From positions 20,542-84,541 of the forward strand of contig JBAYHK010000004.1 of the NCBI GenBank assembly GCA_041666145.1: a DNA stretch of 64,000 bases, in the 5' to 3' direction. Numbering within the stretch: the first letter of the stretch is position 1; every line of letters begins with the position of its first letter. The position numbers and the translations under genes were made by a program. The notes under the pieces were generated by a model. It saw only the letters and a program-made list of their open reading frames with translations, had not been told where the DNA came from and made no database searches. The DNA comes from Patescibacteria group bacterium. GTDB taxonomy: Bacteria; Patescibacteriota; Patescibacteriia; UBA9934. This document shows positions 1 through 64,000 of this stretch, piece by piece.

Positions 1-3000
1 ACTCCATCTCCACATACAGACGGATCTGAATAACTCACTGATGAACCGATAAACGTACAAGAATCTGAACAACCCTCATCCCCATCACAATCTTCACCAA
101 TGCCGCTATCAGAAATAAGATCGACGCTATTGTTTCCGCAACAATCAACGTCAGAAGACGACGAACAGGCCGACAGTCCTTCGCGAATACATATCGACGA
201 ACATCCGTCATCATTTTCAATGTTCCCATCGTCACAAGTTTCATACGGCGTTGTAATAACGCCATCACCACAAAGCGCATTTCCAAGCGCGGCTAAACTT
301 TGAGATCCTTCACGCAAACACTGTCGAGAACATCCGTCACCGCTTGCATTATTTCCGTCATCACACTCTTCGCCAGCACGAGTAGTTGTGTTATATGCAA
401 CATCATTATTTCCACACGTAGCCTCAACTGCTGCAGATCCCTCCGCGAGACACATTGACGAACAGCCATCACCATCGACAAGGTTCCCATCATCACAGTC
501 TTCAGCAATGTCACTACTATAATTCACTTCGATGTCTCTGTTTCCGCAACAATTCGACCCAGAAGTTCCACATGATGATTCTGCGTACAAACAATCACTA
601 TTTGTTACACAAGCGCTACCGCTCAACGTACAAAGCGACGTCGACGTATCACAAGTCTCTATACACTCAGAGTCTGCAGTGCAAGAAGCTCCTGAAGAGC
701 TACAAACAAACGAACAGGCAGTACTGCCTTCATACAGACACATCGAAGAACACCCATCGTGATCTGTAGTATTTCCGTCATCGCATTCCTCTCCACCACC
801 ATTTGAATCTTGATCCAAAACACCATCACCACATACAGCCTGATACGCAGAACTTCCACCAGGAGTACAGCTCGCTGAACATCCTTCTGTAATACCAGTA
901 ATACTGCCATCAAGAAGCTCTCCTGACTGTGTATACCAAGCCGCAGTCGATGCAGTAGTTTCAGTATTTTGTGCATCATCAAGAATTGGATCTTCCCAAC
1001 TCCAGGCATAATCGCTACCAACAAGTCGCTGTCCAGAAGTCGAACAAGCGTCCGCTGCACCAAATGCATCAACGCTAAAGGCCGCAGTCTCGCCTATTGC
1101 TGTTGCAGTAGCAATAGATGGCGCGAGATCAATACGCTCAACAGAACAAAGCGTTCCGTCCTCACGGACTCGGAATGTCCAAGAATATCCCGTTCCATAA
1201 TTCGTTCTTGTTAAAGCCACGCCACTAACACTTCGAACCGATCCAGAAACGATAACTCGATAATACGTTCCTACTGTCAAAACTTGAGATTCAAACGTGA
1301 ATCCATTACATAACGTCCCCGCTGCATCACTATAAGAACATGACGGATTCGAGCTAACTTGCGTTAATGTTGTACACAATTCATTCGCACAAGAATACAA
1401 AAGAATATTTCCACCAGAAATAATGTCACCCTCTGTCATCGTGGTATTGAATAAAGCACCCACCTGAGCATTCGAACATGACTCAGTACAATCTGGCCAA
1501 AAATCCGAAATATATGGATCGGTAAAGTTTACTGTTAATTGCGAATCATCAGAAATCGCCCCTCCGCTCTCACTGTTTATTGCGGTTGCCGTAACTGTAG
1601 TAACGCCTTCTGCAAAAGCCTCAAATGTTGCACACGCTGTTGGATCTCCTGCGCACTCATTGTCTATAGAAGAATTGAAATCAACATAAGAATAAGAATC
1701 AATCGACCAATCCCACGCATAATCGTCATTATCTACAACAACGCATCCCGTTCCTGCATTTGCTCCAAATCCAGTTGTCGCGCCATCCTCACTCAAAGTT
1801 TCGCTTACAGGAGTCACAGTTACACGGTCAACAACACAATCTTCATCAGTTGCCGCAGTTGTAAAAGTCCAAGTCTCGTCGCTAGCCAAAGGAGTGGAGT
1901 CGATCGATTGCGCTACAGTCGAAACCGTAACCTGATATGTTGTATTTACATCAAAATTCTCAGTCGGAACCCACATGAAACGCGTAGCAGATTCTGATGA
2001 AGACACTGTTGCAATTCCCGAGACCGCCTCCGTAGTTGCACACGAATTATCCGTCGAGCTACTCACCGTCGCAGTGCACTTCGCCACCGTAACAGCATCC
2101 GCAACCGACGCTTCGTTCATGAGCGCCGTAAATTCTGCGTATACTGCCGCATTCACGCAGATCTCTCCTGATTCGGAGAATTCATTGCTTGGCACTGCAG
2201 AGACAATATCTGAAGAACATTCAGAAACAATCTGCGGCACCTCAGCAATCTCTCCAGTTGAAAAGCTCCAAGCATATGACGCGTAGACTCCTGCAGTCGT
2301 TACTGCAGATTCCGCAGAACCAACAGAAAAGTTTACAGCATTACTTGAAACACCATCCACGATTATCGATAAAGGACCGGTCGTAGCACCGACTGGAACA
2401 GGAACATCAATTGCGTCATTCGTCCAACGCGTCGAAGATGCTGTCGTAACACCACTATAGAAAGAAACGAGGTCGATATCACTTCCGAAGTTATCGCCAG
2501 CAATCGTGATACTTTCACCAACATTCCCAGATGCAGTAATCGCACAAATACCAGGAGTTGGACTATCTGTAGAAATAGTGAAATCTATTGAAGTCGATTC
2601 AGTTCCCTGACTGTTCGTCACCGAAACTGTATAAGCACCAGGAGCTATGTCTTGTCCGCTGTCATACGATTTCGGAACAATAACCGTGACTTGATCGTCA
2701 TTCCAAAAATCCGACAAACAAGCTTCAGGAAAATCAATACTCGCAGTAGCAGTGGTTCCATCACCGCCTCGGAATGTCACAGTTCCAACGCTACTTCGAA
2801 AATTCGTTCCGGAAATCGTTACGTACTGTCCAACCCCTCCAGAGCTTGGACTAATATCCGTAATTGTAGAGACATCGGTCTCTGGAACGTCGACAGTAAA
2901 GGAAATGGTATTCGAAGTGTTCCCGCCAACAACCACCGCAACGTCATAATCACCGGCATCTGCATTAGGAATAGTCACTTTCACTGTTCCATCAGCCCAT

Positions 3001-4721
3001 GACGTATACGAACCAGCTTCTACAGAAGAAAAATTCACCACCGATTCCCCTTGAGACTCTCCAAAATTAGATCCAGAAAGCGTGAGAGCTGACTCTGACT
3101 GACCAGAAGATCTTGAAAGTGTGCACAAATTCGGCATCACAACATCGTTCACGTCGAAATTTGAAACTAGTGCACCGTTGTCATCATCCGTGGCATCAGA
3201 AACATCATTTCCGGATGTAATTAAAATTGGACCATCGCCTGCACCTTCCGGTACCTCAACAACAATCTGCGTGTCACTCCATCCATCCGCACAATCATTC
3301 AACACAGTCGCCTCTACCGTTCCAGTCCCTGCCGCATCATAAAACATTACCGTTCCTGTATTTGCTCCAAAATCTGTTCCGGAAATTGTTACAAATGTTC
3401 CAACCGCACCAGAAATTGGAGCGACGTCAGTAATTGTTGGATTTGATGTACAAACAGACTCTTCACAAGATCCGCTTGAACATTCAGTAGCCTCTGTACA
3501 GCTCGAACCGTCACACGCACCACAATACGTGCTCAGTGAAGAGTCGCCTCCACAGTCAGTCCCAGTTTCACCAAGATCAGCGTCAGTAACTCCATTAAAA
3601 CACCACTCAGGTTGCGCGCGAACAGAAACTGTATCTGTATCTTCATTACCAGCAAGATCAAAAACAGTTGCGGAAATACTATATCGCTCACCATCCACAA
3701 AAGACTCGGTACTCAATGTGGTGCCAATCGTTGTCTCTGCTAAATGTCCAAGTGCCGGAACGCTGTCTTGCCAAACATCTTCAATAGAAAAGTCCGCAGA
3801 AACGACTACAACATTATCAATTGCACTTACCTGAACATCCATACTCGATGCCGACGCGACTCCAGCTCCACTCTCAGGAATAGTGATACTGGCCGAAGGG
3901 TCTTCAGTGTCAACATTTACTCCAGAAGTAAATGTCGCAGAGCACGGAGCGTCAAAACTACACGTCAAAATAACACCGTCTGAACTCTTTATGTTTTCCG
4001 TTGCAGCAATCGTGAATGTTGCATCTTTATCAAAACAGAATCGATCCGCATTCGGTTCAGGACATGCCGTACTCGGAGTAAAACGAATCACGTTATCTAA
4101 CACTGCATAATCTCCTGCAACCGCAGTACCAGATGCATCAACAATACTTAAATTTCCATCAACCGTCGTTTCATCTATTGCCTTACTAAATGTTACTCGA
4201 GGAACGATATTTCGAATTGACGTTTCTCCATCTGGAGAAAAGCTTGTTATTTCGAAAAGCGACGACGCACTGCCACCAAGACCAGATCCCGAACCAGAGC
4301 CTCCGCCAGCTCCAGAACCGCCAGATCCGCCTCCAGAAGCACCTGTTAATGCAGAAAGAACAAACGTCGCAATGCTCCATGACAACAAAATAATTACAAG
4401 TCCTATAGCCGCATTAATTAAAACCTGTTTTGCTTTATCAACTTTTTCCGGATTACCTTCAGCTGTCATCCAAAGAAAACCACCATATACAACAAAACAA
4501 ACTAGAACTATGCCAATGAATCCGAGTGCATAACGAATAATATTTCCAACAATGATCTTTGGATCTTCAGACCCGAGACCGGTGGTCTCTCCAACTGTCG
4601 TTAAATTCTCAGTAACCGCATCTGCAGCAAAGGCTACCTTTGGAAAACTACCAAAGGCTCCGAAAATCAATAAAAGTCCTAGTCCTATTCCTGCGAAAAA
4701 ATGGCGAAAAGAAATCTTCAC
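1..4721 (-). CDS. Giant cell-surface protein, partial (3' end/C-terminus lies beyond window start). It has an N-terminal signal peptide plus TrbC/VirB2-like two-helix membrane module, a Gly/Ser linker, four or more IPT/TIG-like repeats, and C-terminal CxxDDGN...DGCSxxC Cys-rich repeats (DUF4215 / Myxococcus-type)
   Basis: The minus frame with codon phase set by GTG at 4721 is open across all 4721 nt. No long ORF is listed in the track because the stop is outside the window. Hand translation gives VKISFRHFFAGIGLGLLLIFGAFGSFPKVAFAADA...GFLWMTAEGNPEKVDKAKQVLINAAIGLVIILLSW...GGSGGSGAGGGSGSGSG, then IPT-like ISGTDFGANTGTVMFYD repeats, then GDGVxxxxEECDDGNxxxGDGCSxxC repeats. The N-terminus aligns with the downstream paralog 4732..6561. 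Confidence 0.75.
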   Translation of the reverse strand, partial: MKISFRHFFAGIGLGLLLIFGAFGSFPKVAFAADAVTENLTTVGETTGLGSEDPKIIVGNIIRYALGFIGIVLVCFVVYGGFLWMTAEGNPEKVDKAKQVLINAAIGLVIILLSWSIATFVLSALTGASGGGSGGSGAGGGSGSGSGLGGSASSLFEITSFSPDGETSIRNIVPRVTFSKAIDETTVDGNLSIVDASGTAVAGDYAVLDNVIRFTPSTACPEPNADRFCFDKDATFTIAATENIKSSDGVILTCSFDAPCSATFTSGVNVDTEDPSASITIPESGAGVASASSMDVQVSAIDNVVVVSADFSIEDVWQDSVPALGHLAETTIGTTLSTESFVDGERYSISATVFDLAGNEDTDTVSVRAQPEWCFNGVTDADLGETGTDCGGDSSLSTYCGACDGSSCTEATECSSGSCEESVCTSNPTITDVAPISGAVGTFVTISGTDFGANTGTVMFYDAAGTGTVEATVLNDCADGWSDTQIVVEVPEGAGDGPILITSGNDVSDATDDDNGALVSNFDVNDVVMPNLCTLSRSSGQSESALTLSGSNFGESQGESVVNFSSVEAGSYTSWADGTVKVTIPNADAGDYDVAVVVGGNTSNTISFTVDVPETDVSTITDISPSSGGVGQYVTISGTNFRSSVGTVTFRGGDGTTATASIDFPEACLSDFWNDDQVTVIVPKSYDSGQDIAPGAYTVSVTNSQGTESTSIDFTISTDSPTPGICAITASGNVGESITIAGDNFGSDIDLVSFYSGVTTASSTRWTNDAIDVPVPVGATTGPLSIIVDGVSSNAVNFSVGSAESAVTTAGVYASYAWSFSTGEIAEVPQIVSECSSDIVSAVPSNEFSESGEICVNAAVYAEFTALMNEASVADAVTVAKCTATVSSSTDNSCATTEAVSGIATVSSSESATRFMWVPTENFDVNTTYQVTVSTVAQSIDSTPLASDETWTFTTAATDEDCVVDRVTVTPVSETLSEDGATTGFGANAGTGCVVVDNDDYAWDWSIDSYSYVDFNSSIDNECAGDPTACATFEAFAEGVTTVTATAINSESGGAISDDSQLTVNFTDPYISDFWPDCTESCSNAQVGALFNTTMTEGDIISGGNILLYSCANELCTTLTQVSSNPSCSYSDAAGTLCNGFTFESQVLTVGTYYRVIVSGSVRSVSGVALTRTNYGTGYSWTFRVREDGTLCSVERIDLAPSIATATAIGETAAFSVDAFGAADACSTSGQRLVGSDYAWSWEDPILDDAQNTETTASTAAWYTQSGELLDGSITGITEGCSASCTPGGSSAYQAVCGDGVLDQDSNGGGEECDDGNTTDHDGCSSMCLYEGSTACSFVCSSSGASCTADSECIETCDTSTSLCTLSGSACVTNSDCLYAESSCGTSGSNCCGNRDIEVNYSSDIAEDCDDGNLVDGDGCSSMCLAEGSAAVEATCGNNDVAYNTTTRAGEECDDGNNASGDGCSRQCLREGSQSLAALGNALCGDGVITTPYETCDDGNIENDDGCSSICIREGLSACSSSSDVDCCGNNSVDLISDSGIGEDCDGDEGCSDSCTFIGSSVSYSDPSVCGDG

Positions 4722-4731
4722 AAATGAATGT

Positions 4732-6543
4732 TTAGAAGAGCGTACATGCCGTCGACTGAGGAGTGCCATTACAACAATATGGAGAACTTGCAGTTGTCCC
4801 ACAACTACCACCGTTACTATCTGGGCCTTCCCCTGGAACAAAACAATTCTGATACTCGTTAAGAACTCCTTCGTTCGCCGCAACGCCATACATGAATGAC
4901 AAAGGAGGAACCGCCACTGAATCAGACGCAAGGAATGTTCCATGCTCAATCGTCACCATTGTTTTTACTGGAATTTGTGAATCAGTTAATACTTCTTCAT
5001 TTGCATCAGTCAACCAAACTGTTCTAAAGGCATACCAAAGTTCATGATCGTCGTTAGAATTGACCTCTTTATTTGAAAGCTCGATATTCGAAGAGTTCAC
5101 GCTCGATGTGTCTAATATTGAATCAAATGTAATCTGAATGGATTGGTCTAACGCAATATTTTCACTCAAAATTTCCGGAGCAATGCTTTCAATCGCTGGA
5201 GCGTCAAGATTTATATTATTTGTAGTAGTAAAACTCCAAATGTAATCATCGCCTGCACTGACGACACCATCACCATTTCCATCCATAGAGTTTCCTGACG
5301 TATCAACAATTCCATCGTAAGGATATATCGAAGCCGTCGGGTCTGTTGACGACGTTGGAGTAGCGGAAGCAATAGACGCTGTCACTAATTGACCACCAGG
5401 AAGGCAGTAAATCGTCTCACCACATGAGTTCGTTCCACAAGCGTCAGTAGTTGTGAATGTAACAGTTCGATATCCATTTCCAATTGTATATTCGCCTGCG
5501 GTTGGTGCAGACACCGACGCACCAACAACCTGAATATTCGAAAAACCACTTTCAGCTTCACGAATTCCAGAGGCGGAAGTTGGATCGACTGCCTCGCTAA
5601 ATGTCATCTGAACAGTAATGTTCCTATCTTTTGTCGAATTTGCCGATGGGGCAATGTTTTCAACTGTAGGTGGAGTAATATCGACTGTTGTTCCGGTTGT
5701 GAAGTACCAAAGGTATCCTCCGTCATCGATCATGGTCGCTCCTGTTGCGTCTTGAATTGAATCGCTCAAAAAGACTGCATACGTCACATCAGCAGTCGCA
5801 GAGCCAAGATATTCAGCTGGATCAAAAGAAAATGTTTTTAAATCATCAGTAAACGACACCGCCACATTCGTCAACGCGGAAGAATCACCAGTATCACGAA
5901 CATAAATTTTTACGTTTTCTGTATTTATTGCCGTTGCGACAGTATCGTCAGATACGTCTTCTGGAGTTCCGTTTGTATTGTATCCGTCAATAAACGATGA
6001 AATGTCCATTGCATCTCTAAACGTCACAAAAATCCGTGTATTTCGAGAAACGTCGGTGGCATTACGTGCTGGATAATGGTCTCTAATTGCGCCAGAGCCA
6101 AGCGAATTTGAAAGCCTTTCAACAGAAATACTACCCGAGCCATCTCCACTTCCGCTCCCCCCTGTTGCACCTCCGAGCGTATTCAAAATAAACGTCGCAA
6201 TCGCATAAGCAGAAAGTGTTATCACCAAACCAACAACTGCATTAATTAAGATCGCCTTTGCTTTCTCAACCCTCTTGCCATCTCCTCCTGCCGTCATCCA
6301 AATTGCACCAGCGTAAACAAAAAGGATCAAACAAATCACGCCAAGCAAACTCAATGCAACATTAATAACACGACCGATAATTGTCAGTAAATCTGTGTCT
6401 GCAAAACCGCCACCAGTTCCAACGGTGGCAAGATTTGCATCAGCGGCAAACGCGAAAAATGGAACAGCGATCAAGAACCCAATTGCAACAAAGAAAGAAC
6501 CGCGTTTGAACGCTCGAAAAAAAGAAGGGTTGAACACATGCAT
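4732..6543 (-). CDS. Surface protein paralog (~600 aa) with signal peptide plus TrbC/VirB2-like membrane module, GSGSGDGSGS linker and Big_5/SbsA-like Ig domains. Track ORF extends to 6561; start at MHVFNPSFF (6543) preferred by alignment to the paralog
   Basis: ORF 4732..6561. Two hydrophobic helices INVALSLLGVICLILFVYAGAIWM / LINAVVGLVITLSAYAIATFIL are separated by GGDGKRVEKAKA, matching VirB2/TrbC topology. ITPPTVENIAP...MTFSEAVD is Ig-like. Confidence 0.8.
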   Translation of the reverse strand: MHVFNPSFFRAFKRGSFFVAIGFLIAVPFFAFAADANLATVGTGGGFADTDLLTIIGRVINVALSLLGVICLILFVYAGAIWMTAGGDGKRVEKAKAILINAVVGLVITLSAYAIATFILNTLGGATGGSGSGDGSGSISVERLSNSLGSGAIRDHYPARNATDVSRNTRIFVTFRDAMDISSFIDGYNTNGTPEDVSDDTVATAINTENVKIYVRDTGDSSALTNVAVSFTDDLKTFSFDPAEYLGSATADVTYAVFLSDSIQDATGATMIDDGGYLWYFTTGTTVDITPPTVENIAPSANSTKDRNITVQMTFSEAVDPTSASGIREAESGFSNIQVVGASVSAPTAGEYTIGNGYRTVTFTTTDACGTNSCGETIYCLPGGQLVTASIASATPTSSTDPTASIYPYDGIVDTSGNSMDGNGDGVVSAGDDYIWSFTTTNNINLDAPAIESIAPEILSENIALDQSIQITFDSILDTSSVNSSNIELSNKEVNSNDDHELWYAFRTVWLTDANEEVLTDSQIPVKTMVTIEHGTFLASDSVAVPPLSFMYGVAANEGVLNEYQNCFVPGEGPDSNGGSCGTTASSPYCCNGTPQSTACTLF

Positions 6544-6577
6544 GGCAGAAGTATACCGCAAATGTGTTCAACCCTTT

Positions 6578-7672
6578 TTACGCACCTTGGGGAAAACGGC
6601 TTGCAATTGCACGCCGCAAATCATCAAGACCTTCACCAGTTACTGCAGAAACAGCAATCGCATTTTTCGGCACAGGAAATGACATTGAACCTAATGCATC
6701 AACCTTGTTGTACACACGAAGTCGTCGATTCTCCGGCACACTGAGCTCTGTCAAAATATCATCAACGACTTCAATCTTTTCATCTCGTTTATCATCTGCC
6801 GCATCAATAACGTGCAAGAGTACATCCGCACCAAGCGCCTCTGATAACGTCGATCGAAATGCTGCAATTAAACTTGGAGGCAACCCCTGAATAAATCCAA
6901 TCGTATCTGAAAGCAAGGCGGTTCCCTCAAGATCTGGCAAATACATTGTTCCAACACGAGTATCGAGTGTGGCGAACAAAGCGTTCGCTGCGTACTCCTT
7001 TCGTTTTGTTAAAGCGTTCAATAACGATGTTTTCCCAGCATTCGTATATCCAACCAATGCCACAGTTCGTTCCCCCATTCTCGCTCTCCGTTCTCTCTGC
7101 AAATCTCTCACTCCTTGATACTTCTCTAATCGCTTTAAAATCGCGCGCTCCTGATCTCGCAAATGACGCTTCATGGCTTCTGTATTTCCCTCTCCGCTTC
7201 CACCACGTGTTCCCGTTCCACCTCGCTGTCTTCCAAGCTCCTCACTCATGTTGTAAATGCGTGGCCCCATGTGTCGCAGTCGAGCAAGTTCAATTTCAAG
7301 TTTTGCCTCTGCAGTGCTTGCATGCTTTTCAAAAATATTCAAAATCAAATCAATCCTATCCCACACTTTCATCTTTGCAGGTCGCAACAATTCTTCTAAA
7401 TTAAAAATCTGCTGTGGTTTAAGCGGATGATTCACCACAAACAAATCCGCGCCAAGTTCTTTCGACTCCGCGATCAATTCTTCTACGCGTCCCTTGCCAA
7501 TAAACGTCTGATAGTCTGGTTTTGCTTTTCGTTGAATTGTTTTTACAACGACTGCACCTCCATACGTTCGAACAAGTTCTTCAAGCTCCGTCATTCTATC
7601 TTCTGCCTCACGTTTATCTGCAGAAAAATGAATAAGATCGGCAAGGACTGCTTTGTGAATATGCGTCGACAT
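6578..7672 (-). CDS. hflX: GTPase HflX
   Basis: G1 motif GYTNAGKTSLLNALT, DTIGF, NKVD; HflX-type N-terminal domain; start overlaps yqeY stop (TAATG). Confidence 0.9.
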   Translation of the reverse strand: MSTHIHKAVLADLIHFSADKREAEDRMTELEELVRTYGGAVVVKTIQRKAKPDYQTFIGKGRVEELIAESKELGADLFVVNHPLKPQQIFNLEELLRPAKMKVWDRIDLILNIFEKHASTAEAKLEIELARLRHMGPRIYNMSEELGRQRGGTGTRGGSGEGNTEAMKRHLRDQERAILKRLEKYQGVRDLQRERRARMGERTVALVGYTNAGKTSLLNALTKRKEYAANALFATLDTRVGTMYLPDLEGTALLSDTIGFIQGLPPSLIAAFRSTLSEALGADVLLHVIDAADDKRDEKIEVVDDILTELSVPENRRLRVYNKVDALGSMSFPVPKNAIAVSAVTGEGLDDLRRAIASRFPQGA

Positions 7673-8121
7673 TATTCTTTTTTTAAAATGTTATCGACTG
7701 CTGCTTTTATCCGTGACCCATCTGCAAACTCTTTCAAGTCTGCCATAAGCGCACCCATGGCCTTCCCAACGCTTGCCATGTCTGTAATCCCAAGTTCCGC
7801 AAGCTTTGTACGAACCTTTGCTTCAAGCTCTTCTTGGCTCATCTGCTCTGGCAAATACTTTTCCAAAATCGCAATCTCCTCACGTGCAGCGACTACCAAA
7901 TCTTCCCGTGCTGCAGAAACAAACGAATCTAACCCGTCCTTCAGCTTCTTCACGTCACTCTTAATCGTTGCCATTACCTCGGCGTCGTCGAGCTCCTTCC
8001 CAACATCGATCGCCTTGTTCTTGAGTGACGCAATAAGCATCCGCACCGTGTCGAGCGTTCTCACGTCCTTATTCTTCATTGCCGTCTTCATGTCCTCACG
8101 GATCTGTTCGTATAAAGTCAT
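7672..8121 (-). CDS. yqeY: GatB/YqeY domain protein
   Basis: MTLYEQIREDMKTAMKNKD...YLPEQMSQEEL; ORF extends to 8163 but conserved start is MTLYEQ. Confidence 0.8.
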   Translation of the reverse strand: MTLYEQIREDMKTAMKNKDVRTLDTVRMLIASLKNKAIDVGKELDDAEVMATIKSDVKKLKDGLDSFVSAAREDLVVAAREEIAILEKYLPEQMSQEELEAKVRTKLAELGITDMASVGKAMGALMADLKEFADGSRIKAAVDNILKKE

Positions 8122-8217
8122 ATGGAAAGAGTATGGAGTCGAAACAAAAAAGAGACAAGACAAGGAGATGCCAATATTACAAAAGCCGTCTCAGATTTCT
8201 CAAAGACGGCTCTTGTT

Positions 8218-8469
8218 TTATCGACGGGTTGGCTTTCGCAAATCCTCTTCTTTAACCTTTCCTGTTTTCAATAAGTATTCGCGACGTTCACCCATGGTCA
8301 AGCTTCGCAGCTTGCTCTTATGAGTCTTATTCTTCTTTGCTGTTTTTGCAAAATATCGTCCAGCACGGACGTCGAGCGCTTTTCCACTCTGTTGCAAACG
8401 ACGGCTAAAGCGACGAAAAACCGCTTCAAAGCTCTCACCTTTTTTTCTTTTTACTTCAATATCAGACAT
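8218..8469 (-). CDS. rpsU: 30S ribosomal protein S21
   Basis: 83 aa, basic, ...ESFEAVFRRFSRRLQQSGKALDVRAGRYFAKTAKKNKTHK. Confidence 0.85.
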   Translation of the reverse strand: MSDIEVKRKKGESFEAVFRRFSRRLQQSGKALDVRAGRYFAKTAKKNKTHKSKLRSLTMGERREYLLKTGKVKEEDLRKPTRR

Positions 8470-8628
8470 ATTTTTGTTCCTCCCTTCAGGAATGTGAGGA
8501 TGATATCAGATCATAAAAAACCAAGCAAGATGGCCCTAAATAGAAAAGCCCCCGGACACCATCTTGCGATGGATCCGAGGACTCATGTGCCATGCAGCCG
8601 TTGCTGCATGGGCCGTGCCGAACTGGAC

Positions 8629-10665
8629 TCAGTAGAGATCGATGACCGCGTGCCCGTCGTATCCCCATCCCCAGTCGAAGGGCAGAGGGGAAATGGAAAC
8701 GCCTTCGAGGGTGACATCTTCACAATGATCGACGTCCTGGTAGAGCCACGTACCGTCACCAAAGTCGTGCTCCTCTCCGTAGGTCCCATCCGCGTCGTTG
8801 TCGAAGGGGCCGTTCAGAGCGACCGTGTGGCCGTGCACGAACAGGAAGTCGGTACAGAGCATGCCGAAGCCCTGCGCATAGCCCGGGAAGTCCCAGTCTG
8901 GGTCGAGGCTGCCGTCAGGAATGACGGTCCAGTCACGAATCCAGAGCTGCCAGGATACGCTCATGAGACCAGTCACCGGAGTAACGCAGATCTCCAAGGT
9001 ATCGGAGACATTCGCCAAGCCGTCGCAGTTGTCGTCCACGCCGTTCATGGACACTTCTTCGGCGTCAGGGTTGATCTCGGCATCCAGGTCGTTGCAGTCG
9101 CCGTCTTCCACGGTGAAGCCGTCGCTATCGGCGTCGGCGTCGTCGCAGGTCAGATCTTCGTCGACGCTGTCATCGCAGTCATCGTCCATGTCGTTGCAGA
9201 CTTCGTCGGCGGCGGGGTTGATGCCGGAATTTCCGTCGTCGCAGTCGGTGCTGTCGGAGACGTAGCCCTCGGGCGCGGAACAGGCAATCGCCGGAGTCCC
9301 GGAGCCGTAACCGTCATCGTCCATGTCGAGATAGAAGGAGGACATGAGCCCTTCATCCACCGCGCCGTCACAGTCGTCGTCGATACCATTGCAGGCTTCG
9401 GGGGCGCCGTTGTAGATGGCGGAGTCGGTGGGCTGGCAGTCCGTGATGTCCGGATCGCCGTCACCGTCGGTGTCGACCTCGGGCTCGGGTTCGCAGACAT
9501 CTCCTTCGTCGACGGCGGTGTCGCAGTCGTTGTCGATGGTGTCGCAGATCTCGGTGGCGCCGGGGTTGATGGCGGAGAGGAGGTCGTTGCAGTCGGTGTC
9601 GTCGGCGATGAAGCCGGTGGGAGCACCGTCACAGGTAGATTCCGAATTGGTGCTGTCGCCGTAGCCATCGCTGTCGCTGTCCGCGTACCAGGTGGCAAAG
9701 GGCAAGCCCTCGTCGATCTCGCTGTCGCAGTTGTCATTCACGCCGTTGCAGACTTCGGAGGCGCCGGGGTAGATGGCGATGTTGGAGTCGTTGCAGTCGG
9801 TGCTGTCGGAGACGTAGCCTTCGGGCGCAGAGCAGGCGGCAACGGAAACATCGATGTCCCCATAACCGTCCGTATCCGTGTCCCTGTAGAAGGCGTAGAG
9901 CTCAACTCCACTGTCCGCGGCGTCGACGAGCAGGTCACAGTCGTTGTCGATGGTGTCGCAGATCTCGGTGGCGCCGGGGTTGATGGCGGAGAGGAGGTCG
10001 TTGCAGTCGGTGCTGTCGGAGACGTAGCCTTCGGGCGCGGAGCAGGCGAGCATCATCATATCGGGGTCGCCGTAGCCGTCATCGTCATCGTCCACGAAGA
10101 AAGTGCTCGTGACGTCCTCATCGACGTCGCCATCGCAGTTGTCGTCGAGGCCGTTGCATTCTTCGGTGGCATCGGGATTGGTCTCGATGTCATCGTCGTC
10201 GCAGTCGCCGTCGATGGTGGCGTAGCCTTCGGTTCCGCAGGCCATGAAGCTTTCGCCGGTGCCGTAGGAATCGCCGTCGCTGTCGGTGTAGACAGGAACG
10301 TCGGCGTCCGTGACGTCAGCACTTTCATCGTTGCAGTCGCCGAAGTTGGTGCCCTCGGTCGAAGTGACTTCAATCCATTCTTCTTCCGGAGTGCCCGCGT
10401 AGATGCAGAAGCAGCCGGTGTGGAACGGATCCGAGACGCTCGCGTTGACGTAGGTGTCGCCGTCGGCGTCGGGGCAGTAGGCCTTGAGGGGGTCGGCGGA
10501 ACCGCTCACCACAAGGGCGAGACAGTCTTCAACGGTGGCGCCAGCCGGGAGATCTTTTCCCGTGGCATTGGTGCCAGGGATGTCGTAGATGTCATCGGTC
10601 TTGGTGGAACAGCCCATGAGGGCGAGGAGAAGGAGCGTAGCTCCGGAGATACTGGTGGATTTCAT
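8629..10665 (-). CDS. Secreted lipoprotein (678 aa) with about 8 tandem DxDCND..INPGAxExCDxxDNDCDxxxDE putative metal-binding (MopE-like, PF11617-type) repeats; markedly GC-rich
   Basis: MKSTSISGATLLLLALMGCS lipobox; repeated ...DCNDLLSAINPGATEICDTIDNDCD...; the gene is visibly GC-rich relative to flanking genes (GC not computed). Confidence 0.85.
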   Translation of the reverse strand: MKSTSISGATLLLLALMGCSTKTDDIYDIPGTNATGKDLPAGATVEDCLALVVSGSADPLKAYCPDADGDTYVNASVSDPFHTGCFCIYAGTPEEEWIEVTSTEGTNFGDCNDESADVTDADVPVYTDSDGDSYGTGESFMACGTEGYATIDGDCDDDDIETNPDATEECNGLDDNCDGDVDEDVTSTFFVDDDDDGYGDPDMMMLACSAPEGYVSDSTDCNDLLSAINPGATEICDTIDNDCDLLVDAADSGVELYAFYRDTDTDGYGDIDVSVAACSAPEGYVSDSTDCNDSNIAIYPGASEVCNGVNDNCDSEIDEGLPFATWYADSDSDGYGDSTNSESTCDGAPTGFIADDTDCNDLLSAINPGATEICDTIDNDCDTAVDEGDVCEPEPEVDTDGDGDPDITDCQPTDSAIYNGAPEACNGIDDDCDGAVDEGLMSSFYLDMDDDGYGSGTPAIACSAPEGYVSDSTDCDDGNSGINPAADEVCNDMDDDCDDSVDEDLTCDDADADSDGFTVEDGDCNDLDAEINPDAEEVSMNGVDDNCDGLANVSDTLEICVTPVTGLMSVSWQLWIRDWTVIPDGSLDPDWDFPGYAQGFGMLCTDFLFVHGHTVALNGPFDNDADGTYGEEHDFGDGTWLYQDVDHCEDVTLEGVSISPLPFDWGWGYDGHAVIDLY

Positions 10666-10900
10666 GAAGAACCTCTGTCGAAAAGTGCACCACGCTAGTG
10701 GCGTCTCTGTTGTTGACGAATGCAGCCCGCTACTTTAGCGAGGCCGCATGTGTAGTCCAGTTCAGTTGGGAAAGATCCCAGCCGTTCCAGGCTTCAATTC
10801 ACGAAAATGTTAAACATTCGCGCAAGTTGAAGCCTGAAACAGGAGGGGTTAGGCTATCAGATTTAGGAAGTTCTGTCAAGAAGAAACCGAATTTTAGAAA

Positions 10901-10934
10901 AAACAAAAACGGCCAATGTTAGCCGTTTTTGTTG
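10901..10934. terminator. Bidirectional rho-independent terminator (hisS 3' end)
   Basis: AAAAACGGCCAATGTTAGCCGTTTTTGTT: 6-bp GC stem flanked by A-tract and T-tract. Confidence 0.6.
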
Positions 10935-10943
10935 ATAAGCTTT

Positions 10944-12278
10944 TTAAACTTCGTCTTCTGGAATGTTCAATCGCTTCCCAATAATCGCCACAACCTTTTC
11001 AACGTCAACGATTTCTTGCGCTCCAGACTCCATGTCTCGAATGATAATGGTACCGTCCAAAACTTCTTTTTGCCCAAGAATCACTGCGATTGGAGCCTTA
11101 ATTTTGTCTGCAATTTCGAGCTGCGCCTTGAGCGTTCCCTTTCCGAACGCCTCCCCCACTGCAATGCGTCCCTCACGGAACCTCTCATATACCGCCAATC
11201 CCTTTCGGCGGGCCGCCTCTCCAAGCTGACAGAAGAACACGTCAACTTTTGCACGACGTGGAGGCACAGATCCCGCGGCCTTCATTGCCATAACTAGTCG
11301 CTCAACTCCCAGTGCCGCACCGATTGCACTCGTATTTTCACGACCACCAAGCATAGGAATCAACCCATCGTATCGTCCACCACCGCCAAGAGCGAGACCT
11401 TCAAGTTCTGGAGTTCCTGCATTCGCAAGCGTCAATTCAAACGTGGTTTTTGTGTAGTAATCAAGACCACGAACTAAATATGGATTCAATGCATACGGAA
11501 CTTCTGTCTCATCCAAATACTCAAGCACCTTCATGAAATGCTGCTTCGAAACCTCGTCAAGATAGTCAAAAATCTGTGGAGCATCGGCCTTAAGCTCTTC
11601 CATCCCAGGCTCCTTTGAGTCCAGCAAACGAAGTGGATTCTTAATCAAGCGCTTTTGATCTGTCTCTGAAAGCTTCTTCTTATGCTGCTTGAAATACTTT
11701 ACAAGTTCAGCAACATAAGCCTTACGAGAAATCGGGGTGCCTAAAGAGTTTATTTGCACAACAACGTCCAATCCAAGATCTCGGCAAAAACGTTGGCTCA
11801 TGAGAATGACTTGCGCGTCAATAACAGGGTCGTCTGAACCAATCGCTTCAAGACCCCACTGCCAAAACTGACGATACCTTCCAGCTTGTGGACGCTCATG
11901 ACGAAAGAATGGCTCGAAATACCACATCTTCACCGGCTGAGACTGGTTCACCATTCCGTGTTCAATATATGCTCGAGCAACCTGAGCCGTTCCCTCTGGT
12001 CGCAAAGTCATTTTTACTCCGCCCTGGTCAACAAACGTAAACATCTCCTTTTCAACAATATCAGTATCTTTCCCAACTGATCGCTCAAAAAGAACGGTTT
12101 GTTCCAAGGCTGGCATACGAATACGACCAAATCCATAGGTCCGCGCCATTGAACGCGCCAAAAACTCAATCTTGTCCCAAGCAGACTGTTCATCTGGCAA
12201 AATGTCACGAAATCCTCGAAGTGCCTCTGGAGTCTTTGACTTTTTCTTTGCCTCTACCACTGGTTTTTCTTCTGCCAT
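10944..12278 (-). CDS. hisS: Histidyl-tRNA synthetase
   Basis: 444 aa; class II motifs; RDMESG..., GGGRYDGL. Confidence 0.9.
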   Translation of the reverse strand: MAEEKPVVEAKKKSKTPEALRGFRDILPDEQSAWDKIEFLARSMARTYGFGRIRMPALEQTVLFERSVGKDTDIVEKEMFTFVDQGGVKMTLRPEGTAQVARAYIEHGMVNQSQPVKMWYFEPFFRHERPQAGRYRQFWQWGLEAIGSDDPVIDAQVILMSQRFCRDLGLDVVVQINSLGTPISRKAYVAELVKYFKQHKKKLSETDQKRLIKNPLRLLDSKEPGMEELKADAPQIFDYLDEVSKQHFMKVLEYLDETEVPYALNPYLVRGLDYYTKTTFELTLANAGTPELEGLALGGGGRYDGLIPMLGGRENTSAIGAALGVERLVMAMKAAGSVPPRRAKVDVFFCQLGEAARRKGLAVYERFREGRIAVGEAFGKGTLKAQLEIADKIKAPIAVILGQKEVLDGTIIIRDMESGAQEIVDVEKVVAIIGKRLNIPEDEV

Positions 12279-12312
12279 AGGAAATTAGAAAATACGGAAA
12301 TTCCTGCCGATC

Positions 12313-12954
12313 TTACTCTGAATACGTTGGAACATCAAATGTCGACACTCGATCAAACGGCAACCCACGAACCCAGACTCGTCCAATAAACTCATCCATA
12401 GTAACGGCGCCAAAGTATCTCGAGTCCAAACTCGCGTCTCGATTGTCTCCTAGAACATAGAATTCATCAGCTCCAAGCGTTCGACGATCCCGTCCTTCTG
12501 TGACTTCCCCGATATAATATTCTGTAAGCACAAATCCATTCGGAGACTCTAAATTGTAGATTGTAATCATCCCGTTACGAATCTCTACAGTCTCTCCTGG
12601 AAGGCCAATAACACGCTTAATATAATATTGATCTTCATGCTGCGGAGGTCGAAATACCACGATTTCCCCACGCTCCGGATTTCTGAATCGGAAAGTCAAC
12701 TCGTCAATAATGAGATATTCATTGTCATAAAAGTTCGGCTCCATCGACGCTCCCTTTACAACAAACGGCTGAATAAGAAAATATCGCACCGGAAGAATAA
12801 TCGCCAAAGCAAGCACTGCAATCTGCACAATCTCTGCAATAAACAAGGCGAATGCTCCTAATGAAGGCCCGAACCATCGTAAGAATGGATGAGCTTCAGG
12901 AGTCTCTTCTTTACGAGAAAAAATCATAGTCACGCGCCACAATAGCATAGTCAC
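12313..12954 (-). CDS. lepB: Signal peptidase I
   Basis: GASMEPNF (catalytic Ser), KRVIGLPGE, GDNRDASLDSR. Confidence 0.85.
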   Translation of the reverse strand: MTMLLWRVTMIFSRKEETPEAHPFLRWFGPSLGAFALFIAEIVQIAVLALAIILPVRYFLIQPFVVKGASMEPNFYDNEYLIIDELTFRFRNPERGEIVVFRPPQHEDQYYIKRVIGLPGETVEIRNGMITIYNLESPNGFVLTEYYIGEVTEGRDRRTLGADEFYVLGDNRDASLDSRYFGAVTMDEFIGRVWVRGLPFDRVSTFDVPTYSE

Positions 12955-13058
12955 ACTCCCCCGTCACCTTGCGAGCCTTTTGCATTTTTGCTATCCTCCC
13001 ATCGATTCTTGAAAGAAGAAAGGTAGCGAATAAGAACGAGAAGTGTGTAAAAACTATT

Positions 13059-13157
13059 AAGTTTGTCGGATGCTAGGAGCCGCGAGGACCGAAGCGAGCC
13101 GTACTCAAATGTACGGCGAGCGAGGACCACAGCGGCGACAACGCAGCCGACAAACTT
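13059..13157 (+). other. About 100-nt extended nested hairpin immediately 5' of tRNA-Met (outer stem AAGTTTGTCGG / CCGACAAACTT)
   Basis: 11-bp perfect outer inverted repeat enclosing GC-rich nested pairings (GCCGCG/GCGGC, CGAGCCGTAC/GTACGGCGAGCG) and direct GAGGACC repeats. Confidence 0.4.
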
Positions 13158-13172
13158 GGATAGTTTTTACTA

Positions 13173-13248
13173 GGCTGGGTAGCTCAGTTGGTAGAGCACA
13201 GGACTCATAAGCCTGTTGTCGCGGGTTCGATCCCCGCCCCAGCTACCA
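13173..13248 (+). tRNA. tRNA-Met (anticodon CAU; could be initiator, elongator or tRNA-Ile2 precursor)
   Basis: 76 nt cloverleaf GGCUGGG-UA-GCUCAGUUGGUAGAGC-A-CAGGA-CUCAUAA-GCCUG-UUGUC-GCGGGUUCGAUCCCCGC-CCCAGCU-A-CCA; one A31:G39 mismatch. Confidence 0.8.
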
Positions 13249-13283
13249 AAAAAGAACCGATTCTATCGGTTCTTTTTTATTCT

Positions 13284-13847
13284 CTACACTGTCCATGTTG
13301 TCTCTTGCAACGGACTCGATGAATCAAGCACCTCAAGCATCTTTGCAACAACGCGATCAATAACTCCGTGTTCTTCCTTCATAAACCTTTCAAGAACATA
13401 TTCCTCAAGCGGAATTCGTTCCGGTGGTGCGCTGATACCAATTTTCAATCGAGCAAATTCCTGCGTTCCAAGACATGCAATAAGCGATTTTAATCCGTTA
13501 TGCCCCCCGGCGCCTCCCTCTGTTCGATACCTTGCGTTTCCGAGCGGCAAATCAACATCGTCGGAAATAACCAACATTGCCGAAAGCGGAAGATGAAATC
13601 GATCAACAACCAATCGCACCGCTTCTCCAGAAGCGTTCATATACGTTGTCGGCTTCACAAGAATCGTCTTCGCGCCGTCAATATTTCCCTCGGCAACCAT
13701 GGATCGCAATACTGGCTCGTGTTTCCAAGAAAGCCCATGCGATTTCACGAAAGCATCAACCACCATGAACCCAACATTGTGACGTGTTCGTTCGTAATCT
13801 TTCCCTGGATTCCCGAGCCCTACAATGAAACGAGTATTAGCCTCCAT
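13284..13847 (-). CDS. pth: Peptidyl-tRNA hydrolase
   Basis: MEANTRFIVGLGNPGKDYERTRHNVGF; start chosen at internal Met (ORF runs to 13934). Confidence 0.85.
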   Translation of the reverse strand: MEANTRFIVGLGNPGKDYERTRHNVGFMVVDAFVKSHGLSWKHEPVLRSMVAEGNIDGAKTILVKPTTYMNASGEAVRLVVDRFHLPLSAMLVISDDVDLPLGNARYRTEGGAGGHNGLKSLIACLGTQEFARLKIGISAPPERIPLEEYVLERFMKEEHGVIDRVVAKMLEVLDSSSPLQETTWTV

Positions 13848-15213
13848 ACGTGGTGTGCGACTTTCGCGTTGCCGCGATACGAATTCGAATTGGTGTTCCT
13901 TCAAAGGTGTATTCCTCACGCAAAACATTCTCAACGAACCGCAAATACGAATCTGCCAACGAATCTTTTCGCGATAAGTTCACCTTAAGCAAAAACGTTG
14001 GCGGATTGGTAGCGATCTGATTGAATGAAAGAATTTTTGGATGCTTCACACCTTTTCCGCGGCTTGGTTTGTGCTTCATGATGACCCGCGAAATAAACGT
14101 TTTCATTTCTGCATCTGGCAGGTGAATAAAGCGCGCCTGGAATGCTTTATCAATGCAATCAAAAAGCGTCTTCGTTCGCTGTCCAGAAAGCGCAGAAACG
14201 AAAACAATCGGGGCATACTTTAAATGCGGCAATAAACTCCGCATGTATCGCTCTACTTCTGTGATCATTGTTGGGGTCTTCTGCTCAACTAAGTCCCACT
14301 TGTTTGCAACGATCACCACACTTACTCCAGCGTCGGCAAGAATGCCGGCAAGATGTTTATCTTGGGCCGTAATTCCCTGTTTTACATCAAGAACGAACAA
14401 CGCGACATCAGTACGCTCCAGAATTTTCAACGTTCGCTCTACTCCTTGCAATTCCAAATGTGCACCAGAATTTTTAATGCTCGACTGCTTACGAATTCCT
14501 GCAGTGTCAATAAATAAGTAATTCTTTTCATTATGTTCAAACGGTGCGTCATTTGGCTCTCGCGTAGTGTGAGCCATGTCTGCCGTAATAAAACGACGAG
14601 TGCCAAGCAAAGAGTTTAATAACGTAGACTTTCCAACGTTTGGTTCCCCAAGAACAGCAACACGCATGGTTGCAACATTCGAGACTGGCTGCGGCGGCAT
14701 TCCAATTTCAAGCAATTTTTCTCGAGCAATGTCTAAAACATCACCAACTCCAGTTCCCTGTTTCGCCGACACTGGAACCGGGCGAGGAAGCGGCCAAGAA
14801 CGCCAGTCATCACCATCGACTCTCGCGCGCAAAGTAACCGTATCCGCTTTATTTCCAAGGACAATCACCGGTTTCTTCTTTGCAAACAACAATTTCGCAA
14901 TCTCACGATCGTCAGCAGTTGGGCCGACCATCATGTCGACAACAAAAAAGATCAGATCAGACTCCTCAATCGCGATCGTTGCCTGTTCAACAATATTCTT
15001 TTCAATCTCATCAGCACGATCAACATTCAATCCACCGGTGTCCACCAGTCTCATCACTTCTGCACGCCAAATACAATCCGCCTCAAAACGATCACGAGTT
15101 GTCCCCGCAACACTACTCACTAACGATTTTTGTTCCTCGACCATTCGGTTGAACAATGACGATTTTCCAACGTTTGTCCTCCCAATGAGCGCGACCTTCG
15201 GAGTGCGGACCAT
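13837..15213 (-). CDS. der: GTPase Der (EngA), double G domain
   Basis: Two GxxxxGKS loops (GRTNVGKSSL, GEPNVGKSTL) plus KH-like C-term. Confidence 0.9.
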   Translation of the reverse strand: MVRTPKVALIGRTNVGKSSLFNRMVEEQKSLVSSVAGTTRDRFEADCIWRAEVMRLVDTGGLNVDRADEIEKNIVEQATIAIEESDLIFFVVDMMVGPTADDREIAKLLFAKKKPVIVLGNKADTVTLRARVDGDDWRSWPLPRPVPVSAKQGTGVGDVLDIAREKLLEIGMPPQPVSNVATMRVAVLGEPNVGKSTLLNSLLGTRRFITADMAHTTREPNDAPFEHNEKNYLFIDTAGIRKQSSIKNSGAHLELQGVERTLKILERTDVALFVLDVKQGITAQDKHLAGILADAGVSVVIVANKWDLVEQKTPTMITEVERYMRSLLPHLKYAPIVFVSALSGQRTKTLFDCIDKAFQARFIHLPDAEMKTFISRVIMKHKPSRGKGVKHPKILSFNQIATNPPTFLLKVNLSRKDSLADSYLRFVENVLREEYTFEGTPIRIRIAATRKSHTTYGG

Positions 15214-15219
15214 ATCGCG

Positions 15220-16704
15220 CTAATTTAAAACTAAATCCATACCATTCTCACCAATAATAATGAGAAAATCAATATCTTCTCCGCTAACATCTGGCACAGT
15301 ACCAAGTCCATCTGGAACAACCGCATCAGACGATAAATACCCTTGAGGTGTCATAATGACGTCTGCATCAAGATATTTCTGAAGCGATGCAAGCTCTTCT
15401 GCCTTCTTCCCATTCGTATAATCAAAAATCATGGTCTTTTGATAATCACGCTCCGCAGCATTGCTTACTAAAGCGATCGTAAATCCAGAACTCTCAAGGA
15501 GCTCAGCAGTTCTCGCAGCTAAACCGAACGTCGGCGTTCCATTTTGAATCTCGATTCGTACGCCATCACTACCTGTTGGCGAACTCGGCAGAGCCGCCTC
15601 CTGCGACGTAACCATCGGTTTATCATCAAAAATGTTCTTCGCAATAAGCTTCAAGTCACTCCAATCTTCATTACGCGGCAAAATAACATATGCACCGTTT
15701 ATCATCGTCGAATACAAGGGACTCCCTGGAGCGGTGTCTAGCACCCGAGTCGCCAAAGCATTCCGATCAATCTTTGGAACATACTCTGCAAGACGCATCA
15801 TCTCCCACAATGACATATCCGTACTGACGTTCTTTCGAATTGTTGAAATAATGTTGTTCAACTTTGCAGGATTCAAAAGTACATTCAACGAAAGCGCGCG
15901 GTCTTTCACTGCGAGTAGTATTTTTTGCTGACGTGCAGCGCGCGCAAAATCTGATCCCTCTCCGCTGTCACCATGACGAGAACGCGCAAACTGCAGCGCA
16001 GTCTTTCCGTCCATATGCGCCCATCCCTCAGAAAAAGAAACGGTTGTCACGTTGCATTCCACGTCATCGATTGGATAGGTTGTGTCTGTAAAAGATTGAT
16101 CGATATACACGTCGATGCCCCCAATGTCGTCAACAATTTCTTCAAATCCATTAAAATCGACTCTCACTGCATAGTCGACTGTCTGGCCAAAAATAGTTTG
16201 AACTGTATTTGCCGCAGCAGTAACGCCAGAACCAGACTCGTTCATTTCCGCTAATGCGTTCACTGCGTTAATCTTTCGATAGCCGTACCCAGGAATCTCA
16301 ACTGTTAAATCACGAGGGATCGAGATCATTCCTACCTCGTTCGTCGACGGTTTATAACTCGCGAGAATCATAGTATCTGTAAGCTGCGGACCTGCATGAC
16401 CAGCACCACTAACACCAAGCAAAAGCACATTTACTCGATCGCCATCTTCTCCGCTCAGTGCTTTCTCTGGCGCAACGACAAGCCTCCTAAGAGAAGAAAA
16501 TAGAGAAAATCCGTTCGCCGCTTCCGGCTCCTCCGCTGTAGTATGAGTAATTTTCGTACTAGCAAATGCCGCAATAACAACAAAAAGCATCGCCCCGACA
16601 CTCAGCGCTTTCGTTACCGAGCTAATCTTTGATCGAGCATGACGCTCAGACAAGATGGGCGATGGTTGTTGAAGAAAATCTACCGACGAATCGTCGTTTT
16701 GCAT
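15220..16704 (-). CDS. LytR-CpsA-Psr (LCP) family cell-envelope phosphotransferase
   Basis: VNVLLLGVSGAGHAGPQLTDTMIL...ISIPRDL; start trimmed to MQNDDSS because the track ORF runs into tRNA-Val. Confidence 0.8.
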   Translation of the reverse strand: MQNDDSSVDFLQQPSPILSERHARSKISSVTKALSVGAMLFVVIAAFASTKITHTTAEEPEAANGFSLFSSLRRLVVAPEKALSGEDGDRVNVLLLGVSGAGHAGPQLTDTMILASYKPSTNEVGMISIPRDLTVEIPGYGYRKINAVNALAEMNESGSGVTAAANTVQTIFGQTVDYAVRVDFNGFEEIVDDIGGIDVYIDQSFTDTTYPIDDVECNVTTVSFSEGWAHMDGKTALQFARSRHGDSGEGSDFARAARQQKILLAVKDRALSLNVLLNPAKLNNIISTIRKNVSTDMSLWEMMRLAEYVPKIDRNALATRVLDTAPGSPLYSTMINGAYVILPRNEDWSDLKLIAKNIFDDKPMVTSQEAALPSSPTGSDGVRIEIQNGTPTFGLAARTAELLESSGFTIALVSNAAERDYQKTMIFDYTNGKKAEELASLQKYLDADVIMTPQGYLSSDAVVPDGLGTVPDVSGEDIDFLIIIGENGMDLVLN

Positions 16705-16800
16705 ACGCTGGCAAACGAATAGAACTCGGGAAGAGTATACCGTAAACTGATTCTCCGCAACCGCGGCAAACAAAAAATCTCCATAAAACTGGAGATTTTT

Positions 16801-16877
16801 TGGTGGATGTTGGTGGGTTCGAACCACCGACCTCTGTCGTGTGAGGACAGCGCTCTAACCAGCTGAGCTAAACATCC
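16801..16877 (-). tRNA. tRNA-Val (anticodon CAC)
   Basis: 77-nt cloverleaf on minus strand: GGAUGUU-UA-GCUC-AGCUGGUUA-GAGC-G-CUGUC-CUCACAC-GACAG-AGGUC-GGUGGUUCGAACCCACC-AACAUCC-A-CCA. Confidence 0.85.
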
Positions 16878-16915
16878 AGGAAAACGTACCCAAGTTTGTT
16901 CAGCTTCGTTGCTCA

Positions 16916-16950
16916 CTCATAGGTCCTATAAGTCTTATAGGACCTATGAG
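16916..16950. repeat. 35-bp perfect palindrome CTCATAGGTCCTATAAG-T-CTTATAGGACCTATGAG (founding copy of a repeat family)
   Basis: Perfect inverted repeat; related copies at 22148..22176, 60568..60600 and a variant at 47603..47636. Confidence 0.85.
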
Positions 16951-17000
16951 CTACTCGCCCCTAGAATCCGACCAAAGAAAATATCTGAAACGAGAAGTGT

Positions 17001-17127
17001 AGAGAACGCTTTTTATTTCGGCCAGTTTCGATGAACCAGGAGGAAAGTTCGTGAAACGTACTTCTTGGTACGTTGAACGAATTTCCGACGCAGTGAGTCG
17101 AAAATGGACAAATAAAAAGCGTTCTCT
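17001..17127. ncRNA. Candidate structured RNA / repeat element, copy A (~127 nt). An 18-bp closing helix encloses the conserved core TTTCGATGAACCAGGAGGAAAGTTCGTGAAACGTAC...GTACGTTGAACGAATTTCCGACGCAGTGAGTCGAAA
   Basis: Closing helix AGAGAACGCTTTTTATTT (17001..17018) pairs perfectly with AAATAAAAAGCGTTCTCT (17110..17127). The core is about 85 percent identical to copy B at 46123..46247, whose closing helix has a completely different sequence. Confidence 0.4.
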
Positions 17128-17212
17128 GGTGCCGCGGGAGGGACTCGAACCCTCAATCCCTTACGAGAAACGGATTTTGAGTCCGTCGCGTATACCATTC
17201 CGCCACCGCGGC
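17127..17212 (-). tRNA. tRNA-Leu (anticodon CAA), class II with long variable arm
   Basis: 86 nt: GCCGCGG-UG-GCGGAAUGGUAUACGC-GACGGA-CUCAAAA-UCCGUU-UCUCGUAAGGGAUUGA-GGGUUCGAGUCCCUC-CCGCGGC-A-CCA. Confidence 0.8.
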
Positions 17213-17277
17213 GTACGCGGAAAAAGTCTAGCACATCATAGTCGAAAAGCTCAAGATATGGTATCCTCGCGCCGTAT

Positions 17278-17742
17278 ATGACGCTTACTACCCATGCAGC
17301 CATTGGCGCTGCAATTGGAAGCGCAGTTGGAAATCCAATTCTCGGATTCGTATTAGGAGCGACTTCTCACTTTCTTGTCGACATTATTCCCCACGGAGAC
17401 AACCAACTCGCCGACCTTTTCCGTATCCACAAAAAACGTCGAAAACTTGCCGTAGCATACGTAACAATTGACGGAGTTCTTGCAATGTACATGATCATGG
17501 CCGTCTTCCTTGCAAGAACGAACGGAACCCACGTCGCCTTTGCCGCGGCAGTGGTCGGCAGCGTCCTTCCAGATCTTCTTGTTGGAATGTCAGAAATCTT
17601 CGGCGGAAAGCTTCTCAAGCAATTCTATAAATTTCACTTCTTTTTTCACGACCTTCTCTCTCGCAGACGAGGAGACATAGCACTAAGATACGCCATTCTC
17701 GGACAGGCAGTTTTCATCGCAATCATGCTCAAACACATTTAA
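17278..17742 (+). CDS. Membrane-bound metal-dependent hydrolase (YdjM/DUF457-like)
   Basis: 154 aa, multiple TM helices, conserved His/Asp (HFLVDIIPHGD). Confidence 0.55.
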   Translation: MTLTTHAAIGAAIGSAVGNPILGFVLGATSHFLVDIIPHGDNQLADLFRIHKKRRKLAVAYVTIDGVLAMYMIMAVFLARTNGTHVAFAAAVVGSVLPDLLVGMSEIFGGKLLKQFYKFHFFFHDLLSRRRGDIALRYAILGQAVFIAIMLKHI

Positions 17743-17785
17743 AATGAGGCTCAAGCCTCATTTTTCTTCACTCTTGAGAATCTTT

Positions 17786-18757
17786 CTATAGTTGCGGCCA
17801 GGTAAACGTCGAAAATGCCCAAATTGCCAAAGCCTTCGCATCAGCAAATCTGTCTTCTTTCGAACTCGCGCCAAGCACGGCAACGAAAACCTCATCCCCG
17901 TCATGAACGATCGTCGTGACGAAACAATATCCAGCCTCTGGAATGTATCCAGTCTTTCCTCCGCTAATTCGATAGTCGCCACTATTCAGAAGCGAATCGA
18001 ACAAGGCGTCTGTAGATTCGACGGTTATTGCCAGGCCGCTTGCCTGCGAAATCGGCAGACGTTTCGTCGTCATGAACGTCTTTAGCCAGTCAGACTTTTT
18101 TGCTTCAGCAAGCAAAAGTTGCAAATCTCTCGCAGTCGAAACATTTCCACTTTCAATTCCAGAAACTTCGACAAATGAGCTCGAAAACATCCCAAGCGCC
18201 TGCGCCTTCGCATTCATCGCGAGAATAAAATCTTCACTCGACAATCCAGACAATCGAGAAAGTGCCTTCGTTGCCGTATTGTCCGACCCAACAATGCTCG
18301 CGCCCAAAACATCTTTAAGCAAAATTCCATCATCAAAATTCAAATTGACCCTACCACCGCCAATGTAATCATCATCTTCGATCTTCACCCAAGAATAAAG
18401 GTCGGGTTGAGCGTCGAGAAAGACGAGTGCGGTCATCAATTTCGTAATACTTCCAATCGAACGCACATCGTCAGCATTCTTCGAAAACAATGTCGCGCCG
18501 CTTGTAGGGTCTATAACAATCGCGCTTTTCGCATCTGTTACCACGCCATAGCTTGAAAGATCGACTTTCTTTGGCGGCAAAATACGATTTCCCGCTTGCG
18601 GTAGCGTTGGTACCGAAGTAAGAGAAAAAAGTGGAGCAGCAAGTACGGTTGGTGTAATAGGAGTTCCAAGCTTCCATTCCAAGTTCGCTGCATCAATCGG
18701 AACAATCCTCAATGCAGTCACCGCAAGAAGCATTTGTGCGACGACTCGAGAAATCAT
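17786..18757 (-). CDS. dacA: D-alanyl-D-alanine carboxypeptidase (serine peptidase S11, PBP5/6-like)
   Basis: SITK (SxxK), SDN, signal peptide. Confidence 0.8.
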   Translation of the reverse strand: MISRVVAQMLLAVTALRIVPIDAANLEWKLGTPITPTVLAAPLFSLTSVPTLPQAGNRILPPKKVDLSSYGVVTDAKSAIVIDPTSGATLFSKNADDVRSIGSITKLMTALVFLDAQPDLYSWVKIEDDDYIGGGRVNLNFDDGILLKDVLGASIVGSDNTATKALSRLSGLSSEDFILAMNAKAQALGMFSSSFVEVSGIESGNVSTARDLQLLLAEAKKSDWLKTFMTTKRLPISQASGLAITVESTDALFDSLLNSGDYRISGGKTGYIPEAGYCFVTTIVHDGDEVFVAVLGASSKEDRFADAKALAIWAFSTFTWPQL

Positions 18758-19311
18758 ATTGAAGATGACTCACTTAACGCGGCAAGCAACCGATCGACCT
18801 TCGCATTTATATGAAGCTCTTCATATTCAGGAAGATCTTTTACGCTGTGAAGTCCAAGGAATCGGAGCGCATCACTTGAAAGCGAGTAAACAAACTGTAA
18901 TTTTATCGCATCTTCTTCTTCAAGAATCAACCCTCGCATAAGCAGATTTCGAAGAATTAACGCGCAGTTCACCCCACGAATCGCTTCAATCTCCGGCTTC
19001 GTCATCGGTCCGCGATACGCAATGATCGTGAGCGTTTCGAGTGACGGTCTGGTCAGTTCTGGTTCGATCTCTTCTTTTGCAAGACCAGCAACAACATCGG
19101 CAAACACGGGATTCGATGCAAGCATCACGCCCTCACTACCAACCACGACATGAATGCCAGATTCGTCGATGTTTCGCATCGCGGAGAGATTCGAAATTGC
19201 AGCATCGACTTCCGAAATCTGTGCGTTCAAGAGCTGTGCCAATTGCTTTACCGTCATTGGCTTTGTTGCGACAAAAAGTAGTGCTTCAATTTTTGCAGAT
19301 AGTTCGTTCAT
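18754..19311 (-). CDS. scpB: Segregation and condensation protein B
   Basis: 185 aa, winged-helix ScpB pattern (LEALLFV...TLAIIAYRQPIT-like). Confidence 0.85.
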   Translation of the reverse strand: MNELSAKIEALLFVATKPMTVKQLAQLLNAQISEVDAAISNLSAMRNIDESGIHVVVGSEGVMLASNPVFADVVAGLAKEEIEPELTRPSLETLTIIAYRGPMTKPEIEAIRGVNCALILRNLLMRGLILEEEDAIKLQFVYSLSSDALRFLGLHSVKDLPEYEELHINAKVDRLLAALSESSSI

Positions 19312-20021
19312 ACTTGCGTTTCTTCTATTCTTTCAAGATGAATTTCTTCTCCATGTCCTTCTTGTCTTGCAACGATATGTTTGCGACGAAGAAGCTCAAG
19401 CAGTGCCAAAAAGCTTACCACGATCTCTACTTTGCTCCCCGCATTCGCAACAATATCTCTGAACCGAATATTCGCTCGCGTCGCCAAAACAGAGCGCACT
19501 TCTTCCATGCGTTCCTCTACAGATTTCACACGATCCATAGACGTTTCCTGCAACGCAAAAAAAGGTTCGAGTCGCTTAAGTACAACTTTAAACGCATCGA
19601 GTAACGACGCAGCACTGACATTTTTTGCTGGAAGAAAATCTGCAACAGTCTGCTTCTGCTTCACAAACGGTCGAGCATACATTGCGCACGTCACATATCG
19701 CTCCTCAAGTTTCGCGGCAACGGCAATAAACTCTTGATACAACCGCAGCTGATCTTCCAACTTCGCTGCAGCAGCGTCTTCCTCGTCGATTCTTAAATAC
19801 GGCATGAGCTCTCGACTCTTCAAATAAATAAGTCTGGAAGCCACCAATAAGAAATCTGCAAGCTCATTACTCGGCACTTCATGCTCCTTGATATATCGCA
19901 AATATTCGTTCGTAACCTTTGCTAACGACACCTTGGTAATTTCAAGCTTCTGCTCATCAATCAGCTCCAAAAGCAGCCCCAACGGGCCAGAAAATTCCTC
20001 CTGTTCAACCGAAAATGACAT
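19308..20021 (-). CDS. scpA: Segregation and condensation protein A
   Basis: FSGPLGLLLELIDEQKLEITKVSLAKVTNEYL. Confidence 0.85.
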   Translation of the reverse strand: MSFSVEQEEFSGPLGLLLELIDEQKLEITKVSLAKVTNEYLRYIKEHEVPSNELADFLLVASRLIYLKSRELMPYLRIDEEDAAAAKLEDQLRLYQEFIAVAAKLEERYVTCAMYARPFVKQKQTVADFLPAKNVSAASLLDAFKVVLKRLEPFFALQETSMDRVKSVEERMEEVRSVLATRANIRFRDIVANAGSKVEIVVSFLALLELLRRKHIVARQEGHGEEIHLERIEETQV

Positions 20022-20112
20022 ATCCGAAAGTGTACACGAGAACTATAAGTTTCCAATAAAGAAAAGCCGCCCAGGAGCCAAGGCGACTCTTCTGGACGAC
20101 TGCGTTGCGTAT

Positions 20113-20604
20113 TCACTCACCATCGAACGACTCGGCATCGAATAGGCCATCATCCACATCCCGGGAAGTGAATTTCGCGACAAGGCCTTCATTTCCAGGG
20201 CCACAAGAAAGCCCAGAAAAAGTTGTCCATTTCACCGGGTCTCCCCCATCGAGTCCACGTGGTACTAATACTTCTATTTCGATTTCACCATCAGGAAGAA
20301 TACCGATGTATGGCGTGTCTCCGATGTACTTATGGTTTACCAGAATAGGAGTATTGATAGGCTGTCCATCAAGCGTCGCAGTAATACTCGTGAGACTGCT
20401 GAGGTACAGACCCCCGAGAACGAAAACCGCCATCAATGCGTAGAGCGGCGCCCAAAAAAGGAGCCAATGGCACACGCTACGAGCCATCCGAGAAAAAAGG
20501 TTCGGGCTCTCATCGCTAGACCCTTTCGACGTCTCGGCCTCGGAAGAAACTGGAACGACGCTTCTAAGAGCGGGAGGTCTTGGTGGATTGTGAGTACTCG
20601 ACAT
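20113..20604 (-). CDS. Hypothetical single-pass membrane protein (GC-rich gene)
   Basis: 163 aa, one TM (LLFWAPLYALMAVFVLGGLYL), no recognizable domain; composition deviates from neighbours. Confidence 0.5.
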   Translation of the reverse strand: MSSTHNPPRPPALRSVVPVSSEAETSKGSSDESPNLFSRMARSVCHWLLFWAPLYALMAVFVLGGLYLSSLTSITATLDGQPINTPILVNHKYIGDTPYIGILPDGEIEIEVLVPRGLDGGDPVKWTTFSGLSCGPGNEGLVAKFTSRDVDDGLFDAESFDGE

Positions 20605-20754
20605 GATTCACCTCGCAAAGGGCGGGATGCCCGTCGATTCGCACGATGAAATCATGCAGATTGACGGGATTCGGTCCGAAGGTTTCAGGTGAAGAAAAGT
20701 GACGACTGATCGTAACAAGACAGTCAGCCAACTGTCAATCATAAAATAGCAAAA

Positions 20755-20791
20755 ATCCTTACAAAAAACACAAAACGCCCAGAAGGGCGCC
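20755..20791 (-). terminator. Rho-independent terminator downstream of aspS
   Basis: Minus-strand GGCGCCC-UUCU-GGGCG followed by UUUUGUGUUUUUUG. Confidence 0.6.
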
Positions 20792-20819
20792 TTGTGAACT
20801 TGTGTTGTTTAGATACAAA

Positions 20820-22133
20820 TTACGGCCTTAGTCGCTGCACATCTCGCGGGAAGATTGTTGCCTCTTTTACGTTTGCAAGACTAAGGATGTTTTGTGTTAA
20901 ACGCTGTAGGCCAATGGCAAATCCGCCTTCTGGTGGAATGCCGTATTTGTGCATCATGAGATAGTCTTCAAAGTCTGCTGGATTTAAACCTTTGTCGATG
21001 ATGCGCTGCATCTGCTCGTCGTACCGATTAATGCGCATACCACCGGAAGTAATCTCACTGCCAAATCCAATAACGTCGAAGGTTAATGTATTCTCCGGAT
21101 TTGATGGATCGACCTTTGCATAAAACGGTCGCTTTGACGGTGGCCAGTCTGTTACAAAAACAAATCCGCAGTTGAAATACTTCACCGACCACACTGTCGA
21201 CAGCCAACGCTCTGCCGCAGGCGAAAGATCTGGCTCGCCAGTCTCATCCACTCCCCCTTCATCTCTGTACGCCTCAAGTGCCTGCTTGAGCGAAATACGT
21301 GGAAACTTTTCTCCAAGTGGCGGCAATGTTGTTTCAAGCAGTTTCAATTCAACTGCACATTCTTTCTCGACCGTCGCGAGCATTTCTCGAATTGCGCGCT
21401 CTTCAACGTCCATGACTTCGCTCATATCTGTCACAAAACCCATTTCGAATTCAAGTTGATTGAACTCAGTTAAGTGACGAGATGTTGCAAACTTTTCTGC
21501 ACGGAAAGAATACGAAACGCCGTAAACGCCCTCATAAACTCCCATCGTTATCTGCTTGTAAAGCTGCGCCGACTGAGTAAGCGTTGCTTCGCGGCCGTAA
21601 TAGTCAACCTTGAAAAACTCCGCGCCACCTTCGCTTGCGGCTCCGGCAAGAACTGGGAAAAAGATTTCTGTGAATCCTTGCTTCTCCATGAATGCTCGAT
21701 ATCCATGAACAAGCGCAGCTTGAACTCGAAAGATTGCACGCTGTTTTGGATGGCGAAGGGTAATCACGCGATGATCAAGAAGTGTATCGAGATTGACATC
21801 GAGAACTGGCTTCCCGATTTCGACTGGCACAACGTCAACAACTGGTGACAGAATCTCCAGTGATTCAACCTGCATTTCGACTTCTTTTATTGCAGGGTCT
21901 TTACTCTTCTTTTCCACAATCTTTCCCGTTACCGAAAGCACTGTTTCAACTTGAAGTCCCTTAAGCTGCTCAAGGTGCTCAGCAGAAAGCACAGTCTGCG
22001 CAAGGCCAGAACGATCACGAATAATCGCGAATCCAAACTTACTCATGTCACGAAGTGCGTTCAGCCAACCAGCAATAGTCACTGTTTCACCGAGTTTCTG
22101 TGGAAGGTCTTGAATGAGTGTGCGGTTGTTCAT
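20820..22133 (-). CDS. aspS: Aspartyl-tRNA synthetase, archaeal/eukaryal-type class IIb (~437 aa, possibly non-discriminating)
   Basis: FRAEKFATSRHLTEFNQLEFEMGF; C-terminal GGFAIGLQRL...FPRDVQRLRP is typical of archaeal-type AspRS. Confidence 0.65.
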   Translation of the reverse strand: MNNRTLIQDLPQKLGETVTIAGWLNALRDMSKFGFAIIRDRSGLAQTVLSAEHLEQLKGLQVETVLSVTGKIVEKKSKDPAIKEVEMQVESLEILSPVVDVVPVEIGKPVLDVNLDTLLDHRVITLRHPKQRAIFRVQAALVHGYRAFMEKQGFTEIFFPVLAGAASEGGAEFFKVDYYGREATLTQSAQLYKQITMGVYEGVYGVSYSFRAEKFATSRHLTEFNQLEFEMGFVTDMSEVMDVEERAIREMLATVEKECAVELKLLETTLPPLGEKFPRISLKQALEAYRDEGGVDETGEPDLSPAAERWLSTVWSVKYFNCGFVFVTDWPPSKRPFYAKVDPSNPENTLTFDVIGFGSEITSGGMRINRYDEQMQRIIDKGLNPADFEDYLMMHKYGIPPEGGFAIGLQRLTQNILSLANVKEATIFPRDVQRLRP

Positions 22134-22147
22134 AGAGTTTGAAGCTT

Positions 22148-22176
22148 ATAGGTCCTATAGGTCTAATAGGACCTAT
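22148..22176. repeat. Palindromic repeat copy ATAGGTCCTATAGGTCTAATAGGACCTAT in the 42-nt asnS-aspS spacer
   Basis: Imperfect inverted repeat sharing the ATAGGTCCTATA / TAGGACCTAT arms with 16916..16950. Confidence 0.8.
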
Positions 22177-23474
22177 TACGGAGTCGAACGGTTCAGCATG
22201 CGTGGAAATGCAATGGTTTCGCGAATGTGATGCACGCCGGTAATCCAGCGCACGGTTCGCTCAAGGCCGATACCAAAGCCGCTGTGTGGAACGCTACCGT
22301 ACTTTCGCGTGTTCAAGTACCACTCATACTCTGCCAACGGATAGCCCCGATCAACAATCTCTTGCTTCAACACTTCGTATTCTTCTTCACGCTGACTCCC
22401 TCCGATAATCTCACGCCCTTCTTCTGGCGCAATCAAGTCCGCACAACACGCTCGAACCACACCAGCATCGTCAGTAAATCGCTTCATGTAGAACGCTTTT
22501 ACTGCTGCGGGATAATCTGTAATGAATACTGGAAGTTTGTATTTCTCCCCAAGGAAAATCTCTTCTTCTGTTGACATGTCGTCGAGCATATCGACAGTCA
22601 ATCCGTCTTGAGTAAGTTCCGCTTTTACTTCTGCGTGCGTGCGTCGAACAAATGGCTCGTCAACAAGTCGCTGTAAAAGTGACGTATCTCGCTCGAGAAT
22701 TGCGAGTTCGTCTTTGCAATGCTCAAGAACATCTTTCACGATTCGCTTCACCATCTTCTCCTGCACATCCATGTTCATCGTCTGGTCGTAATACGCCATT
22801 TCTGCATCCATCATCCACAACTCAGAAAGGTGATGACGTGTTTTGCTTTTTTCTGCGCGAAACACCGGACCAAAGTCGTAAACTTTTCCAAAGCTCATCA
22901 CACCAGCCTCGCTATACAACTGACCAGACTGCGAAAGGTACATTGGCGAACCGTAGTAATCGACAGTAAAAAGCTCAGTAGTATCTTCGCAACTCGTTGG
23001 CTGCAAAATTGGCGCATCAAACCGAACAAATCCTTCCTCATGAAAGAACTGTTCGATGCTGAAAAAGACTCGATCGCGAATACGAAGCACTGCCCAAGGC
23101 GTTTGCGAGCGAAGGTAGAGATCGCGATTGTCGAAAAGAAATTCTGGACCATGCTCTTTCTTTGCGATTGGATAATCTTCCGGCGCAAGATGCACAAGCT
23201 GAAATCCAGTTCCTTGAATCTCAAATCCTGACGGTGACCTTGGCTCCGCCTTCACGATTCCTTTTACAATCACCGATGACTCAATACGAACTGTCTGCAA
23301 AACTTCCCACGCGTCATCACCAACATCCTGCGGCGTATACACAACCTGAACACGTCCAGATCCATCTCTGAACTGAAGAAAATAAATCTTTCCACTTGAA
23401 CGAAAGTTGTACGCCCAACCCTTAAGCTCAACCTCCTGCCCGATCATTTCTGAAAGTTGCGATATGTATGTCAT
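22176..23474 (-). CDS. asnS: Asparaginyl-tRNA synthetase
   Basis: 432 aa; GWAYNFRSSGKIYFLQFRDGSG N-term, FRAEKSKTRHHLSELWMMDAEMAY, C-term FPRMLNRSTP. Confidence 0.7.
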   Translation of the reverse strand: MTYISQLSEMIGQEVELKGWAYNFRSSGKIYFLQFRDGSGRVQVVYTPQDVGDDAWEVLQTVRIESSVIVKGIVKAEPRSPSGFEIQGTGFQLVHLAPEDYPIAKKEHGPEFLFDNRDLYLRSQTPWAVLRIRDRVFFSIEQFFHEEGFVRFDAPILQPTSCEDTTELFTVDYYGSPMYLSQSGQLYSEAGVMSFGKVYDFGPVFRAEKSKTRHHLSELWMMDAEMAYYDQTMNMDVQEKMVKRIVKDVLEHCKDELAILERDTSLLQRLVDEPFVRRTHAEVKAELTQDGLTVDMLDDMSTEEEIFLGEKYKLPVFITDYPAAVKAFYMKRFTDDAGVVRACCADLIAPEEGREIIGGSQREEEYEVLKQEIVDRGYPLAEYEWYLNTRKYGSVPHSGFGIGLERTVRWITGVHHIRETIAFPRMLNRSTP

Positions 23475-23800
23475 AAAATAAAATTCGCCCGTACAACATC
23501 ACGACCAAATAGTCATGAAGCTGTACGGGCGAATATTCTTCGCGGTGCCACCGTACTTTGATCTCATTCTTCGCAATAACGGGCGAAACCCGCGAGGTTC
23601 TACTGTCCCTCCGTAGCTCCGAAGGAGTAAACGGGGAGGATTTCTTCCTCGAGCTTGGCGGTGTTCAAGTCGCCTCAAACGCTCGTGATAGCGACTATAG
23701 CACAAAGATTCTTTGGCGCAAATTCGAACGCGTGGCATGAAAGAAAGATGTTTGTTGCGAGAAAAATCGAACGAATCAATAGTTCGATCTGGCTTTTTCT
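23475..23800 (-). promoter_or_regulatory. T-box riboswitch-like leader of asnS (T-box motif plus terminator / antiterminator)
   Basis: Minus-strand transcript contains GUACGGUGGCACCGCGAAG (match to T-box AGGGUGGNACCGCG core), then terminator AUUCGCCCGUAC...GUACGGGCGAAU plus UUUAUUUU ending at the ATG. Upstream are hairpins and AGUAGAACC (possible AAC specifier). Confidence 0.5.
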
Positions 23801-23857
23801 CGCCAAAAATGCTATCATTTCCCGTCCGCTGTGTTCCTCAAACCCCAGGAGTTCTCA

Positions 23858-24418
23858 ATGGAATCAACCGTGATCGATGCCCTACGGTCCCTTCTTTGCC
23901 GGCGCCTCGGTATCCCAGTTCCCTACTCCAAACTCTTCGGAGAATCAGAGTTGGGAAACTGCCGCGGAGAAGTAGTGGAAGGAGACGCGCTTGCTCCCCC
24001 GACGAATGTTCCAGACTGGTCCAGATGGCTCAATCTTCTTCACTGGGCATGGCTTGCCATGTTTATGTGGAAGAAGTACGCCATCTTCCAGGTGTGTGAC
24101 GGCTCTGACCCATACCGCGTCATGTTCCGTACGGATGTTCACCACAATCATCGCGATCCCCACGCCTGGACGGTCATGCCGCAAAGGATCCGTACAAGAT
24201 TCGTGGCAATGAAAATCGGTCATGAGCCAGTCGAATTCGCAATGATCGATCAGCGCGGAACCCTCATCTTCGCGTGGCTCAAGGAATGTATCTTTGGAAA
24301 ACGTGCGGTTCTTGACATGATTCGGCGCTATATCACCATAGAGCTCACGAGAGCTGAGAGCATTGGCGACCTCGGCAGGGTCATCGTCAAACCCAGCCGC
24401 TACCTCACGATCCTCTAG
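23858..24418 (+). CDS. Hypothetical protein (GC-rich, plus strand; track ORF starts 23831)
   Basis: 195-aa ORF, no recognizable domain; followed by GC hairpin 24431..24455 acting as plus-strand terminator. Confidence 0.45.
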   Translation: MESTVIDALRSLLCRRLGIPVPYSKLFGESELGNCRGEVVEGDALAPPTNVPDWSRWLNLLHWAWLAMFMWKKYAIFQVCDGSDPYRVMFRTDVHHNHRDPHAWTVMPQRIRTRFVAMKIGHEPVEFAMIDQRGTLIFAWLKECIFGKRAVLDMIRRYITIELTRAESIGDLGRVIVKPSRYLTIL

Positions 24419-24430
24419 TTCTTCCTACGA

Positions 24431-24468
24431 AACGCCTCGGCTATGCCGGGGCGTTGATGTTTGTGAGT
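24431..24468 (+). terminator. Putative terminator of 23858..24418
   Basis: AACGCCTCGGCTATGCCGGGGCGTT hairpin then GATGTTTGTG. Confidence 0.4.
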
Positions 24469-24480
24469 GAAAAACTAATA

Positions 24481-25266
24481 TCAAACTTGAGCAGTAATCT
24501 GCGTTCCTGTCCAAAACGGCATGCTTAGTTCGCCTGGAACGTGATAAACGTAAACGTCATGAACGCATTGCGCGAATTGTTCAACGTGATCGCCTTTGAG
24601 AGGAAACTTCATTAAATCAATGAGAGGCGCGTCGCGACCAAGGCGCATAAGAGTCACAATCTCTTCGTCGATAGGACGCGCTGCGAACCAGTCTTCTCGT
24701 TTCGTTGTAACGCAATCGGTGCACACCAGTCCCCCACGTCCGCCATGCCAACGAAATGCGAGGGGCATGACTGGTTTTCGGCATGAAAGACAGTCATGAA
24801 TTTCGACGTCGTAACCAAGATGACGAAGAATGCGAAGGGTCATTGCGCCGAGAATGAACGTGCTTCGCGTTTGCGGAAGAGATTCTTGAGCGTCTAAAAA
24901 ACGTACCGCTGCAACAATTTCTTCAAAAAGTTCTGGATCTGCTAAGTCTGGCCGAATTGCTTTTTCAAGCATGGAAAAAAGTGTTTGTGCGAACAGTCGA
25001 TGCTCGAGAGTATTTCGAACATTCTGAAAAGCTTCAGTTCGCTCTACACCAATAATCGTCGTCGATCTTGCGCCTTTTACAATCTCAAGATTCACCAAAG
25101 CAAAAGGCTCTAAATGTGCTGCAAGCTTTGCTCTCGGCTTCTGCGCCCCCCTCCCAACACAATCAATCTTTCCGTACTCTGGCGTCAAAATATTGTATCG
25201 ACGGTCTGCCTCACGCCACGGAGAAGTCGTAAGAACAAGTCCAGTGGTTTTTACGCTCGACCACAT
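24481..25266 (-). CDS. recO: DNA repair protein RecO
   Basis: N-terminal OB fold plus CxxC...CxxC zinc finger (CLSCRKP...CTDC). Confidence 0.8.
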   Translation of the reverse strand: MWSSVKTTGLVLTTSPWREADRRYNILTPEYGKIDCVGRGAQKPRAKLAAHLEPFALVNLEIVKGARSTTIIGVERTEAFQNVRNTLEHRLFAQTLFSMLEKAIRPDLADPELFEEIVAAVRFLDAQESLPQTRSTFILGAMTLRILRHLGYDVEIHDCLSCRKPVMPLAFRWHGGRGGLVCTDCVTTKREDWFAARPIDEEIVTLMRLGRDAPLIDLMKFPLKGDHVEQFAQCVHDVYVYHVPGELSMPFWTGTQITAQV

Positions 25267-25269
25267 AAC

Positions 25270-25695
25270 TCACTCTTCCCTTCGCTTTGCAGTTTCAATA
25301 GTGAGATCACGATCACCATCAAGAAATGCCTGAAGAATGATGGTTGCCGCTAAGGCGTCTTCGGCCATGTCATTTCCGTATTCTATTTGCAATCGTCGTG
25401 CTTCTGCAGAAGAAAATTGTTCGTCGACGACGTAAATTGGCATTGACGATGCAGTGCCAAGATCACGAGCGAATTGCTTCGTCATCTCAAGCTGTTCTTC
25501 AGTTTGATGCGCGTCTGGGATTGGAAGTCCAACAACGAATGCTTCAGCACCTTCAAATTTCGCACGCGCAAGAATCGACGCGATCGAACTTGTTCCCCCT
25601 TCAATGTTCCCCATTGGAAAAGCCAAATTCGTTTCATCGTCACCCAAGGCGAGCCCAATCTTTTTTAATCCAAAATCAACTCCAAGGTATCTCAT
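25270..25695 (-). CDS. ruvX: Holliday junction resolvase-like RuvX/YqgF
   Basis: MRYLGVDFGLKKIGLALGD... Confidence 0.85.
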   Translation of the reverse strand: MRYLGVDFGLKKIGLALGDDETNLAFPMGNIEGGTSSIASILARAKFEGAEAFVVGLPIPDAHQTEEQLEMTKQFARDLGTASSMPIYVVDEQFSSAEARRLQIEYGNDMAEDALAATIILQAFLDGDRDLTIETAKRREE

Positions 25696-25696
25696 A

Positions 25697-26128
25697 TTAA
25701 GGACCGATTACATTCGCGCGAACACTTGCGCCTCCGTTCGTCACCGGCATGTCTTCAGTGACAACAAAACGTTCATCTCCATTATCTGCATGAAGCAGTG
25801 CGATATACGTCAATCCAGTGGTCATCGGCTGCGAAAGCATGACCTTTACCGAAACGTCTTCGCCGGCTTCAATATATCCAGACACTCCAATGATCGGTCC
25901 TGGCGCCTCACCGATTGATTCGTGAACGGTTATGTAACCCGGCTTTATCAATGTTGCGATTGTATCGACTTCAGCACCATTCACTACAGTCGCTGTAATC
26001 TTGCTTCCGGTAAGTTCAACTGGACCGTATGAAAGCTCTGGCCCATTCGGCGCAAATAAAAAGAACGCTCCGATTGCAACCAGACCGATCAGTAGCATGG
26101 CTCCGCCGATGACATCGTCTCTTTTCAT
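25697..26128 (-). CDS. Hypothetical membrane-anchored protein
   Basis: 143 aa, N-terminal TM GGAMLLIGLVAIGAFFLF. Confidence 0.5.
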   Translation of the reverse strand: MKRDDVIGGAMLLIGLVAIGAFFLFAPNGPELSYGPVELTGSKITATVVNGAEVDTIATLIKPGYITVHESIGEAPGPIIGVSGYIEAGEDVSVKVMLSQPMTTGLTYIALLHADNGDERFVVTEDMPVTNGGASVRANVIGP

Positions 26129-26133
26129 ATTCT

Positions 26134-26925
26134 TTACAAAGTAACGCCTGGAACTTTTGGAACTGGCGTTAAAATTTCCGGTCCTTCTGGCAGCGCAACA
26201 ATCGTTACCTCAAAATGCGCAGAGTCACTTCCATCTGCAGTAACAATCGTCCATTCATCTTCTGCAACTTCAACCTCATGCGTTCCAAGCGTCACCATTG
26301 GCTCAATTGCTAAACACATACCCTCTTCAATCACGACTGCAGGGAAATGTTTGTCTCGATAATTCGGAATATTCGGCGACTCATGAACGCTATGACCGAC
26401 ACCATGACCAACAAGCGACCTTACAATTCCATATTTTTTCGGAGGAATACTGTCTTCAACTGCAGCGCCGATATCGAGCACCGTGTTTCCGATTGTCACA
26501 ACCTCGACTCCAGCCATTAACGACTCGTACGTGACGCGAAGCAGATTCATTCTCACTTCTGAAACCTGTCCGACCGGCACTGAGACGGCCATGTCTGTAC
26601 ACATACCGTCAAACCAACAGCCAACATCCAAACTCACAATGTCGCCAGCTTCGAGAACAATATCGCGTGAACCAATACCGTGAACGACCTCATCATTTTT
26701 CGAAATACAAACCGTTGATGGGAATGGTCGTTTGCCACCGCCGGTGTATCCAAGAAATGACGGGGTACCGCCTCCGGCTTCTATAACGCTCCGAGCAGCA
26801 TCATCAAGCTCGCGCATGGTAACGCCTGGCTTCACCGCATCAACCGCAGCTTGAAGTGCATTTGAAAGTAATATGCCACCTTTACGCATGCTTTCAATTT
26901 CTTTTGCATTTTTTATCTTTGCCAT
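26134..26925 (-). CDS. map: Methionine aminopeptidase type I
   Basis: Metal ligands D..D..H..E..E pattern (VHGIGS, GHGVGHSVHE, EPM). Confidence 0.9.
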   Translation of the reverse strand: MAKIKNAKEIESMRKGGILLSNALQAAVDAVKPGVTMRELDDAARSVIEAGGGTPSFLGYTGGGKRPFPSTVCISKNDEVVHGIGSRDIVLEAGDIVSLDVGCWFDGMCTDMAVSVPVGQVSEVRMNLLRVTYESLMAGVEVVTIGNTVLDIGAAVEDSIPPKKYGIVRSLVGHGVGHSVHESPNIPNYRDKHFPAVVIEEGMCLAIEPMVTLGTHEVEVAEDEWTIVTADGSDSAHFEVTIVALPEGPEILTPVPKVPGVTL

Positions 26926-26933
26926 ACTTTTTC

Positions 26934-27497
26934 TTAGCAACCCCCTTCTTTTGTACAAATATTGTAAATTCTATCTGCAACTTCCTCGATAGTACCCATG
27001 CCGTCGATGTCGCGAACAAGTCCTTGTTCGCGATAATGATCGATCATCGGATCTGTCACTTTGTAATACAAATCTAAACGATGCTGAATAACGTCCGGAG
27101 TGTCATCTATTCGATGCTCAGTACGAGCTCGATTCACAATCCGTGCAATCGACTCTTCTCGTGGAACATGAATAACGACCACAGCAGTTGGAACATCATG
27201 CGCTGCGTATGCGTCGTACTGATCTTGATTCCGAGGAAATCCATCAAGAATATATCCGCTGGTCGCATCTGGTTGCTCAAGACGCTGGCGAAGAACTTCT
27301 ACAACAATTGATCCAGGAACCAAGTCGCCACGTTCCTGAACGGCACGAATTCGCTCGGCAAGATCATCTATTCCTACGGCCGCGTCACGAAGAATCTGGC
27401 CCATAGAAAGAGCAGGAATTCCCAGTCTTTCACTCAAAATCGCCGCCTGTGTTCCCTTCCCGCACCCCTGTGGACCTAAGAGAAAAATGCGATGCAT
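26934..27497 (-). CDS. adk: Adenylate kinase
   Basis: GPQGCGKGTQA P-loop, short (no zinc lid). Confidence 0.9.
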   Translation of the reverse strand: MHRIFLLGPQGCGKGTQAAILSERLGIPALSMGQILRDAAVGIDDLAERIRAVQERGDLVPGSIVVEVLRQRLEQPDATSGYILDGFPRNQDQYDAYAAHDVPTAVVVIHVPREESIARIVNRARTEHRIDDTPDVIQHRLDLYYKVTDPMIDHYREQGLVRDIDGMGTIEEVADRIYNICTKEGGC

Positions 27498-27576
27498 ACG
27501 CGAAGAATACTACAACCTCCGGCCGCTTTATGCGAGTCCGGAGGTTGGAGAAATCTCACAAAAACCTATGTCGTTT

Positions 27577-28833
27577 TTACACATCGTACGAACGCATCGA
27601 AAGCTGAGACTGAACCTGTTTCACGATGTCGATAACAACGGAAACAACGATAATGATAGAGGATCCACCAACACTCAAACTCTGATTTCCGGTAATTCCT
27701 TGGACGATGTTCGGGAGTATCGCAATAAGACTAAGGAAGAACGCACCAGAAAGGAGCATGCGATTCATGATCCATTGCAGATACTTTGTTGTTTGCTCAC
27801 CAGGACGAACACCGGGAATAAATCCTCCCTGCTTCTGCAAATTCTCTGCAATCTGCTCTGGACGGAAAACGATCGAGGCGTAAAAGAACGTAAAGGCAAA
27901 AACAAGAGCAAAGTATAAGACTGCGTAAAAAACATTGTTCTGGAATGTAACAATCACCCACTGCGCAATGTTCTGAACAACCTCTGTTCTTGCCTGAGCA
28001 AAAAACTGCGCCAAAAGCGGAGGAAGGGCAACAATGGAAAGAGCAAAGATGATCGGAATCATGCCTCCAATATTCAAACGAAGCGGCAATGATGATTGCA
28101 CTTTTCCAGACATCTGTGACCCTCCACGGGCATATTGCACAGGGATATTTCGCTGACCCTCAGAAACAACCACAACGCCAACGATCGTCACTACAGTCAA
28201 AACGGCGAACAAGATCATGTTCAGCATGTCTGCCGAAGTGTATGTCGCTAATGCCTGAGCTACTGCACTTGGCAAACCAGCCATGATACCTGCAAAAATC
28301 AACAAAGAAATACCATTTCCCATTTTTCGCTCTGTTGCCAATTCACCAAGCCACATCAAAAAGACTGTGCCGGCTGCCATACAAACCATCGCAAGAATGA
28401 ACGTCCATCCATCAAGAACAATCCCAGTTGTTGACTTTGCTTCTAACAATTTAAGAACACCGAATCCTTGCAAGAAGGCGAGCGGAACTGTGGCAATGCG
28501 TGTATAGCGATTTATTGTCTGGCGACCCTGCTCTTCCTTCTGCATCTCTTCAATGCTTGGAAAAATCATGCCAAGCAACTGGAAAATAATCGACGCGGTA
28601 ATATACGGAGAAACACCCAACGCAACAAGTGAAAAATTGTTGAGCGTGCCTCCGGAAAACATGTTCAAAAGACCAAGAAACTGGTTCCCAGCTAATAACG
28701 ACGACAATGCTGACGCATCAATACCAGGAACAGGAACGTGTGCCGCAATGCGGAACACGACAATGACGAACACGAGAAATAAGAGCGCATTGCGAATTTC
28801 TGGAGTGCGAAAGATGCGTTTCAAGGTTTCCAT
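27577..28833 (-). CDS. secY: Preprotein translocase SecY
   Basis: 418 aa, 10 TM, conserved SecY motifs. Confidence 0.9.
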   Translation of the reverse strand: METLKRIFRTPEIRNALLFLVFVIVVFRIAAHVPVPGIDASALSSLLAGNQFLGLLNMFSGGTLNNFSLVALGVSPYITASIIFQLLGMIFPSIEEMQKEEQGRQTINRYTRIATVPLAFLQGFGVLKLLEAKSTTGIVLDGWTFILAMVCMAAGTVFLMWLGELATERKMGNGISLLIFAGIMAGLPSAVAQALATYTSADMLNMILFAVLTVVTIVGVVVVSEGQRNIPVQYARGGSQMSGKVQSSLPLRLNIGGMIPIIFALSIVALPPLLAQFFAQARTEVVQNIAQWVIVTFQNNVFYAVLYFALVFAFTFFYASIVFRPEQIAENLQKQGGFIPGVRPGEQTTKYLQWIMNRMLLSGAFFLSLIAILPNIVQGITGNQSLSVGGSSIIIVVSVVIDIVKQVQSQLSMRSYDV

Positions 28834-28847
28834 ACTTTTTGAAGAAG

Positions 28848-29285
28848 CTAAACAATCACTGAACCACCCGCTTTACTGATTTTTTCTGCTGCTGTTGCAG
28901 AAACTGCACAGTTCTTCACAGTTACGGCAGCGGAAATTTCTCCGTTACCAAGAATTTTCACCGGCAATGTTTTGTCAGTAATCAGCCCTTTCTTCATTAA
29001 CGTTGTTGGGGTAACGAATTCTCCGGCAATATATTTTGATGCAATCGCGAGGATATTGACCGCCTGTACATGTGGCGCAATAGACTTGAATCCACGAAGC
29101 TTCGGTGTTGCAAGCATGATGTGTCGCATGCCTAAACGCTTCAAACCACCAACACCAGAACGCGCACTCTGACCTTTTTGACCACGACCAGCGGTGGTAC
29201 CGCGTGAACCAAGTCCACGACCAACACGACGCTTTCCGCGTTTTGCACCAAATGCTGGACGGAGTGTAGAGAGAGTAATGGTCAT
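28848..29285 (-). CDS. rplO: 50S ribosomal protein L15
   Basis: GRGLGSRGTTAGRGQKGQ. Confidence 0.9.
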   Translation of the reverse strand: MTITLSTLRPAFGAKRGKRRVGRGLGSRGTTAGRGQKGQSARSGVGGLKRLGMRHIMLATPKLRGFKSIAPHVQAVNILAIASKYIAGEFVTPTTLMKKGLITDKTLPVKILGNGEISAAVTVKNCAVSATAAEKISKAGGSVIV

Positions 29286-29286
29286 A

Positions 29287-29883
29287 TTACGCCTTCGTTA
29301 CAAGTTCGACGTCTGGCTTACGGAGTGCTGCAAGCGCCAAGAACGTTGCTTTTGCATTGTTAATCTTATTTCCTGAACCCATAAGTTTCGAGACTGCATT
29401 TGGTACTCCAGCAAGTTCCAAAACCACACGCGTCGGACCACCACATTTCAGTCCAGTACCTTGTGGAGCTGGCTTCAAAAGGACTATCGCAGCAGCAAAT
29501 TTTCGCTGTACCTCATGTGGAAGCGTCTCCTTTACAAGCGGAACGGTGATTAAGGTTTTCTTTGCCTGACGGAATGCCTTTTCAACAGCCATTGCAACGT
29601 CAGCACCTTTAGCAACACCGAAACCTACTCGACCTCGACGGTCACCGATCACAAGACTTGCGCGAAAACGCATACGCTTTCCACCTTTTGTAACACGAGT
29701 AACGCGAGCAAGTTCAAGAATCTTTTGTTCGAATTCTCTTGGCTCTCGGTCATCGCGACGACCGCCACGAGGGCCGCCTTTTCCGCGACCTTCACCACGA
29801 CCGCCACCGCCCTGACGACCACCACGGGCATTCCCGCGAGGACTTGCTGTATTGCCCACCGTTGTTTTTGCTACGTCGGTCAT
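29287..29883 (-). CDS. rpsE: 30S ribosomal protein S5 (with R/G-rich N-terminal extension); directly followed by rplO, no rpmD
   Basis: VTRVTKGGKRMRFRASLVIGD. Confidence 0.9.
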   Translation of the reverse strand: MTDVAKTTVGNTASPRGNARGGRQGGGGRGEGRGKGGPRGGRRDDREPREFEQKILELARVTRVTKGGKRMRFRASLVIGDRRGRVGFGVAKGADVAMAVEKAFRQAKKTLITVPLVKETLPHEVQRKFAAAIVLLKPAPQGTGLKCGGPTRVVLELAGVPNAVSKLMGSGNKINNAKATFLALAALRKPDVELVTKA

Positions 29884-29886
29884 AGG

Positions 29887-30246
29887 TTAGAACTGAAGGC
29901 CGTTTTCGCGACATGCCTGAGCAAGCGCGGCAACACGACCATGATAAATATACGAACCACGATCAAAAATGACCGCAGTCACACCAGCAACAACTGCAGC
30001 TTTTGCAAGATCAACACCAACAAGCGCTGCACGTGCCATTGGCTTGTTACTTCCAGACATTTTCAAATCAGAAGCAGCACAAATCGTCACACCAGTATCA
30101 TCATTGATAAGCTGTGCACTAATGTGCTTGTCTGAACGGAAAACCGTCAAACGTGGACGAAGGGCTGTTCCATGAATTTTTGCGCGAGTACGGATAGCAC
30201 GACGTTTGGTGCCATGACGTTTCGCGAGGATATTCTTTCGCAACAT
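29887..30246 (-). CDS. rplR: 50S ribosomal protein L18
   Basis: 119 aa; LRPRLTVFRSDKHISAQLIDD. Confidence 0.9.
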   Translation of the reverse strand: MLRKNILAKRHGTKRRAIRTRAKIHGTALRPRLTVFRSDKHISAQLINDDTGVTICAASDLKMSGSNKPMARAALVGVDLAKAAVVAGVTAVIFDRGSYIYHGRVAALAQACRENGLQF

Positions 30247-30254
30247 AGGAGAGA

Positions 30255-30806
30255 TTAATCGCTCTTCGCGGCCTTACCTGCCTTACGGCGGATGATTTCA
30301 TCAGTGTAACGGAATCCCTTGCCCTTATAAGGCTCAGGCTTCTTCATTGCACGGATTTCTGCAGCAACCTTTCCAACGATCGCGGCATCAATTCCGCTGA
30401 TGGTCAAAATATTTCCTTCAATCTTTGCAACAATTCCGTCTGGAAGATCGAACTTAACTTCATGAGAAAATCCAAGCGAAAATACAAGTGTATTTCCCTG
30501 CACGTTCATCTTGAACCCAACACCATTTAGCTCCAATGACTTTGAGTATCCCTCACTAACACCAATAACCATTTGTGCAACAAGTGCACGCATAGTTCCC
30601 CAGATTGCGCGGTCTGCACGCTCTGGATCCTTTACCGTTACATCAAGACGATCCACGCCATCTTCCGAAGATAGCGAGACCTTCGCATGCGGATGAAGGG
30701 TCAATGAAAGCTCGCCTTTTGGACCCTTAACGATCACGACGCCTGCATTAATTGTTGCGGTGATGCCTGCTGGCAGAAACACCGGTTTTTTTCCAATGCG
30801 AGACAT
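30255..30806 (-). CDS. rplF: 50S ribosomal protein L6
   Basis: MSRIGKKPVFLPAGI. Confidence 0.9.
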   Translation of the reverse strand: MSRIGKKPVFLPAGITATINAGVVIVKGPKGELSLTLHPHAKVSLSSEDGVDRLDVTVKDPERADRAIWGTMRALVAQMVIGVSEGYSKSLELNGVGFKMNVQGNTLVFSLGFSHEVKFDLPDGIVAKIEGNILTISGIDAAIVGKVAAEIRAMKKPEPYKGKGFRYTDEIIRRKAGKAAKSD

Positions 30807-30807
30807 A

Positions 30808-31203
30808 TTAGTAGATTTCGCAGATAAGTTCGCCACCCAAACGACGCTTGTGCGCTTCCTTATTTGTCATTAAGCCATTTGGCGTTGAAACAATCGCAAA
30901 CCCGAATCCTGAACGAACAGTCTTAAGTTTGTCTGCCTTTACGTAAACACGACAGCTTGGCTTGCTCTTGCGAACAATCGAGGAAATGGCAGGTGCGCCA
31001 CCATCACGATAAACAAGATGCACACGAAGCATTGGCCTTGAACCATCTTGGAATGATTCGACGCCAGAAAGATATCCTTCTTTTTCAAGGATCTTTGCCA
31101 TCGCAAATTTCATTTGTGACATCGGCATGTCAGCCACCGTTGCGTGAGCAGAGCTCGCGTTACGGATACGGGTGAGCATGTCGGAAATCGGGTCGGTCAT
31201 CAT
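30808..31203 (-). CDS. rpsH: 30S ribosomal protein S8
   Basis: MMTDPISDMLTRIRNA. Confidence 0.9.
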   Translation of the reverse strand: MMTDPISDMLTRIRNASSAHATVADMPMSQMKFAMAKILEKEGYLSGVESFQDGSRPMLRVHLVYRDGGAPAISSIVRKSKPSCRVYVKADKLKTVRSGFGFAIVSTPNGLMTNKEAHKRRLGGELICEIY

Positions 31204-31207
31204 AGAA

Positions 31208-31393
31208 TTACCAGCTTGCTTTTCGAATACCAGGAATCTCACCAACGTTCGCAAGTTCACGGAAGCAGATACGGCAGAGGCCGAATGCTCTCATGAAAAA
31301 GCGCTTTCGACCACAGCGCCAGCATCGATGCACAACACGCGAGCTGAACTTCGGCGTCTTTGCCGACTTCGCAATTTGATTCGTTGTTGCCAT
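31208..31393 (-). CDS. rpsZ: 30S ribosomal protein S14 type Z (zinc-binding, 61 aa)
   Basis: CWRCGRK...CRIC. Confidence 0.9.
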   Translation of the reverse strand: MATTNQIAKSAKTPKFSSRVVHRCWRCGRKRFFMRAFGLCRICFRELANVGEIPGIRKASW

Positions 31394-31396
31394 AGC

Positions 31397-31945
31397 TTAT
31401 TTCTCTTGCGTTGGAGCGAACGGAAATCCGAGCGCTTTGAGGAGTGCAAGGCCTTCCTCATGATTCTTTGCGGTTGTTGTGATCGTTATCTGAAGGCCGT
31501 GAAGTGTTTCAATCTCATCTGGGTGTATTTCGGGAAACGCAATGTGCTCAGTAAAGCCATAGTTGAAATTTCCCTGACTATCCACTGCAGATTCTGGAAT
31601 GCCTCGAAAGTCTCGGATACGGGCAAACGCTATGTTTATGAGCTTCGTGAGGAAATCCCACATTCGCTTTCCGCGAAGCGTCACCATAACACCAACGATC
31701 ATTCCCTCACGAATCTTGAATCCAGCGATAGACTTCTTTGCTTTGGTACGAACTGGCTGTTGGCCAGTAATGCGGCGAAGAGTCTCTACCACGATATCTG
31801 CAAATTTTGCATCTTTTCCCTTTCCAAAGCCTGCATTGATCGTAAGCTTTGTAATAGACGGGGTATCGTGTGCATTTTTGTAACCAAATTGGCTACGCAA
31901 TGCTGGACCAATCTCTTTTTGCATTTTTTCTTGGAGGTTCTGCAT
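31397..31945 (-). CDS. rplE: 50S ribosomal protein L5
   Basis: ITKLTINAGFGKG. Confidence 0.9.
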   Translation of the reverse strand: MQNLQEKMQKEIGPALRSQFGYKNAHDTPSITKLTINAGFGKGKDAKFADIVVETLRRITGQQPVRTKAKKSIAGFKIREGMIVGVMVTLRGKRMWDFLTKLINIAFARIRDFRGIPESAVDSQGNFNYGFTEHIAFPEIHPDEIETLHGLQITITTTAKNHEEGLALLKALGFPFAPTQEK

Positions 31946-31946
31946 A

Positions 31947-32273
31947 CTATCCAATTTCAGTAATTCCCTTCTTCGTACGGAGCACGCGAACTTTTTGTTT
32001 ACGACCGTCATCCTTTGTAACAAATGAATAACCCACTCTTCCTTTTAGCCCGCCCTCTCCGATCACCGCAACACGCGATGCTGGAAGAGGGGCAAAAAAT
32101 GTCACACGCTGTCCAGGAACGCCCTTTCCTTTGGCCTTCACATGTTTTGTCGCCTGATTGACTCCGTCAACCACGACAAGCCCACGTGATGGAAAGGTTT
32201 GAATAACTTTCCCTTCTTTCCCTTTATGTTTGCCCGCAAGAACGCGGACATTGTCTCCTGTTTTAATTTTCAT
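31947..32273 (-). CDS. rplX: 50S ribosomal protein L24
   Basis: MKIKTGDNVRVLAGKHKGKEGKV. Confidence 0.9.
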   Translation of the reverse strand: MKIKTGDNVRVLAGKHKGKEGKVIQTFPSRGLVVVDGVNQATKHVKAKGKGVPGQRVTFFAPLPASRVAVIGEGGLKGRVGYSFVTKDDGRKQKVRVLRTKKGITEIG

Positions 32274-32282
32274 AGGAGATAT

Positions 32283-32654
32283 CTAGAGAACTTCAGGAGC
32301 AAGAGACACGATCTTTGTAAACCCTTCCGCGCGCAATTCACGGGCGATCGGTCCAAAGATACGCGTTCCTTTTGGTTCCTTAGAAGCGCGGTTAATAATG
32401 ACACCTGCATTTTCATCAAAACGAATGTAAGAACCGTCCTTTCGACGAACCTCTTTGCGCGTACGAACAATAACCGCATGAACGACGTCACTCTTCTTTA
32501 CTGACGTATGAGGAGCTGCCTCCTTTACCACCGCCGTTACCACGTCACCCAAACGCGCGTACCGCTTTTTATAGCCGCCGAGCACTCGAATGACTTGGAG
32601 TTTTTTTGCGCCGGTATTATCCGCGACGCCCATCATGGATCGATGTTGCAACAT
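32283..32654 (-). CDS. rplN: 50S ribosomal protein L14
   Basis: [17 protein letters not shown]. Confidence 0.9.
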
Positions 32655-32665
32655 ACAATGGCTGG

Positions 32666-32926
32666 TTATGTCTGGTTTACAGACACCACGCGCCAGCGCT
32701 TTCGCGCAGAGAGTGGACGCGTTTCTTCAATAGTCACTTCCTCACCTTCTTTCGCTACCATCTTTTCATCGTGTGCCATGAACTTCGTGCTCACAACATA
32801 TCGCTTTCCGTACTTTGGATGAACCTCGGTTCGATCTACACGAACAACCACCGTTTTTGGCGTCTTATTTGCAGACACGACAATGCCGATAAACTGACGG
32901 CGCATTGGTTTAATAATTTTTTCCAT
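32666..32926 (-). CDS. rpsQ: 30S ribosomal protein S17
   Basis: [19 protein letters not shown]. Confidence 0.9.
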
Positions 32927-32929
32927 ACT

Positions 32930-33124
32930 TTACGAGGTTTTGAGAACAGATAGTTGTGTTTCCATTCGAGCAATACGCTTCTTTGCTTCACGTACTGTTC
33001 GAACTGCACGGAGTTGACCTACAGAAATTTTGAGTGCCATATCGCGGAGTTTTGCGCGCTCCTCAGCAATCATGCCAAGAAGTTCTTTTGCGCTCATCCC
33101 AAGGAAAGGGTTTGTTTTCGACAT
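32930..33124 (-). CDS. rpmC: 50S ribosomal protein L29
   Basis: 64 aa coiled coil; KELLGMIAEERAKL. Confidence 0.85.
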   Translation of the reverse strand: MSKTNPFLGMSAKELLGMIAEERAKLRDMALKISVGQLRAVRTVREAKKRIARMETQLSVLKTS

Positions 33125-33128
33125 AGGA

Positions 33129-33542
33129 CTAAGCTCGAGTAACTGTTTTTGTCTTTACTGGAAGCTTGTAGGCAGCAAGACGAAAAGCCTCTGCTGCAAC
33201 CTCTGGAGTCACACCATCCATCTCAAACATGACAGTTCCGGCACGGACAGGAGTCATGTAGTAGTCAACCGCACCCTTTCCCTTACCCATAGGAGCTTCA
33301 GCTCCATGGTTCGTAACTGGATGGTCTGGAAAAATACGGATCCAGATCTTTCCACCACGCTTAATCGCACGCGTCATGGCACGACGAGCCGCCTCGATCT
33401 GTCGCGCGGTTACCCACGCTTCAGTCGTAGCCTTTAGGCCGAACGAGCCAAATGCGACGTCCGTCTTTTGTGTCGCTAAGCGATCACCAGCGGTTCGACG
33501 CTTGTGCCACTTGCGATATTTCATTTTTTTCGGAAGCAACAT
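33129..33542 (-). CDS. rplP: 50S ribosomal protein L16
   Basis: [16 protein letters not shown]. Confidence 0.9.
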
Positions 33543-33553
33543 ACGAAGATAGC

Positions 33554-34264
33554 TTACGTTCGCGGACCGCGAGATGCGGCCGGATGCTGTTCAGCAGACT
33601 CTGCCTGTACCGGTGCTGATGCTGTAGTGAAAACATCGCCACGATAAATCCACACCTTCACACCAATCACACCAAAAATAGTATTTGCACGCACACGAGC
33701 AAAGTCGATATCTGCACGAAGATTATGCAAAGGAATACTGCCGTGGGCGATAGTTTCTGTTCGAGCAATTTCTGAACCGTTCAAACGGCCAGAAAGCGTC
33801 AACTTCACACCACGAGCCCCTCCTTTTGTCACTCGCTCAATCGCCATTTTCATAGAACGACGGAACGGCAAACGTTGTTCAATTTCACGCGCAATCTGTT
33901 CTCCAACAATCTGCGCAGACAACATTGGGCGACTGACTTCCTCAACATTTATGTTAAGTGTGACACGCTGACCTCTATAGAACTCCTTCATGAGTTTCTT
34001 TTTAAGATCTTCGATTCCTGCCCCAGCACGGCCGATGATAACACCAGGCTTTGCAGCACGGATCGTGATAGTAACGCGCTTCGGCGTGCGATCGATTCCA
34101 ATGGAATCAAGACCAACATCACGCAAACTCTTACGCAAGAACTCACGAATATTCACGTCTTCGCGAAGTGCTGAAACAAATTGCTTACCGCGGGCGAACC
34201 ACTTAGAATCCCACGTATAAATCGTGGAAAGACGGAAGACTTTTGGATTGACTTTATGACCCAT
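33554..34264 (-). CDS. rpsC: 30S ribosomal protein S3
   Basis: [12 protein letters not shown]; KH domain. Confidence 0.9.
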
Positions 34265-34267
34265 AGG

Positions 34268-34612
34268 TTAGGTATTCGACGATTTCGGCGCCACCACAAT
34301 TGTGATGTGCGACATACGGTGACGAATTGGTGTTGCGCGACCCTGTGCTCTAGGCGTAGAACGCTTGATCTTTGGCCCTTCGTCCACATACGCCCTAACC
34401 ACAAATAATCCTTCATCACTCAGCTTTGCATTATTCACTGCATTTGCAACTGCAGAATTTAATGTCTTCAAGACCGACTTTGCAGAGATCTTTGTTGACA
34501 CCGCTAATTGATGACGAGCTTCACGAACTGACTTGCCACGAATCAAGCTCACCACAAGACGAGTCTTGCGTGGCGCGATTCGGATAAATTTTGCTTGTGC
34601 TTTCACTTCCAT
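34268..34612 (-). CDS. rplV: 50S ribosomal protein L22
   Basis: 114 aa; RIAPRKTRLVVSLIRGKSV. Confidence 0.9.
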   Translation of the reverse strand: MEVKAQAKFIRIAPRKTRLVVSLIRGKSVREARHQLAVSTKISAKSVLKTLNSAVANAVNNAKLSDEGLFVVRAYVDEGPKIKRSTPRAQGRATPIRHRMSHITIVVAPKSSNT

Positions 34613-34623
34613 AGATTCGTGGT

Positions 34624-34929
34624 CTAACGAGCGAGTTTATTCGCTGATGGCGCAGCAGCAGGAGCTGCAGCTGCCTTTCCAGAATGACGAACAAACTTTC
34701 GCGTCAAAGAAAACTCACCAAGTTTGTGACCGACCATGTTCTCAACAATACGAACCTGCAAGAATTCACGACCATTGTGTACACCGAATGTGAAACCAAC
34801 CATTTCTGGAGTAATTGTCGATGCACGAGCCCAAGTTTTGATGACAGTTTTGTCACCTGACCGGAGCTTCCCGACTTTCTTCATGAATTTTTGGTCTACG
34901 TAAGGACCTTTTTTGAGACTTCGTGGCAT
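34624..34929 (-). CDS. rpsS: 30S ribosomal protein S19
   Basis: [12 protein letters not shown]. Confidence 0.9.
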
Positions 34930-34932
34930 AGG

Positions 34933-35781
34933 CTAGGATTTGCGTTTTGCTGCGTGACGACTTCGAACGATGAATGAACTTGATGGCTTCTTGCTCTTAC
35001 GAGTATGCACACCAAGCGCTTTCTTTCCTGTTGGCGTACGAGGCTCAGTCAAACCAATAGAATTTCGAGCTTCTCCTCCACCATGCGGGTGATCGACTGG
35101 ATTCATGGCCTTGCCACGAACCGTTGGACGAATGCCACGATTACGCGTACGGCCAGCTTTTCCCCATCGAACAAGTCGCCAGTCCGGATTTGAAACAGTA
35201 CCAATCGTTGCCATGCAATCTTTTGCAACCATGCGAACTTCACCAGATGGTAATCGAAGTGTTACGCGATCGCCTTCAATGGCAAGTAATTCCGCAGCAA
35301 GACCAGCACCACGAACTAATTGACCACCCTTTCCAGGCATAAGTTCAATATTGTGAACTTGCATACCGACTGGAATCTTTTCAAGAGGAAAACGATTTCC
35401 CATTATAGGTTCACCGCGTTCTTTTGAAGAAACGATTTTCATCCCTACCGTGAGACCGAAAGGGGCAAGAACATAGCGCTTCTCTCCATCGGCGTAAGCA
35501 AGAAGTGCAACACGAGCGCCGCGATTTGGATCATATTCGATCGTCTGAACATTTGCTGGAATGTCGTATTTATCACGCTTCCAGTCAATAAGACGAATGT
35601 GACGACGTGATCCACCGCCACGATGACGAACGGAAATATGCCCCTTTGCACCACGACCAGCCATCTGCTTTTTTGGAGCAAGTAATGACTTCTCTGGTGA
35701 TGTTGAGGTGATGTCTGCAAACGACTGAACGCTCGACTTACGACGACCAGCAGTCGTTGGTTTGTATTGGATAATAGCCAT
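34933..35781 (-). CDS. rplB: 50S ribosomal protein L2
   Basis: 282 aa; GGGxRRxxRxIDF pattern. Confidence 0.9.
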   Translation of the reverse strand: MAIIQYKPTTAGRRKSSVQSFADITSTSPEKSLLAPKKQMAGRGAKGHISVRHRGGGSRRHIRLIDWKRDKYDIPANVQTIEYDPNRGARVALLAYADGEKRYVLAPFGLTVGMKIVSSKERGEPIMGNRFPLEKIPVGMQVHNIELMPGKGGQLVRGAGLAAELLAIEGDRVTLRLPSGEVRMVAKDCMATIGTVSNPDWRLVRWGKAGRTRNRGIRPTVRGKAMNPVDHPHGGGEARNSIGLTEPRTPTGKKALGVHTRKSKKPSSSFIVRSRHAAKRKS

Positions 35782-35783
35782 AC

Positions 35784-36212
35784 TTAGGCAGCAAAGACGT
35801 CAATCATTTTTCCCGCTGGCAACGTTACCATCGCCTTCTTGTATCCCTTTGTTTTTCCTTGTGTCCTGCCAAAGTGTGTTGACTGTGGTCGGACGGTGAT
35901 GACATTCACTTTCACTGGAACCACGTTATACAATTCTTTAATCGCTTGCTTCACTGCAACACGAGTTGCGTGTGACGCAACACGAAAAACAAGAACGTTT
36001 TTTTCTGCAAGCGCCGCAGACTTTTCAGTAACAAGTGGCGCAAGGATTGTTTCAGAAGCAAAACGAGAAACCACCTTGAATACTGCAGCTGGTACTTCAG
36101 ACTTTTTCGCGACGACTTTTTTTGCCGCAGACGTTTTTTTTGCAATAACAGCTGCTGTCTTTTCAGACTTCACTGTTTTTACTTCAACGTCGTTTTCTGT
36201 AATCGTATTCAT
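35784..36212 (-). CDS. rplW: 50S ribosomal protein L23 (with K/A-rich N-terminal extension)
   Basis: LAPLVTEKSAALAEKNVLVFRV. Confidence 0.85.
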   Translation of the reverse strand: MNTITENDVEVKTVKSEKTAAVIAKKTSAAKKVVAKKSEVPAAVFKVVSRFASETILAPLVTEKSAALAEKNVLVFRVASHATRVAVKQAIKELYNVVPVKVNVITVRPQSTHFGRTQGKTKGYKKAMVTLPAGKMIDVFAA

Positions 36213-36215
36213 ACT

Positions 36216-36848
36216 TTAAACGGTAAAGGTCTTGATCATGGTCTCAATCGCAGCCTTTGAAGCAAGAATTGTTCGATATTTCGCTGCATCGCGAACGTTC
36301 AAGCTATGCGCTTGAATCACCACTGTCCAAGGCAAATTTTGTACCGCACGACGAGCAACAGAATCTCCTTTAGCAACAACAACGAGCGCTGTTCCTTTTG
36401 CACCAGGCAATGCCTCACGCATTTGTGCGGCAAATTTTGTTTTTGCTTCTGGAAATGAAAAATCCTCAACAGCAACAAACGCACCATCTTGTAGCTTATC
36501 TGAAAGAACCATCGCGAGCGCTGCACGCTTCATCTTCTTATTTAGCTTCACGGAGAAATTCCGTTCTGCAAGAGGACCATGCGTAACACCACCACCAATC
36601 CAAATCGGCGAACGGCTCGAGCCGTGACGTGCGCGGCCAGTACCCTTCTGCTTCCATGGTTTCTTTCCACCACCAGAAACTTGACTACGATCTTTTGTAT
36701 GCGACAAAACAACGCGTGAATTTGCATCTTGCGCAACAATAACGTCATGAATGACATTTGAATTTGCAGGAACAGCAAACAATGCATCAGGCAACGTCAT
36801 CATGCCAGCATCCTTCCCTTGCCAATTGTAGACTTTTACTTCAGCCAT
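36216..36848 (-). CDS. rplD: 50S ribosomal protein L4
   Basis: KPWKQKGTGRARHGS. Confidence 0.9.
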   Translation of the reverse strand: MAEVKVYNWQGKDAGMMTLPDALFAVPANSNVIHDVIVAQDANSRVVLSHTKDRSQVSGGGKKPWKQKGTGRARHGSSRSPIWIGGGVTHGPLAERNFSVKLNKKMKRAALAMVLSDKLQDGAFVAVEDFSFPEAKTKFAAQMREALPGAKGTALVVVAKGDSVARRAVQNLPWTVVIQAHSLNVRDAAKYRTILASKAAIETMIKTFTV

Positions 36849-37459
36849 ACATTTCCATCAGTTGCGAAAATAGTCACCAAGCTTCCACGTGCACCAGGAA
36901 CCGCACCCTTAATTCCTATAATGTTCTTCTCTGTATCTATAGTGACGACTTCAAGGTTTTTCACCGTCACACGATCGCTTCCCATTCTACCGGCCATACG
37001 CATGCCTTTGAAAACACGCTGAATACCACCGGCACCAATAGAACCAGACTTGCGTTCCTGGTCTTTATGACCGTGTGTACGTGGATGGCCATGGAAACCA
37101 TGGCGCTTCACCACACCCTGGAACCCGCGACCCTTTGAAGTACCGACAATATTTACAACGTCACCAAGATTAAACGTCGCTACAGTAATAACTTCCCCTC
37201 GATTGATAGACTCTCCGTCTACAACTGGGAACTGACGCATAGTACGAAACTGTCCAAGATCACCAGTTTCTCCAACCTGCGCTTTTGCAACGCCTGTTGT
37301 TTTATCAAAACCGATTACCACGACTGCTCGTCCTTGCGCGTCTTTCCGTGTACCGACCACCACCGATGGCTCAGCCTCGATGAGTGTCACCGGAACAACC
37401 GACCCATCTGGGCGGAAAACCTGTGACATTGCAACTTTTTTTCCGAGAAGCACTTTCAT
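36836..37459 (-). CDS. rplC: 50S ribosomal protein L3
   Basis: MKVLLGKKVAMSQVF. Confidence 0.9.
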   Translation of the reverse strand: MKVLLGKKVAMSQVFRPDGSVVPVTLIEAEPSVVVGTRKDAQGRAVVVIGFDKTTGVAKAQVGETGDLGQFRTMRQFPVVDGESINRGEVITVATFNLGDVVNIVGTSKGRGFQGVVKRHGFHGHPRTHGHKDQERKSGSIGAGGIQRVFKGMRMAGRMGSDRVTVKNLEVVTIDTEKNIIGIKGAVPGARGSLVTIFATDGNVWLK

Positions 37460-37781
37460 AGTCTTTCGTTCATACGGCTAGCCGTAGAGGAACGTGAGGA
37501 ATTAAGGCTTTTCAACGAAAAAACCAGAAGCATCGATCGTGAATACCACGTTTCGATAACTTCTAGCCCAAAACAACACACGAACAGATGAAGTTGTTAG
37601 GGTTTTTGATGAGTTGAAAAGGGTTCTCCAAACTTCGCACGAATCGACGAGAAGGTTTTCCACTGAAGCCTGAGCCTAAGCGGATCTTTCTTCTCGGTTC
37701 GTTTTGAAGCGTTTGTGCAGTGGGAACTGCGATGAAGCAATCTCATTTGAGCTTACCTCGTCGCAGTTCTCACTACGATAA

Positions 37782-38117
37782 TTACATTTTTATTTCGATA
37801 TCGACACCTGCTGGAAGATTGAGGCTCATGAGCGCGTCAATCGTACGTTCTGTTGGACTCACAATGTCGATGAGACGCTTGTGAACACGCATTTCGTACT
37901 GATCTCTGGAAGTCTTATCAATGAACGTTGAACGGTTCACTGTAAAACGTCGAATCTCGGTTGGCAATGGAACAGGGCCGAGAACTTCTGCGCCGCTTCG
38001 CTCTGCAGTCTTAATGATCGTCTGCGTTGCTGAGTCTATGATCTTATGATCATACGCACGAATCTTGATCCGAATACGCTGTTTTACGTCTTCTTTTGTT
38101 TTTATCGCGTCAGTCAT
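37782..38117 (-). CDS. rpsJ: 30S ribosomal protein S10
   Basis: [17 protein letters not shown]. Confidence 0.9.
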
Positions 38118-38187
38118 AGTGAAAAGGGCATTTTGGTACAGAGGAAGGGAGAGTGTTTAGCTCTCCCTTCATGTCTTTACATCAAGG

Positions 38188-39375
<1,188 letters not shown>

Positions 39376-39514
39376 ACGTGGAAATTATGCCCGGCGTCTT
39401 GGAATGAGCACCGATGGCGTGAGTGATTATTTTCGTGAAGAAAAATGTGGCGAGAGTGTAGCAAAACCAAGAAAATCACGCAAGTCTCCCTATACACCAA
39501 GAAATAGATTCCGC

Positions 39515-39976
39515 TCAATCAATGCGTTCAAGGTAGAACTCCTCTTCCCCACCACTAGAAACCCGAGGCATCTTTTGCATGCCTTCCTTAGCTTTTTCTT
39601 TAATTTCAACGACTTCCGGTGCGGTCCATAACGACTTCAATGCCTCTTCATCAACATCAGCCTCATCCAGCACAGATTCCTCAATCTCGTCCCCGCTAGC
39701 AATTGGTGCGTCCTCAATCTGAATATCTTCAATCTCATCTTCCTTGCTCTCCGACATCCAAGACTCTAAGGCGGCAACTTCCATCTGCTCTTCTGTGGCA
39801 CCCTCCGATGAAACCTGGAGCTCCCCCATCTCAAGCGCCCCGTCAATCAGCAACTCATATTCATTCAATGGCAAAATCACCAGTGGCTCTTCTTTTCCCT
39901 CTTCATCCGTAACAATAATCCTATCCCCCGTTTTCCGAGCTAGCCGCAACAACCGAGAAAAATGATTATTCGCCAT
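39515..39976 (-). CDS. Hypothetical highly acidic protein (153 aa) inserted between tuf and fusA
   Basis: Glu/Asp-rich (EDEIEDIQIEDAP...EESVLDEADVDEE), no known domain. Confidence 0.55.
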   Translation of the reverse strand: MANNHFSRLLRLARKTGDRIIVTDEEGKEEPLVILPLNEYELLIDGALEMGELQVSSEGATEEQMEVAALESWMSESKEDEIEDIQIEDAPIASGDEIEESVLDEADVDEEALKSLWTAPEVVEIKEKAKEGMQKMPRVSSGGEEEFYLERID

Positions 39977-40128
39977 ATGAAGGCATCTTAGGGAGAGAGG
40001 GAGAAAAGGGCAAGAATCTTTACTCTTTCACAAATTTATGCTATCATTTTTCGTTATTTTCAAGGGCGGCTTGCTCAATATTCATAAGAAATTGTGAGTA
40101 GCGAGCAACCCTGTCCGGAGAATAACCC

Positions 40129-40647
40129 ATGCTCACGCTCGCCCTTTTCCTCCTTCCTCTCATCCACTCCGCCAACGCCGACGCCTACGTCGTGGGATTC
40201 AAGGCCAATATCGCCGAGAACAACGTCATGCTACTAGCCGCACCCGAGGACCTCTGGTTCTCAGGAAATGGCGGCGGCGCGGTCACGTTCGAGTCACATA
40301 GAACCAGGTTCATGGACTCTAATTCCAGACTCGCACTTTCTGCCGGATGGAACCACCACGGTGGGTTCACCTTCGAAGGGAACTGGCGCATACGCGACCA
40401 GTTCTCGAGCTCAACCACCTTAGTCGCCGATCTCGTCGGATTCAGCATTGGCAGTGGAATACTGTCGCCGAACGACGAAAAACAACTAATGTTCATGACT
40501 GGCGGAGGCATCGAAATTCCTGTCATAAAAGGCGTCGATGTCCAGCTGATCGGCAAAGTCGGCATGGGAACAGCACGCGATGACAACCACGACTGGTTCA
40601 TCACCAACACGACATCTATCTACCTCGGCGCGTCACACGACTTCTGA
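40129..40647 (+). CDS. Secreted hypothetical protein (172 aa) with signal peptide and C-terminal aromatic residue; GC-rich; plus-strand island inside the str operon
   Basis: MLTLALFLLPLIHSANA signal peptide; alternating hydrophobic beta-like pattern; ends ...YLGASHDF; flanked by its own GC hairpin terminator. Confidence 0.6.
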   Translation: MLTLALFLLPLIHSANADAYVVGFKANIAENNVMLLAAPEDLWFSGNGGGAVTFESHRTRFMDSNSRLALSAGWNHHGGFTFEGNWRIRDQFSSSTTLVADLVGFSIGSGILSPNDEKQLMFMTGGGIEIPVIKGVDVQLIGKVGMGTARDDNHDWFITNTTSIYLGASHDF

Positions 40648-40677
40648 CCGAGAGCAAATAGACCAGTAACATGCTCG

Positions 40678-40745
40678 CCCCGCGCGAGTCGACAAGCCCC
40701 CAACTCGGGAGCCCGTCGTCTCGACGCGGGGTTTGTCTTCTCCAA
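40678..40745 (+). terminator. Terminator of 40129..40647 (long GC-rich hairpin plus T-rich tail)
   Basis: CCCCGCGCGAGTCGAC...GTCTCGACGCGGGG then TTTGTCTTCTCC. Confidence 0.55.
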
Positions 40746-40772
40746 ATCAAAACGGCCCCTTTCGAGGCCGCC
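40742..40772 (-). terminator. Terminator downstream of fusA
   Basis: Minus-strand CGGCC-UCGAAAGG-GGCCG followed by UUUUGAUUUGG. Confidence 0.55.
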
Positions 40773-40798
40773 TTGAATCTTATTCTATAAACAACGAG

Positions 40799-42886
40799 CT
40801 ACTTCCCTGTGCGCTGCTCAACAATCGCTTTTGCGACGTTGTTTGGCACTTCCATATACTGACCAAACTCCATGGAATAACTTGCTCGACCCTGGGTCAT
40901 AGAGCGAAGAGATGTGGAGTAGCCGAACATTTCTGCAAGTGGAACAAGGGCCTTTACGAACTTGATATTTCCACGGTCACCCATTTCTTGAATCTGGCCG
41001 CGCTTTGAGTTCAAATCGCCGACCACGGATCCCATGAATTCATCTGGAGTGACTGCTTCGACTTTCATGACTGGCTCAAGAAGCACAGGCTGCGCCTTCT
41101 TAACTGCCTCTTGAAATGCGAGAGAGCCCGCCATTTTGAAAGCTGCTTCGTTCGAGTCAACATCGTGGTACGAACCATCGAAGACCGTTGCCTTGATGTT
41201 GATCAATGGGAACCCCGCGATAACACCTCTATCCATAGCTTCACGCGCACCTTTTTCAATTGCTGGAATGTATTCGCGTGGAACTGCGCCGCCCTTCACT
41301 TCGTCGAAGAACTCAAAGTTCTTTGCGGCAGGATCTGTATTTGGTTCAACACGCAACCACGCATGACCGTACTGACCTCGACCACCAGATTGCTTAATGT
41401 ACTTTCCTTCACCTTCTGCAACGCCACGAATGGTTTCACGATACGCAACCTGCGGACGACCAACGTTTGCTTCAACGTTGTATTCTCGGCGCATTCGATC
41501 AACGATGATTTCAAGATGCAGCTCACCCATACCAGCAATAATGGTTTGGTTTGAATCTGGATCTGTTGAAACATGGAATGTTGGATCTTCTTCTGCAAGC
41601 TTTTGAAGCGCGATTGCCATCTTTTCCTGGTCTGCTTTCGTCTTCGGCTCGAGTGCCTGCGAGATGACCGGCTCTGGGAAAGTAATCGATTCAAGAATCA
41701 CAGGATGATCTGGATCACACAACGTATTTCCCGTTGCTGTGTTCTTCAATCCCACAGCTGCTGCAATTTCCCCAGCGAACACTTCTTCTACGTCCTCTCG
41801 ACTATTTGCATGCAAACGAACGATTCTGGAAATACGCTCCTTATCTCCAGTTGCTGAGTTCAAGACGTAAGTTCCAGCTTTCAACGAACCTGAATACACG
41901 CGGAAGAATGCGAGCTTTCCAACGAATGGGTCTGCAGCAATTTTGAACGCAAGCGCAGCAAAAGGTGCGGTATCTTTCGGCAAACACTCAATAATTGTCT
42001 CAGCATCATCTGGGTCAAAACCCTTCATCGCTGGAACATCTAATGGAGATGGGAGGTAATCAACAACGGCGTCGAGCATCTGCTGAACACCTTTATTCTT
42101 CAACGCTGAACCGCAAAGAATTGGGAAAATTTTCAGTGCAATAACTCCCTTTCGAAGAGCGACTTTCAATTCTGGAACTGGAATATCCTCTCCGCCAAAG
42201 AATCGCTCAAGCAATCCCTCATCTTCTGCAACAATCGCTTCCACAAGCTTTGAACGATACTCGTCTGCCTTTGCTTTATATTCTTCTGGAATTTCAACTT
42301 CATCAATCGTTTTTCCTTGGTCATCGTGATAGATAAATGCCTTGCGAAGAAGAAGGTCGATAATGCCGACAAAATTTCCTTCTATTCCGATCGGCAACTG
42401 AATTGGATACGCATTCGGCGCCAAACGCTTATGAATCGATGCAATGTCCTTATAAAAGTCTGCACCAGTTCTGTCTAATTTGTTAATAAAACACACACGA
42501 GGCACATGATACTTATCCGCTTGGTGCCAAACAGTTTCAGACTGTGGCTCAACACCAGCAACACCGTCGAATACGGTAACGCCACCATCGAGAACACGAA
42601 GCGAACGCTCAACTTCAACAGTGAAGTCAACGTGGCCAGGAGTGTCAATAATGTTAATGCGATGGTCTTTCCAGAAACATGTTGTCGCAGCTGCAGTGAT
42701 CGTGATTCCACGTTCCTGCTCCTGCTCCATCCAGTCCATAGTCGCCTCACCTTCATGCACCTCACCGATTTTGTGCTTCTTTCCGGTGTAGAACAAAACA
42801 CGCTCAGTTGTTGTGGTCTTTCCTGCGTCAATATGCGCAATAATTCCTATATTTCGTACCCGTTCCAATGGATAATCGCGTTGCAT
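40799..42886 (-). CDS. fusA: Elongation factor G
   Basis: 695 aa; [20 protein letters not shown]. Confidence 0.95.
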
Positions 42887-42900
42887 AAAAAATGAATGGT

Positions 42901-43368
42901 TTAGCGAGCAAGGTGTGCAAACGCTCGGTTTGCTTCTGCCATACGCTGCACATCAAGCTTCTTCTTTACAGCGTCACCCTCATTCTTAGAAGCAGAAATG
43001 AGCTCTTCTGCAAGCTTTTCACACATTGGGCGCCCTTTCTTTCCTCGTGCTGCGCCAAGAATCCAACGGTATGCCAAGGCATAACGACGGTCGCCGCGCA
43101 CTGGCATTGGAACCTGATAGTTCGCTCCACCAACACGCTTTGATTTCACTTCAACTGCTGGAGTGACATTCTTAATCGCGTTATCAAAAACTTCCATTGG
43201 ATCCTGGCTCGTTTCCGTTGCGATAATTTCAAACGCATCGTACACAATGCCGCGAGCAATAGACTTCTTTCCACTTTCCATGACGTAATTGACTAACTTG
43301 GCAACCAAAACGCTCCCGTATTTTGCATCAGGAGCGAGATTGCGCTTTGGAGCGGCTTTACCACGCAT
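42901..43368 (-). CDS. rpsG: 30S ribosomal protein S7
   Basis: 155 aa; conserved S7 pattern. Confidence 0.9.
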
Positions 43369-43449
43369 ATTATGTTTATTTTGGCGACGATGTTCTTCCC
43401 ACGTGGTTCGTAGTACTCATCGTCTTGAATGAATTTGTGAAAAACTTCT

Positions 43450-43893
43450 CTACTTCTTCTTTGCAACTGCCTTACCTGCCTTTGGACGCTTTGTTCCGTA
43501 CCGTGAACGGCCACGATTGCGACCTTCCACGCCTGTTGCGTCGTATCGACCTCGAACAATGTGGTAACGAACACCTGGCAAGTCTTTCACACGACCGCCA
43601 CGAATCATGACGATAGAGTGTTCCTGCAGTCCATGGCCTTCGCCAGGAATGTATGCAGAGACTTCCGTTCCATTGCTCAAACGCACACGAGCAATTTTAC
43701 GCAAAGCCGAGTTTGGCTTTTTCGGAGTCATTGTGGTGACTTTCACACAGACACCGCGCTTGAATGGAGCACCTTTGCTCAAAATCGTGCGCTTACGGTG
43801 CAACGAGTCGAGCGTATATTGCATTGCCGGAGACTTGCTCTTCGACTTTGCTTTCGTGCGACCCGTGCGGATGAGTTGGTTGATCGTTGGCAT
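43450..43893 (-). CDS. rpsL: 30S ribosomal protein S12
   Basis: [12 protein letters not shown]...[10 protein letters not shown]. Confidence 0.95.
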
Positions 43894-43933
43894 AAAAAAT
43901 GTGCCCAGACTCTAACATAAGCGAAAAATTGGG

Positions 43934-44614
43934 TCAACCGCCAAAGTACACGCCAAGCAATGCGCCACAAGAGGCTCCAAGAAACTGACCGCAAAGCAAG
44001 AATGATGGAATCTGAATATAAGAGAAAGGATCGTAAGGCGTCACGATCGAGATCAAAATTAAACCTAAAAGTAGCTGATTCCCATATCGCAGCAGCCACG
44101 TCGCTAACCATTCCAAAGATGTTCCCGTTAACCAAACCGTCAAAAGCTTCGACCCGTCCAATGGGTGAATCGGAATCATGTTGAATATTGCAAGCATCAA
44201 ATTCGTGAGCACAAAAAAGACTAAAAATGGTCCGAGTGCAGTTCCGATAACATTCAAATCTGCAATCATCGCCACACGAAATGCAATACCACCGACCGCC
44301 GCAAGAATAATATTCGAAATGGGACCTGCAAATGCGATCATCACGTCATCGTACTTTGAACCTCGTAAATTCCTTGGGTCATACGGCACCGGCTTGGCCC
44401 ATCCGAATCCTAACGTTAAAAGCATGATCAGCCCCAACGGATCCAGATGCGCCAACGGGTTTAACGTCAATCGTCCCATCTGCTCCGCAGTATCGTCGCC
44501 TCGCCACTTCCCTACTGCTGCATGAGCAAACTCATGAATAGTCAACGCAATAATCAGCGCAGCAATCCATGTAAACGCAAGCATCGGTTCTGCAAAAAGT
44601 AATTGAAGCAACAT
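43934..44614 (-). CDS. Site-2 protease family metalloprotease (peptidase M50)
   Basis: HEFAHA zinc motif in TM helix, LNPLAHLD. Confidence 0.8.
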   Translation of the reverse strand: MLLQLLFAEPMLAFTWIAALIIALTIHEFAHAAVGKWRGDDTAEQMGRLTLNPLAHLDPLGLIMLLTLGFGWAKPVPYDPRNLRGSKYDDVMIAFAGPISNIILAAVGGIAFRVAMIADLNVIGTALGPFLVFFVLTNLMLAIFNMIPIHPLDGSKLLTVWLTGTSLEWLATWLLRYGNQLLLGLILISIVTPYDPFSYIQIPSFLLCGQFLGASCGALLGVYFGG

Positions 44615-44617
44615 ATG

Positions 44618-45913
44618 TTATATAACAGATACTTCAGCGCCCACAGCCTTGAGCTTGCCATACAAATCCTCATAACCACGCTCAAGATGCTCAAAACCCG
44701 TTAATGTCGATGTCCCTTCTGCAACTAATGCGGCGATGATACAAGCCAACCCAGCACGAATATCCAAAAGCTCGATTGTTGATCCATGCAGCGACGTTGG
44801 CCCCTTAATGATCGCCGAGTGCTTGTAGTTCTTATCTTTAAATCGACAGCCCACTTCTCCAAGACACGTATCGAACAATGTCACGTCTGCACCCATCTCC
44901 TTCAACACGTCGGTATAGCCAAATCGTTCTTCATACACTGTTTCGTGAATCACCGACGTTCCTTCGGCCTGCGTCATTGCCACCAAGAACGGCTGCTGCC
45001 AGTCCGTCATAAATCCTGGATGCGTATCTGTTTCAATCTGAAATCCGTGATATTTCGAGGCACCTTTAAACAAAATTCCATTCTTTCGCACTTCGTAGTC
45101 TCCCCCAAGCAGTCGCACCGCATTCAAAAAGGTCACCATATCTCTATGCGACGCTCCTTCACAGAAAATCTCCCCCCGCGTTGCCAGCGCCAAACTCCCA
45201 AACGAAGCCGCCTCCATTCTGTCTGGCAAAACGGTATGTTCGCAACCATGAAGTTTCTCGACTCCAATAATTTCAATATGACGTCCTGCTCCAAGTTCAA
45301 TGATCGCTCCCATCTTCTGCAACATCATGATGAGCTCAATGAGTTCTGGTTCGATTGCCGCATTCTTAATGACCGTTCGACCCTTCGCAAGCACCGCCGA
45401 AAACAACGCCGTCTCTGTTGCACCAACCGATGGATATGGCAAATCGATAACGCAACCCTTAAATCCGTTCACCGATGTCGCATGGTAGCCATCAACATCT
45501 CCAACAATCTTTGCGCCCATCGCCTCAAGAGTATCAACATGAAAATTGACTGGACGCGGACCAATCTTGTCTCCTCCGAGTGTTGGCACAAACGCTTCGC
45601 CGGTTCTATGAAGTAACGGCGCCAACGCCAAAATCGCCAAACGATTCTTTCTAGAAAGCGACATTGCAGACGACGACGCAATCTTTTCTACCCGCAACGT
45701 CAGCGTATGATCAGCTAAGTTCGATGTTGCTCCAAGCGTTGTAACAAGCTCCCGAGCAATCTCCGTCTCTTTCTGTAACGGAACGTTATGAAGAATAACC
45801 TCTTCATCCGTCAATAATGCTGCAATGATCATCTTACTTGCCGCATTTTTTGCACCCGCAATCTTTACCGTCCCCTTAAGCGGCTTTCCGCCCGTGATCG
45901 TCATGGTTTGCAT
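44618..45913 (-). CDS. murA: UDP-N-acetylglucosamine 1-carboxyvinyltransferase
   Basis: 431 aa; KIAGAKNAASK, EPSP-synthase fold. Confidence 0.9.
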   Translation of the reverse strand: MQTMTITGGKPLKGTVKIAGAKNAASKMIIAALLTDEEVILHNVPLQKETEIARELVTTLGATSNLADHTLTLRVEKIASSSAMSLSRKNRLAILALAPLLHRTGEAFVPTLGGDKIGPRPVNFHVDTLEAMGAKIVGDVDGYHATSVNGFKGCVIDLPYPSVGATETALFSAVLAKGRTVIKNAAIEPELIELIMMLQKMGAIIELGAGRHIEIIGVEKLHGCEHTVLPDRMEAASFGSLALATRGEIFCEGASHRDMVTFLNAVRLLGGDYEVRKNGILFKGASKYHGFQIETDTHPGFMTDWQQPFLVAMTQAEGTSVIHETVYEERFGYTDVLKEMGADVTLFDTCLGEVGCRFKDKNYKHSAIIKGPTSLHGSTIELLDIRAGLACIIAALVAEGTSTLTGFEHLERGYEDLYGKLKAVGAEVSVI

Positions 45914-46122
45914 AATGTGAATAGTGTAAAGGGAAAGGCAGGAAAATGGAACGCGCGTTCAGGAATCAATGAAAGTTTTGAAAACGACACGTCATAACAA
46001 GCTACGGATCCCTCCTATCGTCGGGATGGGAAAAGAAAAAGATTCACCAAGTTAGAAAAAACAAAACGCCGTCATTTGCGACTCATTTCGATGAACAAGA
46101 CAAATTCTCAGAATCGATGGAA

Positions 46123-46247
46123 ACAAAACGTCATTATTCGAGGCTAATTTCAACGAACGAGGAGGAAAGTTCGTGAGACGTACCCAACGTACGTTGAACG
46201 AATTTCCGACAAGTGAGTTGAAAGTAGACCGAATAATGACGTTTTGT
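46123..46247. ncRNA. Candidate structured RNA / repeat element, copy B (~125 nt), core homologous to 17001..17127
   Basis: Closing helix ACAAAACGTCATTATTCG (46123..46140) pairs perfectly with CGAATAATGACGTTTTGT (46230..46247). Core is ...TTTCAACGAACGAGGAGGAAAGTTCGTGAGACGTACCCAACGTACGTTGAACGAATTTCCGACAAGTGAGTTGAAA. Confidence 0.4.
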
Positions 46248-46424
46248 GTAACCGACGGAAGTCGTGAAATGGCCCGAAAGCCATATGTCTGCACAAGGCA
46301 GCGCTGAGTCCGCGTGTGCGTCTGTTAAGAAGCCGTTCGCACGGTGATCACACCGTTTGCTGCCTGGACTCTTTCACGAATGAATTAGGCAAATCACGAA
46401 ACCGTCGGTCACCATCATCGTAAC

Positions 46425-46452
46425 ATAAAACCGCGAAAAAGATTCGCGGTTT
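46425..46452 (-). terminator. ndk terminator (bidirectional-looking)
   Basis: ACCGCGAA-AAAGA-TTCGCGGT with flanking A/T tracts. Confidence 0.6.
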
Positions 46453-46462
46453 TATGAGTGAA

Positions 46463-46969
46463 TTATTTTGTTGGAAAGTGGAATTTATCATCAATCTTTC
46501 CGTATGACAGCAACTCTTCTGGCTTAAACCAAACAGCGATTTCTGTTTCTGCTTCTTCTGCCGACCCAGAAGCGTGAACAAGGTTGAATATGCCGACTCC
46601 TTTACTGTCCGCATATCCAAATGAAATATGGGAATAGTCTCCGCGGATCGTTCCCGGCGCTGCACTTTTTGGCTCTGTAGAACCAATCATTTTTCGTACA
46701 ACCTCCACCATCTCAACTCCCTCAAAAGCAATTGCGATGATTGGACCAGAAGTAATCAAGTCGATCATCATGGTTCGAACATGCTCACCACGACGCTTTG
46801 CCAAGTCTTCGGTGTAATGCTGCGCTGCGGTGTCCTTATCTGAAACAAGCATCTTCAGCCCGATCATTCGAGCACCAACACGTTCAAAACGAGTCACAAT
46901 CTCGCCAACAATGCCTCGCTGAATTGCATCTGGCTTCAAAAGAACCAGTGATCGTTGTAGATCTGCCAT
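46463..46969 (-). CDS. ndk: Nucleoside diphosphate kinase
   Basis: LQRSLVLLKPDAIQRGIVGEIV...NLVHASGSAEEAETEI; start at MADLQ. Confidence 0.85.
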   Translation of the reverse strand: MADLQRSLVLLKPDAIQRGIVGEIVTRFERVGARMIGLKMLVSDKDTAAQHYTEDLAKRRGEHVRTMMIDLITSGPIIAIAFEGVEMVEVVRKMIGSTEPKSAAPGTIRGDYSHISFGYADSKGVGIFNLVHASGSAEEAETEIAVWFKPEELLSYGKIDDKFHFPTK

Positions 46970-47024
46970 AGAAATTTCGCTAAGATTTGCGGGCAGTGTA
47001 TGAGAAAGTGAACAAAAAGGCAAA

Positions 47025-64000: not shown

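Follow-up and report, generated by a model that had tools for sequence, protein, structure and literature searches.

A predicted type IV secretion pilin hairpin at the N termini of two adjacent, adhesin-like proteins of Uhrbacteria

A large part of the diversity among uncultured bacteria falls to the Patescibacteria, which appear to lead a life attached to host cells. In the one species tested, a type IV secretion system (T4SS) and its array of VirB2-like pilins were found to be essential for epibiotic growth (PMC10633639). The pilins of these bacteria (PF18895; arrays in PMC12102498 and PMC10633639) are stand-alone proteins of ~100–150 aa that consist of a signal peptide, an N-terminal segment, helix 1, a Lys-rich loop and helix 2, ending a few residues past the latter; they occur as divergent paralogs in tandem, in multi-gene arrays and/or near virB4. 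A survey of 3,035 genomes detected no dedicated T4SS adhesin in this group and did not find homologues of PrgB (PMC12102498), and monoderm systems otherwise have no known T4SS pilins (PMC12857230). None of the papers that we read visualises a Patescibacterial T4SS pilus.

Several other systems are comparable in part. Conjugative pilins of the TrbC/VirB2/TraA type (PF04956) combine a long, cleaved signal peptide with a two-helix hairpin bearing a basic loop, and in F- and T-pilus structures both pilin termini face the outside of the pilus. PrgB-type T4SS adhesins of Gram-positive bacteria and the VWA adhesins at the tips of sortase pili make cell-cell contact through large Ig-like stalks that end in an adhesive domain; in both, an LPXTG/sortase signal at the C-terminus provides the anchor. 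In type IV pili, PilB of Streptococcus sanguinis joins a small pilin module to a grafted, MIDAS-bearing vWA domain, and its authors proposed a position at the tip of the filament (PMC8179133).

The two genes described here, A and B, belong to an ultra-small bacterium of the Patescibacteria/Uhrbacteria. Their products share all the elements of the stand-alone Patescibacteria pilins, as well as their tandem arrangement, but measure 3,131 aa (A) and 603 aa (B) and lie neither in an array nor near virB4. They resemble PF04956 pilins in their predicted signal peptide, hairpin and basic loop, but differ in lacking a direct PF04956 match, in having a monoderm host, and in carrying a huge C-terminal extension in place of a small peptide (cyclised in some of those systems). 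The design principle is that of PilB; this likeness is an analogy rather than homology. The pilin fold and the machinery are unrelated, type IV pili using a class III signal peptide with a prepilin peptidase where A and B have a VirB2-like hairpin and a site of the signal peptidase I type, and the ectodomain of A and B is about ten times larger. In contrast to the PrgB-type and sortase-linked adhesins, A and B would be held at the N-terminus, by the pilin hairpin. The hairpin also has weak profile similarity (33.5 and 27.1 bits, below the cut-off of 40) to the pilin-like conjugal transfer proteins Mbov_0395 and ICE_MMCAP2_0565 of Mycoplasma ICEs (NF045849), which are stand-alone proteins of ~80 aa from a wall-less or monoderm lineage.

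Two adjacent genes with a common N-terminal module

The window, i.e., the whole 64-kb stretch of DNA that was analysed, contains two adjacent minus-strand ORFs as an earlier note on this DNA had described them, B with about 600 codons and A with more than 1,570 and its stop codon outside the window (Table 1). Three independent gene calls placed the start of B at the ATG at 6543, with an alternative first TTG at 6561. Gene A (NCBI MFA6017691.1, annotated 'IPT/TIG domain-containing protein') begins with a GTG at 4721, 10 nt past the stop codon of B, and its frame stays open through to base 1. Upon extension of the contig, A proved to be a single intact ORF of 3,131 aa in JGI Ga0376277_0000389, NCBI JBAZWH010000001.1, ENA k141_30625 and a Logan assembly, and therefore no hidden stop codon interrupts its frame; both genes are identical across four independent assemblies. 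The length of A differs between gene callers (3,131 vs 3,147 aa) according to the start chosen.

Pairwise comparison revealed homology between the N-termini of A and B across ~125 aa, at 43% identity and E 2e-24. Similarity is limited to this region, which rules out paralogy throughout; the claim that the genes are tandem paralogs thus holds for the N-terminal module and fails for everything beyond it. Hydropathy resolved a signal peptide and two hydrophobic helices in each protein (A, 55-89 and 96-129; B, 51-87 and 92-124), with a Lys-rich loop between them (KVDKAK in A, KRVEKAK in B). Consistently, AF2 modelled helices at residues 54-85 and 91-130 of A, with pLDDT above 90, and at 52-84 and 89-125 of B. 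The proposed succession of signal peptide, two helices, charged loop and Gly/Ser linker was accordingly seen in both proteins, and hydropathy and AF2 together excluded a single anchor in favour of a two-helix hairpin after the signal peptide. From the residue pattern, cleavage is predicted at AFA/ADA in both. A class III signal peptide and an alpha-1N helix are absent from the two N-termini, which are of Sec type with an AxA site, followed by the hairpin.

Table 1. Positions of the features of genes A and B and of the upstream neighbour within the window
Feature	Position	Strand	Remarks
Gene A	1..4721	minus	First 1,573 codons of the 3,131-aa ORF; remainder beyond base 1
A signal peptide, aa 1-32	4626..4721	minus	Ends AFA/ADA; sequence and hydropathy
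A pilin hairpin, aa 55-129	4335..4559	minus	Helix 1, loop EGNPEKVDKAK, helix 2; PF18895 38.4 bits, E 1.4e-9
A Gly/Ser linker, aa 130-153	4263..4334	minus	Sequence
A four IPT/TIG Ig-like domains, aa ~436-800	2322..3416	minus	PF01833, 4 stretches, E 1.9e-23
A acidic Cys-rich repeats, aa ~1296-1570	12..836	minus	TIGR02232 x4, E 6.6e-26; DUF4215 x3
Gene B	4732..6543	minus	603 aa; NCBI MFA6017692.1, annotated 'Ig-like domain-containing protein'
Gene B, architecture	4732..6543	minus	The signal peptide leads into a VirB2-like hairpin; the Gly/Ser linker then connects to three Ig-like domains and a Cys-rich tail
B signal peptide, aa 1-33	6445..6543	minus	Ends AFA/ADA, signal peptidase I-type site; sequence and hydropathy
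B pilin hairpin, aa 51-124	6172..6393	minus	Helix 1, loop GGDGKRVEKAK, helix 2; PF18895 33.8 bits, E 3.6e-8
B Gly/Ser-rich flexible linker, aa 125-143	6115..6171	minus	Sequence; pLDDT below 50 over residues 121-150
B ectodomain, aa ~151-560	4864..6093	minus	Three beta-sandwich Big_5/bacterial Ig-like domains; Big_5 x3, E 7.8e-18; AF2 model
B Cys-rich tail, aa 561-603	4735..4863	minus	NCFxPG...CCNG...C; low AF2 confidence
hflX GTPase gene	6578..7672	minus	34 nt upstream of B; conserved neighbour, not a functional part

The module within the pilin family

In the Pfam search, both N-termini exceeded the curated gathering cut-off of PF18895 (T4SS_pilin; 26.6 bits), and their scores rose to 44.7 bits (A) and 37.6 bits (B) when the N-termini were searched in isolation. 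A profile built from stand-alone pilins matched A at E 9e-39 and B at E 2e-35, a degree of similarity that, at the level of sequence, is far beyond chance. Closest to the module are stand-alone proteins of ~130 aa named 'pilin [Patescibacteria]' (40–50% identity, E down to 1e-27), and the A and B modules align end to end with 44 stand-alone pilins, keeping all family-invariant residues and the conserved motifs G-F-x-W-M-T-A-x-G, K-A-K and I-G-L-V-I. More specifically, the A hairpin retains the invariant G81, W84, G89 and G107-L-V-I110, while G81, W84, M85, G89, A97 and G107 are kept in all 32 fusion proteins compared (about 15 genomes), even where the ectodomains are down to 31% identity. The fusion modules form a coherent subgroup within the pilin family. 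The best 120 profile matches were all short or multi-module pilins devoid of other domains; the family includes polypilins with 2–17 concatenated modules in one chain, and hence tolerates a chain that runs on past helix 2. A homolog search with residues 1-420 of A gave 14 matches, dominated by low-complexity words from the linker.

Canonical TrbC/VirB2 (PF04956) was not matched by A or B at E<=1 in the Pfam search, and their link to that family is indirect only, via relatives that match both PF18895 and PF04956. The earlier note's TrbC/VirB2-like module was therefore upheld through PF18895 and not through PF04956. A profile of the module alignment, run against PDB sequences, found no match to solved pilins; its matches to designed 'Pizza' beta-propeller repeats were spurious summed matches and were discarded. 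Fold searches did not confirm the VirB2 fold specifically, a helical hairpin being poorly discriminating in such searches. On the profile evidence, we conclude that A and B each carry a bona fide T4SS-pilin hairpin.

Ectodomains, conservation and gene neighbourhood

Beyond the hairpin extend about 470–570 residues in B and ~3,000–3,100 in A. Both sets of domains proposed from first reading were recovered, i.e., Big_5-like Ig domains in B, and four IPT/TIG domains plus Cys-rich repeats in A (Table 1). The top Foldseek matches of the B ectodomain were the S-layer protein SbsC (4uj6, E 1.5e-9), the BIg domains of LdtMt2, and the S-layer protein Sap, and in the tail of B the cysteines C567, C590, C591 and C600 are invariant in the alignment. 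In A, the linker is followed by Big_5, the four TIG domains, the Cys-rich repeats and then, outside the window, a C-terminal VWA domain (PF00092, 51.2 bits, aa 2854-2998) with a predicted MIDAS motif, DTSGSMS, of the DxSxS type. Neither A (...VRIEYCAP*) nor B (...STACTLF*) ends in an LPXTG motif or a hydrophobic tail. The ectodomains look adhesin-like, being built as Ig-like stalks and, in A, tipped by the VWA/MIDAS domain.

The A/B pair is syntenic in 13 Uhrbacteria genomes, and A is collinear and conserved at full length in 10; collinear orthologs from these 10–13 genomes are 45–75% identical and align almost without gaps. Among orthologs of B, the hairpin is the best-conserved part (75% identity vs 69% for the ectodomain), and it is likewise the best-conserved segment of A (70%). 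The signal peptide is poorly conserved (37% identity), and the Gly/Ser linker varies in both sequence and length (51–60% identity). Between lineages, the stalk is conserved and the tip is variable. A scan of metagenome loci, by which the frequency of fusions was gauged, revealed the tandem of a medium and a giant pilin fusion in 51 of 80 sampled loci. Many lineages have kept the tandem, always with the module in place, and the module was N-terminal in all of 105 long ORFs.

The pair is surrounded by housekeeping and cell-division genes, with ybeY, ftsA and ftsZ downstream, and the order hflX, pair, ybeY, ftsA, ftsZ is kept over deep divergence. Neither a VirB4-like or other recognisable T4SS gene nor a further pilin module was found among the ORFs scanned in the window or the genes called in the 10 kb downstream, a span of about 70 kb. 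An Uhrbacteria genome that bears the orthologous pair (GCA_002782865.1) is listed with VirB4 'Yes' in Table S1 of PMC12102498. No VirB4-type family turned up in a Pfam search of large ORFs next to eight short pilin arrays and next to several fusion loci. An adjacent high-GC gene with MopE repeats was considered as a third member and rejected, as it has no pilin module. Promoter and terminator sites around the pair were no more numerous than in shuffled sequence, and an Rfam scan of the window returned four tRNAs only.

Possible roles of the hairpin

We favour the reading of A and B as modular VirB2-like (PF18895) pilins that display adhesins, and give it an even chance of being correct. The hairpin most likely still does the job of a pilin, because all pilin-specific invariant residues are kept. 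Signal peptidase I (LepB) would remove the signal peptide, leaving the hairpin lodged in the cytoplasmic membrane; the Lys-rich loop would face the cytoplasm and the two ends the exterior, so that the C-terminal ectodomain would be extracellular. The hairpin would then pack against the stand-alone VirB2-like pilins on which the Patescibacterial T4SS acts, either in the pilus (at its tip or as a sparse subunit) or at the membrane base of the pilus, and the secretion apparatus would thereby carry its own host-binding adhesins, A and B serving in attachment or pilus-tip display. Against this reading, no T4SS cluster accompanies the pair in the window or the 10 kb downstream, and an ectodomain of ~3,000 aa would be difficult to place in a helical polymer of the VirB2 type except at the tip.

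In a rival explanation, an ancestral pilin gene was exapted as an autonomous membrane anchor, and the hairpin now does no more than tether giant proteins of surface or S-layer-like type to the cytoplasmic membrane, with no part played by a T4SS or pilus. We lean away from this explanation but take it seriously: the locus sits in a deeply conserved setting of housekeeping and division genes with no T4SS gene nearby, the B ectodomain best matches the S-layer proteins SbsC and Sap, a stalk of ~3,000 aa can cross the envelope without a pilus, and an invariably N-terminal module is what a signal-anchor device would be expected to show. An anchor, however, should preserve hydrophobicity rather than identity. 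In fact no part is more conserved than the hairpin, while the signal peptide, for which hydrophobicity is enough, has drifted, and the pilin invariants survive in every fusion examined, even those with the most divergent ectodomains. As for the absence of T4SS genes, the short pilin arrays of related loci also lie away from VirB4, and therefore distance from a T4SS cannot separate the hypotheses in these lineages. Cleavage in or near the Gly/Ser linker, yielding a small pilin and a released adhesin (secreted or separately attached) for which the module was the export carrier, seems improbable to us. During maturation of RP4 TrbC a C-terminal segment is removed before cyclisation, so C-terminal trimming has precedent in the superfamily; moreover, helix 2 gives way at once to a long disordered linker, and polypilins might need processing. 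Nevertheless, we found neither a protease gene nor a conserved cleavage motif, the linker being as variable among orthologs as noted above, and the module has stayed attached wherever the tandem is kept. Finally, mis-assembly, faulty gene calling or a chance match of hydrophobic segments could be invoked, given that the window edge cuts the giant gene and that its start depends on the caller, but we give such an artefact next to no credence: it is effectively refuted by the recurrence of the same genes in independent assemblies, by profile E-values that reach ~1e-38, and by the near-gapless collinear orthologs.

Pilin arrays are described in the literature that we searched; pilin-fusion adhesins like A and B were not found there, and present annotation names ('Ig-like', 'IPT/TIG domain-containing protein') conceal the pilin module. 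Going beyond the reading that we favour, we suggest only tentatively, and with more doubt than belief, that the pair represents the first modular VirB2-type pilins, i.e., dedicated adhesin subunits loaded into or capping the Patescibacterial T4SS pilus. They would then be the device, missing until now, by which these epibionts attach to hosts; its stalk would be the conserved part, and its tip, which varies between lineages, would set host range. If true, the idea of the modular pilin, drawn from type IV pili, would come to cover type IV secretion pilins as well. As a conserved and widespread pair that joins adhesin-sized ectodomains to a pilin module, A and B are a concrete candidate for host attachment, and may be how these bacteria grip their host cells.

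Gene pair and pilin module

Minus-strand translation confirmed both fusion genes, the giant gene A and the shorter gene B, as adjacent long ORFs, with the stop codon of the giant lying outside the window as had been proposed. A search for the exact sequence of gene B located this locus on contigs from JGI/NCBI (246 kb; GCA_041660465.1, JBAZWH010000001.1), ENA (258 kb) and Logan, in all of which gene A is an intact 3,131-aa ORF without a hidden stop in its frame. The two pilin-anchored fusion genes are real, and an artefact as the source of the observation is effectively excluded.

A and B are homologous only at the N-terminus, over ~125 residues (43% identity, E = 2e-24). In outline as the earlier note described, this segment begins with a signal peptide (ending AFA|ADA in both proteins); a pair of hydrophobic helices (A, 55-89 and 96-129; B, 51-87 and 92-124), whose intervening loop is Lys-rich, comes next, and a Gly/Ser linker follows. 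The suggested kinship with VirB2/TrbC pilins was borne out for the Pfam family PF18895 (T4SS_pilin; A, 38.4 bits; B, 33.8 bits; gathering score, 26.6) but not for PF04956 (TrbC/VirB2), which neither protein matched at E ≤ 1 in the Pfam scan. Both also matched the NCBIfam Mycoplasma-ICE pilin-like model, under its cut-off. A database search with residues 1-140 of A returned PF18895 proteins only (40-50% identity, E down to 1e-27), nearly all of ~100-150 aa and several titled 'pilin [Patescibacteria group bacterium]'. A and B align with 44 database relatives from the signal peptide through the end of helix 2, and keep every invariant column of that alignment (G81, W84, G89, G107, L108, V109 and I110). 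Because some of their PF18895 relatives also match PF04956, the family is tied to canonical VirB2/TrbC; it is also very large, since an exhaustive profile search yielded 77,011 cluster representatives at E ≤ 1e-3. The hairpin of A and B is a bona fide VirB2-like hairpin, and the structural interpretation of the earlier note is supported.

The ectodomains likewise carry the domains ascribed to them, namely, four TIG domains and four TIGR02232 Cys-rich repeats in A, and three Big_5 domains in B. As modelled by AlphaFold2 (mean pLDDT 64.6), B comprises the hairpin, a disordered linker (121-150), three beta-sandwich domains and a Cys-rich tail of low confidence. The top Foldseek matches of this model in the PDB were strings of bacterial Ig-like domains, including the SbsC S-layer protein (4uj6, E = 1.5e-9), with further matches to Sap (also an S-layer protein), L,D-transpeptidase BIg domains and titin. 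Full-length A has more Cys-rich repeats past the window edge and a VWA domain (aa 2854-2998, 51.2 bits) that contains a MIDAS-type motif, DTSGSMS; neither a C-terminal anchor nor an LPXTG motif was found in it. Given the Ig-like domains of both proteins and the distal VWA domain of A, the two look like stalks of Ig-like domains, A being tipped by an adhesive head.

Conservation and distribution

Orthologs of B, sought in species-representative genomes, were found in 13 MAGs (48-74% identity), most of them labelled Candidatus Uhrbacteria, a group placed in class ABY1 (Table S1, PMC12102498). A pilin-module HMM detected a tandem of two fusions, ~600 aa and then ~3,100 aa, in 13/13 of these MAGs, and no further pilin module in the 64-kb window. 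A is collinear end to end in 10 genomes (45-75% identity, almost gap-free), and remoter relatives retain both the pair and its neighbourhood (e.g., protein P0176, 31% identity across ~2,900 aligned residues). The conserved order is lepB, hisS, rpsU, yqeY, (hflX), medium fusion, giant fusion, small TSP3-repeat proteins, ybeY, dgkA, ftsA, ftsZ, nrdR and pyk. In distant relatives the giant is directly followed by genes for small membrane proteins that are Cys-rich and carry bacterial thrombospondin type 3 repeats, and then by one for an unannotated or fn3 protein; these neighbours may be part of the same surface system.

In metagenomes, the motif GF[LI]WMT[AS]xG retrieved at least 562 relatives, and we examined the best 80 loci by similarity, counting fusions of 450-950 aa as medium and those of at least 1,500 aa, or truncated by the contig, as giant. 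A medium fusion was directly followed by a giant one at 51 loci, a single long partner occurred at 10 (4 giant only, 6 medium only), an array of at least three short pilins at 9 and fragments at 10; this sample is skewed to query-like modules, and therefore shows that the architecture is widespread, not its share of the whole family. The pilin module was N-terminal in 105/105 long ORFs from the metagenome loci; none of the best 120 profile matches in the protein database had an extra domain. Fusion modules are 43-47% identical to each other, versus 37% to short pilins, and their nearest neighbours are almost always fusion modules too. Among the sampled metagenomic giants, 31 ORFs had a recognisable membrane-proximal part and 23 a recognisable middle part, versus just 3 (L024, L062 and L100) with the VWA-bearing C-terminus; thus, the stalk is conserved and the tip variable.

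The distal tip appears to have been swapped between lineages. In L039, L079, L092, L094 and L095 the pair is of a second subtype (~900 and ~1,950 aa), with the homolog of the mid-region of the window's giant in a separate downstream ORF that has no pilin module (~870-1,020 aa where complete); this arrangement suggests that the giant gene was split or fused. Five clear locus orthologs (L004, L005, L010, L013 and L016) come from third-party assemblies titled 'uncultured Gammaproteobacteria bacterium', probably a mislabel.

Genomic setting

We scanned all window ORFs of at least 540 aa, many shorter ones and the 10 kb downstream of the pair, and found the pair outside any T4SS cluster in this range. 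The long ORFs are housekeeping (LytR-family protein, EF-G, ComEC, LeuRS and IF-2) apart from one for a MopE-repeat protein; HflX, HisRS, LepB, Pth, Der, SecY and RecO are among the products of the shorter ones, and the downstream 10 kb is likewise housekeeping. An ortholog-bearing genome (GCA_002782865.1, locus L015) is listed as VirB4-positive (Table S1, PMC12102498), and another Uhrbacteria genome (L017) has a six-gene pilin array, which together point indirectly to a T4SS background in the clade. Pfam-recognisable VirB4 was absent from the flanks of short pilin arrays in 8 sampled loci; such separation from virB4 is thus a common feature of these lineages and not discriminating.

Upstream of short PF18895 arrays there is, repeatedly, a same-strand ORF of ~460-480 aa, which in L017 encodes a solute-binding protein (SBP_bac_1/8). 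Three pilins of the L017 array (229-267 aa) carry a C-terminal hairpin, with ~170-220 additional residues separating helix 1 from the signal peptide, so grafts can occur on the N-terminal (also external) side as well. The exhaustive pilin search was topped by polypilins (P0056-P0125), single ORFs of 2-17 tandem whole pilin modules behind a single signal peptide, such as P0073 (1,775 aa), P0096 (1,147 aa) and P0058 (427 aa); some match PF04956 TrbC strongly (84 and 145 bits).

Elsewhere in the window, the LeuRS carries a NUDIX hydrolase domain directly after its editing domain, an architecture repeated in L017. The MopE-repeat gene lies in a GC-rich stretch (0.567 versus ~0.46 in the flanks) and its strand is disputed by gene callers, ENA giving a 732-aa ORF on the opposite strand; divergent versions occupy the same place in related genomes, with none detected in the L016 locus. 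Two adjacent class II aminoacyl-tRNA synthetase genes share one architecture (OB anticodon-binding domain plus tRNA-synt_2, Asp/Lys/Asn type), and represent an AspRS/AsnRS pair or else a tandem duplication.

Coordinates of features in the window and at related loci
Feature	Location	Strand	Remarks
Gene B	window 4732-6561	-	from first TTG; 603 aa from ATG at 6543, the start in JGI, NCBI and ENA calls
Gene A	window 4721 to base 1	-	GTG start, 10 nt past gene B stop; open for 1,573 codons
MopE-repeat gene	window 8632-10665	-	678 aa, lipoprotein-like; seven MopE-type Cys/Asp-rich 'metal-binding' repeats
lepB	window 12316-12963
Class II synthetases	window 20823-22145; 22179-23498	-	~440 aa each
LeuRS	window 49780-52713	-	editing domain aa 251-400; NUDIX aa 411-527
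447-aa ORF	window 53028-54368	-	sole Pfam match RNA polymerase alpha C-terminal domain (aa 352-409); alpha N-terminal domain not detected by Pfam
LeuRS with NUDIX	L017 1358-4306
Separate downstream ORF in second subtype of pair	L039 15976-19035; L095 15705-18311; L079 18511-20280
Genes after the giant, outside the window (TSP3-repeat, unannotated or fn3 proteins)	L020 20094-21880; L022 20058-23000
Array-preceding ORFs	L017 5185-6585; L056 7606-9003; L071 7024-8406; L075 6511-7917; L078 3540-4985; L088 384-1766; L089 6146-7540
Extended pilins	L017 6603-8908

Possible role of the fusions

The explanation that we regard as best, and to which we give about even credence, is that A and B co-assemble with stand-alone pilins handled by a T4SS and present adhesins. 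LepB would cleave both proteins at AFA|ADA, and the hairpin would insert with its Lys-rich loop in the cytoplasm, as the positive-inside rule predicts, which would place the C-terminal ectodomain outside. In VirB2-type subunits of the F- and T-pilus, both termini are exposed on the outer face of the pilus, so a C-terminal graft is topologically compatible with filament display; sterically, such display would have to be sparse or confined to the tip.

The main rival, somewhat less probable in our judgement, is that the hairpin, by exaptation, now serves on its own to anchor envelope or S-layer-like proteins, a class represented among the structural matches of B. The constraint on the hairpin bears on this reading. 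Mean pairwise identity among orthologs is 75% (B family) and 70% (A family) in the hairpin and 69% and 61% in the ectodomain, versus 37% in the signal peptide of either family, and the pilin-family invariants G81, W84, M85, G89, A97 and G107 are kept in 32/32 fusion proteins. The hairpin, unlike the signal peptide, is thus conserved beyond what a hydrophobic tether would be expected to need, which argues, short of proof, that it still makes a pilin-specific interaction. A cleaved-precursor model seems improbable. Judged from sequence, the role suggested in the earlier note, attachment or pilus-tip display, is plausible.

Published studies of Patescibacterial T4SSs describe VirB2-like pilins and pilin arrays of 2-11 genes, regard them as a feature of no other monoderm T4SS and as essential in Southlakia epibionticum, and detected no PrgB-like or other adhesins (PMC12102498, PMC10633639, PMC12857230). 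T4SS pilin genes were among the top-expressed genes of unknown function in Patescibacteria grown with methanogens (PMC10936435), and PF18895 is the dominant domain of freshwater-specific structure clusters (bioRxiv 10.1101/2025.04.23.650224). The searchable literature, from which the wider literature may differ, holds no mention of pilin modules joined to large ectodomains. Closest in concept is S. sanguinis PilB, a modular type IV pilin that carries a vWA module and was placed at the pilus tip by its authors (PMC8179133); the design is the same, whereas its pilin and machinery are unrelated. In A and B, a known pilin family takes on a widespread adhesin-fusion architecture not described before.

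Follow-up and report, generated by a model that had tools for sequence, protein, structure and literature searches.

Proteins related to MopE and assigned to the Pfam family PF11617, which occur in Myxococcota, among the T9SS cargo of Bacteroidota and elsewhere, are secreted and share a repeat unit of about 65-70 residues with the motifs DxDxDGYG, ACSxPxGYV and DCxDxxxxINPGAxExCxxxDxDCDG and with four conserved cysteines. In MopE* of Methylococcus capsulatus (PDB 2VOV/2VOW/2VOX), one Cys/Asp motif directly precedes a beta-rich domain, and the copper site, formed by two histidines and a kynurenine, belongs to this main domain and lies outside the Cys-rich motif. Asp-rich loops of the DxDxDG type and close cysteines are also found in thrombospondin type 3 repeats and in the teneurin Cys-rich region, a resemblance at the level of motifs only. 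The teneurin Cys-rich core has been aligned to the PF11617 consensus in a published alignment (PMC3278476).

The gene described here lies in a stretch of 64,000 nucleotides (the window) whose hisS locus is closest to those of Candidatus Uhrbacteria MAGs (Patescibacteria/CPR), and an exact match to its protein exists in NCBI GCA_041660465.1 (contig JBAZWH010000001.1). It contains the PF11617 unit at 50-68% identity per unit and, as far as its sequence tells, is secreted like the other members. In contrast to them, it is short, with a predicted lipid anchor, seven units, and N- and C-terminal domains found only in Uhrbacteria, and it has no T9SS tail, lectin, RCC1 or FG-GAP domains. Moreover, its codon usage departs strongly from that of the host genome, whereas Bacteroidota MopE members match theirs. 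Our literature searches yielded nothing on MopE in Patescibacteria or on cysteine-rich proteins of Uhrbacteria. We favor, with a probability of roughly 60%, the reading that the gene encodes a lineage-specific, recombining surface lipoprotein with a variable acidic stalk and a beta-sandwich head, residing in an old and maintained compositional island.

The first-pass annotation described the product as a lipobox lipoprotein with MopE-like repeats, and both parts of this description stand. The N-terminus (M-K-S...LLLLALMG-C19) places the lipobox L-M-G-C19 behind K2 and a hydrophobic stretch, and thus within the first 15-35 residues with a basic n-region and an h-region, as expected for this class of proteins. 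The N-termini of all family members are of the lipobox type (e.g., LSAC, LTAC, IAAC, LAAC or LVGC). An alternative JGI start at M17 (P0001) has no ribosome-binding site, whereas the ATG at 10665 is supported by one. Over the repeats, the Cu-binding_MopE family scores 183 bits (cut-off 27) in seven tandem stretches. A regular expression recovers six canonical cores, and when a degenerate core (aa 409-432) and one that is truncated (around aa 109-120) are added, the earlier count of about eight copies is a fair one. A strict DxDxDGYG loop stands before four of the cores (aa 192, 262, 329 and 447), and looser Asp/Gly-rich loops lie upstream of others (DSDGDSYG at aa 128 and DTDGDGD at aa 398). 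In a two-unit alignment of 28 sequences, C24/C37/C52/C59 and C94/C107/C122/C129 are invariant, as are D and P columns. Because there are four cysteines per repeat and DxDxDG-type loops before most of the repeats, the stalk is presumably stabilized by disulfides and Ca2+. At aa 398-439 there is a weak match to a Ca2+ loop of the dockerin type (5LXV, E 0.03). For two repeat units, AF2 gave a model too poor to use (pLDDT 45). The predicted head, on the other hand, is a confident beta-sandwich, for which fold searches returned no close solved structural relative. The N-domain shows 36-39% identity to Uhrbacteria family members, its only matches among 138 fetched proteins. As a whole, the product would be a lipid-anchored surface protein in which the signal peptide and lipobox are followed by the N-domain, an acidic seven-repeat stalk and the beta-sandwich head. 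The coordinates of all features are collected in Table 1.

Table 1. Features of the lipoprotein gene and its surroundings (window coordinates; segments are sections of the gene)
Feature	Position	Strand	Basis or remark
MopE-repeat lipoprotein CDS, 678 aa	8629..10665	-	ORF; PF11617 E 8.7e-55; stop codon 8629-8631
Predicted signal peptide, aa 1-18, and lipobox C19 (MKSTSISGATLLLLALMG followed by C)	10609..10665	-	read from sequence
Ribosome-binding site AGAGG	10672..10676	-	6 nt 5' of ATG at 10665
Family-specific N-terminal domain, aa 20-112	10330..10608	-	matches Uhrbacteria family members only (138 proteins)
Repeat region, aa 113-552	9010..10329	-	seven MopE-type Cys/Asp-rich cores; PF11617 reports 7 stretches
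Family-specific C-terminal beta-sandwich domain (predicted), aa 553-678	8632..9009	-	
Segment A copy 1, aa 357-382	9520..9597	-	1 mismatch in 78 nt vs 9934-10011
Composite segment, aa 207-244	9934..10047	-	copy of segment A (3' part) and of segment B (5' part)
Segment B, aa 277-293	9787..9837	-	1 mismatch in 51 nt vs 9997-10047
Segment B third copy, aa 461-475	9241..9285	-	2-3 mismatches in 45 nt (2 vs composite segment)
Spurious antisense ORF, 792 aa	8320..10698	+	exact codon-antiparallel frame, low-complexity product, overlaps rpsU
Leader hairpin, 24 bp	10782..10842	-	starts about at predicted transcription start (about 10844); conserved with covariation
Predicted sigma-70-type promoter	10851..10879	-	-35 TTGACA 10874-10879, 17-nt spacer, -10 TAGCCT 10851-10856
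hisS intrinsic terminator hairpin, upstream island boundary	10902..10933	-	14-bp stem, then T run

CPR bacteria are believed to be attached to host cells in their natural life, and to our knowledge few of their surface proteins are understood. From its architecture, the lipoprotein likely serves as an adhesin or receptor-binding protein in variable contact with host cells or substrates, with the repeats acting as an adjustable spacer. A different role, copper acquisition of the MopE/CorA kind, in which the repeats would bind copper and the protein would scavenge or buffer it at the cell surface, is suggested by the name of the Pfam family and by the last repeat unit (aa 508-552), which aligns to residues 3-45 at the N-terminus of MopE* (2VOV, E 1.2e-6), lacks the third cysteine as the MopE* motif does, and likewise stands directly before a beta-rich domain. 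However, the match ends with the short Cys-rich motif near the MopE* N-terminus, the main copper-binding domain shows no similarity that we could detect, and fold searches with the C-terminal domain did not retrieve 2VOV. The window contains no copper-related neighbors, nor is there a methanotroph context. We regard this role as very improbable.

The base composition of the gene sets it apart from its surroundings, as had been noticed by eye: its GC content is 0.616 vs 0.471 in the remaining window, and in a sliding window the step at each end spans only about 100-200 bp. GC at codon positions 1, 2 and 3 is 0.60, 0.44 and 0.80. The adjoining genes have a GC3 of 0.33-0.50, and relative to the other ORFs of the window the z-score for GC3 is about 4.9; for C3 (0.66 vs 0.19 +/- 0.08 in 55 other ORFs) it is about 6. 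The coding strand is C-rich, with a strand-asymmetric split of G and C, and the codons used are the rarest ones of the genome; usage has shifted to GAA > GAG, with a T3 of 0.14. Because TTA, CTA and TCA codons are not used at all, the opposite strand stays open over 792 codons; this antisense ORF, a low-complexity V/A/G/D sequence that was already taken to be spurious, is a by-product. As the source is a MAG and the GC step is sharp at both ends, one might think of foreign GC-rich reads mis-joined into a CPR contig. Such an assembly or binning artefact has a negligible probability, however, given the syntenic CPR genes on both sides of the gene in a 246-kb contig, the recurrence of this arrangement in over 12 assemblies that different projects produced independently, and intergenic flanks that are homologous among relatives.

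The surroundings of the gene are conserved far beyond this genome. The order SPase I-hisS-[gap]-rpsU-yqeY is kept in 71 loci, where the type I signal peptidase gene (12313-12954 in the window) is not that of the lipoprotein peptidase. The gap between hisS and rpsU measures 300 bp or less in 52 of these loci and more than 1 kb in 13, and is an insertion hotspot in Uhrbacteria. Family genes occupy it in ten genome loci (L002-L007, L010, L026, L027 and L088) and on four Logan contigs (L084, L086, L087 and L089), with one to three family lipoproteins in every close relative examined and in all relatives with a HisS identity of at least 81% whose contigs cover the site. An exhaustive HMMER search of 1.84e9 proteins with the C-domain gave 19 matches, of which two were weak and fell on unrelated repeat proteins. 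As part of the reading to which we give the probability stated above, the family would be small, lineage-restricted and confined to the hisS-rpsU gap.

These observations bear directly on the origin of the gene. The first-pass annotation had suggested from composition and myxobacterial flavor that it was acquired horizontally. If it had come recently into this genome from a high-GC lineage, e.g., Myxococcota, its GC content would be an unameliorated scar, and the strong contrast with sharp boundaries would be readily understood. In fact, the top-scoring database matches come from Myxococcota, Bacteroidota and others and are MopE-related proteins, and the codon usage fits Myxococcus and high-GC Uhrbacteria genes to the same degree, with a Myxococcus homologue as the Myxococcota reference; codon-usage likelihood consequently fails to name a donor, and a preference of Myxococcus for CCG over CCC, considered as a donor argument, fails for the genes sampled. 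However, the matches outside the lineage span the repeats only (53-77% of the query at 35-52% identity), and single repeat units are no nearer to outsiders than to the family when top-hit selection is allowed for. The N- and C-domains are restricted to the family, and the best homologues of full architecture are confined to Uhrbacteria. All close relatives carry the family at the same locus, with a homologous promoter and leader, and no integrase, transposase or flanking direct repeat was found in the window around the gene, with the nearest tRNA 2.5 kb away. Synonymous sites of the flanking genes are near saturation between species that have the locus, and the acquisition must therefore be older than these species. 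As relatives have the family at the same locus with a likewise GC-rich codon usage, a recent transfer from Myxococcota is unsupported, and we hold a recent acquisition from any high-GC lineage to be highly improbable.

The near-identical DNA segments within the repeats that had been noticed earlier are real (Table 1). As the remaining pairs of repeat units share only about 60-75% DNA identity, these segments are far more alike than expected by chance. The stretch encoding aa 207-244 matches two different units, and therefore points to segmental gene conversion, of which such a mosaic is the signature, and not to simple tandem expansion. Thus, of the recent repeat expansion or contraction proposed at first, the recent recombination is borne out, and the number of PF11617 stretches does vary from 3 to 8 among orthologues, whereas the mode is more likely conversion. 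A metagenome scan detected no repeat-number or strain variants.

Recombination appears to reach beyond the repeats. The protein is only 35-43% identical to those of species whose HisS is 93% identical. In a pair of loci with 99% identical HisS, the N-domains of L007b and L026b are 93% identical and their C-domains only 36%, and the C-domain of the present protein is nearest to that of L004 (55%), although the HisS of L004 is the most distant among the relatives. N-domain types, by contrast, largely track species groups. L006, L007 and L026 have additional, complete genes (tandem paralogues), and head-only versions with an N-terminal hydrophobic anchor occur at the same locus (L007c and L089). 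The family would therefore seem to evolve very fast and by recombination, through tract copying between repeats and through reshuffling of N- and C-domains between close species.

What has kept the genes GC-rich is a separate matter. GC3 ranges from 0.74 to 0.98 in 16 family genes and is 0.87 or more in 11 of them, while the flanks are at about 0.45-0.60, with similarly high values in all three parts of the gene (N-domain, repeats and C-domain). The GC-rich, C-ending codons are thus common to the entire island in all carrier species and not the scar of a fresh transfer. Three simple causes were rejected. High GC3 is not intrinsic to MopE repeats, as MopE genes of Bacteroidota have a GC3 of 0.20-0.25, like their hosts. 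Conversion between intragenic repeats alone does not account for it, as GC3 is just as high in the N- and C-domains, which lie outside the repeats; recently converted tracts of the present gene are, however, richer still (0.95 vs 0.79, p 2e-4, with copies that are non-independent). Translational selection for high expression fails as well, since EF-Tu and ribosomal protein genes in the window have an ordinary GC3 and the lipoprotein gene uses the rarest codons.

A fourth possibility is a single ancient acquisition from a high-GC donor by the ancestor of the clade, followed by slow neutral amelioration only. The locus is indeed older than the species, and the present gene (GC3 0.80) and that of L004 (0.74) are near the value that plain decay from about 1.0 would give; GAA > GAG and a T3 of 0.14 in the former also look like decay. 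In the target's own lineage, maintenance of GC may be weak or lost. However, fourfold-site divergence of the flanking hisS and hflX between species amounts to 0.35-0.76, and under a neutral decay sketch the family GC3 would be expected at no more than 0.61-0.77, whereas the 11 genes remain at 0.87 or above even though each lineage has gone through at least 0.45-0.75 substitutions per synonymous site. Between the sister species L007 and L026, the family genes show 88 fourfold differences, of which 58 are C<->G, compared with 6 of 70 in hisS (Fisher p 3e-14), part of this excess stemming from mosaic segments that predate the species split. S<->W differences in family genes number 29 against about 74 expected, i.e., S->W changes are 2.6-fold below the prediction from the hisS rate. 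This turnover with few S->W changes indicates that the composition is stationary and not decaying, and decay alone is improbable as an explanation.

Since third positions change and yet stay G or C, some gene-specific force appears to maintain the composition. This force could be a GC bias associated with recombination, or selection on GC. A more specific proposal, which we put forward tentatively and consider rather unlikely, is that of a hypervariable surface locus in which recombination both diversifies stalk and head and drives GC3 to 0.9-0.98 via GC-biased gene conversion. Our literature search turned up nothing relevant on biased gene conversion and GC3 in bacterial surface-protein genes.

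Instead of a force acting on the gene, alleles might be drawn repeatedly from a GC-rich pool, for example, that of high-GC Uhrbacteria or of mobile elements, with the hotspot being renewed by recombination in its flanks. In O-antigen and capsule loci, alleles enter in this manner through conserved flanks. In other Uhrbacteria the gap carries unrelated cargo (AbiEii, Bro-N, GNAT/ASCH, a pilus/secretion-like operon and GC-rich ORFs of no assigned kind), and the relationships of the domains conflict with those of HisS. High-GC Uhrbacteria (60-66% GC) do exist, and L010, which belongs to them, carries a MopE lipoprotein at the locus; a GC-rich IS110-like/TIGR-Tas-like ORF is present in the island of L086, the only relative that has it; and the preference for CTC over CTG is strong and nearer to Uhrbacteria than to Myxococcus. 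Conversely, N-domain types mostly follow species groups, no donor was found that combines a matching native composition with the same N- and C-domains, and the synonymous turnover between the sister species calls for a stationary GC-rich regime somewhere, whatever the source of the alleles. Recurrent replacement is unlikely in our view, though it deserves consideration alongside the favored reading of an old island maintained in place.

Upstream of the gene, the regulatory elements are shared among relatives. In 12 related loci, CTTGAC of the predicted promoter is invariant, TAnnnT is conserved and the spacing is fixed. For the leader hairpin, RNAalifold over seven species finds 12 pairs with compensatory double changes, and 96.4% of cells are paired, a value reached by 0 of 500 shuffles and compared with 37-49% in slid controls. 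The covariance model of the leader scores 89 bits on the sense strand vs 31 on the antisense strand; an Rfam search with the leader gave no family. The hisS terminator is conserved among relatives as well, with compensatory changes.

From a broader point of view, the predicted lipid-anchored protein of this locus, lineage-specific and fast-diversifying, is a candidate for mediating contact with host or substrate. That one family reaches a GC3 of 0.98 while its genomes have a GC3 of about 0.5 and about 50% GC is an evolutionary puzzle, and the island offers a tractable natural test of GC-biased gene conversion vs selection on GC in bacteria. If the hypervariable-locus reading is true, this would be an unusually clean case of gene-specific GC-biased gene conversion or GC selection in bacteria; it would also be the first locus resembling a variable surface antigen to be described from Patescibacteria, and one whose 5' leader is structured. 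The case also cautions that an odd composition and foreign-looking repeats alone do not prove recent horizontal transfer.

Among known variable loci, the vlsE locus of Borrelia with its cassettes and the O-antigen and capsule loci would resemble the present one in combining conserved housekeeping flanks with a persistently aberrant composition. A surface lipoprotein, strand-asymmetric G/C, segmental conversion and modular exchange would be further points in common, for which the mosaic tracts within the gene and the domain swaps between species are candidate signs here. In contrast to such systems, however, there is no adjacent array of silent donor cassettes in the window, which at this site holds one gene with short intergenic flanks, and the head-only ORFs of relatives are complete genes. 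The strand asymmetry also differs in sense, as the coding strand here is C-rich and not G-rich.

Among MopE-repeat proteins, the 678-aa lipoprotein encoded between hisS and rpsU represents a new variant specific to Uhrbacteria, and its gene lies in an old island that is bound to an insertion hotspot. Among relatives at least 81% identical in HisS, all those with a contig extending to this site (loci L002-L007, L010, L026, and L027) have one to three lipobox proteins there, each with 3-8 PF11617 stretches. With the last 134 residues as query, an exhaustive HMMER search retrieved only 19 proteins from 1.84 billion representatives, two of them weak matches to unrelated repeat proteins, and all five matches whose contig was looked up (P0124, P0127, P0128, P0132, and P0135) lie directly after hisS and/or before rpsU. 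Among the 138 proteins compared, the N-domain matched family members only. Since the locus and the domains are shared, and the intergenic region upstream of the family genes is homologous across the clade, with the rpsU upstream region likewise conserved, the island was inherited and is not private to the target genome. The horizontal acquisition suggested in the first-pass annotation, read as a recent transfer from Myxococcota, is not supported, given the presence of the family at the same locus in relatives, its family-restricted N- and C-domains, and a GC anomaly that is shared and old. Some members, of just 150-240 aa, have the C-domain alone behind an N-terminal hydrophobic anchor, and in L007 one such gene stands beside two MopE genes; these short members could be MopE lipoproteins in minimal form or partners with which the MopE genes recombine.

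The gene order at the locus, all on the minus strand, is signal peptidase I, hisS, target, rpsU (S21), yqeY, and hflX, and the exact target protein is also encoded on the 246-kb contig JBAZWH010000001.1 of NCBI GCA_041660465.1. A HisS query against the genome collection returned 80 loci, from Candidatus Uhrbacteria or ‘Patescibacteria group’ MAGs and from TPA MAGs titled ‘uncultured Gammaproteobacteria’ with the same synteny. The order signal peptidase I-hisS-gap-rpsU-yqeY is kept in 71 loci; the gap measures 300 bp or less in 52 of these and more than 1 kb in 13, with 1.2-6.4 kb of unrelated cargo (e.g., L008, L009, L015, L016, L017, L059, and L078). Cargo of the large gaps includes an AbiEii toxin, Bro-N with small toxin-antitoxin-like ORFs, GNAT/ASCH proteins, a pilus/secretion-like operon, GC-rich ORFs of no known kind (GC3 0.72-0.88), and, in the clade nearest the window, the MopE lipoproteins. 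This variety marks the hisS-rpsU gap as an insertion hotspot across Uhrbacteria. Many of the TPA records named ‘uncultured Gammaproteobacteria bacterium’ (L002, L003, L005, L010, L012, and others) combine Uhrbacteria-type synteny with HisS proteins 73-94% identical, and their organism names look wrong. Elsewhere in the window, the genes for EF-Tu and EF-G flank an ORF resembling a Phd/YefM antitoxin (39515-39976, minus strand), a match of 26 bits that falls below threshold.

Features of the hisS-rpsU island and of related loci (window coordinates unless a locus is named)
Feature	Position	Strand	Remarks
Target ORF, 678 aa	8629..10665	-	ORF present
Antisense ORF, 792 aa		+	codon-antiparallel frame of target
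Intergenic flanks of target	8470-8628; 10666-10943		gap sequence
hisS terminator hairpin	10902-10933		strong; upstream of target
Predicted promoter-like pair	TTGACA 10874-10879; TAGCCT 10851-10856		conserved; about 190 nt 5' of ATG
Leader hairpin, 24 bp	10782-10842	-	starts about at predicted 5' end; conserved in seven species
Near-identical tract pair	aa 219-244 = aa 357-382		1 difference/78 nt
Near-identical tract pair	aa 207-223 = aa 277-293		1 difference/51 nt
Near-identical tract pair	aa 207-221 = aa 461-475		2 differences/45 nt
Short anchor + C-domain proteins	L007:16008-16520; L089:147-611; P0125, P0128-P0130, P0134, P0137		GC3-rich; directly upstream of rpsU
GC-rich ORF, 548 aa (GC3 0.81)	L086:1031-2677	+	between hisS and MopE gene

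The unusual composition of the gene, noticed at first reading, is borne out by a GC content of 61.6% versus 47.1% in the remaining window (0.60/0.44/0.80 by codon position), with GC3 values of 0.33-0.50 in the adjoining genes and the climb and drop each confined to some 100-200 bases at its ends. The excess lies specifically in C-ending codons, as the third positions (C3 0.66, G3 0.15, A3 0.06, and T3 0.14) compare with a C3 of 0.19 +/- 0.08 in 55 other window ORFs (z about 6). The target mostly favors the codons that are rarest in its genome, e.g., CCC (59% vs 4%), GCC (66% vs 10%), TCC (51% vs 6%), and CTC (69% vs 13%), while GAA still exceeds GAG, and highly expressed window genes have no comparable bias. 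Nearly all genes of the window are on the minus strand and the cumulative GC skew declines monotonically; minus-strand genes have G3 above C3 and plus-strand genes the reverse, so that the minus-strand target is skewed opposite to its neighbors. Two plus-strand ORFs between minus-strand genes (40129-40647, 172 aa; 23831-24418, 195 aa) are raised in GC3 (0.70 and 0.64, respectively) and match no Pfam family; they may be small genes of no known kind or chance ORFs. Downstream of hflX, the window encodes a T4SS-pilin/Big_5 protein of 609 aa and a surface protein of 3131 aa (window 1-6561, minus strand; L001:14123-22037), the latter with T4SS_pilin, four TIG, Big_5, DUF4215 ‘Myxococcus cysteine-rich repeat’, and VWA domains. 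Both genes have ordinary, genome-like GC, an internal control showing that ‘myxobacterial-flavored’ repeats need not be compositionally foreign.

The GC-rich synonymous composition of the island is shared, old, and actively maintained. GC3 is 0.74-0.98 in 16 family genes (0.87 or above in 11) with flanks at 0.45-0.60, and is alike high in N-domain, repeats, and C-domain. MopE repeats as such do not entail it: Bacteroidota homologues (47-52% identical), from genomes with 36-37% GC, have a GC3 of 0.20-0.25. At fourfold sites of hisS and hflX these species differ by 0.35-0.76 (Jukes-Cantor 0.5 to >2), and a two-state sketch of neutral decay, even when started at 1.0, would leave GC3 no higher than 0.61-0.77. 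Between the sister species L007 and L026, C<->G changes make up 58 of 88 fourfold differences in two orthologous MopE genes but 6 of 70 in hisS (Fisher p 3e-14), and the MopE genes show 29 S<->W differences versus about 74 expected from hisS rates. Third positions thus change yet stay G or C, a stationary regime. In this subclade C and G are about equally used at fourfold sites, Leu excepted, which argues against translational selection for one codon per amino acid and favors a generic G/C preference, either through GC-biased conversion, the locus being prone to recombination, or through selection on GC. Within the family, GC3 is least extreme in the target (0.80) and L004 (0.74), and the maintaining force may be weaker in their lineages.

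It is also possible that recurrent import from a GC-rich pool keeps the island GC-rich, given that the gap is a hotspot, that high-GC Uhrbacteria exist, and that the island on Logan contig L086 holds a GC-rich ORF with sub-threshold NCBIfam matches to ‘TIGR-Tas system RNA-guided endonuclease’ (E 8.5e-19) and an IS110-family RNA-guided transposase (E 1.3e-9). Codon-usage likelihood does not separate a Myxococcus-like from a high-GC Uhrbacteria-like source; the strong preference for CTC over CTG is the sole codon feature leaning to Uhrbacteria.

Divergence in the family far outpaces that of its flanks: where a species has a HisS 93% identical, its family proteins share only 35-43% identity with the target. 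Judged from sequence, relationships within it are modular: L007b and L026b (HisS 99%) share 93% identity in the N-domain but only 36% in the C-domain, and the C-domain closest to the target's (55%) belongs to L004, which in HisS is the most remote of the relatives. Near-identical DNA segments inside the gene were confirmed as three sets, the remaining repeat-unit pairs being only 60-75% identical. The recent expansion or contraction originally read from them stands in part: the unit at aa 207-244 combines sequence from two different donors, which rules out one clean tandem duplication and, with the near-identical tracts, points to gene conversion of segments, or unequal exchange, between repeats. 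The recently converted tracts have a GC3 of 0.95 versus 0.79 in the rest of the repeats (p 2e-4, with non-independent copies), weakly in line with a conversion bias. Discordant domains, intragenic mosaics, varying repeat number, and tandem paralogues together indicate frequent recombination at the locus. What merits follow-up is the GC3 regime, persistent and specific to this gene, together with the modular way in which a CPR surface protein varies; the protein family is ordinary in kind.

Upstream, the clade shares the hisS terminator hairpin, an invariant CTTGAC with a conserved TAnnnT 17 nt on, and a conserved leader. In the leader hairpin, compensatory double changes occur at 12 pairs, and pairing reaches 96% (about 40% in slid controls; 0 of 500 shuffles as good). 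Its many G-U pairs and its covariance-model score of 89 bits in sense versus 31 bits in antisense favor an RNA on the coding strand; no Rfam family matched. Because copies also occur before the second MopE gene of L006 (L006:13039-13127, plus strand) and between dprA and topA of a distant Uhrbacterium (L053:1685-1782, minus strand), it may be a reusable or dispersed palindromic element (a 5' stabilizer, terminator, or protein-binding site) rather than a gene-specific riboswitch.

The protein is indeed a lipobox lipoprotein with MopE-like repeats, having the lipobox MKSTSISGATLLLLALMG-C19 and seven PF11617 ‘Cu-binding_MopE’ stretches (183 bits, E 8.7e-55). Translation from the ATG at 10665 is supported by an RBS, AGAGG, 6 nt upstream and by the restored lipoprotein signal; the JGI gene call P0001 (662 aa), starting at M17, was rejected, as it loses the signal peptide and is without an RBS (window 10618-10665). 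The antisense ORF, already suspected to be spurious, is by its codons a by-product, open because TTA, CTA, and TCA are absent from the target. The C-domain is predicted to be all-beta (pLDDT 90.6, pTM 0.85); modeling of the repeat unit gave no usable structure. With a very acidic stalk (20% Asp), the target would be a lipid-anchored surface protein whose length-variable stalk, held by disulfides and probably Ca2+, displays a variable beta-sandwich head, and adhesion or receptor binding would be its likely role. According to published work, PF11617 covers little of MopE/CorA and lacks specificity (PMC6189053), and it has been related to the teneurin Cys-rich motif (PMC3278476). The final repeat of the target can be aligned to the N-terminal 45 residues of MopE* (2VOV), where one motif of this type likewise stands ahead of a beta-rich domain; the copper-binding body of MopE* has no match in the target.

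Follow-up and report, generated by a model that had tools for sequence, protein, structure and literature searches.

The palindromes in a 64,000-nt stretch of a Patescibacteria (CPR) genome, whose closest named relatives are Candidatus Uhrbacteria, are best read, at a probability we put at roughly 55%, as solo, gene-less copies of a selfish hairpin element of the IVS/REP-like kind, made of three palindromic nonamers. The hairpin element has the consensus TAGGTCCTA-TAGGACNTA-TAGGACCTA with a period of 9, and sequence comparison places near base-for-base equivalents of this triplet in many bacterial phyla. Selfish palindromic repeats are already known as a kind; this one has an unusual cross-phylum reach and an unexpected protein partner, a four-helix-bundle protein. 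We found no description of the element, of similar nonamer repeats or of the TIGR04258 protein domain in open-access text, and an earlier account may exist elsewhere. The stretch analysed, hereafter the window, is part of a 258-kb metagenomic contig; other samples have yielded assemblies of essentially the same sequence.

Three nonamer triplets in short co-directional spacers

The window contains three copies of the element, which we call A, B and C (Table 1). Copy A had been described in the first-pass annotation as a perfect 35-nt palindrome between a structured element next to tRNA-Leu and tRNA-Val, a description that the sequence bears out; its core is lengthened by 3 bp at either side (CTC / GAG), giving the ends CTCA...TGAG. 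Each window palindrome consists of three tandem 9-bp units (ATAGGNCCT), and each unit is itself palindromic. The 11-mer ATAGGNCCTAT is a dyad and adjacent units share two bases, so the overall dyad symmetry of the copies follows largely from tandem repetition of this palindromic unit. All three copies consist of three matches to TA[AG]GNC[CT]TA in a 9-bp register, the outer centre bases being T...A and the middle unit having the form G-W-C, and on the sense (minus) strand copy C reads TAA CTCATAGGTCTTATAGGACCTATAGGACTT ATG.

Table 1 Positions of the palindromic copies and of neighbouring features in the window
Feature	Position	Strand	Description
Copy A	16916..16950	.	Perfect 35-nt palindrome CTCATAGGTCCTATAAGTCTTATAGGACCTATGAG
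Copy A nonamer core	16919-16947		ATAGGTCCT ATAAGTCTT ATAGGACCT AT
tRNA-Val(CAC)	16801..16877	-	Downstream neighbour of copy A
Conserved structured RNA of no known family	17002..17126	-	Lies between tRNA-Leu and copy A; separate from the repeat
tRNA-Leu(CAA)	17127..17212	-	Upstream neighbour, in a transcription unit with copy A
Copy B	22148..22176	.	29 nt; nonamer triplet ATAGGTCCT ATAGGTCTA ATAGGACCT AT
Aspartate--tRNA(Asn) ligase, 437 aa	20820..22133	-	Downstream of copy B
Class-IIb aminoacyl-tRNA synthetase, 432 aa	22176..23474	-	PF01336, PF00152; stop codon abuts copy B
Partial match in comEC	47605..47633	-	Doubtful
Copy C	60567..60601	.	35 nt; units ATAAGTCCT ATAGGTCCT ATAAGACCT AT
Thioredoxin reductase gene (trxB)	59645..60571	-	Start codon inside copy C
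Thioredoxin gene (trxA)	60602..60913	-	Stop codon abuts copy C

These matches are far in excess of expectation. The exact 11-mer ATAGGNCCTAT occurs at five sites in the window (16919, 16937, 22148, 22166 and 60579) against 0.00 expected from 100 dinucleotide shuffles, and in-phase (9-bp) unit triplets, with up to one mismatch allowed in each unit, begin at 16920, 22149 and 60571, compared with none in 100 second-order Markov simulations. A profile HMM trained on 102 copies from other genomes recovers copies A, B and C at E values of about 1e-8 and makes no other convincing match in the window. The related copies that had been noticed in the aaRS-aspS and trxA-trxB spacers are therefore real members of the family. 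Chance similarity or low-complexity sequence, a reading that could appeal to there being only three copies and to the ability of coding sequence in comEC to mimic two units, is effectively refuted by the empty shuffles and simulations and by the HMM score of each copy. The comEC sequence had itself been put forward as a degenerate copy, but it matches poorly (HMM E 5e-4, fold z -1.6). Its translation, AIGLIGLIGTY, comes right behind the metallo-beta-lactamase motif HPHSDH, and the sequence is probably native coding DNA that resembles two units, not a member of the family. A role as DNA-uptake sequence, a candidate prompted by comEC, was discarded, as the same sequence recurs across phyla and is present at only about three copies per 74 kb. 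A restriction-site role was considered as well, AGGWCCT being a subset of GGWCC/RGGWCCY sites; GGWCC is not rare in the window (53 sites).

The observation that every clear copy sits in a very short spacer between co-directional minus-strand genes holds for tRNA-Leu/tRNA-Val, the aminoacyl-tRNA synthetase pair and trxA/trxB alike, in each case 3' of a gene or tRNA. In minus-strand orientation, copy B begins immediately after the TAA of the upstream synthetase and leaves 15 nt before the AspRS(Asn) ATG, and copy C makes up the entire trxA-trxB spacer, with the trxB ATG within its 3' arm. Across the 74 kb of this genome that we covered (the window plus about 10 kb), the density is three copies, all extragenic. 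Copies A and C additionally have common flanks outside the universal core (TCA...TGA), which suggests that a unit of 33-35 bp was copied within this lineage.

Folded as RNA, copies A, B and C are predicted to form stems of 11-16 bp at -27.8, -15.6 and -18.8 kcal/mol (z = -6.9, -3.6 and -4.3), with two G.U pairs on the sense strand of copy C. Such G+C-containing hairpins downstream of stop codons could be taken for intrinsic (Rho-independent) terminators or attenuators, the more so as some triplets in other phyla precede a T run (e.g., L087 and L085). In the window, however, no U tract follows any of the three copies and a terminator scan calls none of them; ordinary hairpin-plus-U terminators are used elsewhere in the genome (e.g., at 20796-20769); and copy C overlaps the trxB start codon. 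We accordingly consider the attenuator role that had been suggested for the palindromes, and a terminator role with it, very improbable.

Comparison with known RNA families gave no counterpart. Rfam 15 returned only tRNAs at gathering score in the window and nothing relevant at permissive thresholds, copy A gave only sub-threshold microRNA matches (E 0.37 or worse), and the structured RNA beside it has no Rfam match. The window contains no rRNA, and the copies are not in helix 9, 25 or 45 of 23S rRNA. No call of a sigma-70-type promoter (-35/-10, with 16-18 nt spacing) overlaps copies A, B or C.

Gain and decay of copies among close relatives

We compared the three sites with their orthologs in relatives at different levels of identity. 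At site C, the 97% relative retains the element with two substitutions, the 81% relative has a 27-nt remnant (ATAGGCCTT ATTCGACCT ATCGGTTTT) in which the 9-nt register is kept and the palindromy is gone, and the 77% relative lacks the element, with a 68-nt spacer that holds an ordinary terminator. At site B, the spacer of the 91% relative is 113 nt long and contains a different palindrome of ~90 nt, and in the 80% relative the genes abut, leaving only TAATATG between them. The ~90-nt palindromic repeat of the 91% relative occurs three times in its 21 kb. At site A, the 91% relative keeps the structured RNA, with 12 of 41 predicted pairs changed on both sides, and where the palindrome would lie its sequence is unrelated. 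The profile HMM found no further copies in the 20-kb stretches of the relatives.

The element thus shows insertion polymorphism, appearing and decaying at single spacers in this lineage, and because orthologous sites are variously kept, decayed or empty, we regard the copies as insertions of different ages. Copy C is the oldest by comparison with the relatives. Copy A, being both perfect and missing from the 91% relative, is probably the youngest, the opposite of the founding role for which it had been proposed.

This turnover bears on the alternative that the palindromes are REP-like RNA elements selected by the host, which would stabilise upstream transcripts, set the ratio of cistron expression or guide the processing of tRNA and mRNA precursors. 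Strong predicted hairpins that always lie on the transcribed side of tight co-directional units fit such a role, as does the history of copy C, which is kept with few changes in the 97% relative and whose imperfect pairs are G.U on the sense strand; the latter observation counts against the selfish reading that we prefer, and it would fit some host function too. A host role is harder to reconcile with the state of sites A and B in the 91% relative, and of site B in the 80% relative, which are vacant or hold something else, or with a site C that is non-palindromic at 81% and replaced by an ordinary terminator at 77%. The family at large supplies further evidence on both sides, which we weigh below.

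The same triplet in many bacterial phyla

A genome scan identified at least 120 loci that match TARGNCCTAT-N7-ATARGNCCTA. This cross-phylum scan covered one genome per species. The phylum distribution is a sample taken from the matches listed, among which are Acidobacteriota, Verrucomicrobiota, Planctomycetota, Lentisphaerae, Bacteroidota, Chlorobi, Ignavibacteria, Cloacimonadota, Nitrospirota, Desulfobacterota/"Deltaproteobacteria", Armatimonadota, CPR (Uhrbacteria and Saccharibacteria) and others; several of the listed genomes matched on 3-5 contigs. Individual copies can be identical over these distances: the 29-nt core of copy A equals that of a Luteolibacter locus (L052) at 29/29 positions, and the core of copy C equals a Planctomycetota locus (L024), also at 29/29. 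Rfam searches on eight loci from other phyla gave nothing relevant.

Raw pattern counts proved to be an unsuitable measure of enrichment. On viral contigs the real pattern made 46 matches, a G/C-swapped control 55 and an A/T-swapped control 3, and most of the viral matches, for the real and the G/C-swapped pattern, are collagen-like G-X-Y coding arrays, which have a period of 9. We rejected such counts as confounded by these repeats, and since they are uninformative, the analysis rests on isolated triplets, 102 of which were taken from the 120 genome loci listed, and on loci selected through the associated protein.

In the 102 isolated triplets, the seven bases that the search pattern left free are conserved (A 76, G 66, G 98, A/T 90, C 96, T 70), and in the middle unit 98/102 have G at triplet position 13 and 96/102 have C at position 15. 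Conservation of bases on which the search placed no constraint shows that the cross-phylum matches are not due to chance. At the centres of the outer units, T..A is found in 44 isolated triplets and A..T in 4, a bias that hairpin stability does not explain, because both arrangements pair equally well.

Across phyla, the triplets lie mostly just 3' of genes, and many copies touch a stop codon. By crude ORF calls, which over-call the coding class (copy C of the window is itself miscounted there), 87 sites are intergenic and 44 'coding', and the intergenic ones, by the same calls, include 46 in co-directional, 25 in convergent and 6 in divergent spacers. Some copies are in frame within genes, such as those in the variable loop of NRPS adenylation domains (YRSYRTNRTY), in a membrane protein and in other proteins. 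In a subset of the cross-phylum copies the palindrome runs on into lineage-specific flanks, and long tandem arrays of the nonamer unit were also found.

The bias of the family toward gene 3' ends is a further point in favour of host-selected RNA elements, but other family-wide properties speak against them: copies occur in frame inside genes, and conservation extends to the loop bases, something that a purely structural role would not require. Nor does the strand signature, from a small sample, lend support to selection at the RNA level, given that G.U pairs on the sense strand do not exceed A.C (6 vs. 8) and that the orientation of the middle unit relative to transcription shows no bias (10 vs. 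7). Taken with the turnover among relatives, we judge a host RNA function to be rather unlikely.

A four-helix-bundle gene that carries the nonamer

Clustering the ORFs found near pattern matches yielded one non-generic family, of about 190 aa and present in at least 5 phyla, whose gene occurs in 10 of the 120 pattern-selected loci listed. The protein matches TIGR02436 (four-helix-bundle protein) and TIGR04258 (four-helix-bundle suffix domain), and falls just under the Pfam cut-off for 23S_rRNA_IVP (PF05635). A confident structural model of it (pLDDT 84.7) has the S23p pentamers 2GSC and 2RLD as its nearest matches, and the subfamily with the suffix domain comprises more than 8000 sequence clusters. 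The TIGR04258 proteins are 63-82% identical across phyla, a level of identity that indicates horizontal spread of the gene. The four-helix-bundle gene was absent from the viral contigs, PADLOC and PHROGs that we searched.

To remove the selection bias of the pattern search, we retrieved 80 metagenome loci with the protein as the only criterion (it has at least 588 relatives) and counted nonamer arrays, defined as two or more units in phase. We detected 22 arrays in the 43.8 kb lying within 300 bp of the TIGR04258 gene, compared with none in the 215 kb lying more than 300 bp from it, and a further 42 inside the gene. The 22 flanking arrays divide into 13 on the upstream side, often at 25-40 nt from the matched start, and 9 on the downstream side (+1 to +35); flanking nonamers are present in only about 20% of the protein-selected loci. 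The ATG and TAA of the gene often fall within flanking units, much as the trxB ATG falls within copy C.

The internal site encodes the linker NRSYxTYxxY, and its codons are strongly biased. Its Arg codon is AGG in 42/43 genes, compared with 110/758 (15%) elsewhere in the same genes, and its Tyr codon is TAT in 81/86 cases (94%), compared with 147/275 (53%) elsewhere in them, with the Ser wobble position left free. Selection therefore acts at the nucleotide level in addition to the peptide level. The sense-strand centre bases of copies A, B and C (T, A, A) are the same as those of the internal site.

The link between the gene and the window copies is one of family membership: neither tblastn on the window nor a search for annotated PF05635 genes in the 74 kb found a four-helix-bundle gene in the source genome. 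That absence also counts against the possibility that the triplets are operator arrays for a dimeric nucleic-acid-binding protein, conceivably the four-helix-bundle protein itself, with the solo sites forming its regulon. The design of the element would suit an operator, since ATAGGNCCTAT is a dyad repeated at a fixed 9-bp spacing and conservation of the centre bases and of the 'loop' unit goes further than pairing requires, and so would its placement 25-40 nt upstream of the associated gene start and, in the window, just upstream of trxB, AspRS and tRNA-Val. Yet the family favours gene 3' ends and convergent spacers and is depleted in divergent, promoter-containing ones (25 vs. 6), in-frame copies lie in unrelated genes, and orthologous sites gain and lose the element rapidly. 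We therefore think a regulon of operators distinctly unlikely.

Relation to REP, IVS and other known systems

Like the REP and REPIN sequences of Enterobacteria, Pseudomonas and Stenotrophomonas, which PMC3733652 describes as multi-copy extragenic palindromes of 20-40 bp, mostly 3' of genes, forming RNA hairpins and sometimes intragenic, the window copies are short stem-loop palindromes (35, 29 and 35 nt). The same source ties REPs to one small dedicated gene, the RAYT, flanked by repeats that are also scattered through the genome, and defines two REP superfamilies by a terminal GTAG or CGTC tag. A classical REP/REPIN, moved by a RAYT transposase whose gene lies at another place in the genome, would agree with our copies in size, palindromy, extragenic position and multi-copy nature, and REPs within genes are known as well (PMC3733652). 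We nevertheless regard it as very improbable. The ends of the copies (CTCATAGG.../...CCTATGAG, CTTATAGG.../...CCTATTAC and TTCATAAG.../...CCTATGAG) carry neither GTAG nor CGTC; no Y1-transposase/RAYT Pfam family is found among the genes called in the 74 kb (window plus about 10 kb); the repeat-associated gene elsewhere encodes an S23p-type four-helix bundle without known catalytic activity, not a Y1 transposase; and three tandem palindromic nonamers that are near-identical in many phyla are unlike REPIN-RAYT systems, which are described as mostly vertically inherited. The first-pass proposal of a REP-like family in CPR hence survives in its general form, as genuine multi-copy intergenic palindromes (three against none expected) in short 3' spacers with insertion polymorphism, and fails for REP proper, for want of a tag at either end and of a RAYT in 74 kb.

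The intervening sequences (IVSs) of 23S rRNA in Coxiella, Leptospira, Xanthomonas and Brucella offer a second comparison. In these, an S23p ORF of the same superfamily (PF05635/TIGR02436) lies between complementary, stem-forming termini that are cut by RNase III, and the elements, sporadic in distribution, are regarded as selfish and horizontally acquired (PMC4990558). The nonamer element differs in lying outside rRNA, in that its bracketing triplets also occur solo in mRNA and tRNA spacers, and in that the TIGR04258 gene contains a copy of the repeat within it and encodes an additional C-terminal 'suffix' domain. Bracketing of an S23p ORF in the IVS manner is found elsewhere in the nonamer family, and the window copies are gene-less. 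ORF-less IVSs also exist, and by analogy we infer that the window copies are to a gene-bearing cassette what ORF-less IVSs are to ORF-bearing ones.

Other systems resemble the element in part. The Rickettsia palindromic elements (RPEs) are likewise palindromic selfish repeats that insert in frame in genes and in spacers, and one end of an RPE carries a CGTC tag (both from PMC3733652). The nonamer element is, by contrast with these repeats described in Rickettsia, 27-35 bp long, untagged and cross-phylum. RPEs are roughly 100-150 bp in size, and MITEs, too, usually exceed 27-35 bp; no insertion sequence with ends matching copies A-C was seen. Avd, the small, basic, pentameric nucleic-acid-binding partner of a diversity-generating retroelement, bears the same protein family label (PF05635), but in a non-systematic look at TIGR04258 genes we saw no reverse transcriptase and no template/variable repeat pair beside them. 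Finally, the cyanobacterial STRRs are also short tandem units dispersed in intergenic DNA, throughout a whole clade and with unknown function; unlike the nonamers, they are heptameric, non-palindromic and confined to cyanobacteria, and we know of no gene associated with them.

Discussion

By analogy with REPs, RPEs and 23S-rRNA IVSs, we infer that the element is selfish or near-neutral insertional DNA. Such DNA would be tolerated in short spacers 3' of genes, inherited vertically once inserted and then slowly lost. The copies would be transcribed within polycistronic minus-strand RNAs, where they would fold into hairpins of 11-16 bp that no U tract follows, and this setting makes a putative double-strand-specific (RNase III-type) processing site or a 3'-end barrier their likely effect at the RNA level; the same contig encodes an RNase III, 8 kb away from copy C. 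The hairpin of copy C would occlude the trxB start, in which case TrxB synthesis would depend on ribosomes coming from trxA.

How the element spreads is a separate matter. We identified no transposase or other enzyme able to move a 27-bp unit, and no target-site duplication is evident flanking copies A-C. The leading candidate is the four-helix-bundle protein, which may recognise the nonamers. A bolder version of this idea, which we offer tentatively and consider possible with the odds clearly against it, is that the S23p/Avd-like TIGR04258 protein recognises palindromic (ATAGGNCCT)3 before, in and after its own gene, that gene-less triplets derived from it have spread into spacers, tRNA operons and reading frames of at least 10 phyla including CPR, and that the whole is a horizontally spreading replicator of the REP/RAYT type that has no recognisable transposase and possibly moves via RNase III-processed, IVS-like RNA intermediates.

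Bacterial repeats are normally lineage-specific, and a 27-nt sequence that is nearly unchanged across Acidobacteriota, Verrucomicrobiota, Bacteroidota and CPR would, if our interpretation is right, be very unusual. The large and so far functionless "23S rRNA IVS protein / four-helix-bundle" family would then gain its first concrete nucleic-acid partner, and the function of the protein would become directly testable with a defined 27-mer, for binding as well as for cleavage. REP-like spacer hairpins, in-frame palindromic insertions and rRNA intervening sequences, which have so far been treated separately, would be joined. Even the very compact genomes of CPR bacteria would prove to be colonised by families of intergenic hairpins that turn over between close relatives.

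An element embedded in the TIGR04258 reading frame

Across 80 metagenome loci picked by the TIGR04258 protein alone (L228-L307), codons ~117-130 of this S23p-type four-helix-bundle gene, which encode the linker NRSYxTYxxY, exhibit extreme codon bias. Linker arginine is AGG in 42/43 TIGR04258 genes vs. 110/758 elsewhere, and linker tyrosine is TAT in 81/86 vs. 147/275 elsewhere; the wobble position of the linker serine is free. At NRSYxTYxxY, the reading frame of the gene holds an embedded nucleic-acid element.

In Aminicenantes and a Deferrimicrobium MAG, NRPS adenylation domains likewise have nonamer triplets (three tandem palindromic 9-bp units) in frame within their variable loop, where the peptide reads …AEKF-[Y/N]RSYR[T/S]NRTY-…YKTGDLARW. 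Further in-frame triplets occur in two other loci (L015 and L030).

Gene neighbours and long arrays

An ORF that starts ...LQHL.FCERQCALIH.EQ.W.EN..T.EG...HE.. and looks like Cas4 lies downstream of several TIGR04258 genes, and homologues of TIGR04258 are named "restriction system protein" in some JGI records. The cassette may favour defence loci. In Cloacimonadota, Prevotella and Lentisphaeria the same nonamer, as TATAAGTCC, TATAAGACC and TATAAGCCC, is repeated in long tandem arrays, the largest of which have 11 or more units, and in one locus (L067) such arrays flank a TIGR04258 gene on both sides.

Note that collagen-like G-X-Y genes mislead any DNA search with a period-9 pattern: in the viral_contigs loci (L124-L224), patterns that place a Gly codon at 9-base intervals (GGNCCTATA, GGTATACCN) mostly matched phage and giant-virus genes with collagen-like G-X-Y repeats.

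Coordinates of the features in the window and in further loci (L-numbers)
Feature	Position	Strand	Remark
Structured RNA, ~125 nt	window 17002-17126	minus	directly 3' of tRNA-Leu
A-tract/hairpin/T-tract	window 16772-16801	minus	directly 3' of tRNA-Val; AAAAAATCTCCA GTTTTA TGGAGATTTTTT
Giant gene, >3147 aa	window 1-4700 and beyond window start (L318 12904-21095)		domains T4SS_pilin, Big_5, TIG, VWA
In-frame NRPS triplets	L025 253-279; L037 1710-1736; L079 4235-4261
Long nonamer arrays	L106 390-488; L033 1314-1403 and 5344-5415; L035 576-638; L009 3-47; L067 around 3977-4636
ORFs downstream of TIGR04258 genes	L028 ~1900-2100; L072 downstream of 7460; L244 downstream of 3537
~90-nt palindrome copies	L315 5554-5642, 6108-6193, 9906-9993		91% relative of window organism
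~90-nt palindrome, fragment	L312/L313 19494-19521

Genomic setting in the window and its 91% relative

The tRNA-Leu gene, the structured RNA, copy A (a nonamer-triplet palindrome) and tRNA-Val form a single transcription unit, of which the A-tract/hairpin/T-tract looks like the real terminator; the terminator scan made no call there. Compared with the 91% relative (L315:16039-16185), 12 of 41 predicted pairs in the structured RNA are altered on both sides with pairing kept, and no Rfam match was obtained even with E up to 10.

The giant gene at the window start probably codes for a protein that this CPR organism has on its surface or in association with a pilus; a 603-aa paralogue-like gene precedes it.

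The 91% relative carries a ~90-nt palindromic repeat family (core CAGTCATTCTGAGC...GTTCAGGATGACTG; -47.7 kcal/mol), unrelated to the nonamer triplet and without a copy in the window. It sits in short operon spacers, including the spacer between two aminoacyl-tRNA synthetase genes that in the window is occupied by copy B, another nonamer-triplet palindrome. Between close CPR relatives, one hairpin family seems to give way to another.

Follow-up and report, generated by a model that had tools for sequence, protein, structure and literature searches.

A probable new family of ERIC/RPE-like mobile structured repeats in Uhrbacteria-like Patescibacteria

A stretch of 64,000 nt of Patescibacteria DNA, referred to here as the window, carries a 127-nt hairpin element at the 3' end of a tRNA-Leu gene (copy A, type 1, 17001..17127, + strand), which raises the question of whether it is an RNA gene of the host or a mobile repeat. 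Copy A is full length, as judged by its closing helix, its fold and its covariance model score. The perfect 18-bp closing inverted repeat AGAGAACGCTTTTTATTT / AAATAAAAAGCGTTCTCT reported in the first-pass annotation was found at 17001-18/17110-27, around a core of 91 nt; by chance, about 2e-4 perfect inverted repeats of 18 bp are expected per window. The sequence folds into a single, near-continuous hairpin (-61.6 kcal/mol, z = -9). Its top strand is the + strand of the window, antisense to the flanking tRNA genes, and this strand is favoured over the - strand both in fold energy (-61.6 vs -52.0 kcal/mol) and in model score (139.8 vs 60.2 bits). The element does abut the 3' end of tRNA-Leu(caa) (17127-17212, - strand), base 17127 being common to the helix and the CCA end. 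Its other side is occupied by a decayed type-2 element (16878..17000, - strand), which constitutes the leader of tRNA-Val(cac) (16801-16877, - strand) and was recognised by alignment, an inverted repeat and a weak model match. The centre of this decayed element is replaced by a perfect 17-bp palindrome at 16916-16950, and the 3' part (CAACGAAGCTGAACAAACTTGGGTACGTTTT) can be aligned to the tRNA-Met leader element of the window and to the tRNA-Val leader of a related locus, L041 (sampled loci are designated by L and a number).

A second full-length copy of 125 nt (copy B, 46123..46247, + strand) lies between ndk and murA. It is closed by a different and still perfectly paired 18-bp helix (46123-40/46230-47), as had been claimed, folds as one near-continuous hairpin (-60.8 kcal/mol, z = -10.9) and scores 124.3 bits. 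In both copies the + strand is more stable than the - strand by 8-10 kcal/mol. Two details of the earlier comparison need to be corrected. The identity of the cores, given as about 85%, was measured at 80% (73/91), and the closing helices, described as entirely different, are identical at 9/18 positions; both derive from a consensus close to GAGGACTTTCTCATTTG, as do the outer stems of all copies. An AGGAGG motif is present in the core of both window copies, but it is specific to their subfamily and not conserved family-wide, other subfamilies having ATCGAGGAAAT, GACGATGACG and other sequences at this position. Directly upstream of copy B we found a partial 5' half-copy, missed previously, which comprises the outer arm and the lower-left stem (TTTCGATGAAC; ~46060..46122, + strand; alignment, with a motif match at 46080-46094). 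A comparable arrangement of half-copy and full copy occurs at L011:1110-1287, and two copies have a 5' half-copy directly before them. Copies A and B do not resemble intrinsic terminators, there being no terminator-like call at either and no T-runs in their 3' flanks.

The surroundings of copy B show further features of their own. The content of the ndk-murA interval (window 45914-46462; L031:6700-10000; L033:9019-10000; L036:7773-10000) differs in every relative examined, with 1-2 unrelated hypothetical genes in the relatives and noncoding elements only in the window, and the interval is a local variation hotspot. Beside copy B lies a structured noncoding block of ~175 nt (46252..46428), which matches L031:8036-8212 at 88% identity; the MurA of that genome is 87% identical. 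A compensatory change (AUGGC/GCCAU to AUGAC/GUCAU) is seen in one hairpin of the block, which has no Rfam match at E<=10, and a bidirectional terminator hairpin is found by it at 46424-46456. The block is a candidate small RNA of either strand. That it might be a pseudogene remnant was rejected, as tblastn against the ORFs of relatives was empty; it is conserved noncoding DNA. In L031 the block is kept and the element itself is absent. The leucyl-tRNA synthetase region (window 49777-52636, - strand) is called as two products, one of 684 aa without Pfam match and then one of 265 aa in which tRNA-synt_1 and Anticodon_1 domains were recognised; in relatives LeuRS is a single protein of 757-951 aa, and the window LeuRS may be split or unusual.

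Homologues were sought by exact-word scans and then with a covariance model (R1) built from eight copies. Relatives with the gene order of the window were obtained via MurA, Der and LytR homologues, and the related-genome sample consists of ~20-kb loci, some of them picked for carrying the element or tRNAs. The core-motif search and the model uncovered a dispersed family: at least 24 homologous copies were detected by the covariance model in the window and five related Patescibacteria/Uhrbacteria genomes, located in the window, the MAG CALRGY01 (L001-L004), L011, L037, L041, L042 and L044. A core 20-mer occurs four times in one GTDB genome, that of Candidatus Uhrbacteria MAG CALRGY01 (L001-L004), and an 18-mer gave 21 metagenome matches, of which one, contig L011 with two copies, is genuine. 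The remaining 20/21 were chance matches in coding DNA, and a scan of viral contigs returned chance matches only. With the covariance model, L011 was found to hold six copies within 11 kb, L003 and L004 yielded extra copies, and copies were also recovered from four loci syntenic to the window (L037, L041, L042 and L044). Searches of plasmids, phages and E. coli with blastn gave no match to the element. At gathering thresholds only tRNAs pass in an Rfam scan of the whole window, and in E-value mode around copies A and B the best hit was a plant miRNA model (25 bits vs a 90-bit threshold), no family matching either copy. Literature searches on CPR/Patescibacteria repeats or MITEs found nothing relevant, and the family is previously undescribed in the sources searched.

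The copies differ considerably in sequence and size. A divergent type-2 member, a 124-nt hairpin (13047..13170, + strand; -68.3 kcal/mol, z = -10.5), ends 2 nt before the 5' end of tRNA-Met(cat) (13173-13248, + strand) and scores 41.9 bits (E = 1.5e-7) on the + strand and 17.1 bits on the - strand. The type-2 subfamily comprises the leaders of tRNA-Met in the window and of tRNA-Val in L041. Short forms of 70 nt lack the upper hairpin (L004:5526, L011:7718), and forms of 163-181 nt have added hairpins (L004:6615, L011:1444). Pairwise identity among copies ranges from 45 to 91%, with subfamilies common to several genomes. The family is shown by these data to be multi-copy and old. Two other interpretations of the core and arms were rejected. 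A small protein gene, suggested by AGGAGG and a GTG ORF, does not fit, since copies A and B are out of frame with each other owing to an indel of one base in the apical loop, the GTG start is GCG in L002, and no reading frame is open in more than 7/20 copies. Insertion of the core into unrelated pre-existing hairpins, or the use of the arms as variable 'guides', is contradicted by the single consensus that the outer arms share.

Covariation was analysed on an alignment of 19 copies. RNAalifold independently predicted the same hairpin, with 46 pairs, 32/46 of which show compensatory double changes. Paired cells amounted to 94.1%, vs 75.8% in column shuffles (0/500 reached the observed value), and controls with slid partners gave 33-47%; the eight-copy alignment set shows the same picture. 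The argument from covariation, first made from two copies, holds and is much stronger here, and the additional copies do not lack compensatory pairing. In the minimum-energy folds of the individual copies there are 64 G·U pairs vs 4 A·C 1x1 mismatches, and the top strand is the more stable one in 19/20 copies. Judging from the gene calls as we read them, about 12 copies are sense and 9 antisense to their flanking genes, and the top-strand preference extends to antisense copies (copy A, L003:6943, L004:6615, L037:8042, L011:6758). Oppositely oriented copies in one locus each keep the G·U pairs on their own top strand, which excludes a mutational or replication-linked strand bias as the source of the G·U excess. 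Selection on host transcripts alone is unlikely, as the top strand gives the better fold even where a copy is antisense. From the compensatory changes and the one-strand G·U pairs it follows that a single-stranded fold is under selection, and the fold of one defined strand is shown to be maintained in either orientation relative to the host genes. DNA energy parameters also favour the top (+) strand, and hence the preference fits RNA and single-stranded DNA alike.

Sequence conservation adds to this picture. Hardly any variation is seen in several of the G·A mismatches or in the apical CGUAC-loop-GUACG stem, and identity between two orthologous copies (L037:482 and L042:1898) is 91% vs 51% for the intergenic flank upstream of them. 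Copy A and the copy at the same site in L037 (L037:8042) differ at 29% of positions, with 13 compensated pairs and one broken pair; this could reflect compensatory evolution in situ or replacement by another family member. A separate structure was noticed in the Asp/Asn-tRNA synthetase leader, where a long hairpin (AAGTACGGTGGCACCGCGA...GCCCGTACAGC...; window 23478-23560, - strand; L037:608-700; L042:2024-2116) is 94% conserved between L037 and L042, compared with the 51% measured for the flank that precedes their element; a role as regulatory leader RNA is possible.

A dedicated family of functional noncoding RNAs, close to the view of the first-pass annotation, would account for much of this. 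Its copies would be genes and not parasites, made from a strong stable-RNA promoter or one of their own and freed by RNase P at the downstream tRNA, tmRNA or mirror-image tRNA, and they would act in cis on leader processing or stability, or in trans by protein binding. The strong strand-specific covariation, the invariant G·A mismatches and apical stem, and the higher conservation of orthologous copies than of their flank argue for it, as do two features described below, the repeated placement 0-4 nt before tRNA-like structures that share the strand of the element and the 5' flank motif with its TATnnn-like box, a putative promoter. The distribution of the copies argues against it. The element is missing from close relatives, both at the same sites and across ~64 kb around murA in three of them (MurA 73-87% identical), where no copies were found. 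Copies in either orientation separate unrelated protein genes, one even lies within pth, and truncated, decayed and tandem half-copies exist. Essential RNA genes seldom vary like this, and a scan for sigma-70 promoters revealed no site upstream of copy A. We consider a dedicated RNA gene family unlikely.

The comparison of orthologous sites illustrates this variation. At the tRNA-Leu/tRNA-Val junction, the spacer is 1 nt in L042 and L044, whereas in the window, L037 and L041 a full element abuts the CCA end of tRNA-Leu. L039 has at this site a 28-nt mini-hairpin, TAGAACGTTCC-AGCCAT-GGGACGTTCTA, corresponding to the outer stem only and representing either a deletion remnant or a precursor state. 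This mini-hairpin (L039:8246-8278) has the same T·G wobble as L011:10764, and the palindrome at window 16916-16950 is maybe similar to it. Upstream of tRNA-Met there is a type-2 copy in the window, a canonical copy 4 nt away in L044, and no element in L037, L039, L041 and L042. The gap between the lytR stop and the der start holds a copy in L037 alone. In the same locus, a 129-nt copy (L037:11413-11541) is inserted in frame at the 5' end of pth (11394-12086), where it contributes 43 codons, none of them a stop, before the IVGLGNPG motif of Pth. Because of this in-frame element the L037 pth call measures 230 aa vs 186-193 aa elsewhere; the copy is missing in the window, L039 and L040. The rpsU-yqeY gap carries copies in opposite orientations in L041 and CALRGY01 and none in the window, and in L004 two successive intercistronic gaps are filled exactly by elements. 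We also noted that the tRNA-Leu-element-tRNA-Val block (window 16801-17212; L037:7961-8254; L041:3208-3647) is inverted relative to lytR in L037 and L041, its orientation agreeing in the window, L039, L042 and L044, and that tRNA-Met lies in reverse orientation in L041. Short-range inversion of tRNA blocks seems to occur frequently in this lineage.

The opposition of functional RNA and transposon remnant on which the first-pass annotation rested thus fails, since the family is dispersed, occupies polymorphic sites, varies in size, includes decayed copies and has inserted into pth. It shows the behaviour of a mobile repeat, mobile on an evolutionary timescale. Against reading it as a mobile repeat, the copies within a genome are quite diverged, unlike those of a recent MITE burst, and the conservation at orthologous sites could reflect host function instead of selfishness.

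Many copies are located at the ends of stable RNAs. Distances of 0-4 nt were found to tRNA-Met (reached by two independent types), tRNA-Asn, tRNA-Asp, tRNA-Val, tmRNA and the 3' end of tRNA-Leu, and some copies lie 6-25 nt upstream of start codons. This closeness to start codons and tRNAs suggests that copies may be co-transcribed with their neighbours. The placement at tRNA and tmRNA ends may be due to targeting or to survivorship, the latter being possible because a Leu/Val spacer of 1 nt offers no alternative viable site. The 12-mer AACGAGAAGTGT, which had been linked to tRNA leaders, occurs exactly twice in the window, at 16989..17000 and, as an exact repeat, at 13035..13046 (both + strand), each time directly 5' of a family member (copy A and the type-2 tRNA-Met leader element, respectively). 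It is not tied to tRNA leaders as such and instead forms part of a recurrent 5' flank motif: GAGA is found within 16 nt upstream in 8/24 copies vs a background of 4.6% (P ~7e-6), these eight including both 12-mer-bearing copies of the window. By eye, the fuller flank pattern is [AC][CT]GAGA, and in several flanks a box resembling TATnnn or AATAAA precedes it by 8-12 nt and, judged from sequence, could be a putative weak promoter. Other near-perfect intergenic hairpins of 50-95 nt, unrelated to the family, were seen in the window at 52750-52815, 6525-6576, 10786-10838, 37718-37775, 59419-59515 and 63356-63447; one of them is 15 nt upstream of tRNA-Ser, and some, situated between A-runs and T-runs, resemble bidirectional terminators.

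How might such an element move? Filled and empty sites at pth and tRNA-Met, when compared, fit simple insertion. The flanks of the 24 copies contain no consistent target-site duplication or direct repeat, and duplication of a TA target is not shared consistently by the copies. The window and the sampled loci yielded no gene for a transposase, reverse transcriptase or recombinase, and the window contains no solo element ends that could flank a larger IS.

In MITEs the terminal inverted repeats are conserved and the target site, often TA, is duplicated. As a classical MITE, the element would be an internally deleted derivative of an IS with a DDE transposase, mobilised via its terminal inverted repeats. 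It does share with Correia/NEMIS, RUP and Nezha the character of a small, non-autonomous, dispersed repeat with inverted-repeat arms and insertion polymorphism; it measures ~127 bp, and TA is present at some ends. However, its termini evolve fastest. The outermost 12 bp are the most variable and not the most conserved part, columns 2-13 having 4-6 pair types each, and the conserved part is sub-terminal (CATTTG...TTTCGATGA). No conserved terminal repeat sequence was found, and neither an evident target duplication nor a parent IS was seen in the copies, the window or the sampled loci. The one-strand G·U asymmetry is likewise unexpected for a substrate of double-stranded DNA. An origin as a classical MITE is, in our view, highly improbable.

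A single-stranded DNA hairpin, moved by an HUH/Y1 enzyme (IS200/IS605 or REP-RAYT-like) or an attC-like tyrosine recombinase encoded elsewhere, would explain the strand asymmetry in another way, the top-strand fold with its extrahelical and mismatched bases serving as enzyme substrate. The strand-specific fold is kept whatever the orientation of host genes, DNA energy parameters favour the top strand too, and target duplication is lacking, as for IS200/IS605. In addition, the mismatches and bulges of the lower stem are conserved and the terminal structure is variable, ranging between a 5-nt loop and a branched form, which recalls attC. REP/BIME-RAYT and attC resemble the element in that a strand-specific, mismatched hairpin matters over primary sequence and terminal structure is variable. 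REP sequences are 20-40 bp long with GTAG or CGTC heads, and attC sites have R''/R' cores and form cassette arrays next to intI. The element, in contrast, is 127 nt long without a conserved tetranucleotide head or GTAG/CGTC tag, and there is no Y1 transposase in the annotated loci nor any gene for an enzyme of these types in ~250 kb of sampled DNA. Its ends (AGAGAAC/GTTCTCT, ACAAAAC/GTTTTGT, TAGGAC/GTCCTA) do not fit the attC core RYYYAAC / GTTRRRY, and copies are situated among housekeeping operons in both orientations and not in cassette arrays. Their orientation relative to the gene-rich, GC-skewed strand is also inconsistent between the window and L037. Movement as single-stranded DNA is a rather improbable explanation.

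The reading we favour, with a probability of roughly 60%, is that the element represents a new family of ERIC/RPE-like mobile structured interspersed repeats in Uhrbacteria-like Patescibacteria, whose top-strand fold is selected. Such an element would spread with the help of some trans-acting machinery, and the target of selection would be the top strand in folded, single-stranded form, most likely as RNA. This strand would be transcribed together with its neighbours or from a weak promoter lying in the 5' flank motif. Copies sit in the few places where the compact genome tolerates them, namely in tRNA and tmRNA leaders, at the Leu/Val junction, in intercistronic gaps and, once, in pth. Upstream of a tRNA or tmRNA, a copy would become a 5' leader hairpin released by RNase P cleavage; elsewhere it would be a stable intercistronic hairpin, able, like ERIC and REP, to affect how RNA is processed or how stable it is. 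A bolder proposal, which we regard as a long shot, is that the element is a mobile hairpin RNA coupled to tRNA processing itself, inserted or retained on its own strand at the 5' boundary of tRNA-like structures, with RNase P releasing a discrete and abundant top-strand RNA of ~130 nt. The structures at which it is placed would include tRNAs and tmRNA as well as the mirror image of tRNA-Leu, and the released RNA could be a new class of trans-acting RNA in CPR bacteria or the transposition intermediate itself.

CPR/Patescibacteria genomes, of ~1 Mb, are very compact and generally thought to be repeat-poor. With several copies per 10-20 kb in some lineages and none in close relatives, a family of mobile structured repeats would be a useful marker of genome dynamics among these organisms, which are uncultured. 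It also affects annotation, as the L037 pth call carries 43 element-derived residues. To our knowledge, how ERIC/RPE-type elements spread has been unresolved for decades; selection on one strand together with placement at tRNA and tmRNA ends makes the present family a concrete system for studying this. The family further allows testing of whether such hairpins become domesticated as processing or stability signals.

Placement beside tRNA genes recalls retrotransposons. According to PMC6101501, Ty3 and the Dictyostelium TRE elements target the upstream regions of tRNA genes, and the pile-up immediately upstream of these genes, as safe havens in gene-dense genomes, is a likeness to the element described here. 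Those are autonomous retroelements guided by Pol III factors, however, whereas the element is a 127-nt bacterial hairpin for which targeting is inseparable from survivorship. The Rickettsia palindromic elements (RPE), a class described in PMC3184786, are palindromic repeats of 105-146 bp in a reduced genome. They can insert in frame in protein genes, as reportedly detailed by Ogata in work of 2000. The present family shares in-frame insertion in a single case, the 129-nt copy in pth of L037, and differs in that only this one was found among ~25 copies, that no frame is generally open and that there is no sequence relation.

ERIC (enterobacterial repetitive intergenic consensus) belongs to another host phylum and has no sequence similarity to the element, which had no blastn match in 5,426 complete E. 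coli genomes; the TA flanks of ERIC are not seen in the element either. We know of no description for ERIC of an association with tRNA or tmRNA ends or of an orientation-independent one-strand asymmetry. ERIC RNA hairpins can affect mRNA processing, and the size variants and conserved RNA structure of ERIC are said to have been treated by Wilson and Sharp in 2006. In both families shorter forms arise by internal deletion and longer ones by internal insertion, and both are without a known dedicated transposase. Like ERIC, whose size and class are given in PMC3184786, the element is an imperfect palindrome of ~127 nt dispersed in intergenic regions, with indel variants and compensatory pairing.

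Follow-up and report, generated by a model that had tools for sequence, protein, structure and literature searches.

Two genes stand between the core translation genes fusA and tuf in a bacterium of the candidate phyla radiation (CPR), and the locus raises the question of whether they arrived there together, as one small acquired cassette, or have separate histories. In the canonical str operon of E. coli the gene order is rpsL-rpsG-fusA-tufA, and secondary tufA promoters are located inside fusA. A sequence-only reading of the DNA analyzed here (a stretch of 64,000 nucleotides, to which we refer as the window) had claimed that the string rpsL-rpsG-fusA-tuf is broken by two genes and that fusA has a terminator of its own. 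Both claims agree with the gene order and with folding of the strand, the terminator hairpin being located at 40747-40776 on the minus strand, where the earlier coordinates were 40742-40772. The genes (from the list of open reading frames) and the terminator (from strand folding) are as follows.

43450-43893, minus strand, rpsL
42901-43368, minus strand, rpsG
40799-42886, minus strand, fusA (EF-G, 695 aa), which closes the rpsL-rpsG-fusA unit
40747-40776, minus strand, intrinsic terminator of fusA, a 13-bp stem and then a U-rich tract, UUUGAUUU
40129-40647, plus strand, ORF172, 172 aa
39515-39976, minus strand, ORF153, 153 aa, acidic
38188-39375, minus strand, tuf (EF-Tu, 395 aa; EF-Tu Pfam domains are found in homologues)
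37782-38117, minus strand, rpsJ, the S10 cluster beginning after tuf

All of the EF-G Pfam domains are present in the fusA homologues of relatives, and the fusA product of the window shares 99% amino-acid identity with that of locus L001. From fusA to ORF153 there are 822 bp, occupied by the terminator and the opposite-strand gene ORF172, and ORF153 itself then precedes tuf. This separation of fusA and tuf is the clade-wide arrangement, and the fusA terminator is kept in L001, L002 and L078. The locus shares with the E. coli str operon the order rpsL-rpsG-fusA...tuf-rpsJ and a dedicated tuf promoter besides transcription from upstream. It differs in that fusA ends in a terminator, a clade-specific gene that has a promoter of its own is fixed ahead of tuf, and a variable slot of 0-8 kb, often with opposite-strand genes, comes after fusA. 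Both ORF153 and ORF172 are real genes. We consider it likely that the fusA-tuf interval combines two unrelated things of very different ages, namely the native gene ORF153 and a piece of slot cargo, ORF172.

The family of ORF172 consists of just four distinct sequences among the approximately 15 billion proteins searched, all of them at the fusA-tuf site. Exhaustive scanning of 1.84 billion representatives with a HMMER profile added one further relative, a scan of metagenome contigs returned only the contig already known, and no relative was found among viral contigs, phage records and plasmids. Likewise, there were no matches to Pfam (E <= 10, all four members), NCBIfam, PADLOC, PHROGs, or sequences in the PDB (E <= 10). 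The gene is GC-rich, as had been noted from the sequence: its GC content is 0.553 compared to 0.476 for the window, and its GC3 of 0.69 is the highest among the 67 long ORFs of the window (z = +3.2). Its GC3 stands out in each of the three lineages examined, i.e., those of the window, L001 and L078. The protein begins with a hydrophobic, signal-peptide-like segment without a basic n-region, which ends in an A-x-A motif conserved in 4/4 family members. Putative cleavage after ANA at residue 17 would leave a mature protein of 155 residues with 12.9% Gly, 11% aromatic residues and low Tyr content. The product of ORF172 is in all likelihood a beta-rich protein that is secreted or associated with the envelope.

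A more specific possibility is that ORF172 encodes an outer-membrane-type beta-barrel of about eight strands that came from a diderm organism and is either a relic or employed on the membrane of a host or target, which we regard as rather unlikely. Small 8-stranded outer-membrane barrels (OmpX, the N-domain of OmpA, Pfam OMP_b-brl) have a similar mature size, a signal peptide of the same general kind and Gly-rich turns, and their C-terminal end, approximately G-x-x-aromatic-x-F, resembles that of three of the four family members, which end in ...LG[AV][SL][HY]DF and thus carry a beta-signal-like ...G-x-x-[YH]-D-F. The foreign GC3 also fits an origin outside the lineage, and an AlphaFold2 model from a 3-sequence alignment shows strands of 14-15 residues, the model being unusable at a pLDDT of 29.6. 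However, the few characterized CPR cells are described as monoderm (PMC8871954), and the host of ORF172 is presumed to be so too; the profile scan of 1.84 billion representatives contained no diderm homologue. There is no match to an OMP family at E <= 10 or to the PDB, and hhalign assigns the family a probability of 0.9% against OmpA-TM and 0.4% against OmpX. The alternation of hydrophobic residues (beta-moment) is weakly above chance (z = 1.87, a value reached by 80 of 2000 shuffled sequences), Tyr is low, and the fourth member, P0026, ends in ...LRLSHTL and lacks the terminal aromatic residue.

ORF153 presents a different picture. CPR bacteria (Patescibacteria) have a reduced and unusual translation machinery, and their lineage-specific genes are mostly uncharacterized. 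The ORF153 family is present in 68 species-level Patescibacteria genomes, mainly Uhrbacteria, and in 68 of 68 loci (every informative contig) the gene is located between fusA and tuf and shares their strand. Contexts retrieved via protein identity agree with the synteny survey, and a single locus of the family was found per genome. The ORF153 stop codon is separated from tuf by a median of 128 bp (n=67), and the distance between fusA and ORF153 varies from as little as 8 bp to as much as 7852 bp (n=54). GC3 is 0.49 (z = +0.6 relative to the window), which is native, and the dN/dS of 0.10 is that of a real gene. The sequence-only reading had taken ORF153 for an acquired gene and had itself named a clade-conserved arrangement with native composition as what would speak against acquisition; this is what we found, and the claim of acquisition consequently fails for ORF153. 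The family comprises 108 clusters, and all but one of those named by their source are designated "hypothetical"; one NCBI record names a member of the family a Phd/YefM antitoxin, and a literature search found no publication describing the family. ORF153 is almost certainly a native, conserved, Phd/YefM-like gene without a toxin. It is probably vertically inherited, is specific to Uhrbacteria-related Patescibacteria, and is fixed directly upstream of tuf. The parts of the ORF153 protein and the predicted promoters on its strand are as follows.

39827-39976, minus strand, Phd/YefM-like N-domain, residues 1-50 (Pfam, AlphaFold2, Foldseek)
residues 110-117, minus strand, DEEALKSLW helix
39518-39553, minus strand, C-terminal tip, GGEEEFYLERID
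39985-40013, minus strand, predicted ORF153 promoter, -35 TTGCCC (40013..40008), 17-nt spacer, -10 TAAGAT (39990..39985) (upstream alignment)
39455-39483, minus strand, predicted tuf-proximal promoter, TTGCGT, 17 nt, TGc-TACACT (invariant in 13 aligned loci)

The protein contains 43 Asp and Glu among its 153 residues (pI 4.1), in line with its earlier description as Glu/Asp-rich. Conservation in the family is confined to the N-domain and to ~11 residues at the C-terminal end, where 66 of 71 locus-derived members keep the near-invariant tip GEEQFYLEP[IL][ED]. The middle of the protein is an acidic disordered linker carrying Trp-centered mini-motifs, and its length and sequence vary. The Pfam model PhdYeFM_antitox (PF02604) matches ORF153 with 26.1 bits and E = 7.4e-6, below the gathering score of 29.8, and matches 18 of 22 family members at E <= 0.01; the score against TIGR01552 is 13.4 bits, the cut-off being 20.8. 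In the AlphaFold2 model, order is confined to residues 1-50 (pLDDT of the N-domain 77-89). The best four Foldseek matches of the N-domain in the PDB are all Phd or YefM, with weak E-values of 0.3-0.9; these include 2a6q_B (probability 0.93, rmsd 2.3 A) and 4zlx_A (TM-score 0.63, normalized to the target). A profile search of the PDB with the ORF153 family yielded noise only.

The likeness to Phd/YefM type II antitoxins (PF02604; PDB 3k33, 2a6q, 4zlx, 6l8e) includes a shared N-terminal alpha-beta-beta-alpha module of ~45 residues, supported by HMM and fold, an acidic intrinsically disordered C-terminal region with a conserved tip of the partner-binding type, and a small gene with its own promoter. 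One could consequently propose that ORF153 is a working antitoxin of this class, with its toxin encoded elsewhere, or that it neutralizes incoming Doc-type EF-Tu kinases and thereby protects EF-Tu rather than regulating it. There is a precedent in that Doc, which phosphorylates EF-Tu, is bound by the acidic C-terminal peptide of Phd (PMC10728895), and the antitoxin name in the NCBI record points in the same direction. Against this reading, no cognate toxin gene of the Doc, YoeB or ParE type was found adjacent to ORF153 at any locus; the next gene is tuf in 67 of 67 loci where the contig continues, and the genes upstream vary among loci. No Fic/Doc motif was found in 954 kb of neighborhoods (window and loci). 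Moreover, toxin-antitoxin modules are patchy and mobile, unlike ORF153, which is syntenic and clade-wide with one locus found per genome. Its tail of 50-160 residues far exceeds the roughly 20-40 residues of antitoxin tails, and the first beta-strand of the Phd/YefM fold is missing, in addition to the score below the Pfam gathering threshold. On balance, a working antitoxin appears decidedly unlikely.

The reading we prefer is that ORF153 is a domesticated Phd/YefM-type module. Its overall design recalls single-stranded DNA-binding protein (SSB), in which the N-domain is folded, the linker is disordered, and the C-terminus is a conserved tip of acidic and hydrophobic residues (e.g., DDDIPF). 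ORF153 has the same bipartite design, with conserved N-domain and tip and a variable linker, and an acidic tip with embedded aromatic and hydrophobic residues; it differs from SSB in that the N-domain is Phd/YefM-like and not an OB fold. The small N-domain probably dimerizes, and it could anchor the protein through dimer formation and perhaps also through binding to an operator, either in the promoter of ORF153 or in that of tuf. With a pI of 4.7 the N-domain is net acidic, a property that disfavors DNA binding, and no conserved operator palindrome is evident in the alignment of ORF153 promoters. The tip of the tail may dock on a highly conserved partner, in the manner of antitoxin tails or SSB tips. 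Given the fixed position of the gene, a component of translation would be the likeliest partner, EF-Tu being the first candidate. A role of ORF153 as partner and regulator, with EF-Tu suggested by gene position and analogy, is a tentative proposal that may well prove wrong. The complete scheme, namely a domesticated antitoxin-type housekeeping protein that is translated from a leaderless mRNA, forms a dimer, and binds EF-Tu or another core translation component with its SSB-like tail so as to tune tuf/S10 expression or EF-Tu activity, is unlikely to hold in all its parts.

The -10 element of the ORF153 promoter ends 8 nt before the ATG, and no Shine-Dalgarno sequence is present. In 43 of the 68 loci a sigma70-type pattern, TTGnnn-N16/17-TAnnnT, ends 8-10 nt before the start codon, compared to a chance expectation estimated at ~1% per sequence; one subclade has a leader of ~20-26 nt instead. 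Since the promoter ends so close to the start codon, the ORF153 mRNA is probably leaderless, as judged from promoter geometry. A polypyrimidine tract upstream of ORF153 was considered as a regulatory element and rejected, as it is the spacer of this promoter. The tuf-proximal promoter begins ~30 nt past the ORF153 stop codon. No hairpin terminator was found between ORF153 and tuf, and the ORF153 transcript should therefore read into tuf; at the same time, tuf has a promoter of its own, so that ORF153 need not regulate tuf. The ORF153-tuf spacer was also considered as a structured RNA and rejected (fold z = -0.8), the spacer holding the promoter instead, and Rfam at E <= 1 matched nothing over 39370-40800.

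A family that is fixed beside tuf, unnamed, and equipped with an invariant docking-type tip provides a testable candidate for a clade-specific factor associated with EF-Tu or with ribosomal-protein expression. If the proposed role is true, ORF153 would be a previously unrecognized lineage-specific translation factor or regulator and would exemplify how an antitoxin fold can be put to use at a housekeeping locus. In addition, the leaderless start predicted here offers a handle on transcription-start usage in uncultivated bacteria.

Returning to ORF172, we also considered whether it might have no function at all, the ORF being either spurious or in decay within a spacer of high GC content. It is an orphan without a predicted fold, its amino-acid identity among lineages is 65-70% where that of EF-G is 99%, and an antisense frame of 141 aa (40185-40610) is open as well. 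Against these points, the ORF is intact across four diverged lineages with one in-frame indel, and second codon positions are the most conserved, the differences between the window and L001 being 46/18/56 by codon position. The dN/dS is 0.28-0.42, indicative of purifying selection (Fisher p 2e-4 to 8e-11), and conservation extends to the promoter, the Shine-Dalgarno sequence, the leader hairpin and the terminator. Absence of function is consequently highly improbable. The antisense frame was rejected as a gene: it has its third codon positions in common with ORF172, its second positions would vary highly, and its openness follows from the high GC3 of ORF172. The expression elements of ORF172 are as follows.

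40019-40047, plus strand, putative promoter, TTTACT, 17 nt, TG-extended TATCAT (consensus match)
40053-40126, plus strand, 5' leader hairpin in which the Shine-Dalgarno sequence GGAGA (40117-40121) is paired with upstream UUUUC (folding)
40677-40732, plus strand, long GC-rich terminator hairpin followed by UUUGUCUUCUCC (folding)

L001 and L078 share the extended -10 element. The leader hairpin folds with -34.9 kcal/mol (z = -6.4), and the same fold is found in L078 (z = -6.0); it has 30 consensus pairs with one compensatory change and several one-sided changes, and the leader is 74% identical to that of L078 compared to 63% for the coding sequence. The terminator, which had been described earlier as a long GC hairpin belonging to this gene, is nearly identical in L001, L002 and L078 and has a centroid energy of -38.8 kcal/mol (z = -5.5), with none of 200 shuffled sequences folding as well. 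The dS of ORF172 is 0.41-0.60 and that of the flanking genes is 0.50-0.66. This similarity argues that ORF172 diverged in place, and allelic replacement by recent transfer was rejected on the same ground. The high GC3 has persisted after long residence in the genome, and simple horizontal transfer followed by amelioration fails to explain it. The gene is self-contained cargo, with its own putative promoter, a 5' hairpin occluding the Shine-Dalgarno sequence, a coding sequence and a strong terminator; it evolves fast under constraint, and the leader hairpin may gate translation. Its interest is narrower than that of ORF153, being that of a rare, fast-evolving, putatively secreted protein whose structured leader masks the Shine-Dalgarno sequence.

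What remains of the cassette proposal can be judged from the variable part of the locus, which is confined to the stretch bounded by the terminator of fusA and the promoter of ORF153, the whole distance from fusA to ORF153 being 8-7852 bp in relatives. That both genes form one small, recently acquired cassette whose insertion broke up a str operon that had been intact ancestrally can scarcely be credited: the genes are adjacent and divergent, with promoters back to back and 5 bp apart, and ORF172 is compositionally foreign, but ORF153 has native GC3 and occupies the site in 68 species-level genomes where ORF172 occurs in few lineages, other ORF153-bearing genomes have an empty slot or different genes, and the synteny survey already refutes the proposal. 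The part of the earlier claim that stands concerns ORF172, which is foreign in composition, lineage-restricted and self-contained.

In relatives, the slot contains genes for a GNAT acetyltransferase, a PrmA-like methyltransferase, an APH kinase or TrmB, and some slots are geneless; the gene counts are approximate, as longest-ORF calling took some spurious ORFs and missed the GNAT frame in L004. ORF172 and the GNAT gene were probably both present in the common ancestor of the window lineage, L001 and L078, the window lineage having lost the GNAT gene later, a loss visible at a shared junction of ~25 bp. The slot is thus a natural site of gene turnover inside a highly conserved bacterial gene string, which matters where the region serves synteny-based binning or phylogeny. 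No integrase or transposase was found in any slot sampled, and no repeats flank ORF172 in the window or in L078. The slot of L001 contains direct repeats of ~95 bp, comprising the ORF153 promoter and 18 codons, and a second pair of ~25 bp.

Gene order in the window confirms that two genes split the str operon between fusA and tuf, as the sequence-only reading had noticed: ORF153 encodes an acidic protein of 153 residues and lies beside tuf, and ORF172 encodes a protein of 172 residues on the opposite strand, beside fusA. NCBI lists both proteins as hypothetical, under a MAG named "Patescibacteria group bacterium". The features of the locus are as follows.

43450-43893, minus strand: rpsL
42901-43368, minus strand: rpsG
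40799-42886, minus strand: fusA
40747-40776, minus strand: fusA terminator, a hairpin with a 13-bp stem followed by a U tract
40677-40732, plus strand: ORF172 terminator, a long GC hairpin (centroid -38.8 kcal/mol, z = -5.5)
40129-40647, plus strand: ORF172, between fusA and ORF153
40053-40126, plus strand: 74-nt leader hairpin of ORF172 (-34.9 kcal/mol, z = -6.4), starting at about +1
40019-40047, plus strand: promoter-like site of ORF172 with a TG-extended -10, 5 bp from the -35 of ORF153
40013..40008 and 39990..39985, minus strand: ORF153 promoter, -35 TTGCCC, 17-nt spacer and -10 TAAGAT, directly before the ATG
39515-39976, minus strand: ORF153, between ORF172 and tuf
39483..39455, minus strand: tuf-proximal promoter TTGCGT-17-TGcTACACT, ~30 nt past the ORF153 stop and invariant in 13 aligned loci
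38188-39375, minus strand: tuf, followed by rpsJ and the S10 cluster on the same strand

The separate terminators of fusA and ORF172, also noticed before, are thus in place, and a composition check bore out the GC richness of ORF172, whose GC is 0.553 and whose GC at third codon positions (GC3) is 0.69, the highest among the 67 long ORFs of the window (z = +3.2). GC3 is ordinary for the window in both ORF153 (0.49) and fusA (0.42).

Both ORF172 and ORF153 are genuine genes. When the window is compared with L001, the fusA-tuf locus of a close relative (EF-G 99% identical), ORF172 differs at 46, 18 and 56 first, second and third codon positions, respectively, with dN/dS of 0.34; over four lineages its dN/dS ranges from 0.28 to 0.42, with a significant excess of synonymous changes (Fisher p 2e-4 to 8e-11). 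For ORF153, dN/dS between the window and L001 is 0.10. A 141-aa antisense ORF has its third codon positions in common with ORF172, and it is open because codons of ORF172 that end in G or C cannot make an antisense stop codon; it was rejected as the gene since its own second codon positions would vary strongly.

Of the two genes, the ORF153 family is the more interesting object. In GTDB r232, with each species represented by one genome, a pattern-based scan found relatives encoded at 68 loci, titled mostly Candidatus Uhrbacteria and in a few cases Falkowbacteria, Minisyncoccota or Paceibacter. At each locus with sufficient contig the homologue sits between fusA and tuf in the same orientation as both, 70-2223 bp from its stop to the tuf start (median 128 bp, n = 67) and 8-7852 bp from the fusA stop to its start (median 1.7 kb, n = 54), and exact-protein look-ups, independent of the scan, give matching gene contexts. 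The sequence-only reading took the two genes for a small acquired cassette and had itself named conservation across the clade as what would speak against this; such conservation is what the synteny comparison finds for ORF153, which is a native, clade-wide gene, so that the idea survives for ORF172 only. A profile search with the family gave 108 clusters at 90% identity, whose source names, where given, are "hypothetical protein" with one exception, "Phd/YefM family antitoxin"; no description of the family was found in the searchable literature. Many of the loci (L009, L010, L012 and others) are titled "uncultured Gammaproteobacteria bacterium", yet their EF-Tu is 75-94% identical to that of the window, and at this Patescibacteria-specific locus such titles look like placeholder taxonomy. 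At two loci only, L006 and L009, a 327-aa protein with a HELGH zinc-metalloprotease-like motif and no Pfam family (4018-5001 in L006) shares one base with the ORF153 homologue at its annotated start; the true start there is likely the MANHH methionine, 51 nt downstream.

The -10 element of ORF153 ends 8 nt before the ATG, a geometry from which a leaderless mRNA is predicted, and a Shine-Dalgarno sequence is absent upstream of that ATG. A strict TTGnnn-N16/17-TAnnnT pattern 8-10 nt before the start codon is present at 43 of the 68 loci (chance rate estimated at ~1% per sequence), most commonly as TTGACA with TAAGAT or TAAAAT; one subclade has a leader of ~20-26 nt instead. The compact loci include at least one, L064, in which a fusA terminator is followed by an ORF153-type promoter, and at the Falkowbacteria-titled L031 the homologue begins 8 bp past fusA without a promoter. 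The tuf-proximal promoter gives tuf a 5'UTR of ~72 nt, with no obvious Shine-Dalgarno sequence before its ATG. Because this promoter lies in the spacer and no terminator was found between ORF153 and tuf, tuf is reachable from both promoters.

Conservation in the ORF153 family is limited to an N-terminal stretch of ~45-50 residues (consensus M....l.RlL.L.rkTGDrlivTD..G..p.V.m.Ld.YE.L.d) and the last 11, GEEQFYLEP[IL][ED] being the extreme C-terminus in 66 of the 71 locus-derived members. The linker is acidic (family pI 4.05-5.5) and varies from ~50 to 160 residues. Pfam PhdYeFM_antitox matches residues 2-62 of ORF153 with E = 7.4e-6 and 26.1 bits, below the gathering score of 29.8, and it matches 18 of the 22 family members tested. 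AlphaFold2 predicts order only at residues 1-50 (helix, strand, strand, helix; pLDDT 77-89) and in a short helix at 110-117, and the best four Foldseek matches in the PDB, with weak E-values, are all Phd/YefM chains (3k33_D, 2a6q_B, 4zlx_A and 6l8e_A; for 2a6q_B, probability 0.93 and rmsd 2.3 A). The family thus probably resembles Phd/YefM antitoxins in its working and descends from them. Its N-domain resembles theirs in predicted fold, but tuf, rather than a toxin gene, lies downstream at all 67 loci with continuing contig, and no Fic/Doc motif occurs in the 954 kb of window and loci. With no toxin alongside, the defining feature of a toxin-antitoxin system is missing; the family behaves like a housekeeping gene, and we class it as a domesticated Phd/YefM-like orphan that has become fixed among the clustered translation genes of a CPR lineage. 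Trp-centred motifs recur in the linker by subclade, namely PDIWxxMKP with GETWDxxxL, PPKREIPLWKAP, and, in the subclade of the window, DEEALKSLW (examples are residues 105-118 in the window and loci L029, L033 and L071); they suggest multivalent short linear motifs besides the C-terminal tip.

ORF153 would probably form a dimer that serves as an anchor, its disordered acidic tail docking onto a highly conserved partner, and a translation component would be the first candidate because ORF153 holds a fixed position before tuf. Doc, the classical partner of Phd, is an EF-Tu kinase and is bound by the acidic C-terminal peptide of Phd (PMC10728895). We hold this role as partner and regulator only tentatively, as the N-domain is itself acidic and tuf can do without the ORF153 promoter; no operator for ORF153 was found. 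EF-Tu as the specific partner is less probable still.

The slot bounded by the fusA terminator and the ORF153 promoter contains no ORF at ~10 loci and elsewhere holds one to eight ORFs, frequently on the opposite strand. Its cargo includes GNAT acetyltransferases, a PrmA/DOT1-like SAM methyltransferase (9 loci), an APH-family kinase (9 loci), a TrmB-type regulator (7 loci), a uridine-kinase-like P-loop protein and numerous singletons, and no integrase or transposase was seen in the slots sampled. The recurring cargo (L004-L076) consists of protein- or small-molecule-modifying enzymes (the GNAT acetyltransferase, the PrmA/DOT1-like methyltransferase and the APH-family kinase) and the TrmB-type regulator; that these modify translation components is a speculation prompted by their location. 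Several relatives have a conserved palindromic element, AACCCTTA(A)GC..GGTCAACGCTAAGGGTT, close to the GNAT start and to the ORF153 promoter (L014 ~6930-6975, L016 ~7930-7975, L078 1468-1500).

ORF172 is a complete unit, a slot cargo under purifying selection, with only four distinct family members among ~15 billion proteins, each of them at this site. The locus of another relative, L078, has EF-G 89.5% and ORF172 52% identical to those of the window. A recent swap-in is ruled out, since dS of ORF172 (0.41-0.60) is similar to that of fusA (0.50) and ORF153 (0.66), so that it diverged in place alongside its neighbours. The GC3 of ORF172 has stayed high, ~0.1-0.25 above neighbouring genes in the window, L001 and L078, which a simple horizontal transfer with later amelioration does not explain. 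L078 and L001 share the order ORF153 <- / -> ORF172 -> GNAT -> / <- fusA; the GNAT gene is absent from the slot in the window, L002 and L003, and in L004, L008, L012, L014 and L018, all without ORF172, it stands next to ORF153 in divergent orientation. In L001, direct repeats of ~95 bp (607-701 and 1449-1541, 85% identical), each comprising the ORF153 promoter and first 18 codons, flank the ORF172 unit, and repeats of ~25 bp (~1426-1452 and ~2192-2218), adjoining the fusA terminator, flank the second 95-bp copy and GNAT; these pairs suggest homology-assisted rearrangement. Of the 25-bp sequence the window has just one copy, placed exactly at the junction (40733-40757), consistent with GNAT deletion. 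Most economically, a common ancestor gained ORF172 in the spacer between the divergent GNAT and ORF153 genes, and the lineage of the window lost GNAT later.

The leader hairpin of ORF172 pairs its Shine-Dalgarno sequence GGAGA (40117-40121), thereby masking it, and is conserved in L001, L002 and L078, the last with the same fold (z = -6.0); identity to L078 is 74% in the leader, compared to 63% in the coding sequence and 38% at synonymous sites. It has no Rfam match and could be an RNA thermometer or translational gate. The N-terminus of the protein is hydrophobic and closes with A-x-A in all four members, the basic n-region is missing, and the lack of Cys excludes a lipoprotein. The predicted mature protein (155 residues) is rich in Gly and aromatic residues; its predicted structure model was unusable. 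The outer-membrane-type beta-barrel proposed from the sequence is doubtful, as there is no family-profile or PDB match, hhalign probability is <1%, beta-amphipathicity is weak and one of the four members has no terminal aromatic residue. Our default reading is a secreted or wall-associated beta-rich protein.

Elsewhere in the window, a 438-aa ORF (53025-54341, minus strand) has as its sole match the RNA polymerase alpha C-terminal domain (residues 343-400); for an rpoA it is unusual that the N-terminal domain gives no match at E <= 0.001. The other ORFs of the window with raised GC3 (0.59-0.64) are 23831-24418, 56638-57375 and 8320-10698, all on the plus strand and without a Pfam family; they may be further lineage-specific or foreign genes, the last being possibly a mis-call against an overlapping minus-strand ORF.

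Follow-up and report, generated by a model that had tools for sequence, protein, structure and literature searches.

Compensated RNA hairpins at the ends of tRNA and tmRNA genes in Uhrbacteria-like Patescibacteria

Double-stranded stems are a familiar part of stable-RNA precursors: the RNase III stems of rrn operons and the external transcribed spacers (such as 3'ETS-leuZ) are built into the transcript and removed at maturation, and the spacers released in this way can have functions of their own. A different body of work concerns the palindromes of ~100–150 nt that are dispersed between genes, among them Correia/NEMIS in Neisseria, ERIC, BOX/RUP and REP/REPIN, which are co-transcribed and form hairpins, the Correia elements being substrates of RNase III. 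There are also RNAs other than tRNA whose biogenesis is coupled to RNase P or RNase Z, such as MALAT1-mascRNA, the tRNA-miRNA units of MHV68, the tRNA-snoRNA units of plants and the stable RNAs C and D from the tRNA cluster of phage T4; we know of no multi-copy case of this kind on a bacterial chromosome. The bacteria of the candidate phyla radiation have tiny genomes, and their RNA biology has barely been studied by experiment. In mitochondrial genomes, repetitive hairpin-forming elements are described as repeated invaders (PMC2800124). The hairpins reported here resemble those mitochondrial elements in being intergenic hairpin repeats in a compact genome.

Our subject is one hairpin and its relatives, and the questions that it raises are easily put: what family does it belong to, which of its strands folds, and why does it sit where it sits? 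The hairpin, which we call copy B, occupies positions 46123–46247 on the plus strand of the window, by which we mean the whole 64,000-nt stretch of Patescibacteria DNA that was analysed. It is an imperfect hairpin of 125 nt with a minimum free energy of −60.8 kcal/mol, compared with −25.2 ± 3.3 for shuffled sequences (z = −10.85). Its outer helix joins two arms of 18 nt each (46123–46140 / 46230–46247) whose complementarity is 100%. Above this stand the middle helices (46144–46154 / 46217–46227), a lower GA/GA loop (46162–46163 / 46208–46209), a GGAAA/TTTCC helix (46164–46168 / 46203–46207) with a bulged G at 46169, a TTCGT/ACGAA helix (46170–46174 / 46198–46202), an invariant GA/GA (46175–46176 / 46196–46197) and finally, an apical stem (46177–46183 / 46189–46195) closed by the loop 46184–46188. 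The core, GAGGAGGAAAGTTCGTGAGACGTAC, lies at 46159–46183, and the 3' core at 46196–46223; the sole other match to GAGGAGGAAAGTTCGTGAGACGTAC in the window is at 17037–17061, with 2 mismatches, where the chance expectation is 0. A truncated 5'-half remnant of the element (ACAAAACGCCGTCATTTGCGACTCATTTCGATGAAC; 46061–46100, plus strand) precedes the corresponding part of copy B by 62 nt. It matches 46121–46161 and the element at locus L033 by BLAST, its complementarity to the 3' arm of copy B is 81%, and a 5'-half remnant upstream of a full copy is also found in L085 and L100.

The second match to the core belongs to copy A (17002–17126, plus strand), which folds at −61.2 kcal/mol (z = −9.8) and scores 124.1 bits with the covariance model that is described below. 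Its last base pair abuts the CCA end of tRNA-Leu(caa), which lies on the minus strand at 17127–17212. The outer helix of copy A is as perfect as that of copy B but differs in sequence (GAGAACGCTTTTTATTT in A and ACAAAACGTCATTATTCG in B), and the middle helices change between the two in compensated fashion, from TTTCGAT/GTCGAAA to TTTCAAC/GTTGAAA and from CCA/TGG to CTA/TAG. Copy C (13047–13170, plus strand) is a diverged member of the family that scores 43.6 bits (E = 1e-9, with a model match spanning 13043–13176) and ends 2 nt before tRNA-Met (13173–13248, plus strand). The window has four tRNAs in all, and of these, one has a copy upstream and one more has a copy downstream. An earlier note on this DNA had seen a structured element in two copies with a common core, had given copy B a perfect 18-bp flanking helix and had read an A-to-G change in the internal stem as one that keeps G:U pairing. 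All of this stands: the element is genuine, both copies are real, and the change runs from GTGAAAC in A to GTGAGAC in B. The pair concerned is GC in 12 family members, GU in 10 and AU in 5, so that the change is a tolerated wobble. What the note missed was the third copy, C, and the association with tRNA genes.

A pattern scan in which each species was represented by one genome gave ~16 true matches alongside chance hits, the hosts being mostly Candidatus Uhrbacteria or "Patescibacteria group" metagenome-assembled genomes (MAGs), several of them with more than one copy. Two MAGs with the element carry the label "Gammaproteobacteria" (L017 and L018), which may be a matter of mis-binning, every other host being a Patescibacterium. 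The MurA encoded in the window is 100% identical to a "Patescibacteria group bacterium" protein and 69–80% identical to Uhrbacteria-named proteins. When 18 copies were aligned with MAFFT, the core proved invariant and the arms variable, and RNAalifold found 41 pairs in this alignment, with compensatory changes in 31 of them. A covariance model built from the same alignment found 28 copies in the first loci, copy C included, and 28 more in 20 metagenome contigs. In an alignment of 28 sequences, which was fitted to the model in a way that inflates pairing somewhat, 96.1% of the cells are in standard pairs (69.5% in column shuffles) and 39 of the 41 pairs show double-sided changes; none of 500 shuffles attains any of these measures, and the independent MAFFT alignment agrees. 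Sliding the register by 1–3 columns lowers pairing to 35–50%. The element is, then, a family of RNA hairpins of ~125–135 nt, previously undescribed and so far found only in Uhrbacteria-like Patescibacteria, and the pattern of substitution points to long-term selection for the hairpin structure on one folded strand. Our literature searches did not find an earlier description of it.

Which strand folds can be read from three features. On the strand that carries GGAGG, G:U cells number 67 and A:C cells 8. The model scores for copies A, B and C are 124, 121 and 44 bits in the sense direction vs. 43, 41 and 14 bits in the antisense direction (for copy B, more exactly, plus-strand 120.7 and minus-strand 41.5). 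Finally, GA flanks the apical stem on both sides in all 27 full copies, forming a 5'-GA/3'-AG tandem mismatch, and a second GA/GA loop lies one helical turn below the apical one in about 21 of the 27; on the complementary strand, these purine loops would read UC/UC. The G:U excess, the sense scores and the GA loops together identify the functional single strand as the plus strand of the window. We take that strand to act as RNA; single-stranded DNA is less likely, the strand bias itself fitting either.

The position of the hairpin follows a rule, too. We took a census of 57 model hits, with tRNA and tmRNA genes called by ARAGORN and Rfam, in which some metagenome hits duplicate genome hits; the loci had been selected for containing the element, so the counts describe sites that have a copy and not tRNA genes at large. 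The 3' end of the helix lies within 5 nt of the end of a tRNA or tmRNA gene in 34 of the 57. In 26 of them, a gene for tRNA or tmRNA begins on the strand of the hairpin 0–5 nt past its last base pair, and in 8, the CCA end of an opposite-strand tRNA falls between −2 and +1. At the 5' end of the hairpin, no tRNA comes nearer than 13 nt in any hit. Four more hits abut a 5' fragment of tRNA-Arg, and ~40% of hits, copy B among them, have no adjoining tRNA. Because all tRNAs at these junctions encode CCA, the opposite-strand cases read, on the strand of the hairpin, as helix, (T)GGN, acceptor-stem complement. In both orientations, that is, the helix ends 2–5 nt before a sequence that is like an acceptor stem or the mirror of one. 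At L100, a copy ends 5 nt before a tmRNA, which scores 97.6 bits with Rfam and has an inverted copy downstream of it; units of copy, tRNA and inverted copy also occur at L017 and L037. We considered that such flanking inverted copies might pair with each other as an rRNA-type processing stem and rejected the idea, as they are too diverged from each other.

Promoters could be recognized upstream of the hairpin in two cases. At L071, the order is a terminator, a TTGTCA-17-TATATT promoter (10/12), the hairpin and tRNA-Met, and at L007, it is a TTGTCA-17-TATGAT promoter (10/12), the hairpin and tRNA-Gly; at both, the gap between hairpin and tRNA is too short for a promoter. We looked for a promoter inside the element that might serve a leaderless tRNA and found that TAnnnT boxes in the 3' arm were inconsistent. 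A promoter common to the upstream flanks of the copies was rejected too, these flanks being heterogeneous, although GAAT or GAAC recurs just before the helix, even directly after an upstream tRNA; given that persistence, it is probably a part of the element. With promoters upstream and no space left for one before the tRNA, the hairpin in its usual position would belong to the 5' leader of a stable-RNA precursor, or to the spacer between two tRNAs, and would end at the RNase P site, since that enzyme cleaves at nucleotide +1.

Essentially, we propose that members of the family are transcribed with stable-RNA genes, as a module of their leaders, spacers or trailers, and are released by RNase P. 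This is the reading that we prefer, and we hold it tentatively. At the typical site, a sigma-70-type promoter would come first and then the hairpin, as part of the 5' leader, with its last base pair 0–5 nt before +1 of the tRNA or tmRNA; at the alternative kind of site, it would lie tail-to-tail against the CCA end, 2–5 nt before the mirror of the acceptor stem. If RNase P cuts at the neighbouring tRNA fold, or at the mirror fold, the hairpin would come away with a few extra nucleotides at its 3' end; its outer helix of 17–18 bp may be cleaved by RNase III, and the GGAGGAAAG/UUUCCGAC box and the apical stem between its invariant GA/GA pairs might be read by a protein or nuclease. Like the processing stems of rrn and tRNA transcripts, this would be a long stem in the non-coding part of a stable-RNA precursor. 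Unlike the rrn stems, it does not form between the two flanks of a gene: one self-contained hairpin with an invariant GA/GA core recurs as a module at many separate genes for tRNA and tmRNA, and its distance from the RNase P site is fixed. Such placement suggests a new kind of leader/spacer module for stable-RNA genes. Reuse at many tRNA genes and at the tmRNA gene, with the RNase P site a set distance away, points to a step that is specific to this lineage, either in the maturation of stable RNAs or in the production of small RNAs.

Several observations weaken this proposal. About 40% of hits lack an adjacent tRNA, and some copies stand just upstream of protein-gene promoters, namely that of rpmH (L038) and those of yqeY and a malic-enzyme-like gene (L062 and L081). 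For copy B, our promoter scan found no promoter on the plus strand. A stable helix placed 0–5 nt from an RNase P site might hinder the very cleavage that we invoke. Finally, the presence and absence of copies at a site, and the truncated, core-deleted and near-identical copies, would also fit a mobile repeat.

That last thought deserves to be taken seriously. Suppose that the element is a selfish, non-autonomous mobile hairpin of the MITE or REPIN sort, which has the ends of tRNA-like genes as its targets and inserts with its 3' end leading; tRNA ends would then be safe sites in a compact genome, and what keeps the hairpin would be competence for transposition and not a function for the host. 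The orthologous ndk-murA site is empty in six of seven relatives (L091–L094, L096 and L097) and filled in the window and in L095, where the ortholog of copy B scores 55 bits at the same site and in the same orientation. Between the genes for Leu(caa) and Met, the orientation of the element is flipped when L042 is set against L069. There are truncated 5' halves, a copy that kept its outer and middle helices with its core deleted (L081, 5522–5601) and a copy with a 53-nt insertion of two hairpins placed exactly at the invariant GA beside the apical stem (L100, 1440–1630). One genome has three copies that are nearly identical (L007, L029 and L049), and the polarity of the junctions is strict. However, the ends differ between copies, leaving no common terminal inverted repeats, and variable ends also argue against the master-sequence pattern of REPINs. 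Reading the flanks of six copies by eye, we saw no consistent direct repeat that could be a target-site duplication, and we noticed no transposase beside copies at six loci or among the genes of the syntenic loci. The element went unmatched in phage, plasmid and viral collections. Identical tRNA loci (Met, Leu-caa, Gly-tcc and Arg-tcg) are occupied across different, diverged genomes, and the pervasive compensatory change around an invariant, asymmetric core suggests long-term selection on one strand. We think a selfish origin the chief rival of our reading, though the less likely of the two. The element does resemble Correia, ERIC and REPIN sequences in being a dispersed intergenic palindromic hairpin with truncated and variant copies. 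It differs from them in its unconserved ends, in arms that are compensated around an invariant core, in the lack of target duplication (in the six copies read by eye) and in its strongly polar and precise juxtaposition to the ends of tRNA and tmRNA genes. Membership in the MITE, Correia or ERIC repeats was rejected on the first of these grounds, common terminal inverted repeats being absent and the outer arms differing between copies and covarying. The preferred reading and a mobile one can be compatible in any case, since a functional module can spread by recombination.

Might the hairpin instead be the product, and the tRNA the tool? One can imagine a small RNA that is encoded in many copies and acts in trans, either alone or as part of an RNP, and that uses a tRNA or mirror-tRNA fold only as an RNase P signal for its 3' end, with the GA/GA apical stem as its putative protein-binding site. 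The main argument is that an acceptor-stem-like sequence follows the hairpin by 2–5 nt in both orientations. The core is also invariant across subfamilies while all else covaries, and there are copies away from tRNAs, some with a −10-like box just upstream; L038 has TTGATC-17-GAGAAT, read by eye, and CAGAAT stands 7 nt before copy B. Against this, no promoter is common to the upstream flanks, several copies begin 13–19 nt downstream of a tRNA, too close for a promoter to fit in between, and transcription of the mirror of a tRNA would mean collision with a highly expressed gene. We regard this possibility, which is close kin to our preferred reading, as distinctly unlikely. Such an arrangement would be like the MALAT1-mascRNA and MHV68 units, in that a structured RNA is joined to a tRNA or tRNA-like fold whose enzyme would set the end of the RNA; it is unlike them in that the use of a mirror tRNA is read here from the geometry of the junction only. 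If the hairpin were indeed the product, its route of biogenesis would be one not described for bacterial chromosomes.

The placement data also bear on the idea that the signal is one of DNA, that is, a hairpin in single-stranded or cruciform form that would serve as a recognition site for a recombinase or for proteins of replication or repair, as attC sites and the ends of IS200/IS605 do. G:T wobbles and tandem G:A mismatches are stable in single-stranded DNA too, so that strand bias alone proves no RNA, and the tRNA or tmRNA genes that lie between inverted copies (L017, L037 and L100) do resemble cassettes. We consider the idea very unlikely nonetheless, for the hairpin points the same way as the gene after it in 26 cases to 8, promoters precede it, and in the neighbourhoods that we looked at, we noticed neither an integrase nor a Y1 transposase. 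The conserved end motifs of attC are absent as well; an integron attC site is rejected, the element lacking the boxes RYYYAAC / GTTRRRY and having tRNA, tmRNA and housekeeping genes for neighbours.

Nor does the hairpin belong to a known RNA class that we could recognize. At the gathering threshold, Rfam 15 matched nothing in the whole window besides the four tRNAs, and on 16 related loci, it matched only tRNAs and the tmRNA. With E relaxed up to 10 at the loci of copies A and B, a search of the kind that the earlier note had recommended, with 6S, SRP, RNase P and tmRNA in mind, it returned only meaningless noise from miRNA-precursor and snoRNA models, far short of their thresholds (for example, 25 bits vs. 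a threshold of 90). The sequence GGAGGAAAGUUCG resembles conserved region CR-I of RNase P RNA, GGAGGAAAGUCCG. RNase P RNA has a P4 pseudoknot made with the distant CR-V strand and measures about 300–400 nt; here, the GGAGGAAAGUUCG box has its partner close by, in UUUCC..CGAA of the same simple hairpin, no model matched, and we rejected this assignment. A kink-turn was rejected, as the tandem GA/GA, invariant though it is, sits in symmetric 2×2 loops without a 3-nt bulge, and so were the hammerhead and hairpin ribozymes and the C/D-box, SRP and Y-RNA classes, since the element has no branches and consists of one hairpin whose GA/GA loops are symmetric. A 44-codon ORF that begins with GTG at 46173 in copy B was also set aside: other members have GCG or AGG in place of this GTG, its pairing partner covaries with it, and the indels in loop and linker between A and B change the reading frame. 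The earlier note had judged a small protein unlikely, and the variation in start and frame among members bears it out. The covariance model can now be used for annotation and would prevent small-ORF miscalls such as this one, and annotation with it would draw attention to the distinct, conserved RNA of ~160 nt beside ndk that is described below.

What, then, of copy B itself, which has no tRNA beside it? It lies between murA (44618–45913, minus strand) and ndk (46463–47023 as listed, minus strand), in a spacer that measures 549 bp (put at 550 bp by the earlier note), is structured and non-coding throughout and holds no credible ORF. At its ndk end is the ndk terminator, a perfect 14-bp inverted repeat (46424–46437 / 46443–46456) with a T-run. 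The block at 46250–46409 is a candidate small RNA of ~160 nt on the minus strand, which we call X, with a closing stem CCGACGG..GUCGUGA / UCACGA..CCGUCGG. X is 88–89% identical in nucleotides to L091 8036–8212 and L095 4416–4576, which likewise lie between genes, right behind ndk, and come from genomes whose MurA is 84–87% identical to that of the window. Its fold has z = −2.8, it is unmatched in Rfam, and three near-identical sequences offer no usable covariation. Reading the alignment, we infer an extended −10 box, TGTTACGAT, at 46417–46425 on the minus strand, 7 nt before the closing stem; its counterparts in the relatives are TGCTACGAT and TGCTAGAAT.

L091 has X without a copy of the hairpin there, and in it, X is followed by a short hairpin with two G:U pairs that are valid only on the strand of X, and then by CGTTTTGTTTTG; judged by its sequence, this is an ordinary terminator of X. 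In the window and in L095, our hairpin stands where the terminator hairpin of L091 sits, tail-to-tail with X, the 3' ends facing. Copy B would, therefore, be of the tail-to-tail type, like copy A, with the minus-strand RNA X (46409 to 46250) and not a tRNA as its neighbour. A U-run, GTTTTGT, is kept as the end of the outer helix of copy B, and TTCC follows. Read on the minus strand, the hairpin ends in ACGUUUUGU, with UUCC after it, where L091 has its short hairpin and CGUUUUGUUUUG. Most likely, to go by this correspondence, the complement of copy B together with GUUUUGUUUCC would serve as the terminator hairpin of X; that the consensus scan reports no terminator there is explained by the U-run lying partly inside the stem. 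In relatives whose MurA is 73–87% identical, ndk and murA stay neighbours with one or two extra genes between them. We searched the murA-ndk spacer with these inserted genes by tblastn for a protein gene that might have been lost there, came up empty and rejected that candidate.

The earlier note had gone further: it pointed to GC-rich inverted repeats downstream of copy B, supposed that a longer ncRNA may reside here and suggested folding 46090–46420 as one unit. We took this to mean one plus-strand ncRNA across ~46090–46420 with copy B as its 5' domain. The entire 549-bp spacer is indeed non-coding and structured, and the ndk terminator was correctly placed; the repeats at 46250–46420 are not part of the element. 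The block 46250–46409 is conserved in L091 without the hairpin and has, by prediction, a promoter and terminator of its own on the minus strand, the hairpin is a self-contained module and recurs elsewhere without the block, and no Rfam family appears at E up to 10. We find a single long ncRNA barely credible, along with its minor variant of a small protein, whose GTG start is unconserved and whose frame is broken by indels. The region holds two adjacent RNA features of opposite orientation.

Some smaller observations were made along the way. A second palindromic repeat, unrelated to the hairpin family (CTCATAGGTCCTATAAGTCTTATAGGACCTATGAG), occurs in the window at 16916–16950, 22145–22176 and 60567–60598 and, more weakly, at 47611–47633; one copy of this repeat family sits between copy A and tRNA-Val. 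A hairpin of ~50 nt (52757–52808; TTCCCTACGA...TCGTAGGGAA) stands 21 nt ahead of tRNA-Ser (52830); within it is GAAAGAAATTTCGCGA, which is faintly core-like, and the covariance model does not detect it. The stretch 9000–10500 is a long, diverged tandem array (60–75% identity) with periods of ~200 nt and with sub-repeats (GTCGCAGTCGTTGTCGAT...), and at L049 (~3990–4062), four tandem repeats of ~16 nt (CGAACGTACATGTAG) lie immediately upstream of a copy of the element. At L085 (458–712; also L111–L113), tRNA-Arg(tcg) is represented by a 5' fragment, a complete gene and a 3' fragment, and the complete gene is flanked by a perfect inverted repeat of ~24 nt (GAAACAAAAGTGACCATCTTTTCC); the arrangement looks like a tRNA copy nested in a tRNA gene. 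At L038, a copy (4781–4917) stands between DnaA boxes (TTATCCACA), in a dnaA-rpmH origin-type region, and a TGGTATAAT promoter, which drives rpmH-rnpA, the operon of the RNase P protein. Finally, a −10-like box (TAAAAT, TATAAA or TACACT) lies 7–10 nt before a start codon that has no Shine-Dalgarno sequence at L062 (~5917), at L081 (~292) and at 45913 in the window, which hints that leaderless mRNAs may be frequent in this lineage.
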